From an uncultured Verrucomicrobiae bacterium (GTDB lineage Bacteria > Verrucomicrobiota > Verrucomicrobiia > Chthoniobacterales > JAFAMB01), in assembly GCA_963813025.1 (NCBI GenBank), contig CAWEXO010000008.1, positions 32,001 through 96,000 of the forward strand: a DNA stretch of 64,000 nt. The letters run 5' to 3'. Both the position numbers and the translations under genes were made by a program. The notes beneath the pieces are model-generated. The model was not told where the DNA came from and did no database searches. It saw only the letters and a program-made list of their open reading frames with translations. Of this stretch, positions 1-64,000 are shown piece after piece; positions within the stretch are counted from its first letter, which is position 1, and every line of letters starts with the position of its first letter.

Positions 1-1269
1 AATCTCTTCCGAACCCTGTTTTACAGAGACTTGACCGATCATCATTTTCGTACCCCATTCCGCGATGATCTCCGAAATTTGCGGCCATTCGGCAAAGCGA
101 GGTCGAAACTCCGGCACTCCTTGCTGCCATGACTCGACCATCGGCTCGATAAACGCAAACCGCTGCTTAAGTTCCGGATCCTGGTAGACAGACTGTCGCC
201 CGCTTACTCCGCCGTTCTCGACGTAGGTCCTGGCATTTTCCTTTGAGGTTGCCCATTGGATAAAAAGCCAGGCCGCCGCTTTATGTTTGTCATCGGCCTG
301 GCTCGTGCAAGCGAGCGAAAAACCGCCCAGAGCCGGTTTCCGACCCGCCGGGCCTTTGGGTTCCGGAGCGACGCCGAGATCGTTGACAATCTTCGAAGAT
401 TTCGGGTCGACCAAAGTTGGGTAGAACGCTGACCACTGAGTAATCATTGCGACGTTGCCTTGGGCCAATGCGTTGACCGTTTCGCTGTGATCATAATCGA
501 CGATTCCGGGGGGCATGAACTTTATCAAGTCCTGACGGAACTGCAGGCCTGCCTGCGACCTCGGATCGAGCAGATTGGACTTGAATTGGGCGTTCAGCAA
601 CGAGCCGCCCCATGGCCAGATAAAGCGCATGAAGCTGTCGCATGATTGTGTTTCTCCCCGGCGAGATTGGAGGGCGAAGGCAAATTTTCCACCCTGCGTC
701 AATTTCGGGGCGTAGGTATTCTTCAATTCGTCCCAGGTTTCAGGCGGTCTATCAAAACCGGCCTGTTTCAGCATCGCCCTGTTATAGAAGAGGAGCCCGG
801 AGTAGTTATCGAAGGGCAGCCCGTAAACTTTGCCTTTCCACGTCCCGAAGGCGGTCAGCAGCAGCGGAAAGAAGTCGTTCATGTCGAGGGTCGGATCAAA
901 GATGTCCGGAAACTTCTTTTTGAGATCATCTATCGGAACGATCCAGCCGGACTCGGCAAACTCGCCGATCCAGACCAGGTCGACCAAGGCGATCGAGAGG
1001 TCCCCTTGGGCCGAGAAATCCAGGACCTGCTTCTCACGGGTATTCTCGTAGGGAACAACTTCAAAGTTCACTTTGATCCCGGTCCTTTTTTCAAAGTCCG
1101 GAAGCATCTTTTCGATGGCTCGATAGCCGGGTCGGTCGAGAAAAATAACCGATACTTGGGTGCCTTTGTAAGGCTTAGCAGCTTCTTCGAGCGACCATGC
1201 ACCGGAGACGCCGGCGGTTAGTCCGAGAAGAGCTGCGCTGAGTCCCAACGTGCGAGGGAACAGTTTCAT
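1..1269 (-). CDS. Sugar ABC transporter substrate-binding protein (SBP family 1), 3' end runs off window
   Basis: Manual translation from ATG at 1269: MKLFPRTLGLSAALLGLTAGVSGAWSLEEAAKPYKGTQV...PDFEKRTGIKVNFEVVPYE...AWLFIQWATSKE...PRFAEWPQISEII. Signal peptide plus CUT1 SBP motifs; absent from the ORF track because no stop lies in the window. Confidence 0.9.
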   Translation of the reverse strand, partial: MKLFPRTLGLSAALLGLTAGVSGAWSLEEAAKPYKGTQVSVIFLDRPGYRAIEKMLPDFEKRTGIKVNFEVVPYENTREKQVLDFSAQGDLSIALVDLVWIGEFAESGWIVPIDDLKKKFPDIFDPTLDMNDFFPLLLTAFGTWKGKVYGLPFDNYSGLLFYNRAMLKQAGFDRPPETWDELKNTYAPKLTQGGKFAFALQSRRGETQSCDSFMRFIWPWGGSLLNAQFKSNLLDPRSQAGLQFRQDLIKFMPPGIVDYDHSETVNALAQGNVAMITQWSAFYPTLVDPKSSKIVNDLGVAPEPKGPAGRKPALGGFSLACTSQADDKHKAAAWLFIQWATSKENARTYVENGGVSGRQSVYQDPELKQRFAFIEPMVESWQQGVPEFRPRFAEWPQISEIIAEWGTKMMIGQVSVKQGSEEI

Positions 1270-1382
1270 AGGATAACATTAAGGATAGTAAGCAAGTGTT
1301 CAGTGTCTGGTCGATTAATAGCGACCAGGGTTTGCGAGTTGGTTTGACGCCCGGAAGCCGATCAGGCTCCCTTGGGCCGAGG

Positions 1383-2475
1383 TCAGCGAGCGATCTGTGA
1401 TTCGGTAAGCTCAGGGCTTCGGGCACCTCCTTTCTCAGCGGGACCGGTCGATCCGCGAACGACCAGAATTGGGTTAATGAGAATCGAGGTCGGCAAACTT
1501 TCGGGCACACGGTCGTTGCCGGCGATCAGGGTCAATAACAGTTCGATGGCGCGGGCCACCATTTCGCGGGCGCGCTGGGCCACGGTCGTGAGAGGCGGGA
1601 TAAGGTATTGGCTCATTTGGATGTCGTCGAACCCCATCAACGACACGTCTCGAGGAATACGGAGGCCGAGTTCGAGCAGCTTGCTCCAGGCGCCGGCCGC
1701 AACGATATCGTTGGTCGCAAAAATGGCCGTTGGCCGCGGCTCGCGAGCGATCAGTTCAGCGACTCGGGAGCCAAAAGCGATCTCTTGCAGTCCATAAAGA
1801 ATGTTTTCCGGCCGCACCTCGATCTGCCGGCTCTGCAATTCCGCCAGAAATCCGGCCATCCGCTCGCCGACATTGCGGATCTCGGCTTCGCCACAAAGAA
1901 TCCCGAATTGAGTGTGGCCGAGATCGGCCAGGTGCCGGGCAGCGAGCTGGCCGCCATAGTAATTTTCGCTGGCCAGGGAAAATTCCCCCGGGACCGGGCG
2001 ATCGAGGAAGACCACAGGGATATGGCTGTCCCGCGCCGACTTGATCACCTTACTTCGTTCGCTGCCATAGATCACCAGGATGCCGTCCACCTGCCGACTG
2101 CGCAGGTTCGTGAATTGGACATACTCGCGTTCGACATCGCGTTCAGAGATGCAAAGCAGGGTTTGATATTGTTTCTGCCAGAGAGCGTCCTCGACCATAG
2201 CAGCGAGTTCGGCAAAAAAGGGGGTAGAAAGATTTGGAATGATCAGGCCGATCGAGTGGGTTCGCTGCAGCCGGAGGCTGCGTGCGCTCATGTTCACCCG
2301 ATAGTTCAGGGACGAGATCGCGCGCGCAACGTTGCGGGCGGTTTCGGCGGCGAGGGGAGCGGTCTGGTTGAGATAATGGGAGACAGTGCTCGGAGAAACG
2401 CCAGCGACTTTCGCGACGTTCCGGATCGTTACTTTTCTGGAATGCTCTGGGGAAATAGCGGACGTACGGAGGCAT
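1383..2475 (-). CDS. LacI-family transcriptional regulator (start uncertain)
   Basis: KVTIRNVAKVAGVSPSTVSHYLN HTH and IPRDVSLMGFDD...PPLTTV sugar-binding domain. The ORF-track start at 2600 overlaps the MFS gene and the operator, so the real start is probably near 2430-2475. Confidence 0.9.
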
Positions 2476-2486
2476 CGTAGCCATCG

Positions 2487-2502
2487 CTTGAAACGTTTCA
2501 AG
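2487..2502. promoter_or_regulatory. LacI-type operator palindrome CTTGAAACGTTTCAAG
   Basis: Perfect 16-bp palindrome with central CG between the divergent lacI and MFS genes. Confidence 0.75.
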
Positions 2503-2587
2503 TGTGTTTTTGAAGTGCGCCGATACCGACGAAATGGGCCGATTTCTACAGTTTCCTTTTTACAAGATCGAGCGATAAAGTTTCTCA

Positions 2588-4624
2588 ATGGCGACGGCAT
2601 TGTCGGGTTTCCCTCCGGCGATTACTCGTGCTGGGCTTCTGGAACGCTTGAGCGTTCCCCGGGAACTCGCTTGGGGTTATCTCGGACTTCTCCTGTTCAT
2701 GGTCGGCGACGGCATTGAAGCCGGGTACCTTGCCCCGTTCCTCTCCGCCAACGGACTTTCTCCCGAGAAGATCGCGTTCATGTTTACGCTGTACGGGATG
2801 ACGGCGGTTTTCGGGGCCCGCATGTCCGGAGCGCTGGCCGACTTCCTCGGGGCTCGTATTGTCATGTGGATTGGGCTTTTCATTTGGGCGGGATTGGAAA
2901 TTGTTTTTCTCGTCTTTGGATTAACTCTGGCTAACCGCGAAGTACTTATTGCCAGTTATGCGCTGCGGGGTTTCGGTTACCCGCTTTTCGCTTATGGCTT
3001 TCTCGTCTGCGTCGCGGCGGTTACTCCGCCTCGCCGGCTAGGCGCCGCGGTCGGCTGGTTCTGGTTCGCTTTTACCGGAGGTTTGCCCACCCTCGGTTCC
3101 TTGTCCGCCAGTTTCGCGGTCCCGTTGCTCGGGCAGTATGCCACTTTCTGGTGCTCCCTCGGCTTTGTTCTCTTGGGAGGGCTCATCATGCTCTACGGGA
3201 TTCCTCCATCGATCGGGGCACGCAAAGCGCGGACCAATCCTCAGCAGCACCGGAAAGCTCTTTTTGCCGGAATCACGATCGCCTGGGAAAAGCCGAAGAT
3301 CCTTATTGGTTGTATCGTTCGAATGATCAACACGGCTCCCCAATTTGGCTTCTTGATCTTTCTGCCGGCCTTTTTCATCGAGGTTGCGGGGTTCAGTCTC
3401 AGCCAATGGCTGCGGCTGTTGAGCTTCATGTTTTTTAGCAACATCATTTGTAACCTGATCCTCGGAATGGTGGGCGATCGGCTCGGTTGGCGGCAGACGG
3501 TCGCCTACGTCGGGGGAGTGGGATGCGCTGTTACTACTCTTCTCCTCTACTATGTGCCGCTTACCTTTCACGGTAACTATCTGCTCGCGGTCACCGCGGC
3601 CGTTCTCTACGGTGCCACCTTAGCTGGCTACGTGCCGCTTTCAGCCATCATGCCGTGCCTGGCGCCGGAAAATCAGGGAGCGGCCATATCGATGCTGAAT
3701 CTGGGCGCGGGCGCCAGCGCGTGGCTGGGACCGGCGATTGTCGGGCTTTTTCTCCGGCCCTATGGGGTCAAAGGTGTGATGTGGATCTTTGCCGCGCTCT
3801 ACGCAGTGAGCGCGGTCCTCACCTTGTTTCTCAAAGTACCCGGTGAAGGGAGCGAACATGGGCCCATTGGCGGGCTGAGTTTTGCTGCAGCGGGTTGTCT
3901 GCTGGGTCATCCTCCGCTGATGTCCGAGATCCCCGACGAACACGGTCTCGAGCTGATTCTCTTCGATCTGGGCGGAACAATCTATGACGACGAGACCTTT
4001 ACTCGAGCGCTTCTGCGGGCCGCGCACGAATTGAATCCGGCGATGGAGGAGAAGGATTTCTGGCAAGTGTACGACGAGCAGCGGGGTCGTTCATCCGGTT
4101 CGCTGCGTACGGCTATTGCGGAGCGATTGGTCCCGGATGCCGGTCGCGCCGCGCTGACGGCGCTCGCGAAAAAGTACTGGGAATACCCGCCCTCCGCCCT
4201 CTATCCCGATGTCAAACCCGCTCTGGTAAGCCTAGCTCCGCGATTCAAATTGGGCTTGGTGGCGAATGCCGGCGCGACTGCGGAGAAGGCGCTGCGCCGG
4301 GACGGCATTTATCATCTATTCAGTGTGGTCATGCTTTCTGAGGCCCTCGGAATCGAGAAACCAAATGAAGAGATTTTTCGGCGTGCGCTTGAGCGAGCCG
4401 GCGTCCCGGCCGAGCGAGCGGTTCATGTAGGCAACCGATTAGATAACGACATTCGACCGGCGCGCCGGGCCGGTTTAAAAACAATCTGGATGCTTCGTGG
4501 CGACGCTCCGCCCGCGCCTACCCTGGAACAGCTTGCTGAACCGGATGCGGTAATTATTTCCTTGAATGGGTTAGGAATTGCGTTGGGACGTGTGAGCGAA
4601 AAGACTGCTCGAGAGGACGGTTAA
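2588..4624 (+). CDS. Polyol MFS transporter (RbtT/DalT/CsbX-like) fused to a C-terminal HAD-family hydrolase
   Basis: N-terminal ~420 aa hydrophobic with GYLGLLLFMVGDGIE and YALRGFGYPLFAYGFLV motifs. C-terminal part has FDLGGT, EKP and HVGNRLDNDI HAD motifs. Confidence 0.85.
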   Translation: MATALSGFPPAITRAGLLERLSVPRELAWGYLGLLLFMVGDGIEAGYLAPFLSANGLSPEKIAFMFTLYGMTAVFGARMSGALADFLGARIVMWIGLFIWAGLEIVFLVFGLTLANREVLIASYALRGFGYPLFAYGFLVCVAAVTPPRRLGAAVGWFWFAFTGGLPTLGSLSASFAVPLLGQYATFWCSLGFVLLGGLIMLYGIPPSIGARKARTNPQQHRKALFAGITIAWEKPKILIGCIVRMINTAPQFGFLIFLPAFFIEVAGFSLSQWLRLLSFMFFSNIICNLILGMVGDRLGWRQTVAYVGGVGCAVTTLLLYYVPLTFHGNYLLAVTAAVLYGATLAGYVPLSAIMPCLAPENQGAAISMLNLGAGASAWLGPAIVGLFLRPYGVKGVMWIFAALYAVSAVLTLFLKVPGEGSEHGPIGGLSFAAAGCLLGHPPLMSEIPDEHGLELILFDLGGTIYDDETFTRALLRAAHELNPAMEEKDFWQVYDEQRGRSSGSLRTAIAERLVPDAGRAALTALAKKYWEYPPSALYPDVKPALVSLAPRFKLGLVANAGATAEKALRRDGIYHLFSVVMLSEALGIEKPNEEIFRRALERAGVPAERAVHVGNRLDNDIRPARRAGLKTIWMLRGDAPPAPTLEQLAEPDAVIISLNGLGIALGRVSEKTAREDG

Positions 4625-4999
4625 TCTTGGAGATGATTATTATGCCTGAATACCGCATCGAGGTCTGTGACGAGATACTCGCCGGGCACACCATCACGTT
4701 ATGCCGATGCGTCGAGTTATTTGCAGATAGTAACGCTTGCCTCGCAACACCCCAGGTCGGTAGGGGCAGGCTCAGGCAGGCTCAGGCAAGCTCCTGCTTG
4801 ACCTCCTTAGCGTTGGATTACGCTTCGATCTGGACGAGCAGGCCAAGACTACGGTGCGCCCTCCGGTCAAGCATTTGTGTATTCCATTTCCAAGCCAGGA
4901 CGGAGGCTTGCTATAGTCGGGAGCTCATCCCTCACTACGAAAGCGGCTCGAATGAAATTCTCGCCCTTGTACCTTGCCCCACCAATTTTTTTTTCCCTT

Positions 5000-5215
5000 T
5001 TAAAGCCGCCCGCAAGGGCGGAACTCTGGAAGTGAAGAACTTGGCCGAGGAGGGTGGAAAACTGCCTCGCCCAAAGGTCGGTAGAACCTGTCCGGTAGAT
5101 TAGTCCACCCTTCCTCGTGCCGCACCTGCATAAGACCGTACCGTATCTTAGGCCCTTCCAAACAGGGTTGGAACATAAGCCCGTGTTCACAAGGCTCTGT
5201 CAGCAGGCGCGCGCC
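5000..5215 (+). ncRNA. Putative IS110 bridge RNA, copy 1
   Basis: 5' GCAA hairpin 5006-5021. Stem 5046-5058/5104-5117 encloses CCTCGCCC (5065-5072) and GTCCGGTAG (5090-5098), which match the target. A second stem-loop holds ACCGTATCT (5140-5148) and ACAAG (5189-5193), which match the donor junction. Confidence 0.85.
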
Positions 5216-5263
5216 CAAGCGCTTCATCAAACAAAGAACCAATTCAACGCGAATTCCTGTCTG

Positions 5264-6193
5264 ATGAAAAAACGCTACTGCATGGGTATTGATATGGCAA
5301 AAGCAAGCTTTGACTTTTGCCTGCTCTCCAAGAATGGCACTCGCCTGTGGCGGGGAAAGTTCAGCAATGATGCGACCGGCATTGGAGCATTTTTAGCCCA
5401 ACTCCAGGCCCGCTCTTGGCCGCTCTCCCAGATCCACTTCGCCCTGGAAGCCACCGGGGTCTACGGGAAGAGATTGATCGCCGCTCTGCACCAAGCAGGC
5501 TTGGCGGTCAGCGTGCTCAATCCCGCCCAAGTCAAATACTTTGCTTTCTCGGTCCTGCGCCGCACCAAAAATGATCGGGTTGATGCGGCCATCATTGCCC
5601 AGTTTTGTCTGGAGCGAAAACCACTGGCCACTCGGCCGCTGCGCCCCCTTGAGGAAGAATTCAAACTGCTGCCCGAGCTTATCAGCCAACAGCGTGGCCA
5701 ACGACTCGCCCAGCTCAAGAAAGAAATCGCTCAGCTGGAGTCGGCCATCTTCGGCTTAGTCGCGGCTGATCAGGCTTTAAGCCGCCAAAGCCAACTGCTG
5801 TGCTCTATTCCCGGCATTGCCCAGCTCACAGCCGCCAAGCTGCTGGCCGAGCTGGCCGGTAAAGAGTTCCAATCGGCTCGGCAGTTGGCGGCCTATGCTG
5901 GGCTGACTCCTTCTGAATTCCGTTCCGGTGTCTCGCTCTACGGCAAAACCACCCTGTGCAAAATCGGCAACGCTTTCCTGCGCAAAGCACTCTATTTGCC
6001 GGCCGCCGTTGCTCGCCGCTGGTGCAAACCCATCCAGCAATGGGCCGCAGGTCTCGAGTCGCGCAAGCTCCACTCCCTGGCTATCCGCGGTGCCGTCATG
6101 CGAAAACTCCTGCACATCGCCTTCGGTGTTCTCTCTCACCAACAACCCTACAACCCTAACCTGGCCCGCCATTCCTTAAACCAATGCCCTTGA
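5264..6193 (+). CDS. IS110 transposase/recombinase lacking 27 aa in-frame
   Basis: MGIDMAK, ALEATG and KNDRVDA (DEDD), IPGIA, LAAYAGL-P-FRSG motifs. Confidence 0.9.
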   Translation: MKKRYCMGIDMAKASFDFCLLSKNGTRLWRGKFSNDATGIGAFLAQLQARSWPLSQIHFALEATGVYGKRLIAALHQAGLAVSVLNPAQVKYFAFSVLRRTKNDRVDAAIIAQFCLERKPLATRPLRPLEEEFKLLPELISQQRGQRLAQLKKEIAQLESAIFGLVAADQALSRQSQLLCSIPGIAQLTAAKLLAELAGKEFQSARQLAAYAGLTPSEFRSGVSLYGKTTLCKIGNAFLRKALYLPAAVARRWCKPIQQWAAGLESRKLHSLAIRGAVMRKLLHIAFGVLSHQQPYNPNLARHSLNQCP

Positions 6194-6303
6194 CATCCAA
6201 GACCGTATCTACCGGACCTCGTCCAAGTTCCAATCCACCGGACCTCATCCGAGTTCCAATCTTGTCCGGCCCTTGAACCGCCTGCGATGCAGCTTGTAGG
6301 GCT

Positions 6304-7144
6304 TCAGGACCTGCAGGATGCCGATGTCACTTGAAGTTCTCTTCGCACCATGAAATCGGCCAATGCCTCAGCATCGCGCCCGACACCGGAGAAACGTCCT
6401 GAACCCCAGGTATATTGCCAGGGCAATCCCAGGAAGAATCAGCCCGGGACCGGCGTTATGCCGCGATCGTGACCCGGGTAACCTTTCCATTGAAGACCGG
6501 TATCTCGATCCAGCCGTAATCGAGCTGAAACCCCAGGCACCAGATGACCGTGCGGATGTTCGCCGCGCGGTAGTCCAATTCCGCGATTTCTTTTTCCGGT
6601 CTCCAGACCGGGATGTACCGCGGTTCCACGGGAGCCTCGATCTGGTGTTTGGCAATGTAGTCGTCAATCGCATTCTTGATGTTCTCCGCCACGGCATCCG
6701 CTTGGTCGAGATTCGTTAGCAGGTCGTCGGCGAACCTCAGGAATTTACCTGAATCTCGCGCAGCTTTCCGTAGAGACGCATTCCTGGTTGTTAAGCTGAA
6801 CCGACCGAACTCAAACTGCTTTAATCCAGTGACATTCACGCCTTCTTTTACCGGGGCACTAAACCAGTCGGCATAGGACTCGATATATTGCACAATCTCT
6901 TTTTTTATCATGAAGCCATCCGGATCATTGGCCTGATAGGAAAACCCGGGCAGCTGACACTGCCACTTCGGGGTAACCAGACAAAACGAGTCCCAGCGTT
7001 TGGTCCGCCTTGCTTCGGCAATCCGCCGCCGTTCCAGGACGAGCTGACGAACTTCGCGGTTTTCAGGCAAAAACTCATTGCCAAACCCGCCTGACCACCA
7101 CCGATTACGATGACGGGATAATGACGATCGTCCAAAAAAGCCAT
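6304..7144 (-). pseudogene. MSMEG_0569-like flavin-dependent oxidoreductase remnant
   Basis: VIVIGGGQAGLAMS, RWDSFCLVTPKWQCQLPG and VIWCLGF. Frameshifted, and the N- and C-terminal parts abut near 6775 (apparent internal deletion). Confidence 0.75.
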
Positions 7145-7145
7145 G

Positions 7146-7880
7146 TTAGTTGAAGGACGGGACTAATCGCCCTTCGAAAGTCGATAACGTCGAGCAGGCG
7201 CCGCATTTACCGCAGCCCGCCTTTGCCATGGCTGAAGTCATTCCGGCAGCGGTCAGCCAGCAGCCGACTGTCTGCAGAATGCTGCGCATCCATTCAGCAG
7301 TCGGTGGCCGGCGATCCGCCAGGGGTGTTCCGCTGATTGGCACAACGGAACGATGAACGGGTAAACGCCAAGCTCGATTAATCGTTGAGCCGCATTTAAT
7401 AACTCCTCCGCGCTATCGCCTAACCCGGCCAAGAGGTAAGTGCTGACCTGTCCTCGCCCGAACACTGCGACCGCCGCGGCAAACGCCTCCAGGTAAAACG
7501 CGACCGCTACTTCCGCTTTTCCGGGCATAATCTCGCGCCGGACCGATTCGTTCCACGCCTGCAGGTGCATTCCTGACGAAGCAACGCCCGCCTCGCGCAA
7601 ACGATGAAACCAGTGAAAATCAGCCGGCGGTTCGCATTGCGCCTGAATCGGAAGCTCGGTCCTTGTTTTGATGGCCTCTACTGTTTCGCAAAGGATGGTG
7701 GCACCGCGATCGTCGCTTGGCGGCGTTCCGGTCGTTAAAACAACATTGCGGACGTCGTCCAAACTCTGCGCAGTGCAGTTCTTCGCCTTCGGACATGAGA
7801 GCAAACCGAGCGAGAGGATTGTAGTGCTCCCAACAGGCGAGAGCCCCGAGACGTCCGACTGCGGTATGTCTGATAATCGT
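7146..7880 (-). pseudogene. MSMEG_0568-like radical SAM protein remnant
   Basis: [38 protein letters not shown] and C-terminal AGCGKCGACS. The N-terminal Fe-S motif is missing and there is a frameshift near 7345. Confidence 0.75.
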
Positions 7881-7949
7881 CGAACATCAACGAGGTACCG
7901 GCGGGTCCGTACATGCGTCAAAACACCGCGAGAGCAAGTGTGGTGCCAC

Positions 7950-8042
7950 GACCGATGAGCGATGACCGATGCTCGATGGCCAATGACCGATGACGATACT
8001 CGATGGCCGATTTCTGATGACCAATGACCGATGACGATGACA
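7950..8042 (+). repeat. Degenerate heptamer tandem array (GATGACC)n
   Basis: accgatg agcgatg accgatg ctcgatg gccaatg accgatg... Confidence 0.9.
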
Positions 8043-8134
8043 CTCCTCGGTGCCGGCATCACCGCGCTAATGGAGAATCGCTAGGAAAATCTGTGAAAAT
8101 CAGTGAAATCTGTGGTTCCACACTGCCTTTCACC

Positions 8135-9178
8135 ATGTCTCCCAGCAAGCCGGAACTCAACCTTGGCCCGATTGATGTGCATGTTCATCTTTCTTTGAAC
8201 GGACGAGGCAGCATGCGCGGCTGGTCCCGCCGGCGCTGGCTGATGCGGCCGTTTTTCGCCGCGACGGCGCGCGATATCGGTCTTCGGGGTGGATTTGGAA
8301 GCCAGGATTTCGATCGGCAATACCTCGACCTTTTGGTGAGCTGGCTCGACCAATCGTCGCTTACCGCGGCTGTCCTTCTTGCTTACGATTGGGTGCGAGA
8401 TTCCGCCGGCAATCTGCGCAAAGATCTTTCCGATCTCTATGTTTCGAACAGCGCGGTGCTAGCCGCCGCCTCGCAACATCCAAAATTCTTGCCCGGCGTT
8501 TCCATTCACCCAGCCCGTCCGGACGCCTTCGAGGAACTGGAGCGCTGCGCGGAACGGGGAGCCGCGCTGCTGAAGTTGCTGCCTTGTGTGCAGAACGTCG
8601 ACTGCAATGAAAAACGTTACAAACGTTTTTGGGTGCGTCTGGCCGATCTGGGTTTGCCGCTGTTGGCCCATACCGGCGGCGAGTTTTGCGTTCGCAGTGT
8701 CCGCAACGATCTCAAATCCCCCTCCTGCTTTCGGCTGCCGCTGGAGTGCGGTGTAACGGTGATTGCCGCCCGCTGCGGGACCCGAGCTCTGCCGTGGGAT
8801 GGAGATCATTTCCACACCTTCCTGGAAATGCGCACTCGGTACCCAAATCTGTACGGTGATCTCTCGCCGCTGTCTCATATCACTCATCTCGCGTCGCTCG
8901 AAAGGCTCCGCGAAGAACCAGAGCGTCTCTTGCATGGAACCGATTACCCGGTGGTTAGCGCGGTCTTTCCATCGTTCTTTAAAGGGTGGATCAGCCGGGA
9001 TGAAATGCGCCGCCTGAACGCGATCCGCAACCCGCTCGAAAAGAAGGTTCAACTGACCCGGGCACAAGGATTCCCGGAGCGTGTCTTTACGGACCTTTGG
9101 GACCTTTTGCCAAACAGGATCGTCAGCTCGTTTCGAGAGCGTCACCAGAAAACTTCGCGTCCTGAAATCGTGCCGTAG
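8135..9178 (+). CDS. Amidohydrolase_2 family metal-dependent hydrolase
   Basis: IDVHVH, SIHP, LAHTGGE and LHGTDYP motifs. Confidence 0.85.
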   Translation: MSPSKPELNLGPIDVHVHLSLNGRGSMRGWSRRRWLMRPFFAATARDIGLRGGFGSQDFDRQYLDLLVSWLDQSSLTAAVLLAYDWVRDSAGNLRKDLSDLYVSNSAVLAAASQHPKFLPGVSIHPARPDAFEELERCAERGAALLKLLPCVQNVDCNEKRYKRFWVRLADLGLPLLAHTGGEFCVRSVRNDLKSPSCFRLPLECGVTVIAARCGTRALPWDGDHFHTFLEMRTRYPNLYGDLSPLSHITHLASLERLREEPERLLHGTDYPVVSAVFPSFFKGWISRDEMRRLNAIRNPLEKKVQLTRAQGFPERVFTDLWDLLPNRIVSSFRERHQKTSRPEIVP

Positions 9179-9349
9179 CGCGGAACTTATCGCCGAAAAT
9201 AGTCCCCACCGGAGACAGGTCGTGATCGGGATTACCCTTTAGGGTAAATTACAAGTGCTCGTTTGACCAATAGAGACACCATTTAGTTGTGCATATAATT
9301 ATAGGAAGGAACGGGGTTCCATTCTTCACCGTAGGAGAAATTTCTCAGT

Positions 9350-10624
9350 ATGAATTCCAGCATCCGCACAGGTCCGCAACTAGCAAGGCTTGCTTCAGCA
9401 GAGAAAAGAAGTTCGTCGATTCTTTCCATGGGCATCATCGTCGCCGCATTGGGTTACTTTGTCGATATCTATGACCTGGTTCTCTTTAGCGTTGTGCGAG
9501 TTTCCAGCCTCCGATCGATCGGGACGAGCGGACAGGCTCTAGTCGATCAAGGAGCCCTGCTTTTAAACGTGCAGATGTTTGGCATGCTTTTGGGCGGAGT
9601 CGCCTGGGGAATCCTTGGCGACAAACGAGGACGATTATCAATCCTGTTCGGGTCGATTATTCTTTATTCTCTCGCCAATTTTGCAAATGCGTTCGCGAAC
9701 TCGCTAACGGAGTTTCTGATCTTGCGATTCATCGCGGGGGTCGGACTAGCTGGTGAACTGGGTGCGGGAATCACGCTGGTGGCAGAGCGCCTAGCGACCT
9801 CGCGGCGGGGCCAGGGGGCTGCGATCGTCGCTGGATTCGGTGTGCTCGGAGCGGTGGCCGCAAATCTTGTCGCCGAACAGTTGGATTGGCGGTCCGCCTA
9901 TTTCGTAGGTGGCGCGATGGGCCTGGGCGTGCTGGTATTCCGTTACCGATCGCTCGAGTCGGGGCTTTTCCAAAGCCTGAAGTCCCGTCAACCAGCGATT
10001 AGCCGCGGTAAGTTCGTCAGCTTGTTCACGCGGCGAGAACGATTTGTTCGCTATATCAGCTGTATTCTCGTCGGATTGCCGCTCTGGTATGTGGTTGGCA
10101 TTCTGGTTACGTTTTCGCCGGAGTTTGGTAAGCTGCTGGGAATTCGGGGAGAGATCAGCGCCGGGCGGGCGGTGATGTTTAGTTACCTTGGATTCGCCGC
10201 CGGCGATTTCTTGAGCGGATTCGTTAGCCAGGCATTGGGGACGCGCAAGAAGGTAATATTTGGTTTCATTGCTGCGCTTGCGGTCACTGTCGCGCTTTAC
10301 TTTAGCCTCCATGGAGCTACCGAGGTGGTCTTTTATGGTGTCTGCTTCCTACTCGGTGTGACTGGCGGCTATTGGGCGGTGCTGCTCATGATGTCCGCTG
10401 AACAATTCGGAACAAATCTCCGGGCGACGGTTGCAACTACCGTTCCAAATTTTATCCGCGGGGCTCTGATACCGCTAACGATTTTCTTTCAAATGTGCAA
10501 ACCCGTGCTCGGAATGGTCGGAAGTGCTGCATTGACTGGCTTCGTCACATTGGTTATCGCCGTCGCGGCGCTAAGTCAGCTGGACGAAACATGCAATCGA
10601 TCGCTGGACTTCCTGGAGGACTGA
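9350..10624 (+). CDS. MFS transporter
   Basis: ALGYFVDIYDL, GILGDKRGR, RFIAGVGLAGELG and EQFGTNLRAT. Confidence 0.9.
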   Translation: MNSSIRTGPQLARLASAEKRSSSILSMGIIVAALGYFVDIYDLVLFSVVRVSSLRSIGTSGQALVDQGALLLNVQMFGMLLGGVAWGILGDKRGRLSILFGSIILYSLANFANAFANSLTEFLILRFIAGVGLAGELGAGITLVAERLATSRRGQGAAIVAGFGVLGAVAANLVAEQLDWRSAYFVGGAMGLGVLVFRYRSLESGLFQSLKSRQPAISRGKFVSLFTRRERFVRYISCILVGLPLWYVVGILVTFSPEFGKLLGIRGEISAGRAVMFSYLGFAAGDFLSGFVSQALGTRKKVIFGFIAALAVTVALYFSLHGATEVVFYGVCFLLGVTGGYWAVLLMMSAEQFGTNLRATVATTVPNFIRGALIPLTIFFQMCKPVLGMVGSAALTGFVTLVIAVAALSQLDETCNRSLDFLED

Positions 10625-10827
10625 CGGCTGCCGCGGTCATCTATCCTCCCGATCATCGAAAGACAACAGGACAGTTGCCGAAAGAAAAACCTTCAATCGA
10701 CCACATTTGGCTCGACAGTATTGGTGAGCCTCAGATCCGGGCCTGATCCAGCTTGGGTTTCGCTGCCAAAACCAGGGCGGCACTTTATTCCGTCGGGAAC
10801 TGGATCGATCGGTGACATGTCAAGAGG

Positions 10828-10993
10828 CTGTCTCGCAACGTGGCGTCGGGCCTGCTCCGGTAGGGCGAAAATTATCCGAGCCTTAGCGAGGACTCGTTTG
10901 AGCCGGAATAGGGTGTGCTACACCTCCTAGACGGCTCAAACAAGTTCTCGCTGGCGCTCGAATGAGTTTTCGCCTTGCCAGCACAGAGCCCAA
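10828..10993 (+). repeat. REP/REPIN-like repeat family A (GTAGGGCGAAAATT...AATTTTCGCCCTAC), intact copy
   Basis: Nested inverted repeats; similar sequence at 42968-43290, 44962-45230 and 50687-50856 plus 52180-52213. Confidence 0.85.
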
Positions 10994-11061
10994 GTGAAGA
11001 TCGCGTAACGCGTTAAATATACTTTAAAAGGTTACTAACACTCAACCGAAATCCGTCGTCG

Positions 11062-11360
11062 ATGAAGAACACATCTATCTCCTTCAAAACAGCCCTAGTT
11101 GGCGGCTTCAAAATTTTCTATCGCGAAGCCGGCGATCCGCAGGCAGCGGCCGTCCTCCTGCTGCATGGCTTTCCCACTTCAAGCCATATGTTCCGCAACT
11201 TGATCCCGCAACTGGGAGACGATTATCATGTCATTGCCCCGGACCTACCTGGTTTTGGGTTTTCCGATGCACCGGATCATAAGACCTTTGAGTACACCTT
11301 CGATCATCTGGCTGAGATCATTGGAGACTTCGTCGAGCAGATCGGTCTGAAATACCCGCA
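11062..11360 (+). pseudogene. Alpha/beta hydrolase N-terminal fragment
   Basis: [25 protein letters not shown] and APDLPGFG. Truncated before the nucleophile and runs into the antisense kinase remnant. Confidence 0.8.
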
Positions 11361-11914
11361 TCAAGTCGGAGTCCCGAGATCATCCCGCGCAAATTTGGGT
11401 TGGCGCGCGGTGACCGGTTGCCGTGGAAATCGGGCTAAACGTGGAGATCGCCGGTGAGCAATGCCCGGTCGGCCAGACCGCGCGCTTCCCGCAGCTGGGT
11501 CAGACGTCGGTTCAGCAAATCGAAAATGGTCAACCGATCGGCATCCGCCTCTTTCTTGGCTGCGGGAAACGCCGCATGATTGAAGATTACGTGATCGATC
11601 CAGGCACCTACGGCGGATTGGCCTCCTTCGGTCAACCAGAGTTCGGGGACCATGGCCGAGAAGTAGGGCCCCCAACATTCGGGAATGAATCTGGACTCGC
11701 TCGAGACGCCCATATGACAGGACGAGGTGCCAGCGATGATCGCCAGACGGTGGTTCAGTAGCTCGGCGTCCAATGCCTCTCCTTCCTGAACCGCTCCAAC
11801 CACTCCCAGCCCGCCGGCGTGGGCATCGCGACGAGGAATTTGCCTTGGGTGGTGCTTGGCATGGTTTAGGAAAATGCCACAAATGCACACAAGCCTGGCA
11901 TTCTTCTGTGTCAC
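11360..11914 (-). pseudogene. FGGY pentulose (ribulo)kinase remnant
   Basis: DAHAGGLG, IAGTSSCHM, WGPYFSAM, TEGGQSA and [11 protein letters not shown] start overlaps the dehydrogenase stop; large internal and C-terminal losses. Confidence 0.8.
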
Positions 11915-13005
11915 GGCTCCAAGGTAACTTTCACCGAGGTTAACCCAGAGATAACCATATTAATACCTTTCTGGTAATCCGCCAGAGGCAGCCGGTGGGT
12001 AACGATTTCATCCATCGGCAACAAACCTTGTTGAATCATTCGGATAGCGACCGGGTAACAATGCGGTCCCAAGTGAGAACCATGGACGTTCAATTCCTTG
12101 GTGTCGCCGATGATGGTCCAATCGACTGTTACCTTTTCTCGCATCACGCTGAATTCGACAAAGGTGCCAAGTTTCCGAATCATGAGAAGCCCCTGCTCCA
12201 CGGCGGGCGGCGCGCCGGTTGCCTCGATGTAAACGTCGCAGCCGTAGCCGCCGGTCAGATCACGCAGTTTCTGCACAGCGTCTTCCTTTTTTGGGTTGAT
12301 GCCGATATCGGCCCCGGTGCGTTTAGCAACCGCGAGCCGATCATCACTCAAATCGAGCGCGACTATTCGCTCTGGCCCCTTCAGCTTGGCGCCCGCGATC
12401 ATTCCGAGGCCGAGCGGCCCGCAGCCAGCGATCACGACAGTGTCCTGGTATTTGATATCGCCCCGTTCCACCGCGTGAAGCGAGCAGGCAAGCGGCTCGA
12501 CGAATACTGCGTGGTGCCAAGGCACCGTTTCCGGAACCTTGTAGTTCAGAGCACCCTCCGGGAAAACCATGTAGTCGGCCCATGCGCCGAATGTCTTTTG
12601 TCGAAAACCGTAAATGTCATGTGGCTGGCACATCCAGTAAGCGCCCATTTTGCAGTAGCGGCACTGCCAGCAGGGAACAATCTGCTCGCTGACGGCATGA
12701 TCCCCGATTTTCAACCCGTACTTTTCCCCCGTTCCTTCGCCGAGCGCGACGACTTCACCGACGAACTCGTGTCCCGGGGTAATCGGGGCCTGACAATAGC
12801 CGGCGCGATGCTCATCTCCCCAGAAGAGCGGCGCTCCGGTGTAGCATTTGATATCGCTGGCACAGATGCCAGTACTCTTCACCTTGATAACTACTTCACC
12901 GGGACCGGCTTTCGGCACGTTACGTTCTTCCATCCGGTAATCCTCCGGACCGTGGCACATGACGGTCGCCATTGTTTTTGGCAATTTTTCAGCTACTGCA
13001 CTCAT
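11911..13005 (-). CDS. Zn-dependent polyol dehydrogenase (erythritol/L-threitol dehydrogenase EltD-like)
   Basis: GICASDIKCY..FWG, GHE, CWQCRYC structural Zn site, GCGPLG and VDWTIIGDTKEL. Confidence 0.85.
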   Translation of the reverse strand: MSAVAEKLPKTMATVMCHGPEDYRMEERNVPKAGPGEVVIKVKSTGICASDIKCYTGAPLFWGDEHRAGYCQAPITPGHEFVGEVVALGEGTGEKYGLKIGDHAVSEQIVPCWQCRYCKMGAYWMCQPHDIYGFRQKTFGAWADYMVFPEGALNYKVPETVPWHHAVFVEPLACSLHAVERGDIKYQDTVVIAGCGPLGLGMIAGAKLKGPERIVALDLSDDRLAVAKRTGADIGINPKKEDAVQKLRDLTGGYGCDVYIEATGAPPAVEQGLLMIRKLGTFVEFSVMREKVTVDWTIIGDTKELNVHGSHLGPHCYPVAIRMIQQGLLPMDEIVTHRLPLADYQKGINMVISGLTSVKVTLEP

Positions 13006-13110
13006 TGATTATTTCTCCTGGATAATTTTGGTGGGCGCTAATCTCACGGGCATTACTGATCAGAGGAAAGTTCTGGCCTGTCATGAAGACCGTGAGGAAA
13101 ACGAGTTTGG

Positions 13111-14214
13111 TTAGTTTTTAACCGGGGTTACCGGAATAGAATTTTCTTTTTCGTCAAACAAATAAAGGTGGGCCGCGGGTAGATGAAATTGCAATCGATG
13201 GTTCCTCTCCGGGAGGATATGCCCGCTGGCCTTGACTACCAGGAGCGAGTTATCTCCCATGGAGGAATGAATGCAGGTCTCGCCCCCCAGATTCTCCACG
13301 ATGCTCACTACCGCCGGTACGGGCAGAGCGTCCGGCCGGGGCTCAAGCAGAATGTGTTCGGGCCGGATGCCGACGGTCAGGTTTTTTCCGTCGAGACCGT
13401 TCTTCAGAGCAATCGGTAGGTTCACCCGGCCGAGAGCCGGCGAGGTACAGCGTAGTCCGGTGGCCGATGCCTGTTCGACGATGACCGGCAAAAAATTCAT
13501 CTGGGGAGATCCAATGAAGCCGGCCACAAACTTGTTGGCCGGCCGATCGTAGAGCTCCATCGGAGAGCCGATCTGCTCGATGCGGCCATCGTGCAAGATG
13601 ACGATCCGGTCAGCCATCGTCATCGCTTCGACTTGGTCGTGGGTAACGTAGATCACGGTATTGCGGGTCTCGTAATGGAGATTGAGGAGTTCCACGCGCA
13701 TTCGGACTCGGAGCTTGGCGTCGAGATTCGACAACGGCTCGTCAAAGAGAAAGAGCTTCGGTTGCTTGACGATGGAGCGGCCAATCGCTACGCGCTGGCG
13801 TTGTCCCCCAGAAAGTTGTTTCGGCTTCCGATCAAGCAACTCGCCGAGATGGAGAAGGTCAGCGGCTTTCTGCACCCGTTTCTGAATATCGGCTTTCGAC
13901 AGGTTCTGCAGCCGCAATCCGAAAGCGATGTTCTCGAAGACGTTCAGATGCGGAAACAAAGCATAGCTCTGAAAAACCATCGCGACGTTGCGTTTGGACG
14001 GATGGATATGCGTGATATCCCGCCCATCCAGTTCAATCGTGCCACTGCTAACGGACTCCAGGCCCGCAATCGAACGCAACAATGTAGATTTGCCGCACCC
14101 GGAGGGGCCAACGAACACCACAAACTCCTCTTTTTCGACCGAAAAGTTGATGTCCTTCAATGCGTGAAAGCTCTCATAATGCTTCTGCAGATCCGCTAAA
14201 GTCAGATAGGACAT
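13111..14214 (-). CDS. Sugar ABC transporter ATP-binding protein (MalK/UgpC family)
   Basis: GPSGCGKS, LSGGQRQR, DEPLSNLD and TOBE-like C-terminus. Confidence 0.95.
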   Translation of the reverse strand: MSYLTLADLQKHYESFHALKDINFSVEKEEFVVFVGPSGCGKSTLLRSIAGLESVSSGTIELDGRDITHIHPSKRNVAMVFQSYALFPHLNVFENIAFGLRLQNLSKADIQKRVQKAADLLHLGELLDRKPKQLSGGQRQRVAIGRSIVKQPKLFLFDEPLSNLDAKLRVRMRVELLNLHYETRNTVIYVTHDQVEAMTMADRIVILHDGRIEQIGSPMELYDRPANKFVAGFIGSPQMNFLPVIVEQASATGLRCTSPALGRVNLPIALKNGLDGKNLTVGIRPEHILLEPRPDALPVPAVVSIVENLGGETCIHSSMGDNSLLVVKASGHILPERNHRLQFHLPAAHLYLFDEKENSIPVTPVKN

Positions 14215-14320
14215 GGTTTGGGGGATTTTTGTTATGCGTTGATTAAACGGGCGATCGAAATCGCTAGACCGCTTAGCGCATAGACAGACTAGGATGAATT
14301 TACCACGTTTTCCAAAGAAA

Positions 14321-14335
14321 TTGAAACGTTTTCAC
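14321..14335. promoter_or_regulatory. Imperfect LacI-type operator TTGAAACGTTTTCAC
   Basis: Shares TTGAAACGTTT with the 2487 palindrome; ~105 bp upstream of the ABC ATPase. Confidence 0.5.
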
Positions 14336-14379
14336 AGCCGGCATCACTTATCCGACCAAGGCTGGATGAGCGAGGCCCG

Positions 14380-16551
14380 CTAGTGTATTTCAACTATTTC
14401 GACTTCACCTTCGCGTCGCTCAACCCCGACGCTGATCACTTCTCCGCGCCGCACAAGCTCCAGGTCCACGGTCGCTCCGGCCACATCCAGATTTCTCAGG
14501 CGCACGCGCTCGATGGAGAGTGGCAACTGCGGATAATGCAGATAAACCCGCGACTCGGCCGCCGAGATCGACAAACCAAGGCAGGCTTGCAGAATCAGAA
14601 AAACCGACCCCGCCGCCCAAGCCTGCGGCGAGCAGGCCACCGGGTAAAGCGTGGGCGCTTCTTTGGGCCGCCTGGCGAATCCGCAGAACAACTCAGGCAA
14701 TCGATGCAGCTCGATCGCGATCGATGCATCAAATAAACCAGTCAAAATCCGGCAAGCCAGATGCTTGTCGGCTCGGCGCCTCAGGCCGTAAGCGATCAGC
14801 GAATTGTCGTGCGGCCAAACCGACCCGTTGTGGTACGACATCGGATTGTAGCGTGGCTGTCCGCTCGCGATCGTTCGAATCCCCCAGCCACTAAAGAACT
14901 CCTCTTTGCCATACTCCTCAATCATCCTGGTCGCGCATCCTTCGTCAACGATGCCGCTGAACAGGCACTGGCCGGCATTGGAACTCCGTACGCGGCACTG
15001 TTGCTTCTGCCCATCGAGGGCCAGAGCATAAAGGCCTAGCTCCTCACACCAAAAGCTCTCGGCAAATCGCGCCTTGAGTTGCTCAGCTTGCGTTTCCAAA
15101 TCCGCCGCTAGTTCGGTTTTGCCGAAGGCACGTGCAAGTACGGCCAGTCCGCGCTTGGCGGCGTATACATAGCCCTGCACTTCGCAAAGCGCGATTGGCC
15201 CTTCCGCCAGCTGCCCATCGGCGGAGAACACCGAATCCTGAGAATCCTTCCACCCCTGTTGCGTCAGACCGGTTTTAGAATGCGTCCCGTACTCGACGAA
15301 CCCGTCTCCATCAAGATCGCCGTATTTATTAATCCAACGGAGTGCTTGCTCCAAATTGGGCCAGAGCGTCTCGATGAGCTCGCGATTGCCCGTTCTCGCG
15401 AAGTAAGCAGACGCCAAGATCACAAAGAGAGGCGTGGAGTCAATGCTGCCGTAGTATTGGCTGAAAGGGATCTCGTCGAGATTCGCCATTTCCCCTCGAC
15501 GGATCTCGTGCACGATTTTTCCAGGCTCCGCGTCGCGTTGTGGATCAAACGACGTGGCCTGAGTCGCCGCCAGGAAACAAAGCACCCCCTGAGCGAGTGC
15601 AGGGTTGAACCAGAGATCCTGCAGAGCGGTAATTATACCATCCCGGCCAAAGGGAGTGCTGAACCATGGTACCCCGGCGTACGGATACAAGCCGTATTCG
15701 GTGCTTGCGGTGAGCATCCGCAGGTCCGCCCGGGACCGATTGAGCCAATCATTAAACTGTTCATTCGAGGAATCGATCTGACATCCGTCTCCGGATCTCT
15801 GTTCCAACGATCCCTCCATCGCTTTGCGCGCCGCTTTGTAGCTCGGATGGGTCGGCGGTTCGCCAGGAGTGCAAATAATCGAAACGAAAATTTCTGATGC
15901 TTGATTGGATCCGAGCTTTAGGGGAATACGCAAAGTTTTCGGCGTAACCTCCGGATCGACTCCAAGGATGCGGATAGACGTCTTCCTCACCAATCCGTCC
16001 AACCCTTCATAGCCCAGCTCGAGTGACTTGGGGCCGATCCGGGGATCCAATGTTTTGCCCCGGGCGCTTCGCTCAAACCCACGCACTTCAAAAATATCGG
16101 CAAAATCGGAAATGCAATGGAGGACAAGGCTCAATTCAACCAACTCCATGCCATAGTTCCGGATCTGCATACGCTCAAAGCAGGTATTTCCACTCAGAAA
16201 TTTGGATCGAAAAATGTGGATCGTGCCGCGCAGAATCTCTTGCCTGCCCAGGCGGAAATCGGGGTTTGTGATGTCGACACCAAGAACCGCATTATCATCG
16301 CGCAAACTCGAACTCAGAAGAATCGGTTGAACACCCTCCATGCTCAGGGCGAAGCCGGAGAGATGACGCGTGCCTCGGTGAAACAAACCAAACTCGCCCA
16401 ACCCGAGCGGCTGAAAATCGCCGAGCCGGTCGAAAACGGCAAAGGTTTCCCCATCTACCAGAACCCGGCGCCGGTCATCCGCGAGAGCGGAGCGGGCACG
16501 AACGTAAAATTGATCTTCGACTTTGATGACATCCTGGGCGCGCGTTCTCAT
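14380..16551 (-). CDS. Amylo-alpha-1,6-glucosidase / glycogen debranching enzyme family
   Basis: AGVPWFSTPFGRD, GWKDS, YHNGSVWPHD, LPELFCG and PQAW. Confidence 0.92.
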   Translation of the reverse strand: MRTRAQDVIKVEDQFYVRARSALADDRRRVLVDGETFAVFDRLGDFQPLGLGEFGLFHRGTRHLSGFALSMEGVQPILLSSSLRDDNAVLGVDITNPDFRLGRQEILRGTIHIFRSKFLSGNTCFERMQIRNYGMELVELSLVLHCISDFADIFEVRGFERSARGKTLDPRIGPKSLELGYEGLDGLVRKTSIRILGVDPEVTPKTLRIPLKLGSNQASEIFVSIICTPGEPPTHPSYKAARKAMEGSLEQRSGDGCQIDSSNEQFNDWLNRSRADLRMLTASTEYGLYPYAGVPWFSTPFGRDGIITALQDLWFNPALAQGVLCFLAATQATSFDPQRDAEPGKIVHEIRRGEMANLDEIPFSQYYGSIDSTPLFVILASAYFARTGNRELIETLWPNLEQALRWINKYGDLDGDGFVEYGTHSKTGLTQQGWKDSQDSVFSADGQLAEGPIALCEVQGYVYAAKRGLAVLARAFGKTELAADLETQAEQLKARFAESFWCEELGLYALALDGQKQQCRVRSSNAGQCLFSGIVDEGCATRMIEEYGKEEFFSGWGIRTIASGQPRYNPMSYHNGSVWPHDNSLIAYGLRRRADKHLACRILTGLFDASIAIELHRLPELFCGFARRPKEAPTLYPVACSPQAWAAGSVFLILQACLGLSISAAESRVYLHYPQLPLSIERVRLRNLDVAGATVDLELVRRGEVISVGVERREGEVEIVEIH

Positions 16552-16617
16552 GAGGTGATTCCTTTGAGAGCTAAAGAATAATCACTAATCAGTTTTTCCC
16601 GGCGTGTCGATCGGGAA

Positions 16618-16652
16618 GAGTGCCCGAGTCCCGAGTGCGGGGGCCCGAGTCC
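16618..16652 (+). repeat. Heptamer array (GAGTCCC)n, left flank of the four-helix-bundle gene
   Basis: gagtgcccgagtcccgagtgcgggggcccgagtcc. Confidence 0.75.
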
Positions 16653-16730
16653 AGGGTTGCGATGGTCAGACGCCAAGTTACCGCAATATAGTAACTTAAT
16701 CGTATTGGGTTATTATACTGAAATACCAAT

Positions 16731-17171
16731 ATGGCGGATATGGCAACCATTAACGAGTTTTCAGATTTCGAGGCCTTCAAAAAGTCGAGGCTTTTTGTGA
16801 TGCAGGTTGGGACACTTGTCCGCAAGACTCGGATTACAACAGATTTGGATGCTGTCCGTCAAATCAGGCGAGCGTCGATCTCCGTTTTGTCCAATTTTGC
16901 TGAAGGTTTCGAGCGAGACGGCCGCGCAGAGTTTCTTCAGTATCTATCGTATGCAAAAGGTTCCATCGGGGAAATCCGGGCGCAATTAATCTACTGCTTA
17001 GATCAGGGATACATGAATGAAGCAGCCTATCTCTCGGTAGAAGAGCTCGGTAAAGAAGCCGGCCGCCTGATCGGCGGTCTAATGAGACATATTAACAGCT
17101 CTCCCGGCAAAGGACGCAAGTTCGCCGTTTACAAACCGCGAACTCCAGAAACTCCGTCTCGGCGCTCATGA
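16731..17171 (+). CDS. Four-helix-bundle protein (23S rRNA IVP / Avd-like family)
   Basis: QIRRASISVLSNFAEGFER...EFLQYLSYAKGSIGE...DQGY signature. Confidence 0.92.
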   Translation: MADMATINEFSDFEAFKKSRLFVMQVGTLVRKTRITTDLDAVRQIRRASISVLSNFAEGFERDGRAEFLQYLSYAKGSIGEIRAQLIYCLDQGYMNEAAYLSVEELGKEAGRLIGGLMRHINSSPGKGRKFAVYKPRTPETPSRRS

Positions 17172-17220
17172 CGATATCTCGAATCCGAAAACAGTCTGTT
17201 TCGGGATCAAGGATCTTCAC

Positions 17221-17312
17221 CTCGCCACGCGGGATTCGTCACTTGGGGCTTTGCTCGGCACCCGGGATCCGCTACTCGGGACTGTGACTCGGGACTCGGG
17301 ACTCGGGAGTCC
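17221..17312 (-). repeat. Heptamer array (GGGACTC)n, inverted relative to the 16618 array
   Basis: ctactcgggactgtgactcgggactcgggactcgggagtccc. Confidence 0.8.
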
Positions 17313-17319
17313 CTCCCCG

Positions 17320-18378
17320 TCACGCCGCGACTCCCTCCATCCCGGCGGCCGCCTCGCAGATCAATTGGCCATACACCTCAACGTAATCGGACGCCATCCG
17401 CGTCGCGGTGAAACGTTCCTCAAAAACCCGGCGACAACCCGCTCGATCGATCGTCTCGAGACGGCCGACCGCCGCAACGGCTTGCTCGATGTCCGACACC
17501 ACGAAACCTGTTTGACCGGGATTGATCAATTCCGGAACGGATCCGAAGGGGTAGGCGACTACCGGCGTCCCGCAAGCCATTGCCTCAATGAGGACGAGCC
17601 CAAATGGCTCAGGCCAGCCAATCGGAAACAGCAGGGCGGCCGCGTTACCCAGGAATTCCTCCTTCTCACTATCACCGATCTCACCCAGAAACTCGACGAT
17701 CGGGTCATCCAATAGATGCTTAATTTCTGTCTCAAAATACTTTTGATCCGCTGCGTCCACCTTCGCCGCGATTTTGATTTTGCGGCCCGACTTTTTGGCG
17801 ATTTCAATCGCGCGATCCACCCGTTTTTCGGGGCAGATTCGACCGAGAAAGGCGAGATACTCGCCCGGATTCCGATGGAAAGAATAGAGATCGACCGGCA
17901 GCCCGTGATAAACGGTAGCCACCCAATTGGCGCCAGGCAGGGGGGCACGTTGCGCATTGGAGATAGAAACCAGCTTCATGTCCCAAAACTCGGAGAACAG
18001 AGGTTTCAGATCGATTGTATCTAGTCTGCCGTGTTCGGTTGTAACGGCCGGTCGAGCAAGGCGGCGCAACTCCGGGAACTGCAAGTAATCAGTGTGAAAA
18101 TGAAGGACGTCAAATTCCGTGGCTTGCTGCACCACTAGTTCAAGCATCCGGACGTGATGAGCGATCGGATCGACCACCCGGTCTCCCTGAAAACGGAGCG
18201 CTTTTTCGCAAATGGGAACGAGCGTCGCTGCCGTCCGCGAGTCCCCAGTGGCAAACAAGGAGACCTGGTGCCCCTGTCTGACCAATTCCTCCGTTAAGAA
18301 TGAAACCACCCGCTCCGTTCCGCCATAACACGTGGGCGGAACACTCTCGTACAAAGGCGCAACCTGAGCAATTCTCAT
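17320..18378 (-). CDS. Glycosyltransferase family 4 protein
   Basis: MRIAQVAPLYESVPP..YGGTERVV and EPFGLVLIEAMACGTPV. Confidence 0.95.
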   Translation of the reverse strand: MRIAQVAPLYESVPPTCYGGTERVVSFLTEELVRQGHQVSLFATGDSRTAATLVPICEKALRFQGDRVVDPIAHHVRMLELVVQQATEFDVLHFHTDYLQFPELRRLARPAVTTEHGRLDTIDLKPLFSEFWDMKLVSISNAQRAPLPGANWVATVYHGLPVDLYSFHRNPGEYLAFLGRICPEKRVDRAIEIAKKSGRKIKIAAKVDAADQKYFETEIKHLLDDPIVEFLGEIGDSEKEEFLGNAAALLFPIGWPEPFGLVLIEAMACGTPVVAYPFGSVPELINPGQTGFVVSDIEQAVAAVGRLETIDRAGCRRVFEERFTATRMASDYVEVYGQLICEAAAGMEGVAA

Positions 18379-18420
18379 AAACAACACCTTCTATTCGCGT
18401 CCCGCGAGCTAAAAGAGTGC

Positions 18421-18480
18421 CTGAGTCCCCGACTGGCGAGTCCCGGCTCCCGAGTCCCGAGTACCGAGTCCCGGGACCCG
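18421..18480 (+). repeat. Heptamer array (GAGTCCC)n
   Basis: gagtcccc...gagtcccggctcccgagtcccgagtaccgagtccc. Confidence 0.8.
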
Positions 18481-19467
18481 CTAGTCGCTCCGCTGCCTGG
18501 CCCGCTGCCGCAAGAGCAACCTCGATTGGAAAACAACAACGACCATGAGGAAAAGTCCCCGAATCACGGATTGCCAGTAGGCTGACAGGCTGATCCAGCC
18601 CAAGCCATTTTCAAAGTTGAGAATATTGAAAATCAAACCGAGCAATAGCACGCCGGCCAAAGTGGATGAGACCGAGCCGACTCCGCCAGTGAGGAGCGTG
18701 CCTCCGACCACGACCGAAGCAATCGCAAACAACTCCCAGCCGACACCTTCCGTCGGCTGACCCGCGCCAAACTGAGCGGCCAAAATTACGCCAGCCACCC
18801 CAGCCAGGGTTCCACTGATCACGTAGAGGGAGAATTTTATCCGGTCTACCGGCAGGCCCATCAGTCGTGCGGCTTCCTCATTGCCGCCGATGGCCAGAAC
18901 ATAGCGGCCGCTGGCTGTTCCGTTCAGACAAATTAAACCCAGCAAGTAAGCCAAACCCGCGATCCAGGCCGGAATGGGAAAGCCGAGAAAATCACCCTGC
19001 CCAAAACTCGTGAAATCCGTATCGTAAGAAACGGAAACCGACTCATTATGGGCCAACAGCAGGGCGAGGCCTTGCGCCGCCAGCATCGCCGCCAACGAAG
19101 AGATGAATGGCGCGATGTGAAGCCGGGTGATTGCCAGACCGTTCAGCATTCCAATAAAACCGCCGACCGCGATACCGCCGAGGAGCGCCGGCCACAGCCC
19201 GAACGGACTCAGCAAAGCGGAAACAACGCTGCCGAGCGCGGCCGTCGTTCCAACCGAGAGATCGATTCCGCCGCTCATAATGACAAAGCACATGCCGAGC
19301 GACACTAGCGCGAACATGGAGTTGTACCGGAGCACGGTGAGGACGTTGAATGCGCCAAGAAAATTCTGGTAACGAAGCGCACCGAAGACAATGAGCAGGA
19401 TGAGAGCCACCAGCACAGTGTTCTGGCTGATCAGACGGACCACTCTGCTCGACTCACGCGCTTTCAT
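18481..19467 (-). CDS. Sugar ABC transporter permease (YjfF-like)
   Basis: GGIDLSVG, AIGGNEEAARLMG and AIASVVVGGT. Confidence 0.92.
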   Translation of the reverse strand: MKARESSRVVRLISQNTVLVALILLIVFGALRYQNFLGAFNVLTVLRYNSMFALVSLGMCFVIMSGGIDLSVGTTAALGSVVSALLSPFGLWPALLGGIAVGGFIGMLNGLAITRLHIAPFISSLAAMLAAQGLALLLAHNESVSVSYDTDFTSFGQGDFLGFPIPAWIAGLAYLLGLICLNGTASGRYVLAIGGNEEAARLMGLPVDRIKFSLYVISGTLAGVAGVILAAQFGAGQPTEGVGWELFAIASVVVGGTLLTGGVGSVSSTLAGVLLLGLIFNILNFENGLGWISLSAYWQSVIRGLFLMVVVVFQSRLLLRQRARQRSD

Positions 19468-19503
19468 TCTCTCCAGATTTTCGACCTGCCAAAAAACGGT
19501 GTC

Positions 19504-22152
19504 TTATTTCGGTTTCGTCCTCTGTTGAATCCAAACCGAAGCGACGATTATACCGCCCTTTACGACCAGGGCAGCGGCGTCGGGAACGCCATTGGCCAGC
19601 AAGGTGTAGCGTACCAGCTGAATAATCAGCGCGCCCAATAAAGTGCCGATCACCGAGGCGTAGCCGCCGCTGAGCCGGGTTCCTCCCACCGCGACTGCCG
19701 CGATCGCATCCAACTCCATTCCCAACCCAACCAGATTTGCGTCAGAAGAGGAGTTGATTGCGATAACAATGAGGCCGGCAATTCCGGCGCAAAACCCGCT
19801 TCCGAGGTAAACCAGGCGCTTGACCGTCACGACTGGCACACCGGAGAGGCGGGCGGCTTCCTCGTTTCCGCCAATCGCCAGCACCTGCCGCCCAAAGACC
19901 GTCCGCTTCAGGAGCCAGGCGGCCCCGGCGACCAAAACTACCATCACAACCGCTTGCACCGGAAACCCGAACACGCGGCCGAGCCCGATCCACTGAAACG
20001 AGGGCATGGTGAACACCTGAAGATTTCCATTCGTCAGCACTTGAGCGATCCCTCTTCCGGCAATGAAAAGCACCAACGTGGCAACGATCGGCTGAATGCG
20101 AAAACGAGTAATCAACCAGCCATTGAACCAGCCCAGTAGACTCGCGACGCCGACCGGTACGACAAAAGCCAGCGGAATGCTTAGCGCCAGCGGCAAGCTG
20201 AACCATTTCCCGAGAAAAATGATCGGAGCAAGGGCGCCGGAGATCGCCATCAAGGATCCCACTGAAAGATCGATACCGGCGGTAGCGATGACAAGCGTCA
20301 TGCCCACTCCAACGATTACGATATTGCACACCTGGGTCAGGTTGACGTTGAGCGTCTGCCAGCTTAGAAAGTGGGGCGTGAACACGAGGTTGAACAAGAC
20401 CAGGAGCAGCAACGCTAATGCCGTCCCGTTTCGCCGTACCCAGGAATAGCGCCGGCGGGATGGTTTTACCGGCGGATGAATCGGTGCAACTGGCCTTACC
20501 GGCACCGCGACGTCGGCCGGCGGCTTGGCCGCAACCGGCGCAGCGCCATTCGCGCGAGTGAGCAGCGCCTGTCCGTTGTGTTCCGGGGCGACACCTTCCA
20601 TTCGGCGATCGCCCTGATGGATCGCCGCCGTCCCGTCGGCCATCGCCAGCATGATCGCTTCCTCAGAAATGTGCGGGCGCTCCAGTGCAGCTACCGTACG
20701 CCCTTCCCGGAGCACAAAAACGCGGTCAGAACCCTCGACGATTTCTTCAATCTCCGAAGAGATCATCAAAACAGCCAGCCCTTCCCCAGCCAAGCGAGAG
20801 ATCAATTGTTGAATCTCCCTTTTGGCGCCGACGTCGATTCCGCGTGTGGGCTCATCGAGCAGCAACAAACGAGGACCTAAACAGAGCCACCGAGCCAGCA
20901 GAACTTTTTGTTGGTTTCCGCCCGACAGCTCGCGGATCGGCTGGTCCGGACTCGAACACTTGATGTCCAGCCGGCGAATGAAATCCTCCACCACCGTCCG
21001 TTGCTTCGCGGGATCCACTACCCCGGCCCGGGCCAGTTGTGGAAGAAGAGCCAGAGTGACGTTCTCCCGGACTGACATATCCGGAATGATTCCGTCCATC
21101 TTGCGATCCTCAGTACAAAAGCCAATACGGGCTTTGATCGCCACGGCCGGAGAATCAGGGCGGTACGAAGTAGAATCGTAGAACATCTCTCCGGCGTCTG
21201 CAGGGTCAGCTCCGAAAACCGCGCGCGCCACTTCCGTTCGCCCGGAGCCAAGGAGGCCGGAGAGGCCAACGATCTCGCCTTGGGCGAGCTGAAGGCTGGC
21301 GTCGACCACCTTACGGCCAGCCGCGAGATGGCTGACTGCCAACAACGGTTTTCTCCGATCTGTCAGCCCAGCCTTCTTCGCGGTGCCGAACGCCGTCTGT
21401 TCACCTTCGGCAACATCCAACGCTCGACCGATCATGGTTGTAACCAGGTCAAGCCGGCTTACATCACTAATCCGCCCGGTCAGCACTGTCCGGCCGTCCC
21501 GCATTACGGTTACGGCATCGCAAACGGCATAGAGTTCTTCCAGCTTATGGCTGACAAAGACCACCGACACGCCCGTGCTCTTGAGTTGGCGAATCACCTC
21601 AAAGAGGATCGTAACCTCCTGATCATCGAGCGAAGAGGTTGGCTCATCCATGATGACCAGCCTGGCCTGGAAACTGACCGCTCGAGCAATCGCGACCATT
21701 TGTTGAATGGCTGTTGTATAAGTCGAGAGTGGTTGTCGCACATCGATCTTGATCCGGAAGCGTTCGAGAAGCTCGCCGGCTTCGCGGTGCATCCGGTTCC
21801 AGTCCAGAAAGCCGGACCGGCGGAGCTCGCGCCCAAGAAAGATGTTCTCGGTCACCGATCGATAGGCAACGAGATTGATCTCTTGATAGATTGTACTGAT
21901 CCCGCCGGCCTGCGCCGCTTGGGGTGAATCGACCCGAAAAGATTTGCCGCCAAACCAGATCTCGCCCGCGTCCCGGCTATAGTAGCCGGTCAGGATCTTG
22001 ATCATGGTTGATTTACCCGCCCCGTTTTGCCCGATCAAGGCATGGACCTCTCGGGACGCCACTTCCAGGGAAGCGCCTGACAAAGCGGGCACGCCGTCAA
22101 ACCGCTTTTCGATACCTTGCATCGAAAGAAGCGGTTGGACCTCAGTACTCAC
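19504..22152 (-). CDS. Fused sugar ABC ATPase (two NBDs, YtfR-like) plus permease (YtfT-like)
   Basis: GQNGAGKS, LSGGNQQK and DEPTRG, then a Pro/Ala linker, then AGIDLSVG permease domain. Confidence 0.85.
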   Translation of the reverse strand: MSTEVQPLLSMQGIEKRFDGVPALSGASLEVASREVHALIGQNGAGKSTMIKILTGYYSRDAGEIWFGGKSFRVDSPQAAQAGGISTIYQEINLVAYRSVTENIFLGRELRRSGFLDWNRMHREAGELLERFRIKIDVRQPLSTYTTAIQQMVAIARAVSFQARLVIMDEPTSSLDDQEVTILFEVIRQLKSTGVSVVFVSHKLEELYAVCDAVTVMRDGRTVLTGRISDVSRLDLVTTMIGRALDVAEGEQTAFGTAKKAGLTDRRKPLLAVSHLAAGRKVVDASLQLAQGEIVGLSGLLGSGRTEVARAVFGADPADAGEMFYDSTSYRPDSPAVAIKARIGFCTEDRKMDGIIPDMSVRENVTLALLPQLARAGVVDPAKQRTVVEDFIRRLDIKCSSPDQPIRELSGGNQQKVLLARWLCLGPRLLLLDEPTRGIDVGAKREIQQLISRLAGEGLAVLMISSEIEEIVEGSDRVFVLREGRTVAALERPHISEEAIMLAMADGTAAIHQGDRRMEGVAPEHNGQALLTRANGAAPVAAKPPADVAVPVRPVAPIHPPVKPSRRRYSWVRRNGTALALLLLVLFNLVFTPHFLSWQTLNVNLTQVCNIVIVGVGMTLVIATAGIDLSVGSLMAISGALAPIIFLGKWFSLPLALSIPLAFVVPVGVASLLGWFNGWLITRFRIQPIVATLVLFIAGRGIAQVLTNGNLQVFTMPSFQWIGLGRVFGFPVQAVVMVVLVAGAAWLLKRTVFGRQVLAIGGNEEAARLSGVPVVTVKRLVYLGSGFCAGIAGLIVIAINSSSDANLVGLGMELDAIAAVAVGGTRLSGGYASVIGTLLGALIIQLVRYTLLANGVPDAAALVVKGGIIVASVWIQQRTKPK

Positions 22153-22281
22153 AAGAAAAGTGCCAGTTCTAGTGCCAGTTGGAACCTTTCGGACCTACAC
22201 GAGCTTTGGAGTCTACCGGTCCTATAAGCAAACAGAGGCCCGGGTCTTGGGACCAGGGCCTCGGAATTCGCAACTCGTCAC

Positions 22282-23253
22282 TCAATAGGCTGAAGCGATG
22301 TTCTCTTTCGCGTTCGATGCATCAAAGAGGTGGTCGTCACTCTTGATCCATATCGGCACCTTCTCGCCCTTGGCATAGGCAACGAGAGCGTCGAAGGCTT
22401 TAGGCCCAAGACGCGGATTGCACTCGACCGAAACGCCGAGCTTGCCATCAGCAATCGCCTGCACACCCGCCTTTTCGCCATCGATGCTCACCACAGTGAC
22501 ATCCTGACCGGGCTTCTTGCCGGCCGCTTCCAGCGCGGCAATCGCACCTAACGCCATTTCGTCGTTGTGGGCGTAGACGGCGGTCGCGTCCGGGTGTGCC
22601 TGCAGGAGTGTCTCGGCCACTTGGCGTCCCTTGTCGCGGGCAAAATCACCGCTCTGTGAAGCGACAACCTTCATGCCAGGATATTTCGTGATCTCAGTGT
22701 CAAAACCTTTTTTTCGATCGTTGGCCGGGGACGAACCGGTAGTGCCTTCCAGTTCGATGATCGTCGCTTTCCCATCCGTCTTCTTGGCCAGCCAGTCGGC
22801 CGCACGCTTGCCTTCCTCGATGAAATCCGACCCGATAAAGGTCAGATAATCGCGTCCAGGTTTCGCCACCGGGTCTACTCGACGGTCGAGCAGGATGACC
22901 GGGATACCTGCCTTCTTAGCGGCCATCACGGCCGGTACCAACGGTTTCTCCTCGCGCGGCGCCAGCAGGATTGCATCTACGTGTTGCGCGATCATGCTGT
23001 TGACATCCGAAACCTGCTTCGCGGCCGAACCGGCCGCATCGGTGTAAACCAGCTGCCAGCCGCGTTTGGCGGCCTCTGATTTGACACTCTCGGTCTCGGC
23101 GAGCCGCCACGGATTATTCGATTCGGTCTGCGAAAAACCTATCTTGTAGGTGGCTTTCTCTTTAAGCTTGGGCAGTTGATCAGCCGCGCCAGCCAGGTTA
23201 GCGGTGAAGCCTGCGAGATAGGCCAGGAGGGTTAGTTTGCAGGGTCTATTCAT
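22282..23253 (-). CDS. Sugar ABC substrate-binding protein (YtfQ/galactofuranose-like)
   Basis: IGFSQTESNNPWRLAE, GSDFIEEG, AHNDEMALG and ECNP. Confidence 0.9.
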   Translation of the reverse strand: MNRPCKLTLLAYLAGFTANLAGAADQLPKLKEKATYKIGFSQTESNNPWRLAETESVKSEAAKRGWQLVYTDAAGSAAKQVSDVNSMIAQHVDAILLAPREEKPLVPAVMAAKKAGIPVILLDRRVDPVAKPGRDYLTFIGSDFIEEGKRAADWLAKKTDGKATIIELEGTTGSSPANDRKKGFDTEITKYPGMKVVASQSGDFARDKGRQVAETLLQAHPDATAVYAHNDEMALGAIAALEAAGKKPGQDVTVVSIDGEKAGVQAIADGKLGVSVECNPRLGPKAFDALVAYAKGEKVPIWIKSDDHLFDASNAKENIASAY

Positions 23254-23408
23254 ATTAGAGGGGGTTTTATCAAGGCCGGACAGGGCAACCTGCCCCACAA
23301 TTCCGGTCGCTAATCTTATCTAATGCTGGTCGTTCTGTAAATGTCCGGGGAGAGCTCATCGTCTTGCCGCGCTGGCGCGCATCTCGACCGCTGCGTTGCC
23401 CGCGGTCC

Positions 23409-23420
23409 GTGAACGTTCAC
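23409..23420. promoter_or_regulatory. LacI-type operator palindrome GTGAACGTTCAC
   Basis: Perfect 12-bp palindrome with central CG between the divergent SBP and lacI genes. Confidence 0.7.
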
Positions 23421-23513
23421 AGAACGAACAGTCTTTAAGCTTTCCTTTCCGCCATGTCAAAGACATCCTTTTTATGCCAGGACTCCAGCGGGGCCCTAAC
23501 TTTCACGATCACT

Positions 23514-24602
23514 ATGGCAAAGTTCTCTAACCGGCGAAACAGGAATGCCACGCTGCACGATGTCGCCGCCCTTTCCGGTGTGTCCTACCAGACCGTTTCC
23601 CGGGTCGTAAACAGTTTACCCGACGTGGCCAAACCAACTCGGGAACGCGTACTCCGGGCAATGGTCGATCTGGGTTACCGGCCAAACCTGAACGCCCGGC
23701 AACTGGTCCGGCAGCGGTCCACCGTGATCGGAGTAGTCACCTTTGCTACCGGGCTCACCGGACCTACTCAGATTTTGATAAATATCGAGCAGGTCGCGCG
23801 GAACCTTGATTTCAGTGTGATGTTCTGCGGCATTCTGGAAGAAAGCGACGAGGAGATCACACGGGCGGTTGATAAACTCTGTTCGTACCAGGTCGTCGGC
23901 ATTCTGATTCATCTTCCCTTGGAAGTTAACTTGAACCATCTGCGGGATCTTTGCCGCAACGTGCCGATCGTCGCAGTTGATTCCGATTTCGGCTTCGCCG
24001 CCCCGTCCGCCTTTGTCCACCAGCAGCTTGGCAGCCAGCGTGCCACTCGCCACCTGCTTGAGTTGGGCCATCGTCGAATGTCCTATATCCGCGCGCCGCT
24101 GATCTGGCGAGCCGCTCACTTGCGCTTTCAAGGCTGGCAGAAAGAATTAAAGAAGCATCGACTCTCGCCCGGTCCGATCGGGGACGGCGACTGGTCGGCC
24201 GCCTCCGGCTTCGATGCCGCCAACCGCCTGCTGATCGACTCTTGGGGCAAGTTTACCTGTGTGGTCGCAGCGAATGACCAAATGGCGCTGGGCGCGATCC
24301 GAGCATTCGAGGAAAAAGGGGTACAAATTCCGGCCGACATCTCTGTCGTCGGTTTTGACGATTTGGCCGAGGCCGCTTATCTCCGACCTCCGTTGACAAC
24401 GGTCCGGCAGGATTTCCGCCGCCTCGCGGTCCTGAGCGTTGACCAACTGATAGCCCAGTTAAACGGAGGCCCGTTTTCGGAGAAAGCGCCAGTAATCCGA
24501 CCCGAACTCATCATCCGCCAAACAACCAGGGCGCCCCGCCGAACGGCTCGAGGACCGGGATCGAACGGGCGCCTCGCCGGCCTGACTGATGACCGATGCT
24601 GA
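23514..24602 (+). CDS. LacI-family transcriptional regulator
   Basis: ATLHDVAALSGVSYQTVSRVVN, ANDQMALG and PPLTTVRQ. Confidence 0.93.
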   Translation: MAKFSNRRNRNATLHDVAALSGVSYQTVSRVVNSLPDVAKPTRERVLRAMVDLGYRPNLNARQLVRQRSTVIGVVTFATGLTGPTQILINIEQVARNLDFSVMFCGILEESDEEITRAVDKLCSYQVVGILIHLPLEVNLNHLRDLCRNVPIVAVDSDFGFAAPSAFVHQQLGSQRATRHLLELGHRRMSYIRAPLIWRAAHLRFQGWQKELKKHRLSPGPIGDGDWSAASGFDAANRLLIDSWGKFTCVVAANDQMALGAIRAFEEKGVQIPADISVVGFDDLAEAAYLRPPLTTVRQDFRRLAVLSVDQLIAQLNGGPFSEKAPVIRPELIIRQTTRAPRRTARGPGSNGRLAGLTDDRC

Positions 24603-24670
24603 TGACCGATGACCGATGACTGACTGCATGGGCGCGAGGCGTGGTCAGCACATCGGCCACTCGTATCGAT

Positions 24671-25180
24671 TCACGTTCTTGCTTGAGCTGAAGAAGCCGC
24701 CAGCGTAGCAACCCTGCCCTTCTTCGTGTCGATCGCGAGATAATTGGCTAATGTGTCCCGTTTCAGAAGTTTCCATTCCACGGGAAATGCTCTCTTAGCG
24801 AGTTCGACTTCCTCGACGCCGGATTCAGAGCAGATCTGCAGCTTGGCAAGGGCTTTGTACATTCTGGCTCGACCAATCAGGCGACAATCTCCCGATGACC
24901 GACCATCCCGATCCAGAACCAGATAGGAATAAGGCAGACTGCGCAGATCAATCCCTAGCTCCAGCGCAAACCGGCTCCAATGCGCGCTCCGGTATGCTTC
25001 CTGCGGTGAGAAGAAGAAGTCTCGCAAACCGGGAAATCGCTCGGCTACTTGTCGCGCGGCGATGCCGCTTCCACAACCCAAATCCAACGCCACACCCAAT
25101 AGGAATGTTCCGGGGCGGAGCCGCTCAAGAACAGGTCACGAAGCTCGCGAAGAATGCCCCAGTCAGTTTGCGACCAACAT
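24671..25180 (-). pseudogene. SAM-methyltransferase (Rsm22-like) remnant
   Basis: LDLGCGSG motif I and a short C-terminal piece (YSYLVL..RLIGRAR). Much shorter than a full enzyme, frameshifted. Confidence 0.5.
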
Positions 25181-25189
25181 CGGCTGGTG

Positions 25190-25320
25190 GTAGTGTCAGT
25201 GTCAGTGTCAGTGTCAGTGTTAGTGCCAGCGCCAGTTGTCATCGCTCATCGGTCATCGGTCATCGCTCGTCGGTCATCGCTCATTGGTCATTGGTCATTT
25301 GCCATCGTCATCAGTCATCA
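25190..25320 (+). repeat. Hexamer (GTGTCA)n followed by heptamer (GGTCATC)n arrays
   Basis: Direct reading; the heptamer array is inverted relative to (GATGACC)n at 24586-24625. Confidence 0.9.
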
Positions 25321-25411
25321 GTTAGCGGCCATAGCAAATCGGCCATTTGTTGTTTAATACCAATTCCGCGGTTCTCCCAAGGTTAGTTTGTGGAACGCAC
25401 CATCCTGTAAA

Positions 25412-25690
25412 CTAGTGCACCGTCTCTCATATACTGGTGCCATCGTTGCGTTCAAAATGGGCCGCCGGCAAGGCGCGACGCGGGCGCATATCTGAATGGA
25501 TACGCAACCGAGGAGCAACGCAGCCGCCGGCCCATTTTCAACGCAACCCTTTGGGCCGCGGCCAGTTGGCTGTTTTTCGGCGTTGCTCGCTCGACCCGTA
25601 TGAATTCAGATATGGGCGCTTCGCTCGCGCCTTGAAAAACAGCCAACTGACCTCCGGCGATGGCCCATTATATGAGAGACGGTGCGCTAG
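25412..25690. mobile_element. MITE with IS630-like CTAG termini
   Basis: TIRs CTAGTGCACCGTCTCTCATATA / TATATGAGAGACGGTGCGCTAG (21/22 match); non-coding, highly self-complementary interior. Confidence 0.8.
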
Positions 25691-25770
25691 CTTTGAGCGT
25701 ACCCGAAACTCCCCGGCCGGTGTCAGTGCCAGCGTCAGTGTCAGTGCTAGTTATAACGGTCAACCGCCAA

Positions 25771-26949
25771 TCAGTAAATTTCTACCGTCATGCCGTCTGC
25801 GACTTGATGAATCACCCGGGCCGCATCCCAGTTTGCCAAGCGGATGCAGCCGTGACTGCCCGATCGTCCGATGGTGTCTGGACTGTTCGTGCCGTGAATC
25901 CCTATCCCCGGCTTATTCAAGCCGATCCAGGCGATCCCAACCGGGTTCCGCGGGCCAGGCGGAAGATTGTAATACTCTTCGCTCCGATAACCGTGATTGA
26001 GCATGGCCTCATCCCAGCGGAACCAAGGCATCGTCGCCACGCCTACGATCTTCCAGGTCCCGATGGGCGCCGGAAGCTTTTTTGATCCGGGTGTGATCGG
26101 ATACGATGAGATCAGCTGTTTGCCGTCGAAGATATCGAGCATGTGATACTTCGTATCGATCCGGACCAGGCGCGGACCCTGGATCGGCTTAACGCCCACG
26201 TCAGCGACTTCCTTGACGTCCTCAATCCTGAACGCGGGCACATTGGGAACCCGAACCGTAGCTCCGGGTTTCAACTTCTCCAGGTTCATTCCGCGATTCA
26301 GTTTCACCAGAAAATCTGGCGACGAATGAAAACGTTCCCCCAGAAACTCGCCGACCGACCGGTACGCCATGATTTTCTTTTTCGCTTGTTCCTTGGGCTT
26401 CCAGGGCAACGTAGGATCGACCCTGGCCAGATCGTCGGCGGTCACAGTGTAACTCGAGTAGATCGGAAAAATATGTTCCAGCTCTTTCTGCATCGCGGCA
26501 TCGATCACCCCGGTGGGTTGTTCGCCATTCGCCATCTGATACCGCAGCAGCGCTTTTGCCGTGAACTCGCCCCAACCGCCGTCGATTTTCCCGGGACCGA
26601 AATTCTTCTGATCCAGAAAAATCTGGAGCCGGGTAATAATCTCCTGAGCTGACACCGGCATGGCGCGGACGACTCCACCTTCAGCGGGCGCCAGCGGCGC
26701 TGCCTGCTCGATTACGGGCGTGGCCGTGACCGGTTTATCTTCGGGTGTCGGCGCGCCATTGCCTGTTTTTTCTAGCCCATTCGGAGACGGCGCTTTTTGG
26801 CTCTCAGTTTCCGCTCCCGATTGATCAACCACGAACGGCGTGGTCCGCGGCCCGGCCGCCGGCGAAGGCCGAGACGTCGGAGTCGGCGTTTGAGCGAGAC
26901 AAAGTGATGGACCCCAAAGCGCTGCAATCAACAACTTGCGTAGTGGCAT
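25771..26949 (-). CDS. L,D-transpeptidase (YkuD) with peptidoglycan-binding domain
   Basis: Signal peptide, LQIFLD..FGPGKIDG and GIHGT...SHGCIRL. Confidence 0.92.
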   Translation of the reverse strand: MPLRKLLIAALWGPSLCLAQTPTPTSRPSPAAGPRTTPFVVDQSGAETESQKAPSPNGLEKTGNGAPTPEDKPVTATPVIEQAAPLAPAEGGVVRAMPVSAQEIITRLQIFLDQKNFGPGKIDGGWGEFTAKALLRYQMANGEQPTGVIDAAMQKELEHIFPIYSSYTVTADDLARVDPTLPWKPKEQAKKKIMAYRSVGEFLGERFHSSPDFLVKLNRGMNLEKLKPGATVRVPNVPAFRIEDVKEVADVGVKPIQGPRLVRIDTKYHMLDIFDGKQLISSYPITPGSKKLPAPIGTWKIVGVATMPWFRWDEAMLNHGYRSEEYYNLPPGPRNPVGIAWIGLNKPGIGIHGTNSPDTIGRSGSHGCIRLANWDAARVIHQVADGMTVEIY

Positions 26950-27081
26950 ATTTTATAAATCCCTGCGAATGGGCGGGACTATAGCAACGAAGCTTCAAAG
27001 AGTTCAAGCAGTTCAAGGAGTTCCTGCTCGTGCTCCTGCTCGTCCTCGTCCTCCCAGTGCCAGTGCCAATTGCGCGCACGC

Positions 27082-27143
27082 GTAGCGTCCGGCCACGGCC
27101 GATCCACAATCTGGGAGGTGACGCACGAGGCCGTGCGTCCTAC
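27082..27143 (-). repeat. REP-like family B (GTAGGACGCACGG-CTCGTGCGTC...GCTAC)
   Basis: Reverse complement of 30369-30431. Confidence 0.85.
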
Positions 27144-27163
27144 TCGGAGGATCGTGACCGGGG

Positions 27164-27260
27164 ATGATTTACTTTGATGCGAGCTACCTCGCCAAATGCT
27201 ATCTCAATGAGGCCGGGAGCGTAGCCGTGCGCCGGCTCGCCGCAATAGACCCGCTCCTCT
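27164..27260 (+). pseudogene. VapC/PIN toxin N-terminal fragment
   Basis: MIYFDASYLAKCYLNEAGS.AVRRL (PIN first strand with conserved Asp), then homology is lost. Confidence 0.6.
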
Positions 27261-27263
27261 CGG

Positions 27264-27530
27264 ATGGAGGCGATCAGGGTCGTATTCGAAAACTACGATG
27301 ACCGGAATTTTGGCTACTTACGGCTTTTAGTTGATCCCAAACAACTGCGAATCGAGTATCACCCGGCGTCCGATGGCGAAGCGGCCAAAACTCCGGATGA
27401 TTCAGTAACCGTCGATTTGGCAACTCGGACTATCGTGCGCTATCAACTCCCGGATCAGCAGCAAGCGTCCGCTAGTGCGGCAGCGCGTCCTCGATCGGCC
27501 CAGCGCCACCGGCCGCGCAAAGGCGCTTGA
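27264..27530 (+). pseudogene. C-terminal fragment of a probable metallophosphoesterase-type protein
   Basis: ENYDDRNFGYLRLLVDPKQLRIEYHP...DSVTVDL resembles a phosphoesterase C-terminus; no catalytic domain. Confidence 0.4.
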
Positions 27531-27747
27531 GCAACACAGACTGGAAGGGGTCCGTCGGACTTTGGCTTTCTTTGGGCTAGAAGCGGCTCGGAAATGTCCT
27601 CGCCCTACCGGACGGGAAATACCTGCAATGCTAGGACGAGGACATTTCCGAGCCGGTTGTGACCGTTGGCATTCGCGGCTAGAACGCACGACCTCGTGCA
27701 TCAGAGCTTCTCTGCTATTTGCTATTTGCTATTTGTAATCACGGCCG

Positions 27748-27963
27748 CTAGGCCGTGTGACCGTGCTCTTCGGCGTGATGCTTGGCGGCTTCTTCCGCGT
27801 GATGCGTGGCATGCAGGTGATGACCATGCGCGACATGAGCATGGTGCCCGGCCTTTTCATGGCTGCCGCTGGCGTGATGTTTCGCCGCTTCTTTATGATG
27901 GCGGGCCGCATGTTCATGGTGCTCCGCCGCTTTCGTGTGATGCTCTGCGCTTTGTTGGCTCAT
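27748..27963 (-). CDS. Small His/Ala-rich protein
   Basis: MSQQSAEHHTKAAEHHEHAARHHKEAAKHH...; heptad-spaced His pairs. Confidence 0.8.
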   Translation of the reverse strand: MSQQSAEHHTKAAEHHEHAARHHKEAAKHHASGSHEKAGHHAHVAHGHHLHATHHAEEAAKHHAEEHGHTA

Positions 27964-28075
27964 AGGATTTTTGAAGGGTTGAGGTCCAAACAGCTGCTGT
28001 TCAATCCGTTGAAACGGATTGGGGAGACGGTACGTCCGCTGTCCGATCGGTCAATCAGTGTTAATTACTTTGCGC

Positions 28076-29423
28076 TCAGCCAATCGGCTGATCGGCTAAT
28101 CGGCTATTTGCCATCACGGCCGTCAGGCCGCGCCTACTCGGGACTCCCGACTCGCCACTCGCGGACTCGTAACTACCTATCAACAGCACCATCAGCGCCG
28201 TCAAAAGGCACAACAAACCGGCCCCGCCAAACGCCAGGTTATAATCACCTAGATCCACCCGAATCGCTCCGGCCACCGACGCCGCAAACGCTGCCCCGAG
28301 TTGATGCGCTACGAATACCCATCCGAAGACTAATGCGCTGAGTTCATTGCCGAAAATGCGCCCGCACAACTGTACCGTTGGCGGCACCGTCGCGATCCAA
28401 TCCAGGCCATAGAAAACCGTGAACACGCCTAGGACTGTGCTCGGACCGGTGATGGCCCAAGGCAACATCATGAGAGCGATCCCGCGCAACCCATAATACG
28501 CAAACAAAAGGAAACGCGCGTCCAGCCGATCGGATAACCAGCCTGAAAACGTCGTTCCGAAAATGTCGAAAATGCCCATCACGGCGAGCAACCCAGCCGC
28601 TCTGACCTCCGGCATTCCGGCATCGACACAAGCCGGTACCAGGTGCGTACCGATCAACCCATTCGTACTGGCGCCACAGATGAAAAAGCTGCCGGCCAAT
28701 AACCAGAAATCCCGTTTCGAGCAGGCGATCCTCAGCGTCTGCAAGGGAAGCGCGAGTGCCGCGCGCAGATCGAATTTTTCTCCTTCCACCGGTGGTCGAC
28801 CGGTCCTGGAATCCCCATACGGCACTTCACCGATTTCTGCGGGCGAGCCCCTCATGAAAATGATGATTAACGGAACCGCCGCAATACTGGTCAAGGCAAT
28901 GGCGAGCGCCGCGGCTCCGCCAGCCGTGGTGCACGATCAATGAAGCCAGAAAAGGGAGAAAGATCAGCTGACCTGTCGCGGTGCTTGCGCTCAGCAGGCC
29001 CAGCACCAGCCCGCGGTTCCGCGTAAACCAGCGATTGACCAGGGTCGCCGCACTCGCCATCGCCACCAGGCCGGAACCCGTGCCGACCAGCAAACCCCAA
29101 ATCAAAATCAGGTGCCACACCTGTCTCATGAAAACGGTGAGAAAGACGGCAACACCGAGCAAGACAAAGGCAAAAGCCAAAGTCCGACGCGTTCCCAACC
29201 TTTTTAGAAAAGCGGCCGCGAACGGTCCGCCCAAACCATAAAGGATTAGATTGATCGAAATCGCGAAGGAAATGGCCGTGCGCGACCAGTGGAACTCCTG
29301 TTCAAACGGCACGATAAAAACCGCCGGAGCCGCTCGCACGCCCGCCGCCAGGAGCAGCAACACAAACATCAGCGCCGCGACTATCCAAGCATAGTGGATC
29401 TTGCCTCTCCCTCTCCTACTCAT
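28076..29423 (-). CDS. MFS transporter, frameshift near 28915 (error or pseudogene)
   Basis: IHYAWIV...GVRAAP...NRWF and LLAGSFFICGASTNGLIGTH...GWLSDR in two frames. Confidence 0.8.
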
Positions 29424-29474
29424 CACTGATCGCCAATCACTAATCGCTGATCCCTCGTCCATCGTCCATTGCTT

Positions 29475-29542
29475 CGTTCTCGCGTAGGACGCACGGCTCG
29501 TGCGTCACCTCCCAGAGTACGGACGGGGCTGTCCGCGCTACG
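29475..29542 (+). repeat. REP-like family B copy upstream of vapB
   Basis: cgttctcgcgtaggacgcacggctcgtgcgtcacctcccaga...cgctac. Confidence 0.85.
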
Positions 29543-29657
29543 AAAATTACTCGGTGAGCAGTTTTATGATAGTTTGACGTTAAATATTCCGCCGAGCTAA
29601 TCCCCTTATTTATTGGATAAGCGCACATAAATACGGTATCCTTCTCCGCTTTGTCCG

Positions 29658-29915
29658 ATGAAGACGACGGTGGAAATACCTGATGCCCTATTCAAAGAGG
29701 CAAAAATTCTTGCGGCCGTCGAAGGCTTGTCGATGAAACAATTGATCACCGAATCCCTTCAACGACGGATCGCCGGAGTAACATCGGATGCGAAGATTGA
29801 GCCTCCCTGGAAACAGGCGTTCGGCGCGATGCGCTCTTATCGAAAAGAGAATCGAAGGATCGAAAGAATAATCGAGCAGCAATTCGAACGCATTGAACCC
29901 GAAGATCGACGATGA
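29658..29915 (+). CDS. vapB: VapB-like ribbon-helix-helix antitoxin
   Basis: MKTTVEIPDALFKEAK; ATGA overlap with the PIN gene. Confidence 0.8.
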   Translation: MKTTVEIPDALFKEAKILAAVEGLSMKQLITESLQRRIAGVTSDAKIEPPWKQAFGAMRSYRKENRRIERIIEQQFERIEPEDRR

Positions 29916-30289
29916 TCTTGGACACCAACGCGCTCTCGGCGTTCGCCGACGCAGATAACGATCTTTTGCCGGTTTTGGGGAGTACCCAGGATCTCTGCCT
30001 TCCGGTGATAGTACTGGGCGAATATCGATACGGCATCTCCAATTCCCGCTATCACGCCAAGTATCGTCAGTGGTTGGCCCGCGATCTAAATCTTTTCCGT
30101 ATCTTGGAAGTTTCCGAGGTTACCAGCATTCATTACGCGGAAATTCGGTCCAGTTTGAAAACGCAAGGAACACCAATCCCGGCAAACGATTGTTGGATTG
30201 CGTCTTTGGCCAAACAATACCAGTTACCAATCGTCAGCCGGGATGCCCATTTCGACGCAGTCAAAGGGATCCGGCGCGTCAACTGGTGA
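29912..30289 (+). CDS. vapC: VapC PIN-domain toxin
   Basis: MILDTN, VLGE, IPANDCWIA and SRDAHF. Confidence 0.93.
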   Translation: MILDTNALSAFADADNDLLPVLGSTQDLCLPVIVLGEYRYGISNSRYHAKYRQWLARDLNLFRILEVSEVTSIHYAEIRSSLKTQGTPIPANDCWIASLAKQYQLPIVSRDAHFDAVKGIRRVNW

Positions 30290-30359
30290 ATTCGCTGCCA
30301 ACCCGGAGGCTTCGAGAAACGCTGGGAACTGCAAGGTGCCGCGGGCCTGATTCACCCAT

Positions 30360-30431
30360 CGTTCTCGCGTAGGACGCACGGCCTCGTGCGTCACTTCTCA
30401 GATTGTGGATCCGGCCGTGGCCGGACGCTAC
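30360..30431 (+). repeat. REP-like family B copy downstream of vapC
   Basis: cgttctcgcgtaggacgcacggcctcgtgcgtcacttctcaga...ggacgctac. Confidence 0.85.
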
Positions 30432-30589
30432 TTGGGGTCGTTCCGGGCCTTCTTCCCGCCCAAGTGCCGCGCTCCGCGCGGTTAAGGCTTCCCTCGTCCG
30501 AGCACTACCGGTATTGACGATCGGCTATTTGCTATTCGCCACCACGCTTTGGCGCGGTAGCCTTCGATCGGCCTTGGCCGCAGCGCCTC

Positions 30590-30878
30590 CCTTGCCGAGC
30601 GCACCAGTTTCATTAAAGTTATCGACGTTGGCAGAACTCTTCGACTGGTCCAGCACGACATCGAGAATTATCGAAAGGAATATCCGAAGCTGGTGGATCG
30701 AATTCGGTTTACCCAAGCTCCCGCTCCCGAGCTTCCCAGCAAAATCAAGGCCCAACAAAACGCCGGGCGCCTCGATATTGACCTGGTGCTCACTGGGCTT
30801 GACGGGCTTGCCGCCGGAATCGATCAGGACCTCTGGCTGCGACTCATTCCTGATTACGAGGAAAAGTTCCGGGACTGA
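30590..30878 (+). pseudogene. ABC substrate-binding protein N-terminal fragment
   Basis: FTQAPAPELPSKIKAQQNAGRLDIDLVLTGLDGLAAGI; frameshifted and truncated. Confidence 0.55.
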
Positions 30879-31120
30879 TGACGAATTACCTGCCTCCTGC
30901 CCTCTAGATGTGCGAACTGGGCAGCGGTGACGGCGTGACGGTCACCTATTATCCTTCCGGACCGCTCCTTGAGTACGCGCCCGAGCGCGTAAAAGATCCA
31001 CCAACCAGCACCGACGGCGGAGCAACACTTCGCCTTGAACAGGAACTCCGGGTCACCGGCGAATCGCAAAGGTGGACCGTCAACCGCATCTGGCGACGGG
31101 ATTAATCCGATGGGTTCGGC

Positions 31121-31246
31121 CTACCTTTTCGGTTTCATCACCGGCTTCGGCGCGGCAGCGGCACCGCTTTTCTGTTTCGCCGCGGCGGCCTTCGCCTGCT
31201 TATGCGCCGCTTGTTTCTGCGTCGATTTTGGATTTTTGTCGCCCAT
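31121..31246 (-). CDS. Small basic Lys/Ala-rich protein (41 aa)
   Basis: Manual translation MGDKNPKSTQKQAAHKQAKAAAAKQKSGAAAAPKPVMKPKR*; below the ORF-track cutoff. Confidence 0.6.
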   Translation of the reverse strand: MGDKNPKSTQKQAAHKQAKAAAAKQKSGAAAAPKPVMKPKR

Positions 31247-31503
31247 AACAAACCATGATACCACACCCGGTCTCGCTGGCGCGAGTCCTAAACCAAATAT
31301 TGCGTAAAAGCGCTAGCAACAGCACTTGCCGGAAAACTGGCCTGCGAGTCGTCAATCCAGCGCCAATCCGCTCTTTCCAAATGACCGACAATCAATAGCC
31401 AATAACCAGTGAATCAGGAGCGACCGTGGGGAGTCAGCCATCGGTTATTTGCCTTGGCCCTTGGTCGTTGGTCATCGGCGATTGGTCATGGAAAATGTTG
31501 AAA

Positions 31504-32310
31504 ATGCCATCCTCGACAAAATTTCTTGCTGACTATCACGTACATACTCCTCTCTGCCGCCACGCCGTCGGGCGGCCCGAGGAATTTGTAGCCGCTGCTC
31601 GACACGCTGGTTTAAGCGAACTCGGCTTTGCGGATCACAATCCGATGCCGGAACACTTCGACGAGTGGCGCATGTCGATCGAGCAATTACCAATGTACTT
31701 TGAGTTCGTCGCGGAAGCGCGCTCGTTCGGGCTGCCTGTCCGGCTCGGGTTGGAATGCGATTTTATCCCTGGTTTCGAGCCGTGGATCGAGAAACTTGCC
31801 GCCAAAGCCGATTGGGACTTTCTCTTCGGGAGCGTCCATTATATTGCTCCGGGCTGGGACGTCGACAATCCACGGTTCATCGGGCGATTTGATGAAGGTG
31901 ACGTCGATGAGATCTGGGACCTTTACTGGAAGCGGTTTGTTCAATGCATTGACAGCGGGCTGTTCGACGCGGTCACTCACCCGGATCTGCCAAAGAAATT
32001 TGGCTACCGGCCCGGTGGCGATCTCCGCCGGTACTACGAACCAGCCGTGGCCGCACTCGCCGACCAGAAGATCGCCTACGAGATCAATACGGCTGGATTA
32101 CGCAAAGAGGTGCAGGAGATTTATCCAGCACCCGAGTTTATCGAATTGGCCGTGGCCGCCGGTGTCCCGGTGCTGATCAATTCGGACGCGCACGCGCCTT
32201 CAGAGATCGGGTTCGCGTTTCCAGAAGCGCGGCAGTCGGCGAGAAACGCAGGCTACACGTCCTTGGTCCGGTTTGAGGGACGCCGGCCATTTCCCGAGCG
32301 GCTCGACTAG
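31504..32310 (+). CDS. PHP-family histidinol-phosphatase (HisJ/HisK type)
   Basis: DYHVHT, ADH, GLE, GSVH, HPD, EINT and NSDAH. Confidence 0.9.
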   Translation: MPSSTKFLADYHVHTPLCRHAVGRPEEFVAAARHAGLSELGFADHNPMPEHFDEWRMSIEQLPMYFEFVAEARSFGLPVRLGLECDFIPGFEPWIEKLAAKADWDFLFGSVHYIAPGWDVDNPRFIGRFDEGDVDEIWDLYWKRFVQCIDSGLFDAVTHPDLPKKFGYRPGGDLRRYYEPAVAALADQKIAYEINTAGLRKEVQEIYPAPEFIELAVAAGVPVLINSDAHAPSEIGFAFPEARQSARNAGYTSLVRFEGRRPFPERLD

Positions 32311-32325
32311 AACCAGGTAGTGCTA

Positions 32326-33449
32326 GTGCCTAATTGCGTAAGTTAGTTATATGTATGGCTACTTTCCCCTGGTGTACCTGGGATTTGGTCCATTCGAAGG
32401 GAGCCGCATTGTTATTGTAGTTCTTGATGAAGGTGTCGATGGCGTTGCGCAGCTCTGCCACGCTGGTGAAGTTTGCCCCCTGGAGGGCTTGGCGGCTCAA
32501 GATACTAAACCAGATCTCAATCTGGTTGAGCCAAGAAGCGTGGGTTGGAGTGAAATGAAAATGCACATTGGGGTGAGCCTTCAACCAGCGATCTTGCTTT
32601 GGCTTATGGGTCGCAAGGTTGTCTAAGACCACATGAATTTCTTTGTCGAGATTTCCGGCAACTACCTGGTTCATAAACTCCAGGAATTCCCGTCGGCGCT
32701 GGCGCCGGTAATGACCAGCCTGCACTTGGCCGCTGGCAATGTTGAGGGCGGCAAAGAGAGTGGAGGTGCCATGGCGCTTGTACTCGTGGCTAAAACCCGT
32801 CAGCGCCCTGCCATTGGGCAAGCGAATCCAACCTTGGGCTCTTTCCAGGGCTTGAATGGCTGGTTTTTCATCAATGGCCAAGATGAGCGCATTCTGGGGC
32901 GGATTGAGATAAAGACCGACAATGTCAGCGGCCTTGCGCACAAACTCCGGATCGGTGGAAATGCACCAGCTGCGGCGCCGTTCCAATTCAATGCCTTGTT
33001 GGCGCAAAATGCGCCAGACTTGATCGGAGGAAACATCGGCCAGACTCTGCGCCAGCAGTCGCCCATTCCAGCGCCCGTAGCCCGCCGGTGGATCTTCATC
33101 CAGCAGCGCCAAGACCCGCTTGACCGTCATTTGATCATACTTGGCCGGCTTTCCACTGCGTGGCGCGTCTTCCAAGCCAGCCAGGCCTTGGCGCACAAAG
33201 CGCCGCCGCCATTTACTCACCGTCACCTCGGGAATGCGCAGGCTCTTGGCAATCGCACGTCCACTCAAGCCCGCTGCCGCCTTCAAGATAATCTGACTCC
33301 TGACCTTGAGCCGGTGTTCGACCCGTTGCGCTCGACTCCAACCCTCCAAGAGCTTGCGGTTTTCCACAGAAAGTTTGATGCGACCCGTTGCCATCCATCC
33401 AACAAATCATAATTTTTCATAAATATAAAGAACTAAAGCAACTAAGTAC
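32326..33449 (-). mobile_element. IS630-family element A
   Basis: TA duplication (32324-25 and 33450-51), imperfect ~21-bp TIRs, intact transposase. Confidence 0.92.
32330..33394 (-). CDS. IS630 transposase
   Basis: HTH, IDEKPAIQAL, YKRHGT, LDNLATHK and SWLNQIE. Confidence 0.95.
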   Translation of the reverse strand: MATGRIKLSVENRKLLEGWSRAQRVEHRLKVRSQIILKAAAGLSGRAIAKSLRIPEVTVSKWRRRFVRQGLAGLEDAPRSGKPAKYDQMTVKRVLALLDEDPPAGYGRWNGRLLAQSLADVSSDQVWRILRQQGIELERRRSWCISTDPEFVRKAADIVGLYLNPPQNALILAIDEKPAIQALERAQGWIRLPNGRALTGFSHEYKRHGTSTLFAALNIASGQVQAGHYRRQRRREFLEFMNQVVAGNLDKEIHVVLDNLATHKPKQDRWLKAHPNVHFHFTPTHASWLNQIEIWFSILSRQALQGANFTSVAELRNAIDTFIKNYNNNAAPFEWTKSQVHQGKVAIHITNLRN

Positions 33450-33510
33450 TAGTGCCAACGCCAGTGTCAGTGCCAGTGCTAGTGCTAGTACCAATGCCAG
33501 TGCCAGACTA
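33448..33510 (+). repeat. Hexamer array (AGTGCY)n interrupted by IS630 A
   Basis: agtgcc..agtgtc agtgcc agtgct agtgct; continues left of the IS at 32319-32325. Confidence 0.8.
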
Positions 33511-33525
33511 GAGTGGTGTTGCTCC

Positions 33526-34404
33526 ATGTTACTCCGTACCCGCGACCGCGCCATCCTGTTTCCGCGCCGGCCGTTGATCATGGGTATCGTCAACCTCAAC
33601 GACGATTCGTTTTCCGGGGACGGTTCTCTCGATCCGACCAAGGCGCTGAAACAGGCTCGCCAGCATGTAGCCGCCGGTGCGGATATCATTGACATCGGGG
33701 GCGAAAGCGCCCGGACAAATCGAGAAGCGATCGAGGAAACAACGGAGATCCTGAGAGTGGCGCCGTTTGTCGAGCAATTCCCGTCCTCTTTCCATGGACT
33801 GGCTCCACTCGATCGAGAGCAACTCTTTCCGCCTCTCCTCTCGATCAACACGTGGCGAAGCCGCGTGGCACGCGCGTTACTTGCAATCGGAGGCGACATT
33901 CTCAATGACATGAGCGGCCTGGCCGAGAGCGCGAACGCCTGCGCCGCGGCCGAGGCACAGGCCGGGCTCGTGATCATGCACCTAGTCGGCCAACCAAAGG
34001 AAAAGCACACGCACGTGCGTTACGCGGACGTCATCGGGACCGTTCGCCGATTTTTTGCCGATCGGATTGAAAAAGCCGTGGCAACAGGGCTGGACCGGGA
34101 AGCGGTGATCCTGGATCCCGGACTTGATTTCGCCAAACAGTCCAAAGACAACCTGAGGGTTCTCCGTGAACTCCGTCAATTCCAGGACTTGGATCGGCCC
34201 CTGCTCTTGGCGCCCTCGCGAAAGACGGTGATCGACAACGTGCTCGCGTTGCCCGAACCTTCCGAACGAGACGCGGGCACCGTGGCCTGCGTGGTGGCAG
34301 GGATGCTCCGCGGCGCCGCGATTTTTCGGGTGCACAATGTCGTAGCGGCTTCGCAGGCTGTTCGCGTTCTTTGGCCGGTGATCTCGCAGAAGCTGGCGGA
34401 GTAG
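33526..34404 (+). CDS. folP: Dihydropteroate synthase
   Basis: MGIVN..DSFS, IDIGGES, ILDPG, SRK and RVHNV. Confidence 0.93.
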   Translation: MLLRTRDRAILFPRRPLIMGIVNLNDDSFSGDGSLDPTKALKQARQHVAAGADIIDIGGESARTNREAIEETTEILRVAPFVEQFPSSFHGLAPLDREQLFPPLLSINTWRSRVARALLAIGGDILNDMSGLAESANACAAAEAQAGLVIMHLVGQPKEKHTHVRYADVIGTVRRFFADRIEKAVATGLDREAVILDPGLDFAKQSKDNLRVLRELRQFQDLDRPLLLAPSRKTVIDNVLALPEPSERDAGTVACVVAGMLRGAAIFRVHNVVAASQAVRVLWPVISQKLAE

Positions 34405-34591
34405 TGCCAGTGCCAGTGCACAGAAGAAGGAGGACTAGTGTAGTGACACTGGCTTGAGCCGCTTGAGCGGGTAAAGCGGCACGAGCGGGAAACAGGAAAA
34501 CTGAGAAATGCCAGCAGACGATATCTGCGTCGGACTTCAGGCAAATCTCGATTTGTGTTCTCTCATTAGCACCAGCACTAACACTGGCACC

Positions 34592-34692
34592 AGTGCAGTG
34601 TATCACTTGTTTCCAGAGCGGACTTGATGGGCGTCCACGGAACATTTCGTAAGGGTGGTCGTGCGTTGAAACCAAATGATACGGTGCACTAG
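34592..34692. mobile_element. ~100-bp IS630-type MITE
   Basis: Left AGTGCAGTGTATCACTTGTTTCCA versus right TGAAACCAAATGATACGGTGCACT(AG), 19/24 inverted match. The left 30 bp is the perfect reverse complement of the IS630 end at 37071-37100. Confidence 0.7.
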
Positions 34693-35419
34693 GACCTCTT
34701 GATGGAAGGAGCAACAACAGTGAGGGCCTTCCCGGAATGACGTGAAGGACGTGTTCGTTTGCACGTTTCTGCAGCCCCGCGGCGTGCGACTGATCTTCAG
34801 CGGCTTCGACAACCGGGTCTCAGAAAGTACGTCTCTTGGCGATAAGCCAGAGTTTTGCAATGCATCTTGAAGACGTTCGTAGGCCACATCGCTAAGCAGT
34901 TTGGCCCGTGTGGGCTATCAAAAGGGCCAGGCCGCCAAGCTGGAAGCCGACCAAGAACGCGAGACCCATCGCAATGGGACGAGCAAAAAGACGCTCTTAA
35001 GCGAGGAGGCGACTTGGGGATCGAGGTTCCTCGAGACCAGCTCTCAGAGTTTGAACCGCAATTTATCCGCAAGGGTCAGCGACGCTTTGGCGGCTTTGGT
35101 GCCAAAATCATCGCCATGAAAATCAGGCGACAAACCATTTATTGTACATTGGCGACAAACTGAGTACCCTGTCGAATTTGTTAATAAATCATCAGAACGC
35201 TACCCAATGGCAACAGCCAAGAAACTATCTTAGGTCACCGAGCGGCCATCGTCTGGGGCCGCGCCGGAGATGTATTGCGGGGTTGGCAGTGAGTGGTTTC
35301 AGAGCGCACGTCCCGCTAATCGGTTTCGGCGGCCGGCTCGGAGCATTTGTTCCGCATTCCGGTGAGCGGATTGGAGGCGAATGCGATCGGGCGTCATTCC
35401 TTAATAACGACGCACGGTC

Positions 35420-36364
35420 GTGACAGACTGCATTATGGCTTTTAGCAATGATTTCGGCTCCGCATTCCGTCGCCTGCGCGGTCGGCTTCCGGTCTATGCC
35501 GGCATGCTTCATCGCTTCGATTGGCTTGCGATGTTCATCCTCGGCCGTTTTGAGATAGTCCAGAAATGGGCCGGCCGCGAAAAGAAGGGCGACTTGTCGC
35601 AGCCTCAGGCCACCGCCGCCCAACGGTCGGTCATTCTCAGCGAAATGACGCCCGAGGAGATCGTCCGCCATATCGGCGTTAATGGGATAGCAGAGGGGCT
35701 CCGGCTCCCCGAGGAAACCGTCGCTGATGTGATCTCGTTCGCCGCCAGAACTCCATGTTACGCTAACGCCGAGCGCGATCGCCCGCTCGATCGGTGTCAG
35801 CGCGGACAGTTGGCCGCCGCGGACGCGGTGATTGGAGACTACCTCGACAGCATCGCCGACTGCGATGCGATCCGACGGCTGTGGCGGGACCCAAAGATCT
35901 TAGCCATTGCGGGTGGCTATTTGGGCAGAAAACCGCTGCCTTTGAGATCACGCCTCTGGTGGAGTTTTCGGAATGACCGCGCGACCTCCGAGGTGCGCGC
36001 CGCTCACGCGCAGGATCTCTTTCACTTTGATCTCGACGACTGGCGCGCCATAAAATTTTTCTTCTACCTGACCGACGTCGGCCGCGAGAATGGTCCGCAT
36101 ATCTATGTGCGGAAGAGCCATCGAAATCGATCGATACGCGATCAACTTTTACCCTTCAAGGGCCGGTCGAGCCGCTACATTGCCGCGCGATACGGTGAAG
36201 CTAATTTCGCAATAATCCAGGGACCGGCCGGGACCGGCTTCGTCCAAGATCCCTACGGTTTTCACACGGGCACCTCGGTGATGGGGGCCTCGCGCCTCAT
36301 TTTCGAGATCGAGTATGGCGTCTCGCGGCCGACCCTGGCAGGGCCGTTCTACGTGCCGCGCTAA
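35420..36364 (+). CDS. PhyH-like Fe(II)/2-oxoglutarate dioxygenase
   Basis: FHFD (HxD), KFFFYLTDV..ENGP..VRKSH, distal GFH.G and R. Confidence 0.75.
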   Translation: MTDCIMAFSNDFGSAFRRLRGRLPVYAGMLHRFDWLAMFILGRFEIVQKWAGREKKGDLSQPQATAAQRSVILSEMTPEEIVRHIGVNGIAEGLRLPEETVADVISFAARTPCYANAERDRPLDRCQRGQLAAADAVIGDYLDSIADCDAIRRLWRDPKILAIAGGYLGRKPLPLRSRLWWSFRNDRATSEVRAAHAQDLFHFDLDDWRAIKFFFYLTDVGRENGPHIYVRKSHRNRSIRDQLLPFKGRSSRYIAARYGEANFAIIQGPAGTGFVQDPYGFHTGTSVMGASRLIFEIEYGVSRPTLAGPFYVPR

Positions 36365-36649
36365 ATAGGACAGCGATTCGACGCTCGTTCTCGACGAGCC
36401 CCGGCGGCGCCTGGGTGTTCGCTGCATCGAGACCGCGCAATGCGGCAACAACCGCTGGTGGCGTGTTTACCGGCACCTTGATTGCCGCCGCTACCGCGGG
36501 TGGGTCACTGCGCCGTTATGGAGCCTCTCGCCATCGCCTCGAAATTCACCGCACCGAGCGTGTCCCTCAGGCTGGTGCACAAGAACAGATCCCGCTTCGG
36601 CGAGGCATTGCTGCAGGCTGTGCCACGACAACCGGCCAAGGAAGGTCAC

Positions 36650-37102
36650 CCGATGGGACGTTGTCGCTTTATGCAGCCTTAATACCAGGAGTGGTGAGGT
36701 CATCGGCCAGACCACCGCCCGCCACATTAGTGCGGAGTTCGTCGCGTTTTTGGAAGATCTGCTCGCCCGCCAAGCTCCAGCGCAGGCCATTCACCTCATC
36801 TGCGACAACTTGAGCGCACATAAAACCAAAGCAGTCTGCAATTTTCTGGCTCGTCATCCTCAGGTGCGCATTCATTACACGCCGACCTATTCGTCGTGGC
36901 TCAACCATGTCGAAATCTGGTTCTCTAAAATCCAACGTGATCTCATTGCCCGCGGCATCTTTACTTCCATCAAAGATCTGGATCGAAAAATCATGCGTTA
37001 TATTCGCTCTACAACCGCAAAGCCATCCCGATTAAATGGTCCTACAAAGATGCTTTCAACCGCATTAAACCCGCTCTGGAAACAAGTGATACACTGCACT
37101 AG
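36650..37102 (+). pseudogene. 5'-truncated IS630 transposase of a second subfamily, with its right end
   Basis: GTLSLYAAL, ICDNLSAHK and TPTYSSWLNHVEIWF; ends ...DTLH* at CTAG. Confidence 0.85.
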
Positions 37103-38226
37103 TATCTAATTGCGTAAGTTATTTATATGCTTAGTAACTTCCCACTTGATGTACCTGCGATTTAGTCCATTCGAAGGGAGCCGCGTCGCTATTGTAGTTT
37201 TTGATGAATGTCGTCGATCGCATGGCGCAGCTGAGCAACACTGGTAAAGTTGGCTCCTTGCAAGGCTTGGCGGCTCAAGATACTAAACCAAATCTCAATC
37301 TGATTGAGCCACGAGGCGTGGGTTGGAGTGAAATGAAAATGCACATTGGGGTGAGCTCTCAACCAACGATCCTCTTTTGGCTTGTGGCTGGAAAGATTAT
37401 CCAAAACCACATGAATTTCCTTATCGAGATGTCCGGCCAATACTGGTTCATGAACTCGAGGAATTCCCGGCGACGCCGGCGCCGGTAGTGGCCGGCCTGA
37501 ATTTGGCCGCTGGCAATGTTTAGAGCGGCAAAGAGGGTTGAGGTGCCATGGCGCTTGTACTCATGACTAAAACCCGTCAGCGCCTTGCCATTGGGCAGTC
37601 GGATCCAACCTTGCGCCCGTTCCAAGGCTTGAATGGCTGGCTTTTCATCGATGGCAAAGATGAGCGCATTCTGGGGAGGATTGAGATAAAGACCAACAAT
37701 GTCGGCCGCCTTGCGCGCAAACTCCGGGTCAGTGGAAATGCACCAACTGTGGCGCCGTTCCAATTCGATGCCTTGTTGGCGCAAAATGCGCCAGACTTGA
37801 TCGGGGGAAACATCGGCCAGATGCTGGGCAATCAGCCGCCCATTCCAGCGCCCATAGCCCGCCGGTGGATTTCTATCCAGGAGTTCCAACACCCGTTTGA
37901 CTGTGACTTCATCATATTTGGCCGGCTTTCCACTGCGCGGCGCGTCCTCCAATCCAGCGATTCCGTGACGCAAAAACCGCCGGCGCCACTTGCTGACCGT
38001 CACCTCGGGAATGCTCAGACTTTTGCCAATCTCACGTCCACTGCAACCTTCTGCCGCCTTGAGAATAATTTGACTCCTTATTTTAAGCCGATGTTCCACT
38101 CGCTGCGCTCGACTCCAACCCTCCAACAGCTTGCGATCTTCCACATCTAGTTCGATTCGACCCGTTGCCATCGGCCCATCAAACCATAATCTTTAATAAA
38201 TATAAAGAACTAAAGCAACTAAGTAC
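37102..38226 (-). mobile_element. IS630-family element B (diverged isoform of A; frameshifted transposase, start 38171)
   Basis: Same TIRs as A; TA at 37100-01 and 38227-28; frameshifts near 37445 and 37210. Confidence 0.9.
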
Positions 38227-38236
38227 TAGTACTAGT

Positions 38237-40109
38237 CTCAAAATAAGCGAGTTCCGAATGCGACGCGACGAACTTCCCGTTCGGCCAGGCAAATTCTTAG
38301 AAAATGGTGCAAATCCGGTTGGTTCTGGCGACCGAAGGCCCAGGTTTGCTTTTCTCAGGCCAAAACAATGAAAGTTTTTGGAGTTAGTGCGATTTTGGGC
38401 GCCGATACATGCCTCGCCAGGGCATAGCTCTGCCTTGGAAATTTGAGCGTTCCGCCTAGAGTATCGTCAATAGGCCTGCTTCAGGCAGGTGCCATCCGCC
38501 GAAGATTTTCCCAGGCAGCGAAGAAGTCTTTTAGCCAACTGTTGTAACCCATGATCCGATAAATGATCCTCCGACCGCTGCGCACGATCTGTGCCGGCAA
38601 CAACACAATGGCATGCAGGAAGCGCCGGAACTCCATCTGGACTAGCTCCAGCCCCCCTTTGCCGATTGGGCATAAGCAGTCCATACCAGGATTTGAGATT
38701 CCAGGCCAGGGCACTGATGACCATGTAAGCCCAATTACTGAGGAGATCGTCTACCGGCATGCGCATGGCGTTAACCCCATTTTTGAGTTGCTCGATCACA
38801 TTCTCCTGGTCACACCGCTGGTTGGCCAGCGCCACGATCTCTTGGGCCCGATAATTGGTGTGGTTGGTGAGATAGAAGAAGTATCTAATCTCTTCCAAGA
38901 GCACCGTTTCCCCTTTCTGGAGGCTGATGTTTTTGCGCATCACCACCAGCCGATAGCTGCGTCCGCATTTGAGTGGCTGATAATTAAACTCGGCCACGCT
39001 TTCGCCCACCAACTTTTTGTTCAAGTACCCCTTAAACCGCACAATTGCCTCCTTGACCCGAAGGGGCTTACGTCGCGGCTCAGTGGCAATTTCATAGCGA
39101 GCCAAGCGTTCCAGCGGCTGCCAGCCTGCTTCCGGCAAGGCTTCGGCCAGTTGCACTACTTTCTGATGAGCATCCATGCCAAAGAGAAATTTGATCCCTT
39201 GGCTATCCCAGCGATCTAACTCGGCGCTGAGCGTAAAATCGCTGTCCCCGCGCAGCGTGATCTCACCGGCATGGGGGCGCACCAACTCGATGGCCCGCTC
39301 AATCCATGGCACACATCCTTCATGGCTGACGACGTTGCCCGGCCGATTAACCAGATAAAGCACTTCTCGGGTGTTTGCCAACGAGACAATCAAGGGCGCA
39401 TAACCCCAGATGCCTTTGTAGGAAAGCCCTACTCCGCCTTTGCACGCCCCTAAAGTCGGAGCCATTGTGCCATCGATATCAAGAAAGGCTTGGGCAAGAA
39501 AAGCCCGAGGCTGCTTTTTCCACACCCGCTGCCGAGTCGTGTTGATGGCTTCCAGCAAATCCAGAATCGAGCCTTGGTCAAAGCGCCGGGTGAAATCTCC
39601 GCTGGTAGTCGGATCAGGGATACGTTGCGCGCCCAGACCCTCCAGGAAAGCTTCATCGTTGCGCCGCAACTCGATATCTTCCAGCCGTTGGCCATCCAAC
39701 AGTGCATTGTAGGCCAGGTTCAACACATGATCGCTTTCGTGATAGGGCAAATGCCGTTTGAGAAGCTGCACCCGCCCATCGATCTCCTCGGCTAATCCTA
39801 GCCGCTGCCCCATTAGATGGATCGCGCCAATACCGCCGTAGTTTACCGCCCGGTTACGTTCAGCCATCTCAAAATGGATGTTGCTGGCACTCAGCATCGG
39901 TGTCGGCTGTTCACTCCATCGCCGCTCAGGATCCAAACGACGTTCGATTCGGCGCTTGCGATTACGCAGGATCTTCGGATAACTTCTACTCACTCGAAAT
40001 GCCTTTCTTCCTTGGTCTGGTTAGCTTTGCACTTCCCAGCAAACCAAGCATCGAAGCGCATTTCGAGCTTTTTTGTCCCCTCATGCGGTTAAATCACGCT
40101 TCCTTAAGG
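38237..40109 (-). mobile_element. IS1380-family element
   Basis: Imperfect ends CTCAAAATAAGCG / CGCTTCCTTAAGG, flanked by ACTAGT on both sides. Confidence 0.75.
38481..39993 (-). CDS. IS1380 DDE transposase (frameshift in a G run near 38655)
   Basis: LDIDGT, YKGIWGY, LRGDSDF and RCDQENVIEQLK. Confidence 0.88.
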
Positions 40110-40192
40110 ACTAGTACTGACACTGACACTGACACTGACACTGACACTGACACTAACACTGACACTAGCACTGGCACTGACACTGACACTAG
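40110..40192 (+). repeat. Hexamer array (ACTGAC)n
   Basis: actgac repeated, with variants actaac, actagc and actggc. Confidence 0.92.
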
Positions 40193-40809
40193 CGCTCTCC
40201 AGCGGCGCGCCAAGCCGGATGAGCCACGATGAGAGCCACAGCCTTGCTGGTAAGGGACTTGCCCGGTTCAATCATCGGCCAAGGTGACGCGCCGGATGGA
40301 TGAGGTAACGCGACAAGATCAAAGCGGTGTTCCCATTTCTGTACGCGTTGAATCGTACCAATTAATTCAGTGAACCGCGGCACCGGTTCAATAAATTGGG
40401 CAATCGCCAACCGGCCTACCGCGATCACCAGCCGCGGTTTCAAGATCGCGAACTCGGCGCGCATCCACGGGCGGCAATTCTCAATCTCCGTTGGGTCAGG
40501 CACGCGATCACCCTGTGGACTATCCCGGCCCGGGAAACACCGGCAGACGGCCCCGAAATAAATTCTGTTGCGCATTTCGCTCTCCGTCCAACCCGCAGTC
40601 TGCTCAAACCAGCGGAAAAGATTCCGACCGCCCGTCCAAGCAAAAGGACGTCCAAGGGCCGGTTCGCGAATTCCGGGAGCCTGGCCAACCAGAAACACTT
40701 GACTGACCACCGGTCCGGCGGTGACGGGTCTGGATTGCATCAACGGACAGCGACGGCATTTCTTCAGATCAGCGAGATGCTGTTCGAGCTGCGTTCGCCG
40801 TCGACCCAT
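40189..40809 (-). CDS. Uracil-DNA glycosylase family protein
   Basis: CRRC, GQAPG, CFPG, DRVP..E...C and LPHPS. Confidence 0.88.
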   Translation of the reverse strand: MGRRRTQLEQHLADLKKCRRCPLMQSRPVTAGPVVSQVFLVGQAPGIREPALGRPFAWTGGRNLFRWFEQTAGWTESEMRNRIYFGAVCRCFPGRDSPQGDRVPDPTEIENCRPWMRAEFAILKPRLVIAVGRLAIAQFIEPVPRFTELIGTIQRVQKWEHRFDLVALPHPSGASPWPMIEPGKSLTSKAVALIVAHPAWRAAGER

Positions 40810-40952
40810 CAGTCGAAAAGCTTCCGCTCGTCCGGCCCAGCAAGCAAACGCTGGCTTTGGGCCATGGTCGGCCGGCTTCACAAACGCCCTTGCACCCCGC
40901 GGCGTTCGCGTCCTAACATAGCTCCCTCGCGGCCACAGCAAGGAGACCTCAC

Positions 40953-41444
40953 TTGGACCTGAAAGAAATCAAAGCGATCATTGACTTGATGAAGAAGAAC
41001 GATCTCGCGGTCTTTAAACTCGAGAGAGAGGGGTTCAAGCTGGAGCTGGAGACGCACCGTGCGCACCCGCCTGCTCCAGTCGTAACGCTGCCGGCACCCA
41101 CTGCCCACGCGAGCGCTCCAGCCACCGCCCCCGGACCGGGGCACGCTGCCGGCACGACGCCGATCGCCCACCCTTCTGAATCTACTCCCGAGAGCGCCGT
41201 ACCGGAGAATCTTAAGGAGATCGTGTCTCCAATGGTCGGCACGTTTTACCGTGCTCCGTCGCCTGATTCGGCTCCCTACATTCAAGTCGGACAAGAGGTC
41301 GATGAAGACACTGTGGTGTGCATCATCGAGGCGATGAAGGTCATGAACGAGATCAAAGCTGAGGTCCGCGGCGAGATCGCCGAGATCCTGGTGGAGAACG
41401 GTACTCCGGTGCAGTTCGGGCAAGCGTTGTTCCGAGTGCGCTAG
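40953..41444 (+). CDS. accB: Acetyl-CoA carboxylase biotin carboxyl carrier protein
   Basis: SPMVGTFY and EAMKVMNEI. Confidence 0.96.
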
Positions 41445-41479
41445 TCATTGTTGATTTTGGGGCAAGTCCGAACCAGCGC

Positions 41480-42839
41480 ATGTTCAGCAAAATCCTGATC
41501 GCCAATCGCGGCGAGATCGCGCTGCGCATCATTCGCGCCTGCAAAGAACTCGGGATCAGGACGGTCGCGGTCTATTCCGAGGCGGACGTCGATTCGCTGC
41601 ACGTCCAGCTGGCCGACGAAGCGATCTGCATCGGCCAGGCGCCGAGCAGCGAGAGTTATCTGAAGATCGATCGGATCATCAGCGCGGCGGAGATCAGCGA
41701 TGTCGATGCGATTCATCCCGGCTACGGTTTTCTGGCCGAGAACGCGCATTTCGCCGAGGTCTGCGCGAGCTGCAACATCAAGTTCATCGGGCCGTCGCCG
41801 GCGGCCATCCGCGCCATGGGCGACAAGAACGCCGCGCGCGGAACAGGCTCGCAAAGCCGGCGTGCCGGTCACTCCCGGCAGCGACGGCATCGTCGAGACC
41901 GAGCAGGACGCGCTCGGCATCGCGAAGAAAATCGGTTATCCGGTGATGATCAAGGCGGTGGCCGGCGGCGGCGGTCGCGGCATGCGCCCGGCGCACAACG
42001 ACGTGAGCCTGGTGCAGGGCTTTCACGCCGCGCGGAACGAGGCCGAGAAGGCTTTTGGCAACGGCGGCGTTTATATCGAGAAGCTGATCGAGAATCCGCA
42101 CCACATCGAGTTTCAGGTCATCGGCGACAGCCAGGGCGACTCGTGCACCTCGGCGAACGCGATTGCTCGATCCAGCGGCGCAACCAGAAGATCGTCGAGG
42201 AATGCCCTTCGCCGCTGTTGGACGACGGATCTGCGCAAGCGGATGGGCGCAGTGCTCGGTCAAGCTCGCCGAGTCGGTCGGTTACGAGAACGCCGGCACG
42301 ATGGAGTACCTGGTCGACAAGAAGGGTAATTTCTACTTCATGGAGATGAACACCCGAATCCAGGTGGAGCATCCGGTGACCGAGGAAGTTTACGGCTGTG
42401 ACCTGGTGAAGGAGCAGATCCACATCGCGGCCGGCGAGCATCTCTCGCAGCACGTAGCGACGGCTCGAGCCGCGCAGCCACGCCATCGAGTGCCGGATCA
42501 ACGCCGAGGATCCGGACAACAATTTCCAGCCTTCCCCGGGCAAGATCGATCTTTACTACGCGCCCGGCGGCCGCGGCGTCCGGATCGATTCGCACGTTTA
42601 CGCGAAGTACACCATCCCGCCGTATTACGACTCGATGATCGCCAAGCTGATCTGCGTTGGATTCGACTCGCGCATCGGCCATTCGCCGCATGTCTCGAGC
42701 CCTTGGCGAGTATCTGATCTCCGGCATTAAGACGACGATTCCGTTTCACATGAATATCATGCGGGACGCCGATTTTCTTCGCGGCGAGTTCGATACCGGT
42801 TTTGTGGAAAGAATGGCCAACCCCAAAAATTTGCGCTGA
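41480..42839 (+). CDS. accC: Biotin carboxylase (multiple frameshifts, probably sequencing error)
   Basis: [41 protein letters not shown] and YYDSMIAKL across frames. Confidence 0.92.
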
Positions 42840-42967
42840 AGACCGATCACTTGCGCGTAGCCGTGGACGGCCCCGGGACTGTCGGACTCTGGAAATCTGT
42901 AGCACGCGATCAACCGATTGATCGCGCGAGCGCTAGAGATCGTCTCAGAATGCCGCACTGTCCTGCG

Positions 42968-43290
42968 CCGGTAGGGCGAAAATTCAGAGAGTGTCTCGCA
43001 ACATGGCCTCGGCCCTGGTCCGGTAGGGCGAAAATTTATCCGAGCCTTAGTGAGGACTCGTTTGAGCCGGACATAAGGGGTGTGCCACCCCTCCAAGACG
43101 GCTCAAACAAGTTCTCGCTGGCGCTCGAATAAATTTTCGCCCTACCGGTCGTGGGTCAGCGGATGTTGCGAGACATTCTCTTCATTCGAGCCTTAGCGAG
43201 AACTTGTTTCAGCCGGACGCTTGGGTGAGCCACCCGCTCCAGATGGCTCAAACAAGTTCTCGCCTGGCGCTCGAATAAATTTTCGCCATG
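42968..43290 (+). repeat. REP/REPIN-like family A cluster
   Basis: Several GTAGGGCGAAAATT / AATTTTCGCCCTAC and TTTGAGCC / GGCTCAAAC units. Confidence 0.88.
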
Positions 43291-43565
43291 TTGATTCAGA
43301 GTCATGTAGCGCAGCGGCTTCCCCCAGTGCGTTGCGCGCTCCGCTCCGGAGGAGCAGAAAGAGAATAGGGCCGGTGCTTTAGCGCCGGCATCCTATCACC
43401 GCCGCGGCTCGCGCCCCGTAGGGCCGCTCTGAGTAAGATCGCGGCGAGACGACCCTGCGGCGCACCGGTGCAGCCTCAGGAATACGCCCGAGGCCGTCCG
43501 CGGTACGCGCTCACGCGACCGCGCCTCCCGGTTGACCTGCTCCAGGACTGCACGCAACCTTCAGC

Positions 43566-44213
43566 ATGCGCGCGCTGGCCGATTGTTACCTCTACGGCAT
43601 CGTGGATCTTGGCTATGCGCAGCCTAAGCGGGTCCGCGAGGTCACCGAACAGTTGGTCATCGGCGGGATCGATCTTCTGCAACTTCGGGCAAAAGGTCTC
43701 TCGATAGAACAAGTGGAGGATCTCGGACGGACGATGCTGGAAGTAACTGCGCCGGCCGGCGTTCCTTTGATCCTCAATGACTACCCAGATCTTCTCCGAT
43801 CGGTCGCCGCACAAGGATGCCATGTCGGCCAGGAAGACTACAGCGTCGCCGACGCCCGCGCTTTAGCCGGCCGGCCGTGTGTCGTCGGCAAATCCACCCA
43901 CTCCTTCGAGCAGGCGCTCGCCGCGGAGGCGGAGGGAGCAGACTATCTCGGTTTCGGCCCGATCTTTGCCACCCCGACAAAACCAACGGCCGCGCCGCTC
44001 GGTCCGGAGCGAATCCAGGAGGTAACGAGCGCGGTGAACCTGCCTGTTTTCTGTATCGGCGGAATCAACGCGTCTAACCTCGCCCGGATTAAAGCGGCGG
44101 GCGCGTCAAGAATCTGCGTGGTCTCGGCGTTGCTCCTGGCCGAGGACATCGCGAAACGGACGGCAGTTTTGAAATGTCGTCTGGGCGAAGGCGGTTGCTG
44201 CCCTGAAAATTAG
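43566..44213 (+). CDS. thiE: Thiamine-phosphate synthase
   Basis: QLRAK, LND, GCHVGQED, GKSTH, GPIFATPTK and IGGI. Confidence 0.95.
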   Translation: MRALADCYLYGIVDLGYAQPKRVREVTEQLVIGGIDLLQLRAKGLSIEQVEDLGRTMLEVTAPAGVPLILNDYPDLLRSVAAQGCHVGQEDYSVADARALAGRPCVVGKSTHSFEQALAAEAEGADYLGFGPIFATPTKPTAAPLGPERIQEVTSAVNLPVFCIGGINASNLARIKAAGASRICVVSALLLAEDIAKRTAVLKCRLGEGGCCPEN

Positions 44214-44221
44214 CGCGACAA

Positions 44222-44944
44222 ATGTTTTCAGATGTTTTCCGGACCAGGTTGGGCCTACCTTCCGGAGTGATCTCTCTTGCGTCGTTCAACGAGGAGGGTA
44301 CCTCCGGCAAGCCATCCTTCCCCGAGGAATGCCGCCGGATGGTTCGGAACCAGATCGAGAAGCGCGGCGTCACCGATCCTCGCATCTTACGGGCAATGTG
44401 CGAGATACCGCGGGCAGGCTTTGTTCCCGAAGAACTCCGAGCCGAAGCATATGCCGATCACCCGGTTCCCATCGGATTTGGGCAGACGATTTCGCAGCCC
44501 TATATCGTGGCATATATGCTTGAGGCTTTACGATTAAAGAGTACTGATCGCGTGCTCGAGATTGGCACCGGATGCGGCTATCAAACGGCTCTGCTGGCCA
44601 AATTGGTCCGGTTCGTTTACACAATTGAAATCATCCCGGCGCTCAGTGTGGGCGCGGAATCGGCGCTCGAGCGGCAAGGTTTGCACAATGTGCGCTACCG
44701 GGTCGGAGACGGATCCCTCGGTTGGTCGGAAGAATCGCCGTTCGACGCCATCATCGTTACGGCCGCACCAGCCGAAATACCTCAGCCGCTCATCGAGCAA
44801 CTTGGTGAGGAAGGTCGTCTCATTGTTCCCGTCGGGACCGCCGGGTCGCAACATCTGGTTTTGCTGGAGAGAGATGGCGGAAAACTTCGTTGTCACAATT
44901 TAGTGCCGGTCCGCTTTGTTCCCCTCACGCATTCCGGGCCGTGA
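44222..44944 (+). CDS. pcm: Protein-L-isoaspartate O-methyltransferase (start may be 44339)
   Basis: GQTISQP, VLEIGTGCGYQ, PFDAIIVTAA and VRFVPL. Confidence 0.95.
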   Translation: MFSDVFRTRLGLPSGVISLASFNEEGTSGKPSFPEECRRMVRNQIEKRGVTDPRILRAMCEIPRAGFVPEELRAEAYADHPVPIGFGQTISQPYIVAYMLEALRLKSTDRVLEIGTGCGYQTALLAKLVRFVYTIEIIPALSVGAESALERQGLHNVRYRVGDGSLGWSEESPFDAIIVTAAPAEIPQPLIEQLGEEGRLIVPVGTAGSQHLVLLERDGGKLRCHNLVPVRFVPLTHSGP

Positions 44945-44961
44945 AGAGCGTAGCGATGATT

Positions 44962-45230
44962 GGTAGGGCGAGAATTCAGAGACTGTCTCGCAACATCCCG
45001 CTGGTCCGCAACGGGTAGGGCGAAAAATTATCCGAGCTTCAGCGAGGACTCGTTTGAGCCGCCTTGGGCGGGGGCAACTTCGGCGTCGGGCTCAAACAAG
45101 TTTTCGCCCTACGATCTAGGGCGTTGCGAGACATGCTCTTTATTTGAGCCGTCTTGAGCTCGGCCTACCCCCGGGCCCCGGCTCAGACAAGTTCTGCCTA
45201 GCGCTCGAATAAATTTTCGCCTACCGGGCA
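44962..45230 (+). repeat. REP/REPIN-like family A cluster
   Basis: ggtagggcgagaatt, gggtagggcgaaaaattatccgagc, ttttcgccctac and gcgctcgaataaattttcgcctaccgg. Confidence 0.85.
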
Positions 45231-45372
45231 CAGGACCGGACAGAAGATGCAAAAACGGTCTTCCACAAATGCCTCATGAGGGCGACGTGACAGAGGACCA
45301 GTTCTAGCTAACTGGGCGAAACCAGCTATCCGCGCACCATTGACGTTGACGGCCGATCGCTGATTCTTGAGT

Positions 45373-47519
45373 ATGGCGGAGACAACGCCGGCTAATCGGC
45401 TCATCCACGAACGATCCCCCTACCTTCTTCAACACGCGCGTAACCCGGTAGACTGGTATCCGTGGGGAGAGGCAGCATTTGCCGCCGCTCGTGAACGTAA
45501 CTGCCCGATCTTTCTCTCAATCGGGTATTCCACTTGCCATTGGTGCCATGTGATGGAACGGGAATCATTCGAGAACCCGGCTTTGGCCAAGCTTCTCAAC
45601 GATCACTTCGTCAGTATTAAGGTTGACCGCGAAGAACGGCCGGATGTGGACCGCGTCTACATGTTGTTTGTGCAAAGCACGACTGGTTCAGGGGGATGGC
45701 CGATGAGCGTTTTTCTCACTCCGGATCGCAAACCCTTCCTCGGTGGCACTTACTATCCTCCGGTCGATAGCCACGGCCGGCCCGGATTCGCGACGCTGCT
45801 CCGCCGCCTGTCCGAAATTTGGGAGAACGATCGGGAGAAAATCCTCGATCAAGCCGAAGATTTTACCAAAGCAATCCAGACACATCTCGAGCAACGTCCG
45901 CAAGCTCGCACCTGGCAGGCCGATTGGCTGGAGAAGGGGTACCGGCAATTCGCCGGCAGTTTCGATCCGGATGAAGGCGGCTTCAGCTCGGCCCCAAAAT
46001 TTCCTCGCCCATCCGTGTTCTCTTTTCTTTTCCGATATTGGCGCCGGACGCGCCGCGGCGCCGCGCTCGACATGGCATTGTTGACTCTTCGAAAAATGGC
46101 GCAGCGGCGGTATTTACGACCATTTAGGGGGAGGTTTTCATCGCTACTCAGTGGACGACCACTGGCATGTGCCACATTTCGAGAAAATGTTGTATGATCA
46201 GGCGCAGCTCGCCCGCGCCTATACGGAGGCTTACCAGATCACCGGCAGCCCGAGTTCCGAGGGTCGCGGGCGGAACGCTCGACTATGTTTTGCGCGATTT
46301 GCGGTCGGTAGAGGGCGGATTTTTCTCGGCGGAAGACGCGGATAGCTTAGTGGATCGGGACACGACAGAGAAACGCGAAGGTGCTTTCTATGTCTGGAGC
46401 AGGGAGGAAGTCGACAAAATCCTGACGGAAGCCGAAGCGCGGGTGTTTCGGCGCACGTATGGCGTGGAAGCCGACGGTAATATCGCTCGTGCCTTCGATC
46501 CGCATGGAGAACTGGCGAGTCAAAATATTCTCGCCGAACAGAATGACGCGGAGACGGTCGGCAAATTGACGAGCAACGATCCGGAAACGGTTGAAAATTT
46601 ATTCGCCGACAGCCGGCGCAAGTTGCGGGAATGGCGGGAAAAGCGCCCTCGACCGCATCGCGACGACAAGATTGTCACGGCTTGGAACGGATTGATGATT
46701 TCCGCGCTCGCTCACGCGTCGCAAGTCTTCAAAAAACCGGCCTACCTGGCCGCCGCGGAACGGGCCGCGGAATTTATCCGGAGCGATTTGTATCCCGGCA
46801 GGCTTCTCCGCAGCTATCGGGAAGGTCCAGGCGCAACTGAGGGGTTCGCCGAGGACTATGCTTGCCTCATCCAGGGCCTCCTCGACCTCTACGAGGCGGG
46901 GTTCCAAATTCAGTGGTTACAGTGGGCAAGCAGGCTGCAGGAGGAAATGGACGCACTGTTTCGCGACCAAGCGGGGGGATATTTCAGCACCAGTCCGAGC
47001 GCTCAGGATATACTCTTTCGCTTGCAAGAGGACCATGACGGCGCTGAACCGTCGGCCAACTCAGTCGCTTGTCATAATCTGGTTCGGCTTGGTCGGATGC
47101 TCAATCGAGCGGACCTGGTCGAGCGAGCAGAACAGATTGCGAGCAGGTTCGGCGAAATCCTGGAACAAAGTCCCGCAGCCCTCCCCTTCCTTCTCGCCGG
47201 GTTGGAAATACTGGCAGCTGAGCCGATCCAAATTGTTCTGGCGGAACGCGAGGGACTGGGCGGCAGCGGCAATGCCTTGCTGGCCGAAGTTTATCGACAT
47301 TTTTTGCCTGAGAAGATCCTCTTGAAGGCCGATAGCAGGCCAGCCCAGCTCTGGTTAGGCGAGCAAGTGCCCGCGATCCGCGAGATGCATCCGGTGGGTG
47401 AGCAACCGGTTGTTTACGTCTGCCACAACTTTACCTGCGATCTGCCGATGGTGGATATCCGTGCGCTGGGGGAAAAGCTGAAAGCGTCGGCCAGTCCGAA
47501 CGGGCACCCTCTTCCTTAA
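45373..47519 (+). CDS. YyaL/SPATA20-like thioredoxin-domain protein (frameshifts near 46100 and 46260)
   Basis: [34 protein letters not shown] and [10 protein letters not shown]. Confidence 0.9.
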
Positions 47520-47578
47520 GAATCGGTCAAAATCAGGGTGGTGACGCGCTTCCCCGCTTTCTGGCATTCTCCGGCATC

Positions 47579-48343
47579 GTGCCTGCACCGAAAGGTCGAC
47601 AAAGAAGACTGAATACTACGCTCGAGCTACCTCGCAAGGCGGCGGAAACCGAGTTAATGATTCCAGTGCGGTGGCTAAAACAGGTCGTCGCGCTTTTTCT
47701 GGTGCCGGTCGCCTTTGTCCTGACCCGGGCATTCTTCAGCACTTTTTCCAGAGTGACCGTGCACGACGGGTTCTGGATATCGGAGGAGTTCTGGTTTTTC
47801 GCCCTTGGAACGATTCTCTGGCTGATCACGTTTTTTGGCCTTTCCCGTCCAGTACGCATGTATGTGTTCGGCCACGAGTTCACTCACGCGCTCGCGGTGT
47901 GGCTCATGGGCGGACGAGTAACGCGCTTCCGGGTCGGCGGACAGGGTGGACACATCGTGACCGATACCAATAATTTCTGGATCGCGCTGGCACCTTATTT
48001 TTTCCCGCTCTACAGCATAGCGGCCGCCCTGATCTATGGAGGGCTTGGCTTGTTTGTCGAGGTGCAGCCGTTCAGCCGATGGTTGTTTGGAACCGTGGGC
48101 TTCACTTGGGCCTTTCACATCACTTTTACGGTCTGGATGCTCTGGAACGGTCAAACCGATCTCGTCGAGCATGGCACCTTTTTCTCGATGATGATCATCT
48201 ACCTCATGAATTTTTTGGTAATCAGTCTCATGCTGATTTTGGCCAGCCGGCAAGTCACTTTCGCGGCATTCGGTCAAGAGCTCTTGCAAGGCGCGATGGA
48301 CGTTTCCGATTGGGTTCTTCACTTACTGAAAGTGAAGATCTAG
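47579..48343 (+). CDS. Membrane protein with HExxH motif (peptidase M50B-like)
   Basis: GHEFTH, IALAPY and several TM segments. Confidence 0.7.
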   Translation: MPAPKGRQRRLNTTLELPRKAAETELMIPVRWLKQVVALFLVPVAFVLTRAFFSTFSRVTVHDGFWISEEFWFFALGTILWLITFFGLSRPVRMYVFGHEFTHALAVWLMGGRVTRFRVGGQGGHIVTDTNNFWIALAPYFFPLYSIAAALIYGGLGLFVEVQPFSRWLFGTVGFTWAFHITFTVWMLWNGQTDLVEHGTFFSMMIIYLMNFLVISLMLILASRQVTFAAFGQELLQGAMDVSDWVLHLLKVKI

Positions 48344-48494
48344 CGTGCCTCGATCGGGAGGAACTAAGATCTAGGAGCTAGGATCGAGGAGCGAGGAGCC
48401 TGTAGAGCTGGCAAGAGTCAGGGTCTCGACGAAATCGTCGGAAGCGGGCAGGCCCAATCCTAGATTCTAGCTCCTAGATTCTTAGCTCCTTGTA

Positions 48495-48893
48495 CTACGA
48501 GGCCCAATGCGCCGGCAGTCGCAGCACCTTCAGATCCGGCAACTGCACCACAGCCAACATTTGCCGGCAAGTCACCAGCAGCGTTCCGTCAGGCGGCCGG
48601 GAAACTTCAAAAGAGCACCAGAACCTGGATCGATTGAATTTTTCGAGGCAGCCAACAACTTTCAGATTGTCCCAAAGCCGAGCGGGACGGCGATAATCAA
48701 TCTCGGTTCGGACCACGACGGGGCACTGCGCCTGGTCGAGCATCGAGCCGAGTTTCCAGCCCAGCTTTTCTGCCAACAGCGATCGGTTGACTTCGATAAA
48801 ACGTAAGTAAGCAAGGTTATGGACTACTCCTCCGGCATCGGTATCAAAAAACATCACCCGGACCTCTGTCTCTAGCCTTGGCTCGTTGCTCAC
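48495..48893 (-). CDS. Acyl-CoA thioesterase (4HBT/YbgC family)
   Basis: FFDTDAGGVVHN..Y...E and IDYRRPAR. Confidence 0.9.
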   Translation of the reverse strand: MSNEPRLETEVRVMFFDTDAGGVVHNLAYLRFIEVNRSLLAEKLGWKLGSMLDQAQCPVVVRTEIDYRRPARLWDNLKVVGCLEKFNRSRFWCSFEVSRPPDGTLLVTCRQMLAVVQLPDLKVLRLPAHWAS

Positions 48894-48983
48894 CGATACA
48901 GCTGAGCAGGTCGGGCGATCGCAGTCAATGAAGCGGGTGGGGCGATGGGACCCATCGGGCCTGAGACTCTCGAAGCCGATGGA

Positions 48984-49541
48984 TCAGGCTCGGCCCATGT
49001 ACGCGCCGGTCCGGGTATCGACCCGAATGCTCTCGCCCTCCTTGATAAAAAGCGGTACCTGCACCGTCTTTCCAGTTTCCATTTTGGCCGGTTTTTGCAC
49101 ATTCGTCGCACTGTCTCCCCGCAGACCTTCCGCCGCTTCCGCCACCTTTAGAACAACCGACGAGGGCAGTTCCACTTCCACCGGTTTTCCCTCGGCGTAC
49201 AAGACATCCACCGCGAGGTTCTCGGTCAGATACTGGCTCGAATCACCCAGCAACTCCGATGGCAAAGTCTCGCTATCGTACGTCTCCGGATCCATAAAGA
49301 CATAACCATCCTGATCTTTGTAACTGTACTCCAGCTTGCGCCGGGTAACGTCCACCAGTTCGACCGCTTCAGTCGAACTGAACCGGACATTGCTGGATTT
49401 GCCGCTCCGGATACTCCGAATCGTTGCCTGAACAAAGGCCCGCAGGTTCCCGGGGGTGCGATGTTGGACATCAAGAACAATGGCGACATCTCCGTGGTAC
49501 CGGATTGCCATCCCTTTTCTCAGATCATTTGCCGCAGCCAT
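48984..49541 (-). CDS. efp: Elongation factor P
   Basis: HRTPGN, GDSA and VPLFI..GE.I.VDTRTG.Y. Confidence 0.97.
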   Translation of the reverse strand: MAAANDLRKGMAIRYHGDVAIVLDVQHRTPGNLRAFVQATIRSIRSGKSSNVRFSSTEAVELVDVTRRKLEYSYKDQDGYVFMDPETYDSETLPSELLGDSSQYLTENLAVDVLYAEGKPVEVELPSSVVLKVAEAAEGLRGDSATNVQKPAKMETGKTVQVPLFIKEGESIRVDTRTGAYMGRA

Positions 49542-49546
49542 ATGAG

Positions 49547-50527
49547 TTATAAAAGTTTTAGTTTCGTTAAATCCTGGGAATCGATTATTCCGACCGGCTG
49601 ATGATCGCTATTGATGACTATCAAATCGTCTATCCGATGCTGCTCAAGCACGTTGAGAACTTCAACCGCCAGCCGGTCTCCCTGGATGGTGACCGGGTGG
49701 CGGACCATGTAGCGCTGAACTGGTTGTTTGGCAACCGCGGAATCATGTTCAAAAGCGCGCACAAAGTCGCCGTGCGTAAAAATGCCGGCCAGACGACCCT
49801 CGTCGTCGACAATTACAGCAACGCCCGCGCGTCGCTCGTTCATCGCATGGAGCACGGTCAGGATCTCAACGTCCGGTCCGACCTTAGGCATCCGCGCTTC
49901 TCCCCGCATGACATCAGAAACTTTCTGCAAGAGTACTCGGCCCAGTCGGCCGCCCGGGTGAAACTTTGAAAAATCCTCCTGCCGGAATCCCCGGGCTTCG
50001 AGCAAAACCATGGCCAGCGCATCACCGAGGGCAAGCATGACCGTGCTGCTGGAGGTCGGGGTCAAGTTGAACGGACATGCTTCCTGGTCCACTCGACAGT
50101 CCAGGACGATGTCGCTATGCCGGGCCAAAGTCGACGAGGGATCGCCCGTAAAGCAAATCAGCCGAACGGCAAACCGTTTCAGCGACGGTAACACGTTCAA
50201 CAGTTCGGCGGTTTCTCCGCTATAGCTTAGCGCCAGGACGGCGTCGCCATCGCCCACAATCCCCAGGTCACCGTGCAATGCGTTCAAGGGGTTGAGCACG
50301 ACCGCGGGTGAGCCAGTGCTGGTAAGCGTGGCTGCCACTTTGTCCCCGATCTGGCCAGACTTACCGACACCAATCACGACAATCTTATGACCGGTTTCCA
50401 GTGTAGATTTGAGAAGCTCGACAGCTTCCGAGAATTGACTATTCAGACGGTTGGCCAGGCGCTCCAGCTCATCCCGCTCAATTTGCAGGACTGCTCGGGC
50501 ACGCTCGATATGAACGGAGGCGGACAT
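49547..50527 (-). CDS. kdsD: Arabinose-5-phosphate isomerase (KpsF/GutQ)
   Basis: GVGKSG, HGDLG, SYSGET, EACP..L.PT.S, FHPGG and CBS pair. Confidence 0.93.
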   Translation of the reverse strand: MSASVHIERARAVLQIERDELERLANRLNSQFSEAVELLKSTLETGHKIVVIGVGKSGQIGDKVAATLTSTGSPAVVLNPLNALHGDLGIVGDGDAVLALSYSGETAELLNVLPSLKRFAVRLICFTGDPSSTLARHSDIVLDCRVDQEACPFNLTPTSSSTVMLALGDALAMVLLEARGFRQEDFSKFHPGGRLGRVLLQKVSDVMRGEARMPKVGPDVEILTVLHAMNERRAGVAVIVDDEGRLAGIFTHGDFVRAFEHDSAVAKQPVQRYMVRHPVTIQGDRLAVEVLNVLEQHRIDDLIVINSDHQPVGIIDSQDLTKLKLL

Positions 50528-50889
50528 TGCAGATAGAGTTGGGGAAGTTCGAGGAACTTCTAGGAAGGTCAAGCCTCCCGCGGAAAACTTATTTGAACCG
50601 GAGGTCGTGGAGTGTGCGGCTTCTCACCGCTTTGAGCCGTGCAAAGCGCGGCGTGGACCCGAAAGCAGAGAGCATATTGGAACATTCTTGGGCTCTGTGC
50701 TGGCAGGGCGATCCACCTTGGCGGACGAGCGTCAGCGAGAACTTGTTTGACGTGTCCGCCATAGCTTCGCCGAACGAGGAGCCGTCTTGGAGGTGCGGCA
50801 CATCTCCTCTCCGGCTCAAACGAGTCCTCGCCAAGGCTCGGATAAATTTTCGCCCTTGTACCTTGCCCCACCAATTTTTTTTCCCTTTT

Positions 50890-51103
50890 AAAGCCGCCCG
50901 CAAGGGCGGAACTCTGGAAGTGAAGAACTTGGCCGAGGAGGGTGGAAAACTGCCTCGCCCAGAGGTCGGTAGAACCTGTCCGGTAGATTAGTCCACCCTT
51001 CCTCGTGCCGCACCTGCATAAGACCGTACCGTATCTTAGGCCGTTCCAAACAGGGTTGGAACATAAGCCCGTGTTCACAAGGCTCTGTCAGCAGGCGCGC
51101 GCC
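50890..51103 (+). ncRNA. Putative IS110 bridge RNA, copy 2
   Basis: Hairpin 50894-50909; target guides 50953-50960 and 50978-50986; donor guides 51028-51036 and 51077-51081. Confidence 0.85.
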
Positions 51104-51151
51104 CAAGCGCTTCATCAAACAAAGAACCAATTCAACGCGAATTCCTCTCTG

Positions 51152-52162
51152 ATGAAAAAACGCTACTGCATGGGTATTGATATGGCAAAAGCAAGCTTTG
51201 ACTTTTGCCTGCTCTCCAAGAATGGCACTCGCCTGTGGCGGGGAAAGTTCAGCAATGATGCGACCGGCATTGGAGCATTTTTAGCCCAACTCCAGGCCCG
51301 CTCTTGGCCGCTCTCCCAGATCCACTTCGCCCTGGAAGCCACCGGGGTCTACGGGAAGAGATTGATCGCCGCTCTGCACCAAGCAGGCTTGGCGGTCAGC
51401 GTGCTCAATCCCGCCCAAGTCAAATACTTTGCTTTCTCGGTCCTGCGCCGCACCAAAAATGATCGGGTTGATGCGGCCATCATTGCCCAGTTTTGTCTGG
51501 AGCGAAAACCACTGGCCACTCGGCCGCTGCGCCCCCTTGAGGAAGAATTCAAACTGCTGGTGCGGGAGCGCGAAAGCCGGGTTGGCGAGCTCATCCGGGA
51601 ACAGAACCGGGTGAAAAAAGACCCTTACCAAATTGCGCTGCCCGAGCTTATCAGCCAACAGCGTGGCCAACGACTCGCCCAGCTCAAGAAAGAAATCGCT
51701 CAGCTGGAGTCGGCCATCTTCGGCTTAGTCGCGGCTGATCAGGCTTTAAGCCGCCAAAGCCAACTGCTGTGCTCTATTCCCGGCATTGCCCAGCTCACAG
51801 CCGCCAAGCTGCTGGCCGAGCTGGCCGGTAAAGAGTTCCAATCGGCTCGGCAGTTGGCGGCCTATGCTGGGCTGACTCCTTCTGAATTCCGTTCCGGTGT
51901 CTCGCTCTACGGCAAAACCACCCTGTGCAAAATCGGCAACCCTTTCCTGCGCAAAGCACTCTATTTGCCGGCCGCCGTTGCTCGCCGCTGGTGCAAACCC
52001 ATCCAGCAATGGGCCGCAGGTCTCGAGTCGCGCAAGCTCCACTCCCTGGCTATCCGCGGTGCCGTCATGCGAAAACTCCTGCACATCGCCTTCGGTGTTC
52101 TCGCTCACCAACAACCCTACAACCCTAACCTGGCCCGCCATTCCTTAAAGCAATGCCCTTGA
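51152..52162 (+). CDS. IS110 transposase/recombinase, intact
   Basis: DEDD RuvC-like domain, coiled coil and Tnp domain with SG serine. Confidence 0.96.
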   Translation: MKKRYCMGIDMAKASFDFCLLSKNGTRLWRGKFSNDATGIGAFLAQLQARSWPLSQIHFALEATGVYGKRLIAALHQAGLAVSVLNPAQVKYFAFSVLRRTKNDRVDAAIIAQFCLERKPLATRPLRPLEEEFKLLVRERESRVGELIREQNRVKKDPYQIALPELISQQRGQRLAQLKKEIAQLESAIFGLVAADQALSRQSQLLCSIPGIAQLTAAKLLAELAGKEFQSARQLAAYAGLTPSEFRSGVSLYGKTTLCKIGNPFLRKALYLPAAVARRWCKPIQQWAAGLESRKLHSLAIRGAVMRKLLHIAFGVLAHQQPYNPNLARHSLKQCP

Positions 52163-52164
52163 CA
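52159..52164 (+). promoter_or_regulatory. -35 box TTGACA at the IS110 right end (also 6190-6195)
   Basis: Forms TTGACA-N17-TACCTT only when joined to the left end. Confidence 0.75.
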
Positions 52165-52272
52165 TCCAAGACCGTATCTACCGGAGTAGGGCCGAGGCCG
52201 GTTGCGAGACACTCCTTTCAGCAGAGCTGCCCTGCTTGATCTGCCGGGCTGAAGGCCTACAGTGGCAGACCG

Positions 52273-54171
52273 TTGACAACCCCAAACGAACAGCGTGGCA
52301 CGGTAACGCCGGAAGATCGTGCGAGCGACCGGTCTGAAGGTGTCCCGAGTTCCAAGTCACGAGTTTCGAGTTCCTGGTCTCGGCTTCGGGCCGAGCTGCA
52401 GTCGAGTCCGCTGCCGCCCGTATGGCTTTTCCCATTGTTGCTGCTGATTTTCTCGGTTGGCTACTACAGCTCTTACGCACTCTCCGGACTGGACCTGCAG
52501 GGCGAAGGCGGCACGATCGGCGTTATCGCAATGCGGCTCAACGCGGGCGCGCGTCCGATCACCGATACGTTTCTCGGTTACAACCTCCTTTGGTTTGCGC
52601 CGATAGCCCTTCTTTTCCAGGTGTTCGGGCCGAGCTATCTGGCGATCAAAGTCTTCTTCTTTGCGCTGTGCACGGTAACCGGCCAGCTCAGCTACCGCGT
52701 TTTGTTTCGCGCGACTGGCCGTCCGTTACTCAGTCTTACGGGCGCTCTCATCGTGGTGCTCGTCCCGGGCATGCAATTCCGGAACTACATGGCGTTCCTG
52801 GCCATAACCAACATGCTCGCCCTGCTGGAAGCGTTTGTTTTCGAGCAAGCCACGTTTTGGCACCGACTGACGTGGGTAGCCGCCTCCGCGGGTTTCGTCG
52901 CACTCACCTATCTTTTCCGGATCGATCTCGGAACCTTCTTTTCCGTGCTACTCGTTGGAGGCGCGGTCCTGAACTTACTTCTTGGGAGCGGCGCACTCAA
53001 ACCGCGCGTCTGGGCGACCTGTGGTGCCATCCTTCTGCTCCCGGCGATGTTTGCCCTTGTGCATTGGCCGGTTGATTGGTACGCCCGGGCCAGGGGGTTC
53101 GAAGCTGATTTCTGGGCGCAGTACGGTCAATGGTGGACCGAAATCGAAAGCCGGGCAGTCGTGGCAATCCAGCACCTCAAACCGGGGCCGGCCACTTCTT
53201 CGGCAGGGCCGGTGGCCCCTCCAATTGTTGCGCCGCACCCGCCAGGAGCAGCGGTCGGCGCACCGGCTGGCGACCGAAGCACCCGAGCCTTACCTGATCC
53301 CGACGAGATGCTCCTGGCGCGGCGCGCCAAACAGCGCGAACTGGCGTTTCTGCTTTACGCACCGCTCGTTTCGAGCTTGTCGATCCTGATTGTCGCCCTC
53401 ACGCTGAGTCTCAACGGCCTGCTCCGCCAGAACGACCGGCAAAAACAAGCTGGCTTCTTTCTTCTGCTGGCGCTCGGCTCCGCACTCACTCTCTTTCCCC
53501 AATATTTCTTCTTCCGGCCCGATCCGCCGCATCTGAGCGAGTTGATGGCGCCGTTCGTGATTGTCCTGGTCTACTGTCTGGCGCTCACCCTGACCTGGAT
53601 TGGAAGACAGCATAGCCGTCAGCTGCGCTTGGCTGCGGCTCTCTGGGCGTTATTCTTATGCTTTCACCTCTGGATTTATACCCGGTACGGCGTCAACCAG
53701 CCTTGGATGGGAGCGATCGCCATCAAAAAACCGGGGGAAAAGCGGGTCGAGTTTGCGAACCAGGTGATCGCTTATCTGCCCGGCGAGACCAGAGCCGAGT
53801 ACGAGCGCCTTTATCAGGTAATCACCGATCATTCCGGATCGAGCGATTATGTCGTAAGTTTTCCTTACTCGCCCATGATCAACTTCATGACGAACCGGCG
53901 ATCTTACAGGTACAACCTGTATGTGGACAATTCGACTCGTCCGCTGGATTTCGATCGCACGGCGATCGCGGAGATCGAGCGGTATAAACCGGCCGTAGTT
54001 GCAATCGACGATGTCGCCATGAACGGCACGCCCGGTTCACGCTTCAGCGCATGGGCGGCGCCGACACTGGAATACGTACAGAGTCACTACCGGTTCGGGG
54101 GTCGATTTGTGCGGACGGATTTGTACATCCGGCCGGAGGAGGGCAAGAAGGACGGGCCGGGGAAGCAATGA
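52273..54171 (+). CDS. Polytopic membrane protein (possible GT-C-type glycosyltransferase)
   Basis: Many TM helices, early loop LDLQGEG and a C-terminal soluble domain. Confidence 0.6.
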   Translation: MTTPNEQRGTVTPEDRASDRSEGVPSSKSRVSSSWSRLRAELQSSPLPPVWLFPLLLLIFSVGYYSSYALSGLDLQGEGGTIGVIAMRLNAGARPITDTFLGYNLLWFAPIALLFQVFGPSYLAIKVFFFALCTVTGQLSYRVLFRATGRPLLSLTGALIVVLVPGMQFRNYMAFLAITNMLALLEAFVFEQATFWHRLTWVAASAGFVALTYLFRIDLGTFFSVLLVGGAVLNLLLGSGALKPRVWATCGAILLLPAMFALVHWPVDWYARARGFEADFWAQYGQWWTEIESRAVVAIQHLKPGPATSSAGPVAPPIVAPHPPGAAVGAPAGDRSTRALPDPDEMLLARRAKQRELAFLLYAPLVSSLSILIVALTLSLNGLLRQNDRQKQAGFFLLLALGSALTLFPQYFFFRPDPPHLSELMAPFVIVLVYCLALTLTWIGRQHSRQLRLAAALWALFLCFHLWIYTRYGVNQPWMGAIAIKKPGEKRVEFANQVIAYLPGETRAEYERLYQVITDHSGSSDYVVSFPYSPMINFMTNRRSYRYNLYVDNSTRPLDFDRTAIAEIERYKPAVVAIDDVAMNGTPGSRFSAWAAPTLEYVQSHYRFGGRFVRTDLYIRPEEGKKDGPGKQ

Positions 54172-54330
54172 ATCGGGACGCGCCTTGAAAAAAGGCCTTG
54201 CAACCTTAAGCGGAATTCATTAGGCACTTTTCAGTCTGTTACAGACCAGACAAAGCCAGGAACGGAATATGCCGCCCCCTTTCCCGGATAATTCCCCTGT
54301 CGCGGCGTTTTAATTTCGCGAGATTAACCT

Positions 54331-55327
54331 ATGAAACTCTTCCCCAGTTCCTCCCCAAGCCGACGCGTCTTTATTGGTTTGCTTGGAGCAATCACAGTCG
54401 GCTGGATGGTTCAGCCAGCCCCTGCTGCTGATCAGAAACCTTCCATTCCGATTATCGTTAAGGACACGACTTCCTTCTTCTGGCAGATCGTGCTCGCAGG
54501 CGCCCGCAAAGCAGGCAAGGACCTCGATGTCAAGGTTCCAGAGCTTGGTGCGCAATCCGAATCGGACATCAATGGCCAGATCTCGATCCTCGAGAACACC
54601 GTCTCCGAAAAACCGGCCGCCATCGTCATCGCGCCGACGCAATTCAAGGCCCTCGGCAAGCCGATCGATGAGGCTGCAAAAAAGACCAAAATCATCGGGA
54701 TTGACTCTGCCGCCGACTCGAAGGCGTTCACTTCCTTTCTACAGACCGATAATGTGCAGGGGGGCCGGGTCGCCGCCGACGGTCTCGCCGCTGCTATCTC
54801 GGCGAAATATGGCAAGGCCGAAGGCGACGTTGCGCTGATTACGTCGATCCCCGGCGTTGGTTCTCTGGACCAGCGCGCGAAGGGGTTCAAGGAGGAGATC
54901 GCCGCCAAGTATCCAGGCTTGAAACTCGTCGCCGACAAAGTTGCCGACGGAATGGCAACTACCGCATTGAATATCATGACCGACCTGATCACAGCCAACC
55001 CTAATCTGCGCGGTGTTTTCGCTTCGAACCTGATTATGGCCCAGGGAGCCGGCCAGGCCGATTGCTGAAAATAAAGCGGCCGACAAAATCAAACTTGTTG
55101 GCTTCGACTCGGACGATAAGCTCGTCAAACTCCTGTCCGACGGCAACATCGCGGCGCTTGTCGTGCAGGATCCGTACCGCATGGGCTATGAGGGCGTCAA
55201 GACCGCGCTCGCCGCATCTAAGGGCGAGAAGGTCCCGGCGACTGTAGATACGGGTGTGAACCTCATTACCAAGGAGAACATGAACAGCGCCCGGTCGCAG
55301 GAGCTCTTGAATCCGAAGGTGAAGTAA
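54331..55327 (+). CDS. Sugar ABC substrate-binding protein (RbsB-like; frameshift near 55060)
   Basis: FWQIVLAGA, IGIDS, TDN, GFDS, VQDP..MGY and VDTG. Confidence 0.88.
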
Positions 55328-55332
55328 AACGG

Positions 55333-56917
55333 GTGCCTGCAGAAACTCCTCCACCCATTCGACTGGCAAGCCTTCATGGACCAGGCACAGCAGGATGGCA
55401 ACGCATATCAGGCGCGGCTGACATCGCCGCGCCTCTTCTTGTCCTTAAAGGGCTCGACAAGCGATTCGGCGCCACCCATGCGCTAAAGGCGGTCGATCTT
55501 ATCTTTGAGGCGGGCGAAATCCACGCGATTGTCGGGGAAAACGGCGCCGGTAAATCGACGCTTATCAAGCTGCTGACCGGCGTCTATGTCCGCTCGGGCG
55601 GCGAAGTCTATTGGGAAGGCCAACCGGTGGCGCTCGCCACACCGCATGAGGCGATCGGCTACGGCATCAACGCGGTGCATCAGGAGGTAGTACTCTGCCC
55701 GCATCTCACCGTCGCCGCCAATCTCTTTCTCGGCGACGAAAAAGTGCGCCTCGGGCTGCTGCGGCATGGGGAGATGGTGCGAGAAGCCCAGAAGATCCTC
55801 GACGAGATCGGGTTTAAAATAGCGGCTGGGGCGATACTTTCCAGCCTCACCATCGGCCAGCAGCAATTGGTTGCGACGGCACGCGCCACAACGCGCGGCA
55901 CACGGTTCCTCATTTTCGACGAACCGACGGCCTATCTGACCCGTCAGGAGACTGCGCAGCTCTTCGCACTGATCGGTCGCCTCAAGGCCAAGGGCGTCAC
56001 CATTGTTTATATTTCGCATCGGTTGGAAGAAGTGTTCCAGCTCGCGGACCGCGTCTCGATCCTTCGCGATGGCCAGTTGGTGTCGACTCAGCGCATCGCC
56101 GAGACCAATGAGGAGAAGCTCATTACCGGGATGATCGCTCGCTCGATCGAACAGATCCATTACAAGGAGACGATCCCCTTCGGTACCGAGATTCTTCGCA
56201 CGGAAAAGCTCACCGGCAAGGGCTTCGAGGACGTTTCCATACGGGTCCGGGCGGGCGAGGTCATCGGGCTATACGGTCTGATTGGCGCGGGGCGCAGCGA
56301 GTTCGTGCAGAGCGTGTTCGGACGTTTTCCCAAGACCGGAGGGCAGATTTTCTGGAAAGGTCAGCCGGTCGACATCCGCAGGGAAAAGGATGCGATCTCC
56401 CGGGGCATCGCGCTGGTGCCCGAAAGCCGGCGTGATCAGGGCCTTTGCTTGAATCTTGGGGTCGGACTCAACATCAACCTGCCAATCTACAAGCGCCTGA
56501 CGAAAGGCCTCGTCATCGACCCCCGCGCCGAGGCGGCCGCGGCCGACCGGCAGATCCGCGACGTGCAGATCAAGACGGCCTCGCGCGACGCTCCCGCGTC
56601 GAGCCTCTCCGGCGGCAACCAGCAGAAGATTGTCGTCGGCAAATGGCTGAACCATGGCGCCCAGCTATTCATCTTCGACGAGCCGACAGTGGGGGTCGAC
56701 GTCGGCACCAAAGTCGAGATCTACAAGCTTTTCGCCAAACTGCTTAAGGGCGGGGCCGGGAATCATACTGATCTCCTCCTATCTGCCGGAGGTTTACGAT
56801 CTCGCGGACACCCTGCACGTCTTTCGCCGCGGGCGGCTCGTCGCGAGCCATGACAGCGCTCATACCAGCGAGAAAGCGTTGCACGAGACCATTTTAACGG
56901 AAGCGCTCGGCGTCTGA
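55333..56917 (+). CDS. Sugar ABC ATP-binding protein (RbsA-like; frameshift near 56755, start uncertain)
   Basis: GENGAGKS, LSGGNQQK, DEPTVG and ISSYLPE. Confidence 0.9.
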
Positions 56918-56963
56918 TGCCGAGCTACCACAAACGAAAAACAGCGTTGCTGAGAAATGCAAT

Positions 56964-57957
56964 ATGAGCGTTGAAGGCAAGATTGAAACGTCAGAGGCGG
57001 TGCAGCTAGCCGCGACCAAAAGAAGGGCGCAAATCGGAACCTTGCTCAGTCTGACACTCCTGGCCCTGCTCGCCCTCATGTGGGTTGTGCTGGCGTTCAG
57101 CACGAAAAGCTTCTGGACATACAACAATATCACCAACCTTCTGCGGCAAGGCGCTATGATCGCAATTCTCTCCTTAGGCGAGACGTTCGTCATCATCACC
57201 GCAGGCATCGATCTGTCGGTCGGCGCGGTCGTCGGCTTCACTAGCGTCATTATCGCCTTGCTGCTGACAAACGGTGTTCGCGATTTGGGTGGCGATCATC
57301 ATCACGCTGGCAGTAGGCTTCGCCATTGGCGTTTTCCACGCCTTCGGAATCAGCCGCCTCGGATTGCCGCCTTTCATCATGACGCTGGCAACGCTGACGG
57401 CTTTGCGAGGCGTTGGCCTACTCATGACTAACGGTTCCACAATCTCGATTACCAACGATCGATTCACTGGCTTTTCGAGAGGCGACTTTATCGGCGTGCC
57501 GAATCTTTTCTGGATGGTGGTTGTGGTTGCGGTTCCCGCCTATGTGTTTCTGCATCAGAGCCGGTTCGGTCGTTATCTTTTCGCTATTGGCTCCAATACG
57601 GAGGCGGCCCGGCTTTCCGGCGTTAACACTACTCGGATGCTATACATCGCGTATACCCTCTCGTCGCTTTGCGCCGCCTTCGTCGGCATCCTGCTCGCAG
57701 CGCGTATCGGCATCGGCAACGCGACCCAGGCGGAAGGATGGGAACTGCAGGCGATAGCCTCCTCTGTGATCGGTGGTACCAGCCTTTTCGGCGCTGTCGG
57801 CTCGGTGCACGGACCGCTGCTCGGATCCTTCATCCTGACGACGATTAACAACGGCGCCAACCTGCTGAACGTAAATGCGTTCTGGCAGCGTATCATCACC
57901 GGTGTCCTGATAATCGTTATCGTCTACTTCGATGGCTTGAGGCGCCGGAAGAGATAG
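56964..57957 (+). CDS. Sugar ABC permease (RbsC-like; frameshift near 57280)
   Basis: AGIDLSVG, AIGSNTEAARLSG and AIASSVIGGTS. Confidence 0.9.
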
Positions 57958-57960
57958 TAG

Positions 57961-58175
57961 TGGCGAGTCCCGAGTCCCGAGTAGCGAGTCCCGAGTAGCG
58001 AGTTCCGAGTAGCGAGTCCCGAGTAGTGGACACAAGGCCAGAAGTGCACGGTTTTTCCCACTCGGAGCGATGCTCCTTTACCGGGGTAACGCCCTGATAG
58101 GGTAAGTGCGATGCTCGGCTTCGATTCGCCATCAGGGACTCGGGACTCGCCCACTCGGGACTTGGGACTCGAGAC
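57961..58175. repeat. Pair of inverted heptamer arrays, (GAGTCCC/GAGTAGC)n ... (GGGACTC)n
   Basis: 57961-58027 and 58134-58175, between convergent genes. Confidence 0.85.
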
Positions 58176-58176
58176 G

Positions 58177-61100
58177 CTACTTCGCTGGCACTTGCTCAAC
58201 CTGGGGCGTGGGCTCTCGACGCACCGGCCGGCGGCCGAACAGCTTCATAATGATCGAGAAGAAAACAGGCGTAAGAAAAATACCAAAGAAAGTCACTCCG
58301 AGCATCCCGCTGAACACCGCGGTACCGAGCGCTTGACGCATTTCGGAACCAGGCCCCTTCGCGATTACCAAAGGCACCACTCCGAGGGTGAAGGCAAAGG
58401 ACGTCATCAGAATCGGTCGGAGTCGAAGTCGAGCGGCGTTCAGAGCAGCTTCCTGCCGGCTCCGTCCAGCCTCCATTTCCTGTCTGGCGTACTCGACGAT
58501 CAGGATGGCGTTTTTACAGGCGAGGCCGACGAGCACGACAAACCCGATCTGGGTGAAGATATTATTGTCCATGTGCCGCAGATAGACCCCGGAAATCGCG
58601 GCCAAAAGGCACATGGGCACGATCAGGATAATCGCCAAAGGCAAAGCCCAGCTTTCGTACTGAGCAGCTAACACCAGAAAAACAAAGAGAACACAGAGCG
58701 GAAAAATGTAGAGAGCGGTATTTCCCGCGAGAATCTCCTGCAGGGTCAGCTCTGTCCATTCAAACCCGAACTGTGAAGGCAAATTTTCTTTGGCCAATCG
58801 CTCCATGGTGGAGATCGCTTGACCCGAACTGAACCCAGGCAATGTGTTGCCGGTGATGTCTGCGGACGGATACAGGTTATAATGCATCACCTTATCAGGG
58901 CCGTTCTCCTCCCGAATGTTCAGCAAAGTGCCAAGCGGAACCATCTGGTTGTTATTATTCCTCGTGTAGAGCTGACCGATCGTATCCGGTCGAACGCGGA
59001 ACGCCGCTTCGGCCTGAACGTTCACCTGATAGGTGCGCGTCAGGAAATTGAAATCGTTGACGTAAGCCGAGCCTAAATAGGCTTGTAATGTGTTGAACAC
59101 GGACGATAGCGGTACATTCAACGTTTCGGCCTTCCGGCGATCTATATCCAGAAAGAGCTCCGGAACTTGAGAGCGAAAGCTGGTGAAAAGGCCGACTAAG
59201 CCAGGTTGTGCGTTACCCTTGGCGATGAGGTTATCGGTGACTGCCTGCAATTGGTTCAAACCGGCGGCGCGCCGATCCTGCACCTGCATTTTGAACCCGC
59301 CCGCATTGCCAACTCCCCGAACCGGCGGCGGCGGAAAAACGAGAGCGCGCGCGTCCTGGATCTGCGCCAGCTTTTGGCGCACCTGCCCCATGATTGCAAA
59401 ACCGTTGAGGCGAGGATCGTGAATGCGCTGCTCGAAAGGCGCCAAGGTGAGGAAACAGGTCGCCGTATTTGGACGGTTAGTCCCGTCCAGACCGGAGAAC
59501 CCAGCAAATTCGACCGTATGAGCGATTCCCGGAATCTTGCGGGCGATTTCGGAGATCTGTTTGCGTACTTCGTCTGAACGCTGCAAAGAAGCACCATCGG
59601 GCAGCTGGGCGAACGCGATAAGATAACCCTGGTCCTGGGTTGGAATAAAGCCGGACGGAACTGCCTTAAAGCCGAAACCAGTCAAGACAAGCAATCCTAC
59701 ATAGACCAACAAAGGAATTGCCGCGAATCGAAGCAGATGGCGCACCGTCCACGCGTATCCTTTGAGCGACTCGCCGAACGACCAATTGAAAAGTCGGAAA
59801 AACCACCCAAAGAGAAAATTAAAAATTCGGGTGAGAAAATCAGGGCGTGCATCGCGCGGCTTTAACAAAAGCCCAGCCAGCGCCGGGCTGAGGGTCAGGG
59901 AGTTAAAGGCTGAGAGCAGAGTGGAAACCGCGATGGTTAGCGCGAACTGGCGATAAAACTGACCAGTAATCCCACTGATAAACGCGGTCGGAATAAAGAC
60001 AGCGCTGAGCACAATGGCGATCGCCACAACCGCGCCGCCTACTTGATCCATGGCATGGCGGGTTGCCATCTTCGGCTCCATCCCCTCTTCAATATTGTGT
60101 TCGACCGCTTCGACCACCACGATCGCGTCGTCAACGACAATGCCAATCGCGAGCACCAGCCCGAAAAGGGACAGATTGTTCAGCGAAAAACCGAGAGCAG
60201 CCATAACGGCAAAAGTGCCCACCAATGACACCGGCACGGCCAGAAGGGGAATAATGGTCGCTCGCCACGTCTGCAGAAAGACCAGCACAACGATCAAAAC
60301 AAGGACGACGGCTTCAAACAAAGTATGTATGACAGCTTGAACCGACTGCTCGATGAAGGTCGTCGGGTCATAGACGATGGTGTACTCCAGACCCTTCGGA
60401 AACGATTTCGCCAGTTCCGCCATCTGCGCACGGACCGCATGCGCGGTGGAAACCGCGTTGGAACCGGGCAACTGAAAGATCCCAATTGCCTGAGCCGGTT
60501 TGCCATCGAGATAAGACGACACATTGTAGGTTTGCGCGCCGAGCTCCACCCGGGCGACATCGGCGAGGTACACGATCTGACCGTTGTCGCCGCGTTTGAC
60601 GATGATCTGGCCAAATTGCTTCGGAGTTATCAGACGGCCCTGGGTGTTGACCGAGAGCTGGAGATCAGTTCCGGGCGGGGCTGGCTCCGCCCCGATCTGT
60701 CCGGCCGCAACTTGGACATTTTGGGACTGGATCGCCGAGACGATGTCGTCGGTCGTCAGGTTCCGGGAATACATTTTGTTTGGATCCAGCCAGATACGCA
60801 TGCTGTACTCGCGCGCGCCAAAGATCGTCACATTGCCGACACCCGACACACGGGAAAGAACGTCACGAACCTGTAGATAAGCGTAGTTGCTGATATAGAG
60901 CTGGTCGAAGGTGTTATCCGGGGAGAGCAAATGCACCACCATCATCAGATCGGGCGACTGCTTCTGCACGGTGACGCCAAGAGCGCGCACTGTGTCCGGC
61001 AGCCTGGGCTCGGCGATAGCGAGCCGATTCTGGACCAGAACCTGCGCGATATCAAGGTCTGTCCCCAGTTTGAAAGTTACTGTCAAAGTCATCGTCCCGT

Positions 61101-61359
61101 CGCTGGTCGACTGGGATGCCATGTACAGCATATTCTCCACGCCATTGACCTGCTGCTCGATCGGTGTCGCGACGGTATCAGCGATAACTCGTGGATCAGC
61201 CCCCGGATAAGTGGCGGTCACTTGGACGGTCGGCGGCGCAATCTCGGGATATTGAGCGGTCGGAAGGGAGAGGTAAGCGAGCGAGCCGGCGATCACAATG
61301 ACGATGGAAATGACCATCGCAAAAATCGGGCGATCGATGAAGAAGTGGGAAAACTTCAT
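58177..61359 (-). CDS. RND efflux permease (HAE1, MexF/AcrB-like)
   Basis: FFIDRPIFA, GIVVDDAIVVVE, KNAILIVE and RLRPILMTS. Confidence 0.96.
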   Translation of the reverse strand: MKFSHFFIDRPIFAMVISIVIVIAGSLAYLSLPTAQYPEIAPPTVQVTATYPGADPRVIADTVATPIEQQVNGVENMLYMASQSTSDGTMTLTVTFKLGTDLDIAQVLVQNRLAIAEPRLPDTVRALGVTVQKQSPDLMMVVHLLSPDNTFDQLYISNYAYLQVRDVLSRVSGVGNVTIFGAREYSMRIWLDPNKMYSRNLTTDDIVSAIQSQNVQVAAGQIGAEPAPPGTDLQLSVNTQGRLITPKQFGQIIVKRGDNGQIVYLADVARVELGAQTYNVSSYLDGKPAQAIGIFQLPGSNAVSTAHAVRAQMAELAKSFPKGLEYTIVYDPTTFIEQSVQAVIHTLFEAVVLVLIVVLVFLQTWRATIIPLLAVPVSLVGTFAVMAALGFSLNNLSLFGLVLAIGIVVDDAIVVVEAVEHNIEEGMEPKMATRHAMDQVGGAVVAIAIVLSAVFIPTAFISGITGQFYRQFALTIAVSTLLSAFNSLTLSPALAGLLLKPRDARPDFLTRIFNFLFGWFFRLFNWSFGESLKGYAWTVRHLLRFAAIPLLVYVGLLVLTGFGFKAVPSGFIPTQDQGYLIAFAQLPDGASLQRSDEVRKQISEIARKIPGIAHTVEFAGFSGLDGTNRPNTATCFLTLAPFEQRIHDPRLNGFAIMGQVRQKLAQIQDARALVFPPPPVRGVGNAGGFKMQVQDRRAAGLNQLQAVTDNLIAKGNAQPGLVGLFTSFRSQVPELFLDIDRRKAETLNVPLSSVFNTLQAYLGSAYVNDFNFLTRTYQVNVQAEAAFRVRPDTIGQLYTRNNNNQMVPLGTLLNIREENGPDKVMHYNLYPSADITGNTLPGFSSGQAISTMERLAKENLPSQFGFEWTELTLQEILAGNTALYIFPLCVLFVFLVLAAQYESWALPLAIILIVPMCLLAAISGVYLRHMDNNIFTQIGFVVLVGLACKNAILIVEYARQEMEAGRSRQEAALNAARLRLRPILMTSFAFTLGVVPLVIAKGPGSEMRQALGTAVFSGMLGVTFFGIFLTPVFFSIIMKLFGRRPVRREPTPQVEQVPAK

Positions 61360-61371
61360 GAGGGTCTCTTC

Positions 61372-62640
61372 CTACTGCGGCGCTCGCGCAGAGTTCCCCC
61401 CGGGCTTGGCCGGTGCCCCCGGCTTCGCGGAATCCGAAGACGTCCCCTTCGGCGGCTCGCTGCCGGTCTTGACGTTCTCAGCGAGTTGGTTCGAAGCGAA
61501 CTTACTCATGTCGCCCCGTTGCGGGCTTACTTTGGCTCCCGGTCTCGCGTTCACGAGTCCGTTGATGATCACGTCCTCATCGCCATTCAGTCCCTTGCGG
61601 ACTACCCGTAGACCGTCTGAGATCGGTCCGAGCTCAACCGGTCGTATCGCAACCGTATTGTTGGCGTCGACCACCATCACGAATTTTTGGCCTTGATCGG
61701 TGGCGATGGCACGATCGGTTACCAGGATTGCTTTATACTTCGGAGAACCGGCCACCCGAACCGAAACAAACTGACCGGGCTGCATGAACCCATCAGGATT
61801 GGGGAAAACGCCCCGGACCTGCAGTGTTCCGGTCGAGGCATCGAACTGGTTGTTAATGAAATCGATCACCCCGGCATGGGGAAAATCAGACTCGTTCTCG
61901 AGTTGCATATAAACCGGCACCTTTCCGTCGCGCGCGCTCTGCATTTGTCCGGATTTGACGAGCCCGACGTACTTCAGAACGCTCCGCTCATCCACATTAA
62001 AGTAGGCATAGATCGGATCCACGCTGACAATCGTAGTCAGTAAGGTTGTATCAACCTGAACCAGATTACCTACGGTCACCAGCTCACGCCCGATACGGCC
62101 TTTTACCGGTGCTTTGATCTGAGTGAAATCAAGATTGAGCTGGGCCGATTCGACCGCGGCTTGCGCGGCAACATATTGCGCGGCAGCCTGATTGGCTTGG
62201 GCCACGTTGGTATCGTATTCCTCCTTGGAAATCACCCGCGTGGCTTGCAGGCGCTGCGCCCGTGCGAGATTGGCTGCCTGCAATTGCTTCTGGGCCTCCG
62301 CCTGCCGGAGCTGGCCGTTCGCCTGGTCGAGCAGGGCCTGGTAGGGACGTGGATCGATCACAAAAAGGAGGTCGCCCTGTTCGACGAGATCGCCCGCTCT
62401 GAAAGTGATGTTGTCGATATACCCGCTGACCCGCGGACGAATGTCAACACTGTCGACCGCGTCAGTTCTTCCGGTAAACTCGTCCCAGTCGACGACCTCC
62501 TTCTGTATGGGTCTGGCGATGGTCACCGGCGGAGGGGGCGGAGCGGGCGGCGGAGGAGCGGGCTTTTGGCAGCCGGCCAGCCAGGAACAAAAAGCAATCG
62601 TCGCAAATGAGAGAAAGTATCTGTTCGGCTGGAAGAGCAT
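61372..62640 (-). CDS. RND periplasmic adaptor lipoprotein (MexE-like)
   Basis: LAGC lipobox, VDIRPRVSGY and IKAPVKGRI. Confidence 0.94.
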   Translation of the reverse strand: MLFQPNRYFLSFATIAFCSWLAGCQKPAPPPPAPPPPPVTIARPIQKEVVDWDEFTGRTDAVDSVDIRPRVSGYIDNITFRAGDLVEQGDLLFVIDPRPYQALLDQANGQLRQAEAQKQLQAANLARAQRLQATRVISKEEYDTNVAQANQAAAQYVAAQAAVESAQLNLDFTQIKAPVKGRIGRELVTVGNLVQVDTTLLTTIVSVDPIYAYFNVDERSVLKYVGLVKSGQMQSARDGKVPVYMQLENESDFPHAGVIDFINNQFDASTGTLQVRGVFPNPDGFMQPGQFVSVRVAGSPKYKAILVTDRAIATDQGQKFVMVVDANNTVAIRPVELGPISDGLRVVRKGLNGDEDVIINGLVNARPGAKVSPQRGDMSKFASNQLAENVKTGSEPPKGTSSDSAKPGAPAKPGGNSARAPQ

Positions 62641-62751
62641 GGTCAGCGACTCTTTGCTTTTCAGAGAGACCAGCGGCGAGCCAACCCAGTGTCTATCAGG
62701 TGAGCAGGCCTTTGGCAATCAGCTGAAATACCCGCTAACGTGCAGCGGACA

Positions 62752-62880
62752 ATGCGTCGAGGCAATTTCGATTTAATCGCTCCGGTTTATCCTTTTCTGG
62801 AATATCTGGTTTTCGGTTCGACGTTGGAGCGGGCACGTCATTTCTTTTTTCAGGAAGCGCTCGCCGCCGATCGAATGAAG
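62752..62880 (+). pseudogene. Probable class I methyltransferase N-terminal fragment
   Basis: FDLIAPVYPFLEYLVFG..L..AR, then homology ends. Confidence 0.4.
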
Positions 62881-62927
62881 AAGATCTGGCAAAAGCTGCA
62901 CGGAGTGCTCGTTTGTTCACGGAGCAT

Positions 62928-63797
62928 ATGACACATGTGTCTCAGGATGGCTTTCCAGGTGAGATCTCGCAGGTGGGCCGAGCGGCTTTGCGCGATAAAG
63001 TTTTCTTCATCACCGGCGCGAGCCGGGGAATTGGTTTGGCCATTGCTCGATCGGTGGCTCGAGAAGGAGCGCGGGTTGCCGTTGTCGCTAAGACGCAGGA
63101 ACCGCACCCCCGTCTTCCGGGCACGATCTTCTCGGCAGCCAAGGAGATCGAGGCATCCGGCGGAACGGCGCTGCCGATCGCCTGCGATGTTCGCTCGGAA
63201 CAACAAATCGAAGCCGCGGTCGCACAGACGGTCGGTACCTTTGGGGGGATCGATATTCTGATTAATAACGCCAGCGCGATCCAGTTATTGGCCACCGAGG
63301 CACTCCCGGCAAAGCGTTTCGACCTGATGCATGAAGTGAATGCCCGCGGCACTTTCCTTTGCGTCAAGCACTGTGTCACACATCTGCGAAGATCAGCCAA
63401 CCCGCACGTCCTCACGATGGCGCCGCCAGTCTCGCTTCGGGAAAAGTGGTTTGCCGGACATGTCGGTTACACCGTCTCAAAATTCTCGATGGCAATGCTC
63501 ACCTTTGGTTTTGCCGCAGAGTTTCGTGACGATGGGATTGCTTTCAATTGTCTGTGGCCGCGCACAATCATTCAGACCGCCGCGCTCGCGATGATTCCCG
63601 GTATCGAACCCTTCCAATGCCGAACTCCGGAGATCGTGGCCGATGCTGCCCGGGCGATTCTGATCCGACCAGCGGCCGAGTTCAGCGGGCATTTCTGCAT
63701 CGACGAGGAAATCTTGCGGGAAGAAGGAAAGACCGATTTTTCCGGGTACCGGGTGCAAGCAGGTGGCGAGTTGCTGACAGATCTGTTTCTGGAGTGA
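62928..63797 (+). CDS. SDR oxidoreductase (HSDL2-like)
   Basis: TGASRGIG, PHPRLPGTI, NNAS, YTVSK and LWPRT. Confidence 0.92.
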   Translation: MTHVSQDGFPGEISQVGRAALRDKVFFITGASRGIGLAIARSVAREGARVAVVAKTQEPHPRLPGTIFSAAKEIEASGGTALPIACDVRSEQQIEAAVAQTVGTFGGIDILINNASAIQLLATEALPAKRFDLMHEVNARGTFLCVKHCVTHLRRSANPHVLTMAPPVSLREKWFAGHVGYTVSKFSMAMLTFGFAAEFRDDGIAFNCLWPRTIIQTAALAMIPGIEPFQCRTPEIVADAARAILIRPAAEFSGHFCIDEEILREEGKTDFSGYRVQAGGELLTDLFLE

Positions 63798-63891
63798 TGA
63801 ATTTTCCTGGAATCCGTGGTTAACCTTTTGCCCTTCCAAAGGCAGCGCCATTGCCCTTAGTCTGTGGTTCGTAATAGCTGAGGCCGATCCA

Positions 63892-64000
63892 ATGACAAGG
63901 AAGCCGCGACAGATCTCGCGAGCGACCGCGACCAACATCGTGGTCGCCAACATGATCGGGACAGGAGTGTTCACCAGTCTCGGCTTTCAGGTGGCCGCGC
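63892..64000 (+). CDS. APC-family amino acid permease, 5' end
   Basis: MTRKPRQISRATATNIVVANMIGTGVFTSLGFQV. Confidence 0.8.
   Translation, partial: MTRKPRQISRATATNIVVANMIGTGVFTSLGFQVAA

What the first reader, a model, noticed from the sequence alone, without database searches (positions are those of the whole stretch)
50857..52179. IS110 element with a fully readable bridge RNA whose guides match both its target and its own donor junction
Seen: the ~300-nt non-coding left end contains a 5' GCAA hairpin and two large stem-loops. Loop 1 (stem CGAGGAGGGTGGA / TCCACCCTTCCTCG) carries CCTCGCCC and GTCCGGTAG. These match the rebuilt insertion sites TCTCGCC-CT-ACCGGAC (copy 1; right guide 9/9, left 7/8) and TTTCGCC-CT-ACCGGAG (copy 2). 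Loop 2 carries ACCGTATCT and ACAAG, which match the right-end/left-end junction ACCGTAT-CT-TGTAC. Established: IS110/IS621 recombinases use a bispecific bridge RNA and a CT core. Inference: this is a naturally encoded RNA-guided recombinase from a lineage far from E. coli, with a different target guide, and so a candidate new programmable bridge recombinase ortholog.
Basis: partly seen in the sequence, partly recalled or inferred. Interest (0 to 1): 0.92.

Follow-up and report, generated by a model that had tools for sequence, protein, structure and literature searches.

The report
IS110 jumping gene with bridge RNA
This is a small jumping gene from a soil bacterium that carries its own guide RNA, which steers it into one spot of a common genomic repeat; it is a clean, probably active example of a mechanism described in 2024, not a new one.

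Summary
Window 50857-52179 is a 1323-bp IS110-group insertion sequence. It has a 295-nt non-coding left end, a 336-aa DEDD/Tnp recombinase gene (51152-52162) and a 17-nt right end.

The left end folds into a 5' hairpin and two stem-loops with internal loops. Loop 1 carries CCUCGCCCA and GUCCGGUAG; loop 2 carries ACCGUAUCU and GUucACAAG. They match the insertion site (TTTCGCC-CT-ACCGG) and the element's own right-end/left-end junction (ACCGTAT-CT-TGTAC), on the strands and in the order described for IS621.

- All 12 genomic copies with both ends sit at TCGC[C/T]-CT|ACCGG.
- The empty site occurs 95 times (about 1 expected), inside a dispersed repeat.
- Across 14 orthologues the guides change with the targets (0 of 20,000 permutations).
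- A covariance model built here finds the same structure upstream of 15 other IS110 genes.

- The left guide match is weak, 6-7 of 9, and its last base misses the T of the core.
- The right donor guide is discontiguous.
- "Copy 1" has an in-frame 27-codon deletion.

No transcript or activity data exist. The scan had already noted IS110 elements elsewhere in this genome. Verdict: new member of a known kind, of modest interest.

The parts
50848..50856 (+). left half of the target plus CT core (TTTCGCC-CT), part of a dispersed repeat
50857..52179 (+). IS110-group insertion sequence, 1323 bp; one of 7 full-length copies at 99-100% identity
50859..50864 (+). -10-like hexamer TACCTT; on circularisation it lies 17 bp from the -35 in the right end
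   Evidence: read from the sequence; expression not tested
50894..50909 (+). 5' hairpin CCGCCC-GCAA-GGGCGG of the bridge RNA
50931..51009 (+). target-binding stem-loop (closing stem 50931-50946 with 50992-51009; inner stem AGGT 50963-50966 with ACCT 50974-50977)
50953..50961 (+). left target guide CCUCGCCCA; same sense as the top strand of the left target; 5-7 of 9 against the 9 main-family sites; last base A where the core has T
50978..50986 (+). right target guide GUCCGGUAG (reverse complement of CT-ACCGGAC); 7-9 of 9 at all 12 sites; followed by AU (50987-50988) at the handshake position
   Evidence: PMC11208158 passages
51010..51098 (+). donor-binding stem-loop (closing stem GCACCTGC with GCAGGCGC; inner hairpin GTTCCAA/TTGGAAC)
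51028..51036 (+). left donor guide ACCGUAUCU, identical to the last 9 nt of the right end
51073..51081 (+). right donor guide GUucACAAG; pairs discontiguously with CT-TGTAC; G51082 lies at the handshake position opposite target base 7 (C)
   Evidence: pattern as in PMC11208160
51152..52162 (+). recombinase gene, 336 aa, RuvC-like DEDD domain plus Tnp domain; D10, E62, D104, D107, S248
52159..52164 (+). -35 hexamer TTGACA in the right end, overlapping the stop codon
52171..52179 (+). left donor half plus CT core (ACCGTAT-CT), the end of the element
52180..52186 (+). right half of the target (ACCGGAG)

Best explanation
This is a probably active insertion sequence of the IS110 group in a soil Verrucomicrobiota genome.

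Inferred mechanism, by analogy with IS621:
1. The element excises as a circle.
2. Joining the right and left ends puts a perfect -35 (TTGACA) 17 bp from a -10-like TACCTT.
3. A roughly 230-nt bridge RNA is then transcribed from the left end, probably together with the recombinase message.
4. The recombinase binds this RNA.
5. The first internal loop pairs with both strands of the chromosomal site TTTCGCC-CT-ACCGG.
6. The second loop pairs with the circle junction ACCGTAT-CT-TGTAC.
7. Strand exchange at the shared CT inserts the element.

The chromosomal site is one position in a dispersed repeat, which supplies about a hundred landing sites.

Shown here: the anatomy, the guide-site matches, the site specificity of all copies, covariation of guides with sites across orthologues, and conservation of structure and catalytic residues.

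Not shown: transcription, circle formation, catalysis and reprogrammability.
For: Protein:
- Pfam, NCBIfam and IS621/ISCro4 matches.
- All five catalytic residues are invariant in 5 orthologues down to 35% identity.

Copies:
- 7 full copies at 99-100% identity with open frames.
- Guides are identical in the 7 full copies.

Site specificity:
- 12 of 12 copies with both ends have CT at both junctions and ACCGG on the right. The left flank is TCGCC in 11 and TCGCT in 1.
- The empty site TCGCCCTACCGG occurs 95 times against about 1 expected.

Guide-site covariation over 14 orthologues:
- Right guide against its own site averages 4.07 of 5 non-core bases, against 1.76 for other elements' sites.
- Left guide averages 6.14 of 7 against 4.62.
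- 0 of 20,000 permutations reach either value. This also holds in a reduced set of 11, from which G023, G015 and Chth83 were dropped as near-duplicates.
- Example: the 49%-identical element of G012 has the site CTGCGC-CT-TTGTG and the guides GGCGCCU and CACAAAG.

Structure:
- A covariance model built from 6 Verrucomicrobial sequences was run on the window and 53 fetched loci. It gave 17 matches at E up to 1.
- 15 lie at other IS110 loci: 14 span the full model (E 6e-19 to 0.45) and one is partial.
- For the loci whose left ends I had read, the matches lie between the element start and the recombinase gene.
- 90.1% of cells are paired against 67.3% in shuffles. 35 of 40 pairs show compensatory change. 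Slid controls give 39-48%.

Junction promoter:
- TTGACA, 17 bp, TACCTT.
- 9 of 14 orthologues have at least 5 of 6 -35 bases at that place.

Handshake positions:
- AU follows the right target guide, opposite donor bases A6 and T7.
- The base after ACAAG is complementary to target base 7 in all 15 left ends read by eye (G with C in 13, C with G in L066, U with A in L069). The rule is from PMC11208158 passages.
Against: - No RNA data exist: no RNA run holds the sequence.
- No sigma-70-like promoter is found in the integrated state, so expression rests on an unobserved circle.
- The left target guide is weak. It matches 5-7 of 9 at the 9 main-family sites, and its last base (A) cannot pair with the T of the core. 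Durrant et al. report that pairing to both strands of the CT core is strongly preferred in IS621 (PMC11208160 passage).
- The 6-mer left-guide and 5-mer right-donor matches are at chance level taken alone.
- The alignment used for pair counts was fitted to the model, and the orthologues are not independent.
- The genome is a MAG rated 80% complete, so copy counts are lower bounds.
Confidence: 0.9

Rival explanations
1. The structured left end is only a 5' untranslated leader that controls recombinase translation. On this view the protein itself recognises the repeat, and the loop-site matches are incidental.
For: Structured leaders that inhibit translation are described for the IS110-family element ISPpu9 (PMC12288879 passages). 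The left-guide 6-mer and ACAAG matches are at chance level taken alone.
Against: Guides change with the sites across 14 orthologues. The 9-mer donor match was reached in 0 of 5000 shuffles and the 8-mer target match in 32 of 5000. The matches sit in the two internal loops of a structure conserved with compensatory changes. A leader role and a guide role can coexist.
Confidence: 0.04
2. The element is a bridge-RNA IS110 by descent but is no longer mobile in this genome. The copies would then be relics spread by recombination between repeats.
For: Several copies are damaged: an 81-bp deletion, a copy with an IS3-like element inside it, shorter derivatives and two fragments. There is no direct evidence of movement: the only 'empty' joint in a metagenome run is a 114-nt contig with 5 mismatches and 2 gaps.
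Against: Seven copies are 99.0-100% identical with intact 336-codon frames and identical guides, each with different flanks on both sides. The one same-genus genome searched has no copy (0 matches, 79% complete). Both points suggest recent spread.
Confidence: 0.06

Closest known systems
IS621 of Escherichia coli and its 177-nt bridge RNA (Durrant et al. 2024, PMC11208160; Hiraizumi et al. 2024, PMC11208158)
   Same: - Same domain order and catalytic residues.
- RNA encoded in the left end: a 5' hairpin, then a target loop, then a donor loop.
[quoted passage not shown]
- CT core, and a discontiguous right donor guide of 9 RNA bases over 7 DNA bases.
- AU handshake after the right target guide.
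- A -35 in the right end that meets a -10 in the left end.
- The target lies in a genomic repeat. Even the centre of the site is alike: IS621 ATCAGGC-CT-AC, here TTTCGCC-CT-ACCGG.
   Different: - The recombinase matches IS621 only distantly (phmmer E 2e-46; identity not computed), and the host phylum differs (Verrucomicrobiota).
- The RNA is longer, about 230 nt, with an extra hairpin in the donor loop.
- The left target guide pairs with only 6-7 bases and misses the second core base.
- The right target guide is long, 7-9 bases.
- No experimental data exist.
ISCro4 / IS622 bridge recombinases used for human genome rearrangement (bioRxiv 10.1101/2025.05.14.653916, abstract only; PDB 9t56)
   Same: Homologous over the whole protein (E 2.9e-44).
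   Different: Those were picked by screening and engineered. This one is untested.
ISPpu9 and ISPpu10 of Pseudomonas putida (PMC12288879 passages; bioRxiv 10.64898/2026.03.19.712850, abstract only)
   Same: IS110-family elements inserted at one position of repetitive extragenic sequences. They show junction promoters and MITE-like derivatives proposed to move with transposase supplied in trans.
   Different: Different hosts and repeats. ISPpu9 has a strong native promoter and extra small RNAs. Neither was looked for or seen here.
IS1111-group elements with seekRNA in the right end (cited in PMC11208160 and PMC12288879)
   Same: Same recombinase family and the same RNA-guided logic.
   Different: There the guide RNA lies downstream of the gene and the ends have subterminal inverted repeats. 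Here the right end is 17 nt and the RNA lies upstream, so this is the IS110 group, not IS1111.

Membership tests
IS110 family, IS110 group (bridge recombinase elements) | Recombinase with an N-terminal RuvC-like DEDD domain and a C-terminal Tnp domain with a catalytic serine | tested here: met
   PF01548 E 9e-32 and PF02371 E 5e-22. NF033542 scores 207 bits against a cut-off of 140. D10, E62, D104, D107 and S248 align to IS621 D11, E60, D102, D105 and S241 and are invariant in 5 orthologues.
IS110 family, IS110 group (bridge recombinase elements) | Long non-coding left end, short right end, no terminal inverted repeats | tested here: met
   The left end is 295 nt (50857-51151). The right end is 17 nt after the stop codon (52163-52179). 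The ends TGTACC... and ...CGTATCT are not inverted repeats.
IS110 family, IS110 group (bridge recombinase elements) | The same core dinucleotide (usually CT) at both junctions, and site-specific insertion | tested here: met
   12 of 12 copies with both ends...CT|TGTACC and ...TATCT|ACCGG.
IS110 family, IS110 group (bridge recombinase elements) | Left-end RNA with a 5' stem-loop and two stem-loops that have internal loops | tested here: met
   Single fold. A model built here matches 15 other IS110 loci, 14 of them over the full model. 90.1% of cells are paired and 35 of 40 pairs covary. Rfam 15 has no matching family, so no curated model could be used.
IS110 family, IS110 group (bridge recombinase elements) | [quoted passage not shown] | tested here: inconclusive
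   Strands and sides are as required. The right guide matches 7-9 of 9, core included. The left guide matches 5-7 of 9 at the 9 main-family sites and covers only the C of the core. Covariation across orthologues supports both guides.
IS110 family, IS110 group (bridge recombinase elements) | [quoted passage not shown] | tested here: met
   ACCGUAUCU matches the right end 9 of 9. GU..ACAAG is the reverse complement of CT-TGTAC. The GU/AU of this guide follows C/T at donor base +5 in most of the orthologues read by eye. The Latescibacterota element L078 (donor TGTAC, RNA GUAUCUACAAG) fits only with a longer bulge.
IS110 family, IS110 group (bridge recombinase elements) | A promoter reconstituted across the circle junction | tested here: met
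   At sequence level only: TTGACA, 17 bp, TACCTT. It is conserved in place in orthologues.
IS110 family, IS110 group (bridge recombinase elements) | The bridge RNA is transcribed and bound by the recombinase, and recombination depends on the guides | not testable with these tools
   No RNA run holds the sequence. No bench data exist.
IS1111 group (seekRNA in the right end) | Long right end that encodes the RNA, and subterminal inverted repeats of 7-17 bp | tested here: not met
   The right end is 17 nt and the structured RNA lies in the left end.

The most novel reading that the evidence does not exclude
The 1010/1011-bp derivatives are non-autonomous elements that have moved with a recombinase supplied in trans, guided by their own bridge RNA. 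They have lost the part of the gene holding D104 and D107. They keep both ends and a slightly different RNA (left guide CUUCGCCCA). If so, this genome holds a natural split system, with RNA plus donor on one element and the enzyme on another. The whole clade would also work with a left guide that pairs with only one core base, leaning on a long right guide.
Probability: 0.4. Interest if true: 0.4.

Novelty: new member of a known kind. Interest (0 to 1): 0.3.

Why it matters
It adds a well-documented natural bridge-recombinase system from Verrucomicrobiota. The system comes with 12 mapped insertions, about 95 empty sites, close relatives that have different guides, and deletion derivatives, so it could serve as a worked example or as one more candidate for orthologue screens.

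Two small points may interest people who engineer these enzymes:
- The left target guide does not pair with the second core base in this clade (A, A or G instead of U in three related elements).
- The right target guide is long.

Neither changes the known mechanism.

Tried and rejected
- Rfam 15 scan of 50000-53000 at E up to 10: the only match was mir-657 at E 7.3 on the minus strand, which is chance. There is no curated bridge-RNA family to align to.
- RNAalifold on a MAFFT alignment of 15 divergent left ends gave only 11 pairs. This is an alignment problem, solved by the model-based alignment.
- RNAalifold on 6 close sequences paired the two target guides with each other. I left those pairs out of the model as unlikely.
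- Sequencing runs: no RNA holder is listed.
- Laying 3 runs gave contigs only. A joint 50854 to 52179 sits in one 114-nt contig with 5 other letters and 2 gaps, and there are 4 loose ends reading ACCGGAGCAGGG.... These are most simply other copies of the repeat, not an empty allele or excision product.
- Does the C at position 2 of the left guide favour CTCGCC sites? 3 of 9 main-family insertions against 12 of 95 empty sites, Fisher p 0.12. The derivatives with U at that position sit in CTCGCC sites in 2 of 3 cases. There is no support.
- Promoter scan of the integrated element found none.
- Supplements of PMC11208160: 10 Verrucomicrobia rows in Supplementary Table 1. Three peptide strings of this protein or its relatives and one RNA string gave 0 hits. 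File 3 was cut when stored and file 2 could not be read, so absence is not shown.
- Earlier scan notes by sequence: nothing.
- My first call on the gene used a wrong frame. It was corrected.
Full report
**What is there.**
Window 50857-52179 is a 1323-bp element.
- Its left flank ends TTTCGCC-CT.
- It begins TGTACCTTGCC and ends AAGACCGTAT-CT.
- It is followed by ACCGGAG.
- The only long frame is 51152-52162, 336 aa from the ATG before MKKRYCMGIDMAK.
- This leaves 295 non-coding bases on the left and 17 on the right.

**The protein.**
- It matches Pfam DEDD_Tnp_IS110 (E 9e-32) and Transposase_20 (E 5e-22).
- It matches NCBIfam NF033542 'IS110 family RNA-guided transposase' at 207 bits, cut-off 140.
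- Among solved structures it matches the IS621 transposase (8wt6, E 2.1e-46, residues 5-325) and the ISCro4 transposase (9t56, E 2.9e-44).
- In the printed alignment D10, E62, D104, D107 and S248-G249 stand on chain residues D13, E62, D104, D107 and S243-G244.
- The chain carries two extra N-terminal residues. These are therefore D11, E60, D102, D105, S241 and G242, which Hiraizumi et al. show to be catalytic (PMC11208158, passages read).
- All five are invariant in an alignment with four orthologues of 76-35% identity.

**Copies and insertion sites.**
The window lies on contig C8 of a 4.42-Mb assembly of 16 contigs, rated 80% complete. BLAST of the element against it finds:
- 7 full copies (1322-1323 bp, 99.0-100% identical);
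- the window's second copy at 4968-6210;
- one copy with a 1449-bp IS3-like element in place of positions 297-1011;
- three shorter derivatives of a diverged subfamily (90% and 82% identity; 1010, 1011 and 630 bp);
- two fragments.

All 12 copies that keep both ends show the same junctions. The left flank is ...TCGCC-CT in 11 and TCGCT-CT in 1. The right flank is ACCGG in 12. A 13th left junction, on the C14 fragment, reads GCTCGCC-CT.

The uninterrupted site TCGCCCTACCGG occurs 95 times in the genome against about 1 expected from base composition. It sits in a dispersed intergenic repeat, ggctcaaacaagttctcgctaaggctcgaataaattt-TCGCCCTACCGG-cgcagg..., often found as inverted pairs about 115 bp apart.

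The 11-mer TTCGCCCTACC is also abundant in other genera of the same family, with reversed-pattern controls at 0-8 per strand across the genomes searched:

| Genome | Count |
|---|---|
| G000 | 151 |
| G007 | 303 |
| G010 | 346 |
| G008 | 116 |
| G015 | 113 |

So the repeat is a lineage feature that the element exploits, as IS621 exploits REP sequences.

**The RNA.**
The minimum-free-energy fold of the left end gives three features (-99.1 kcal/mol, z -3.15):
- the hairpin CCGCCC-GCAA-GGGCGG;
- a long stem, 50931-50946 with 50992-51009, enclosing an internal loop with a small inner hairpin;
- a second stem, 51010-51017 with 51091-51098, enclosing another loop with an inner hairpin.

Durrant et al. 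(PMC11208160, passages read) state the rules:
[quoted passage not shown] - The core is included in each.
- The right donor guide pairs discontiguously, nine RNA bases over seven DNA bases.

This element follows these rules:
- CCUCGCCCA (50953-50961) has the sense of TTTCGCC-CT.
- GUCCGGUAG (50978-50986) is the reverse complement of CT-ACCGGAC.
- ACCGUAUCU (51028-51036) equals the last nine bases of the element.
- GU-uc-ACAAG (51073-51081) is the reverse complement of CT-TGTAC with a two-base bulge.
- AU after the right target guide is complementary to donor bases A6 and T7.
- G51082 after ACAAG is complementary to target base C7.

The last two are the 'handshake' positions of Hiraizumi et al..

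**How much is chance.**
For this element alone, 5000 dinucleotide shuffles of the left end gave these counts:

| Match | Shuffles reaching it |
|---|---|
| 9-mer donor | 0 |
| 8-mer right-target | 32 |
| 6-mer left-target | 1895 |
| ACAAG | 2318 |
| All four together | 0 |

The left-target and right-donor matches therefore need outside support.

**Orthologues.**
A protein search of 41 genomes (G000 and 40 relatives) found related elements in 6 other genomes. A scan of species-representative genomes gave 74 loci. For 14 elements I could place both ends.

| Element | Protein identity | Site | Guide(s) |
|---|---|---|---|
| G012 | 49% | CTGCGC-CT-TTGTG | GGCGCCU and CACAAAG |
| G023 | 77% | ...CT-ACCGT | ACGGUAG |
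| Myxococcota element | — | right half CT-CCGCT | AGCGGAG (7 of 7) |
| Polyangiaceae element | — | right half CT-CGCGC | GCGCGAG (7 of 7) |
| Two Chthoniobacterales elements | — | right half CT-AACGA | UCGUUAG (7 of 7) |
| G015 | 76% | right half CT-ACCT | GUUAGCUAG (3 of 5 non-core) |

G015 fits less well.

The summary figures are these:
- The right guide matches its own site at 4.07 of 5 non-core bases on average, against 1.76 for other elements' sites.
- The best left-guide match is 6.14 of 7 against 4.62.
- 0 of 20,000 permutations reach either observed sum, with all 14 elements or with 11 after dropping three near-duplicates.
- The base after ACAAG follows target base 7: G with C in 13 elements, C with G in Panacagrimonas, U with A in L069. 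This was read by eye.

**Structure across orthologues.**
Rfam has no family for this RNA. I built a model from six Verrucomicrobial sequences with the closing and inner stems only: 176 positions and 40 pairs.
- I ran it on the window and 53 fetched loci. It gave 17 matches at E up to 1: both window copies and 15 other IS110 loci. Those hosts include Gammaproteobacteria, Myxococcota, Acidobacteriota, Latescibacterota and Chthoniobacterales.
- All are on the recombinase strand. 14 span the full model, with E from 6e-19 to 0.45. One, L091, is partial.
- On the resulting alignment 90.1% of cells pair, against 67.3 ± 1.4% in shuffles and 39-48% when partners are slid.
- 35 of 40 pairs have compensatory changes.
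- The alignment is fitted to the model, which favours it. The slid controls and the number of pair types still argue for a real shared structure.

**Expression signals.**
- In the integrated state no sigma-70-like promoter is found in 50700-52300.
- Across the joined ends a perfect TTGACA (52159-52164, overlapping the stop codon) lies 17 bp from TACCTT (50859-50864).
- At the same place 9 of 14 orthologues have at least 5 of 6 -35 bases.
- This is the junction promoter described for IS621 and others (PMC11208160, PMC12288879 passages). It is inferred here, not shown.

**Deviations worth recording.**
1. The left target guide ends in A where the core has T. The related elements of G015 and G023 have A and G there, and the Myxococcota element has G. 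Ten of the 15 left ends read have CU there, four have C plus another base, and one has neither (read by eye). In IS621, pairing to both core strands is strongly preferred.
2. The right target guide is long, 7 bases at all sites and up to 9.
3. This copy differs from the other eight main-family copies at 50962 (G for A), next to the left guide.
4. Window copy 1 lacks 81 bp, aa 137-163. By alignment this is in the coiled-coil domain that mediates dimerisation in IS621.

**Deletion derivatives.**
- The C15 and C9 derivatives are 99.4% identical to each other and share one internal deletion. It removes roughly aa 85-193, including D104 and D107.
- They keep both ends and a bridge RNA with the left guide CUUCGCCCA.
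- They lie at different sites with different flanks.
- They therefore moved after the deletion, presumably with a recombinase supplied by another copy.
- MITE-like derivatives of an IS110-family element are already discussed for ISPpu9 (PMC12288879).

**Host.**
Genomes that the search tool places in the same family carry public titles of Verrucomicrobiota, Verrucomicrobiae and Chthoniobacterales MAGs. A same-order genome is titled Chthoniobacteraceae (matched by contig coordinates). The best DNA holder among sequencing runs is labelled a soil metagenome. 'Far from E. coli' is correct.

**Earlier notes of this scan.**
Three notes on other pieces of the same genome describe IS110 elements at a repeat and their bridge RNAs.
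- They agree in kind with this report.
- One reports a single shared core base for the element it examined. In the family studied here CT is shared at both junctions in 12 of 12 copies.

**Verdict.**
The element is an ordinary, well-preserved member of the bridge-RNA IS110 group. Nothing found here departs from the published mechanism beyond small variations in guide lengths and core pairing. Function remains inferred.

Noticed in passing
window 50806-50856 and 52180-52230; empty copies in the window at about 10857 (-), 27600 (+), 42968 (-), 43020 (-), 43137 (+): The target is one position of a dispersed intergenic repeat, often in inverted pairs about 115 bp apart. TCGCCCTACCGG occurs 95 times in the genome. 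The 11-mer TTCGCCCTACC occurs 113-346 times in four other genera of the family, against 0-8 per strand for the reversed control across the genomes searched. What the repeat does is unknown.
   Followed up: partly
window 50821-50849: Just upstream of the insertion point the repeat forms a terminator-like hairpin (CGAGTC...GGCTCG) followed by GATAAATTTT. The element inserts a few bases after the T run.
   Followed up: no
window 4968-6210: The second copy in the window has an in-frame 81-bp deletion bounded by a 4-bp microhomology. It removes aa 137-163, the coiled-coil region by alignment to IS621. The guides are identical to those of the flagged copy.
   Followed up: yes
G000 C9:67089-69145: One IS110 copy has its positions 297-1011 replaced by a 1449-bp IS3-like element: two overlapping frames of 123 and 370 aa, the second integrase-like by my reading. 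That element has two further copies, on C11 and C13, at 99.6-99.8% identity. No family scan was run on it.
   Followed up: partly
G000 C15:123618-124627, C9:218161-219171, C12:154618-155247: These are shorter derivatives of a diverged subfamily (90% and 82% identity to the main one). They have an internal deletion but keep both ends and a bridge RNA with a slightly different left guide (CUUCGCCCA). Two are 99.4% identical and lie at different sites. The C9 copy has a changed right guide (GUCCGCUAG). No full-length master of this subfamily is in the assembly.
   Followed up: partly
G000 C4:5754-5894 (minus strand): This is a 141-bp relic covering only the guide part of the RNA gene (element positions 99-239, 94% identity). 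Its left edge falls at CTTCGCCC, which is shared between the left-guide coding DNA and the hairpin loop of a neighbouring repeat copy. That suggests a deletion by microhomology. An empty target site lies about 80 bp away.
   Followed up: partly
L091 (Chthoniobacterales MAG) about 250-400; L075 (Competibacteraceae MAG) 1921 and 2028: One orthologue has an insertion of about 80 nt inside its donor loop just before the left donor guide, and the model matches it only partially. Another has two extra right-end-like motifs (..GGTATCT|AC..) 220 and 330 bp downstream of its real end.
   Followed up: no
L024 / L057 (G010, Chthoniobacterales MAG): This is a 76%-identical relative whose left end is cut inside the target loop. 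Everything 5' of the closing stem's 3' strand is replaced by unrelated sequence, and its gene is also broken.
   Followed up: no
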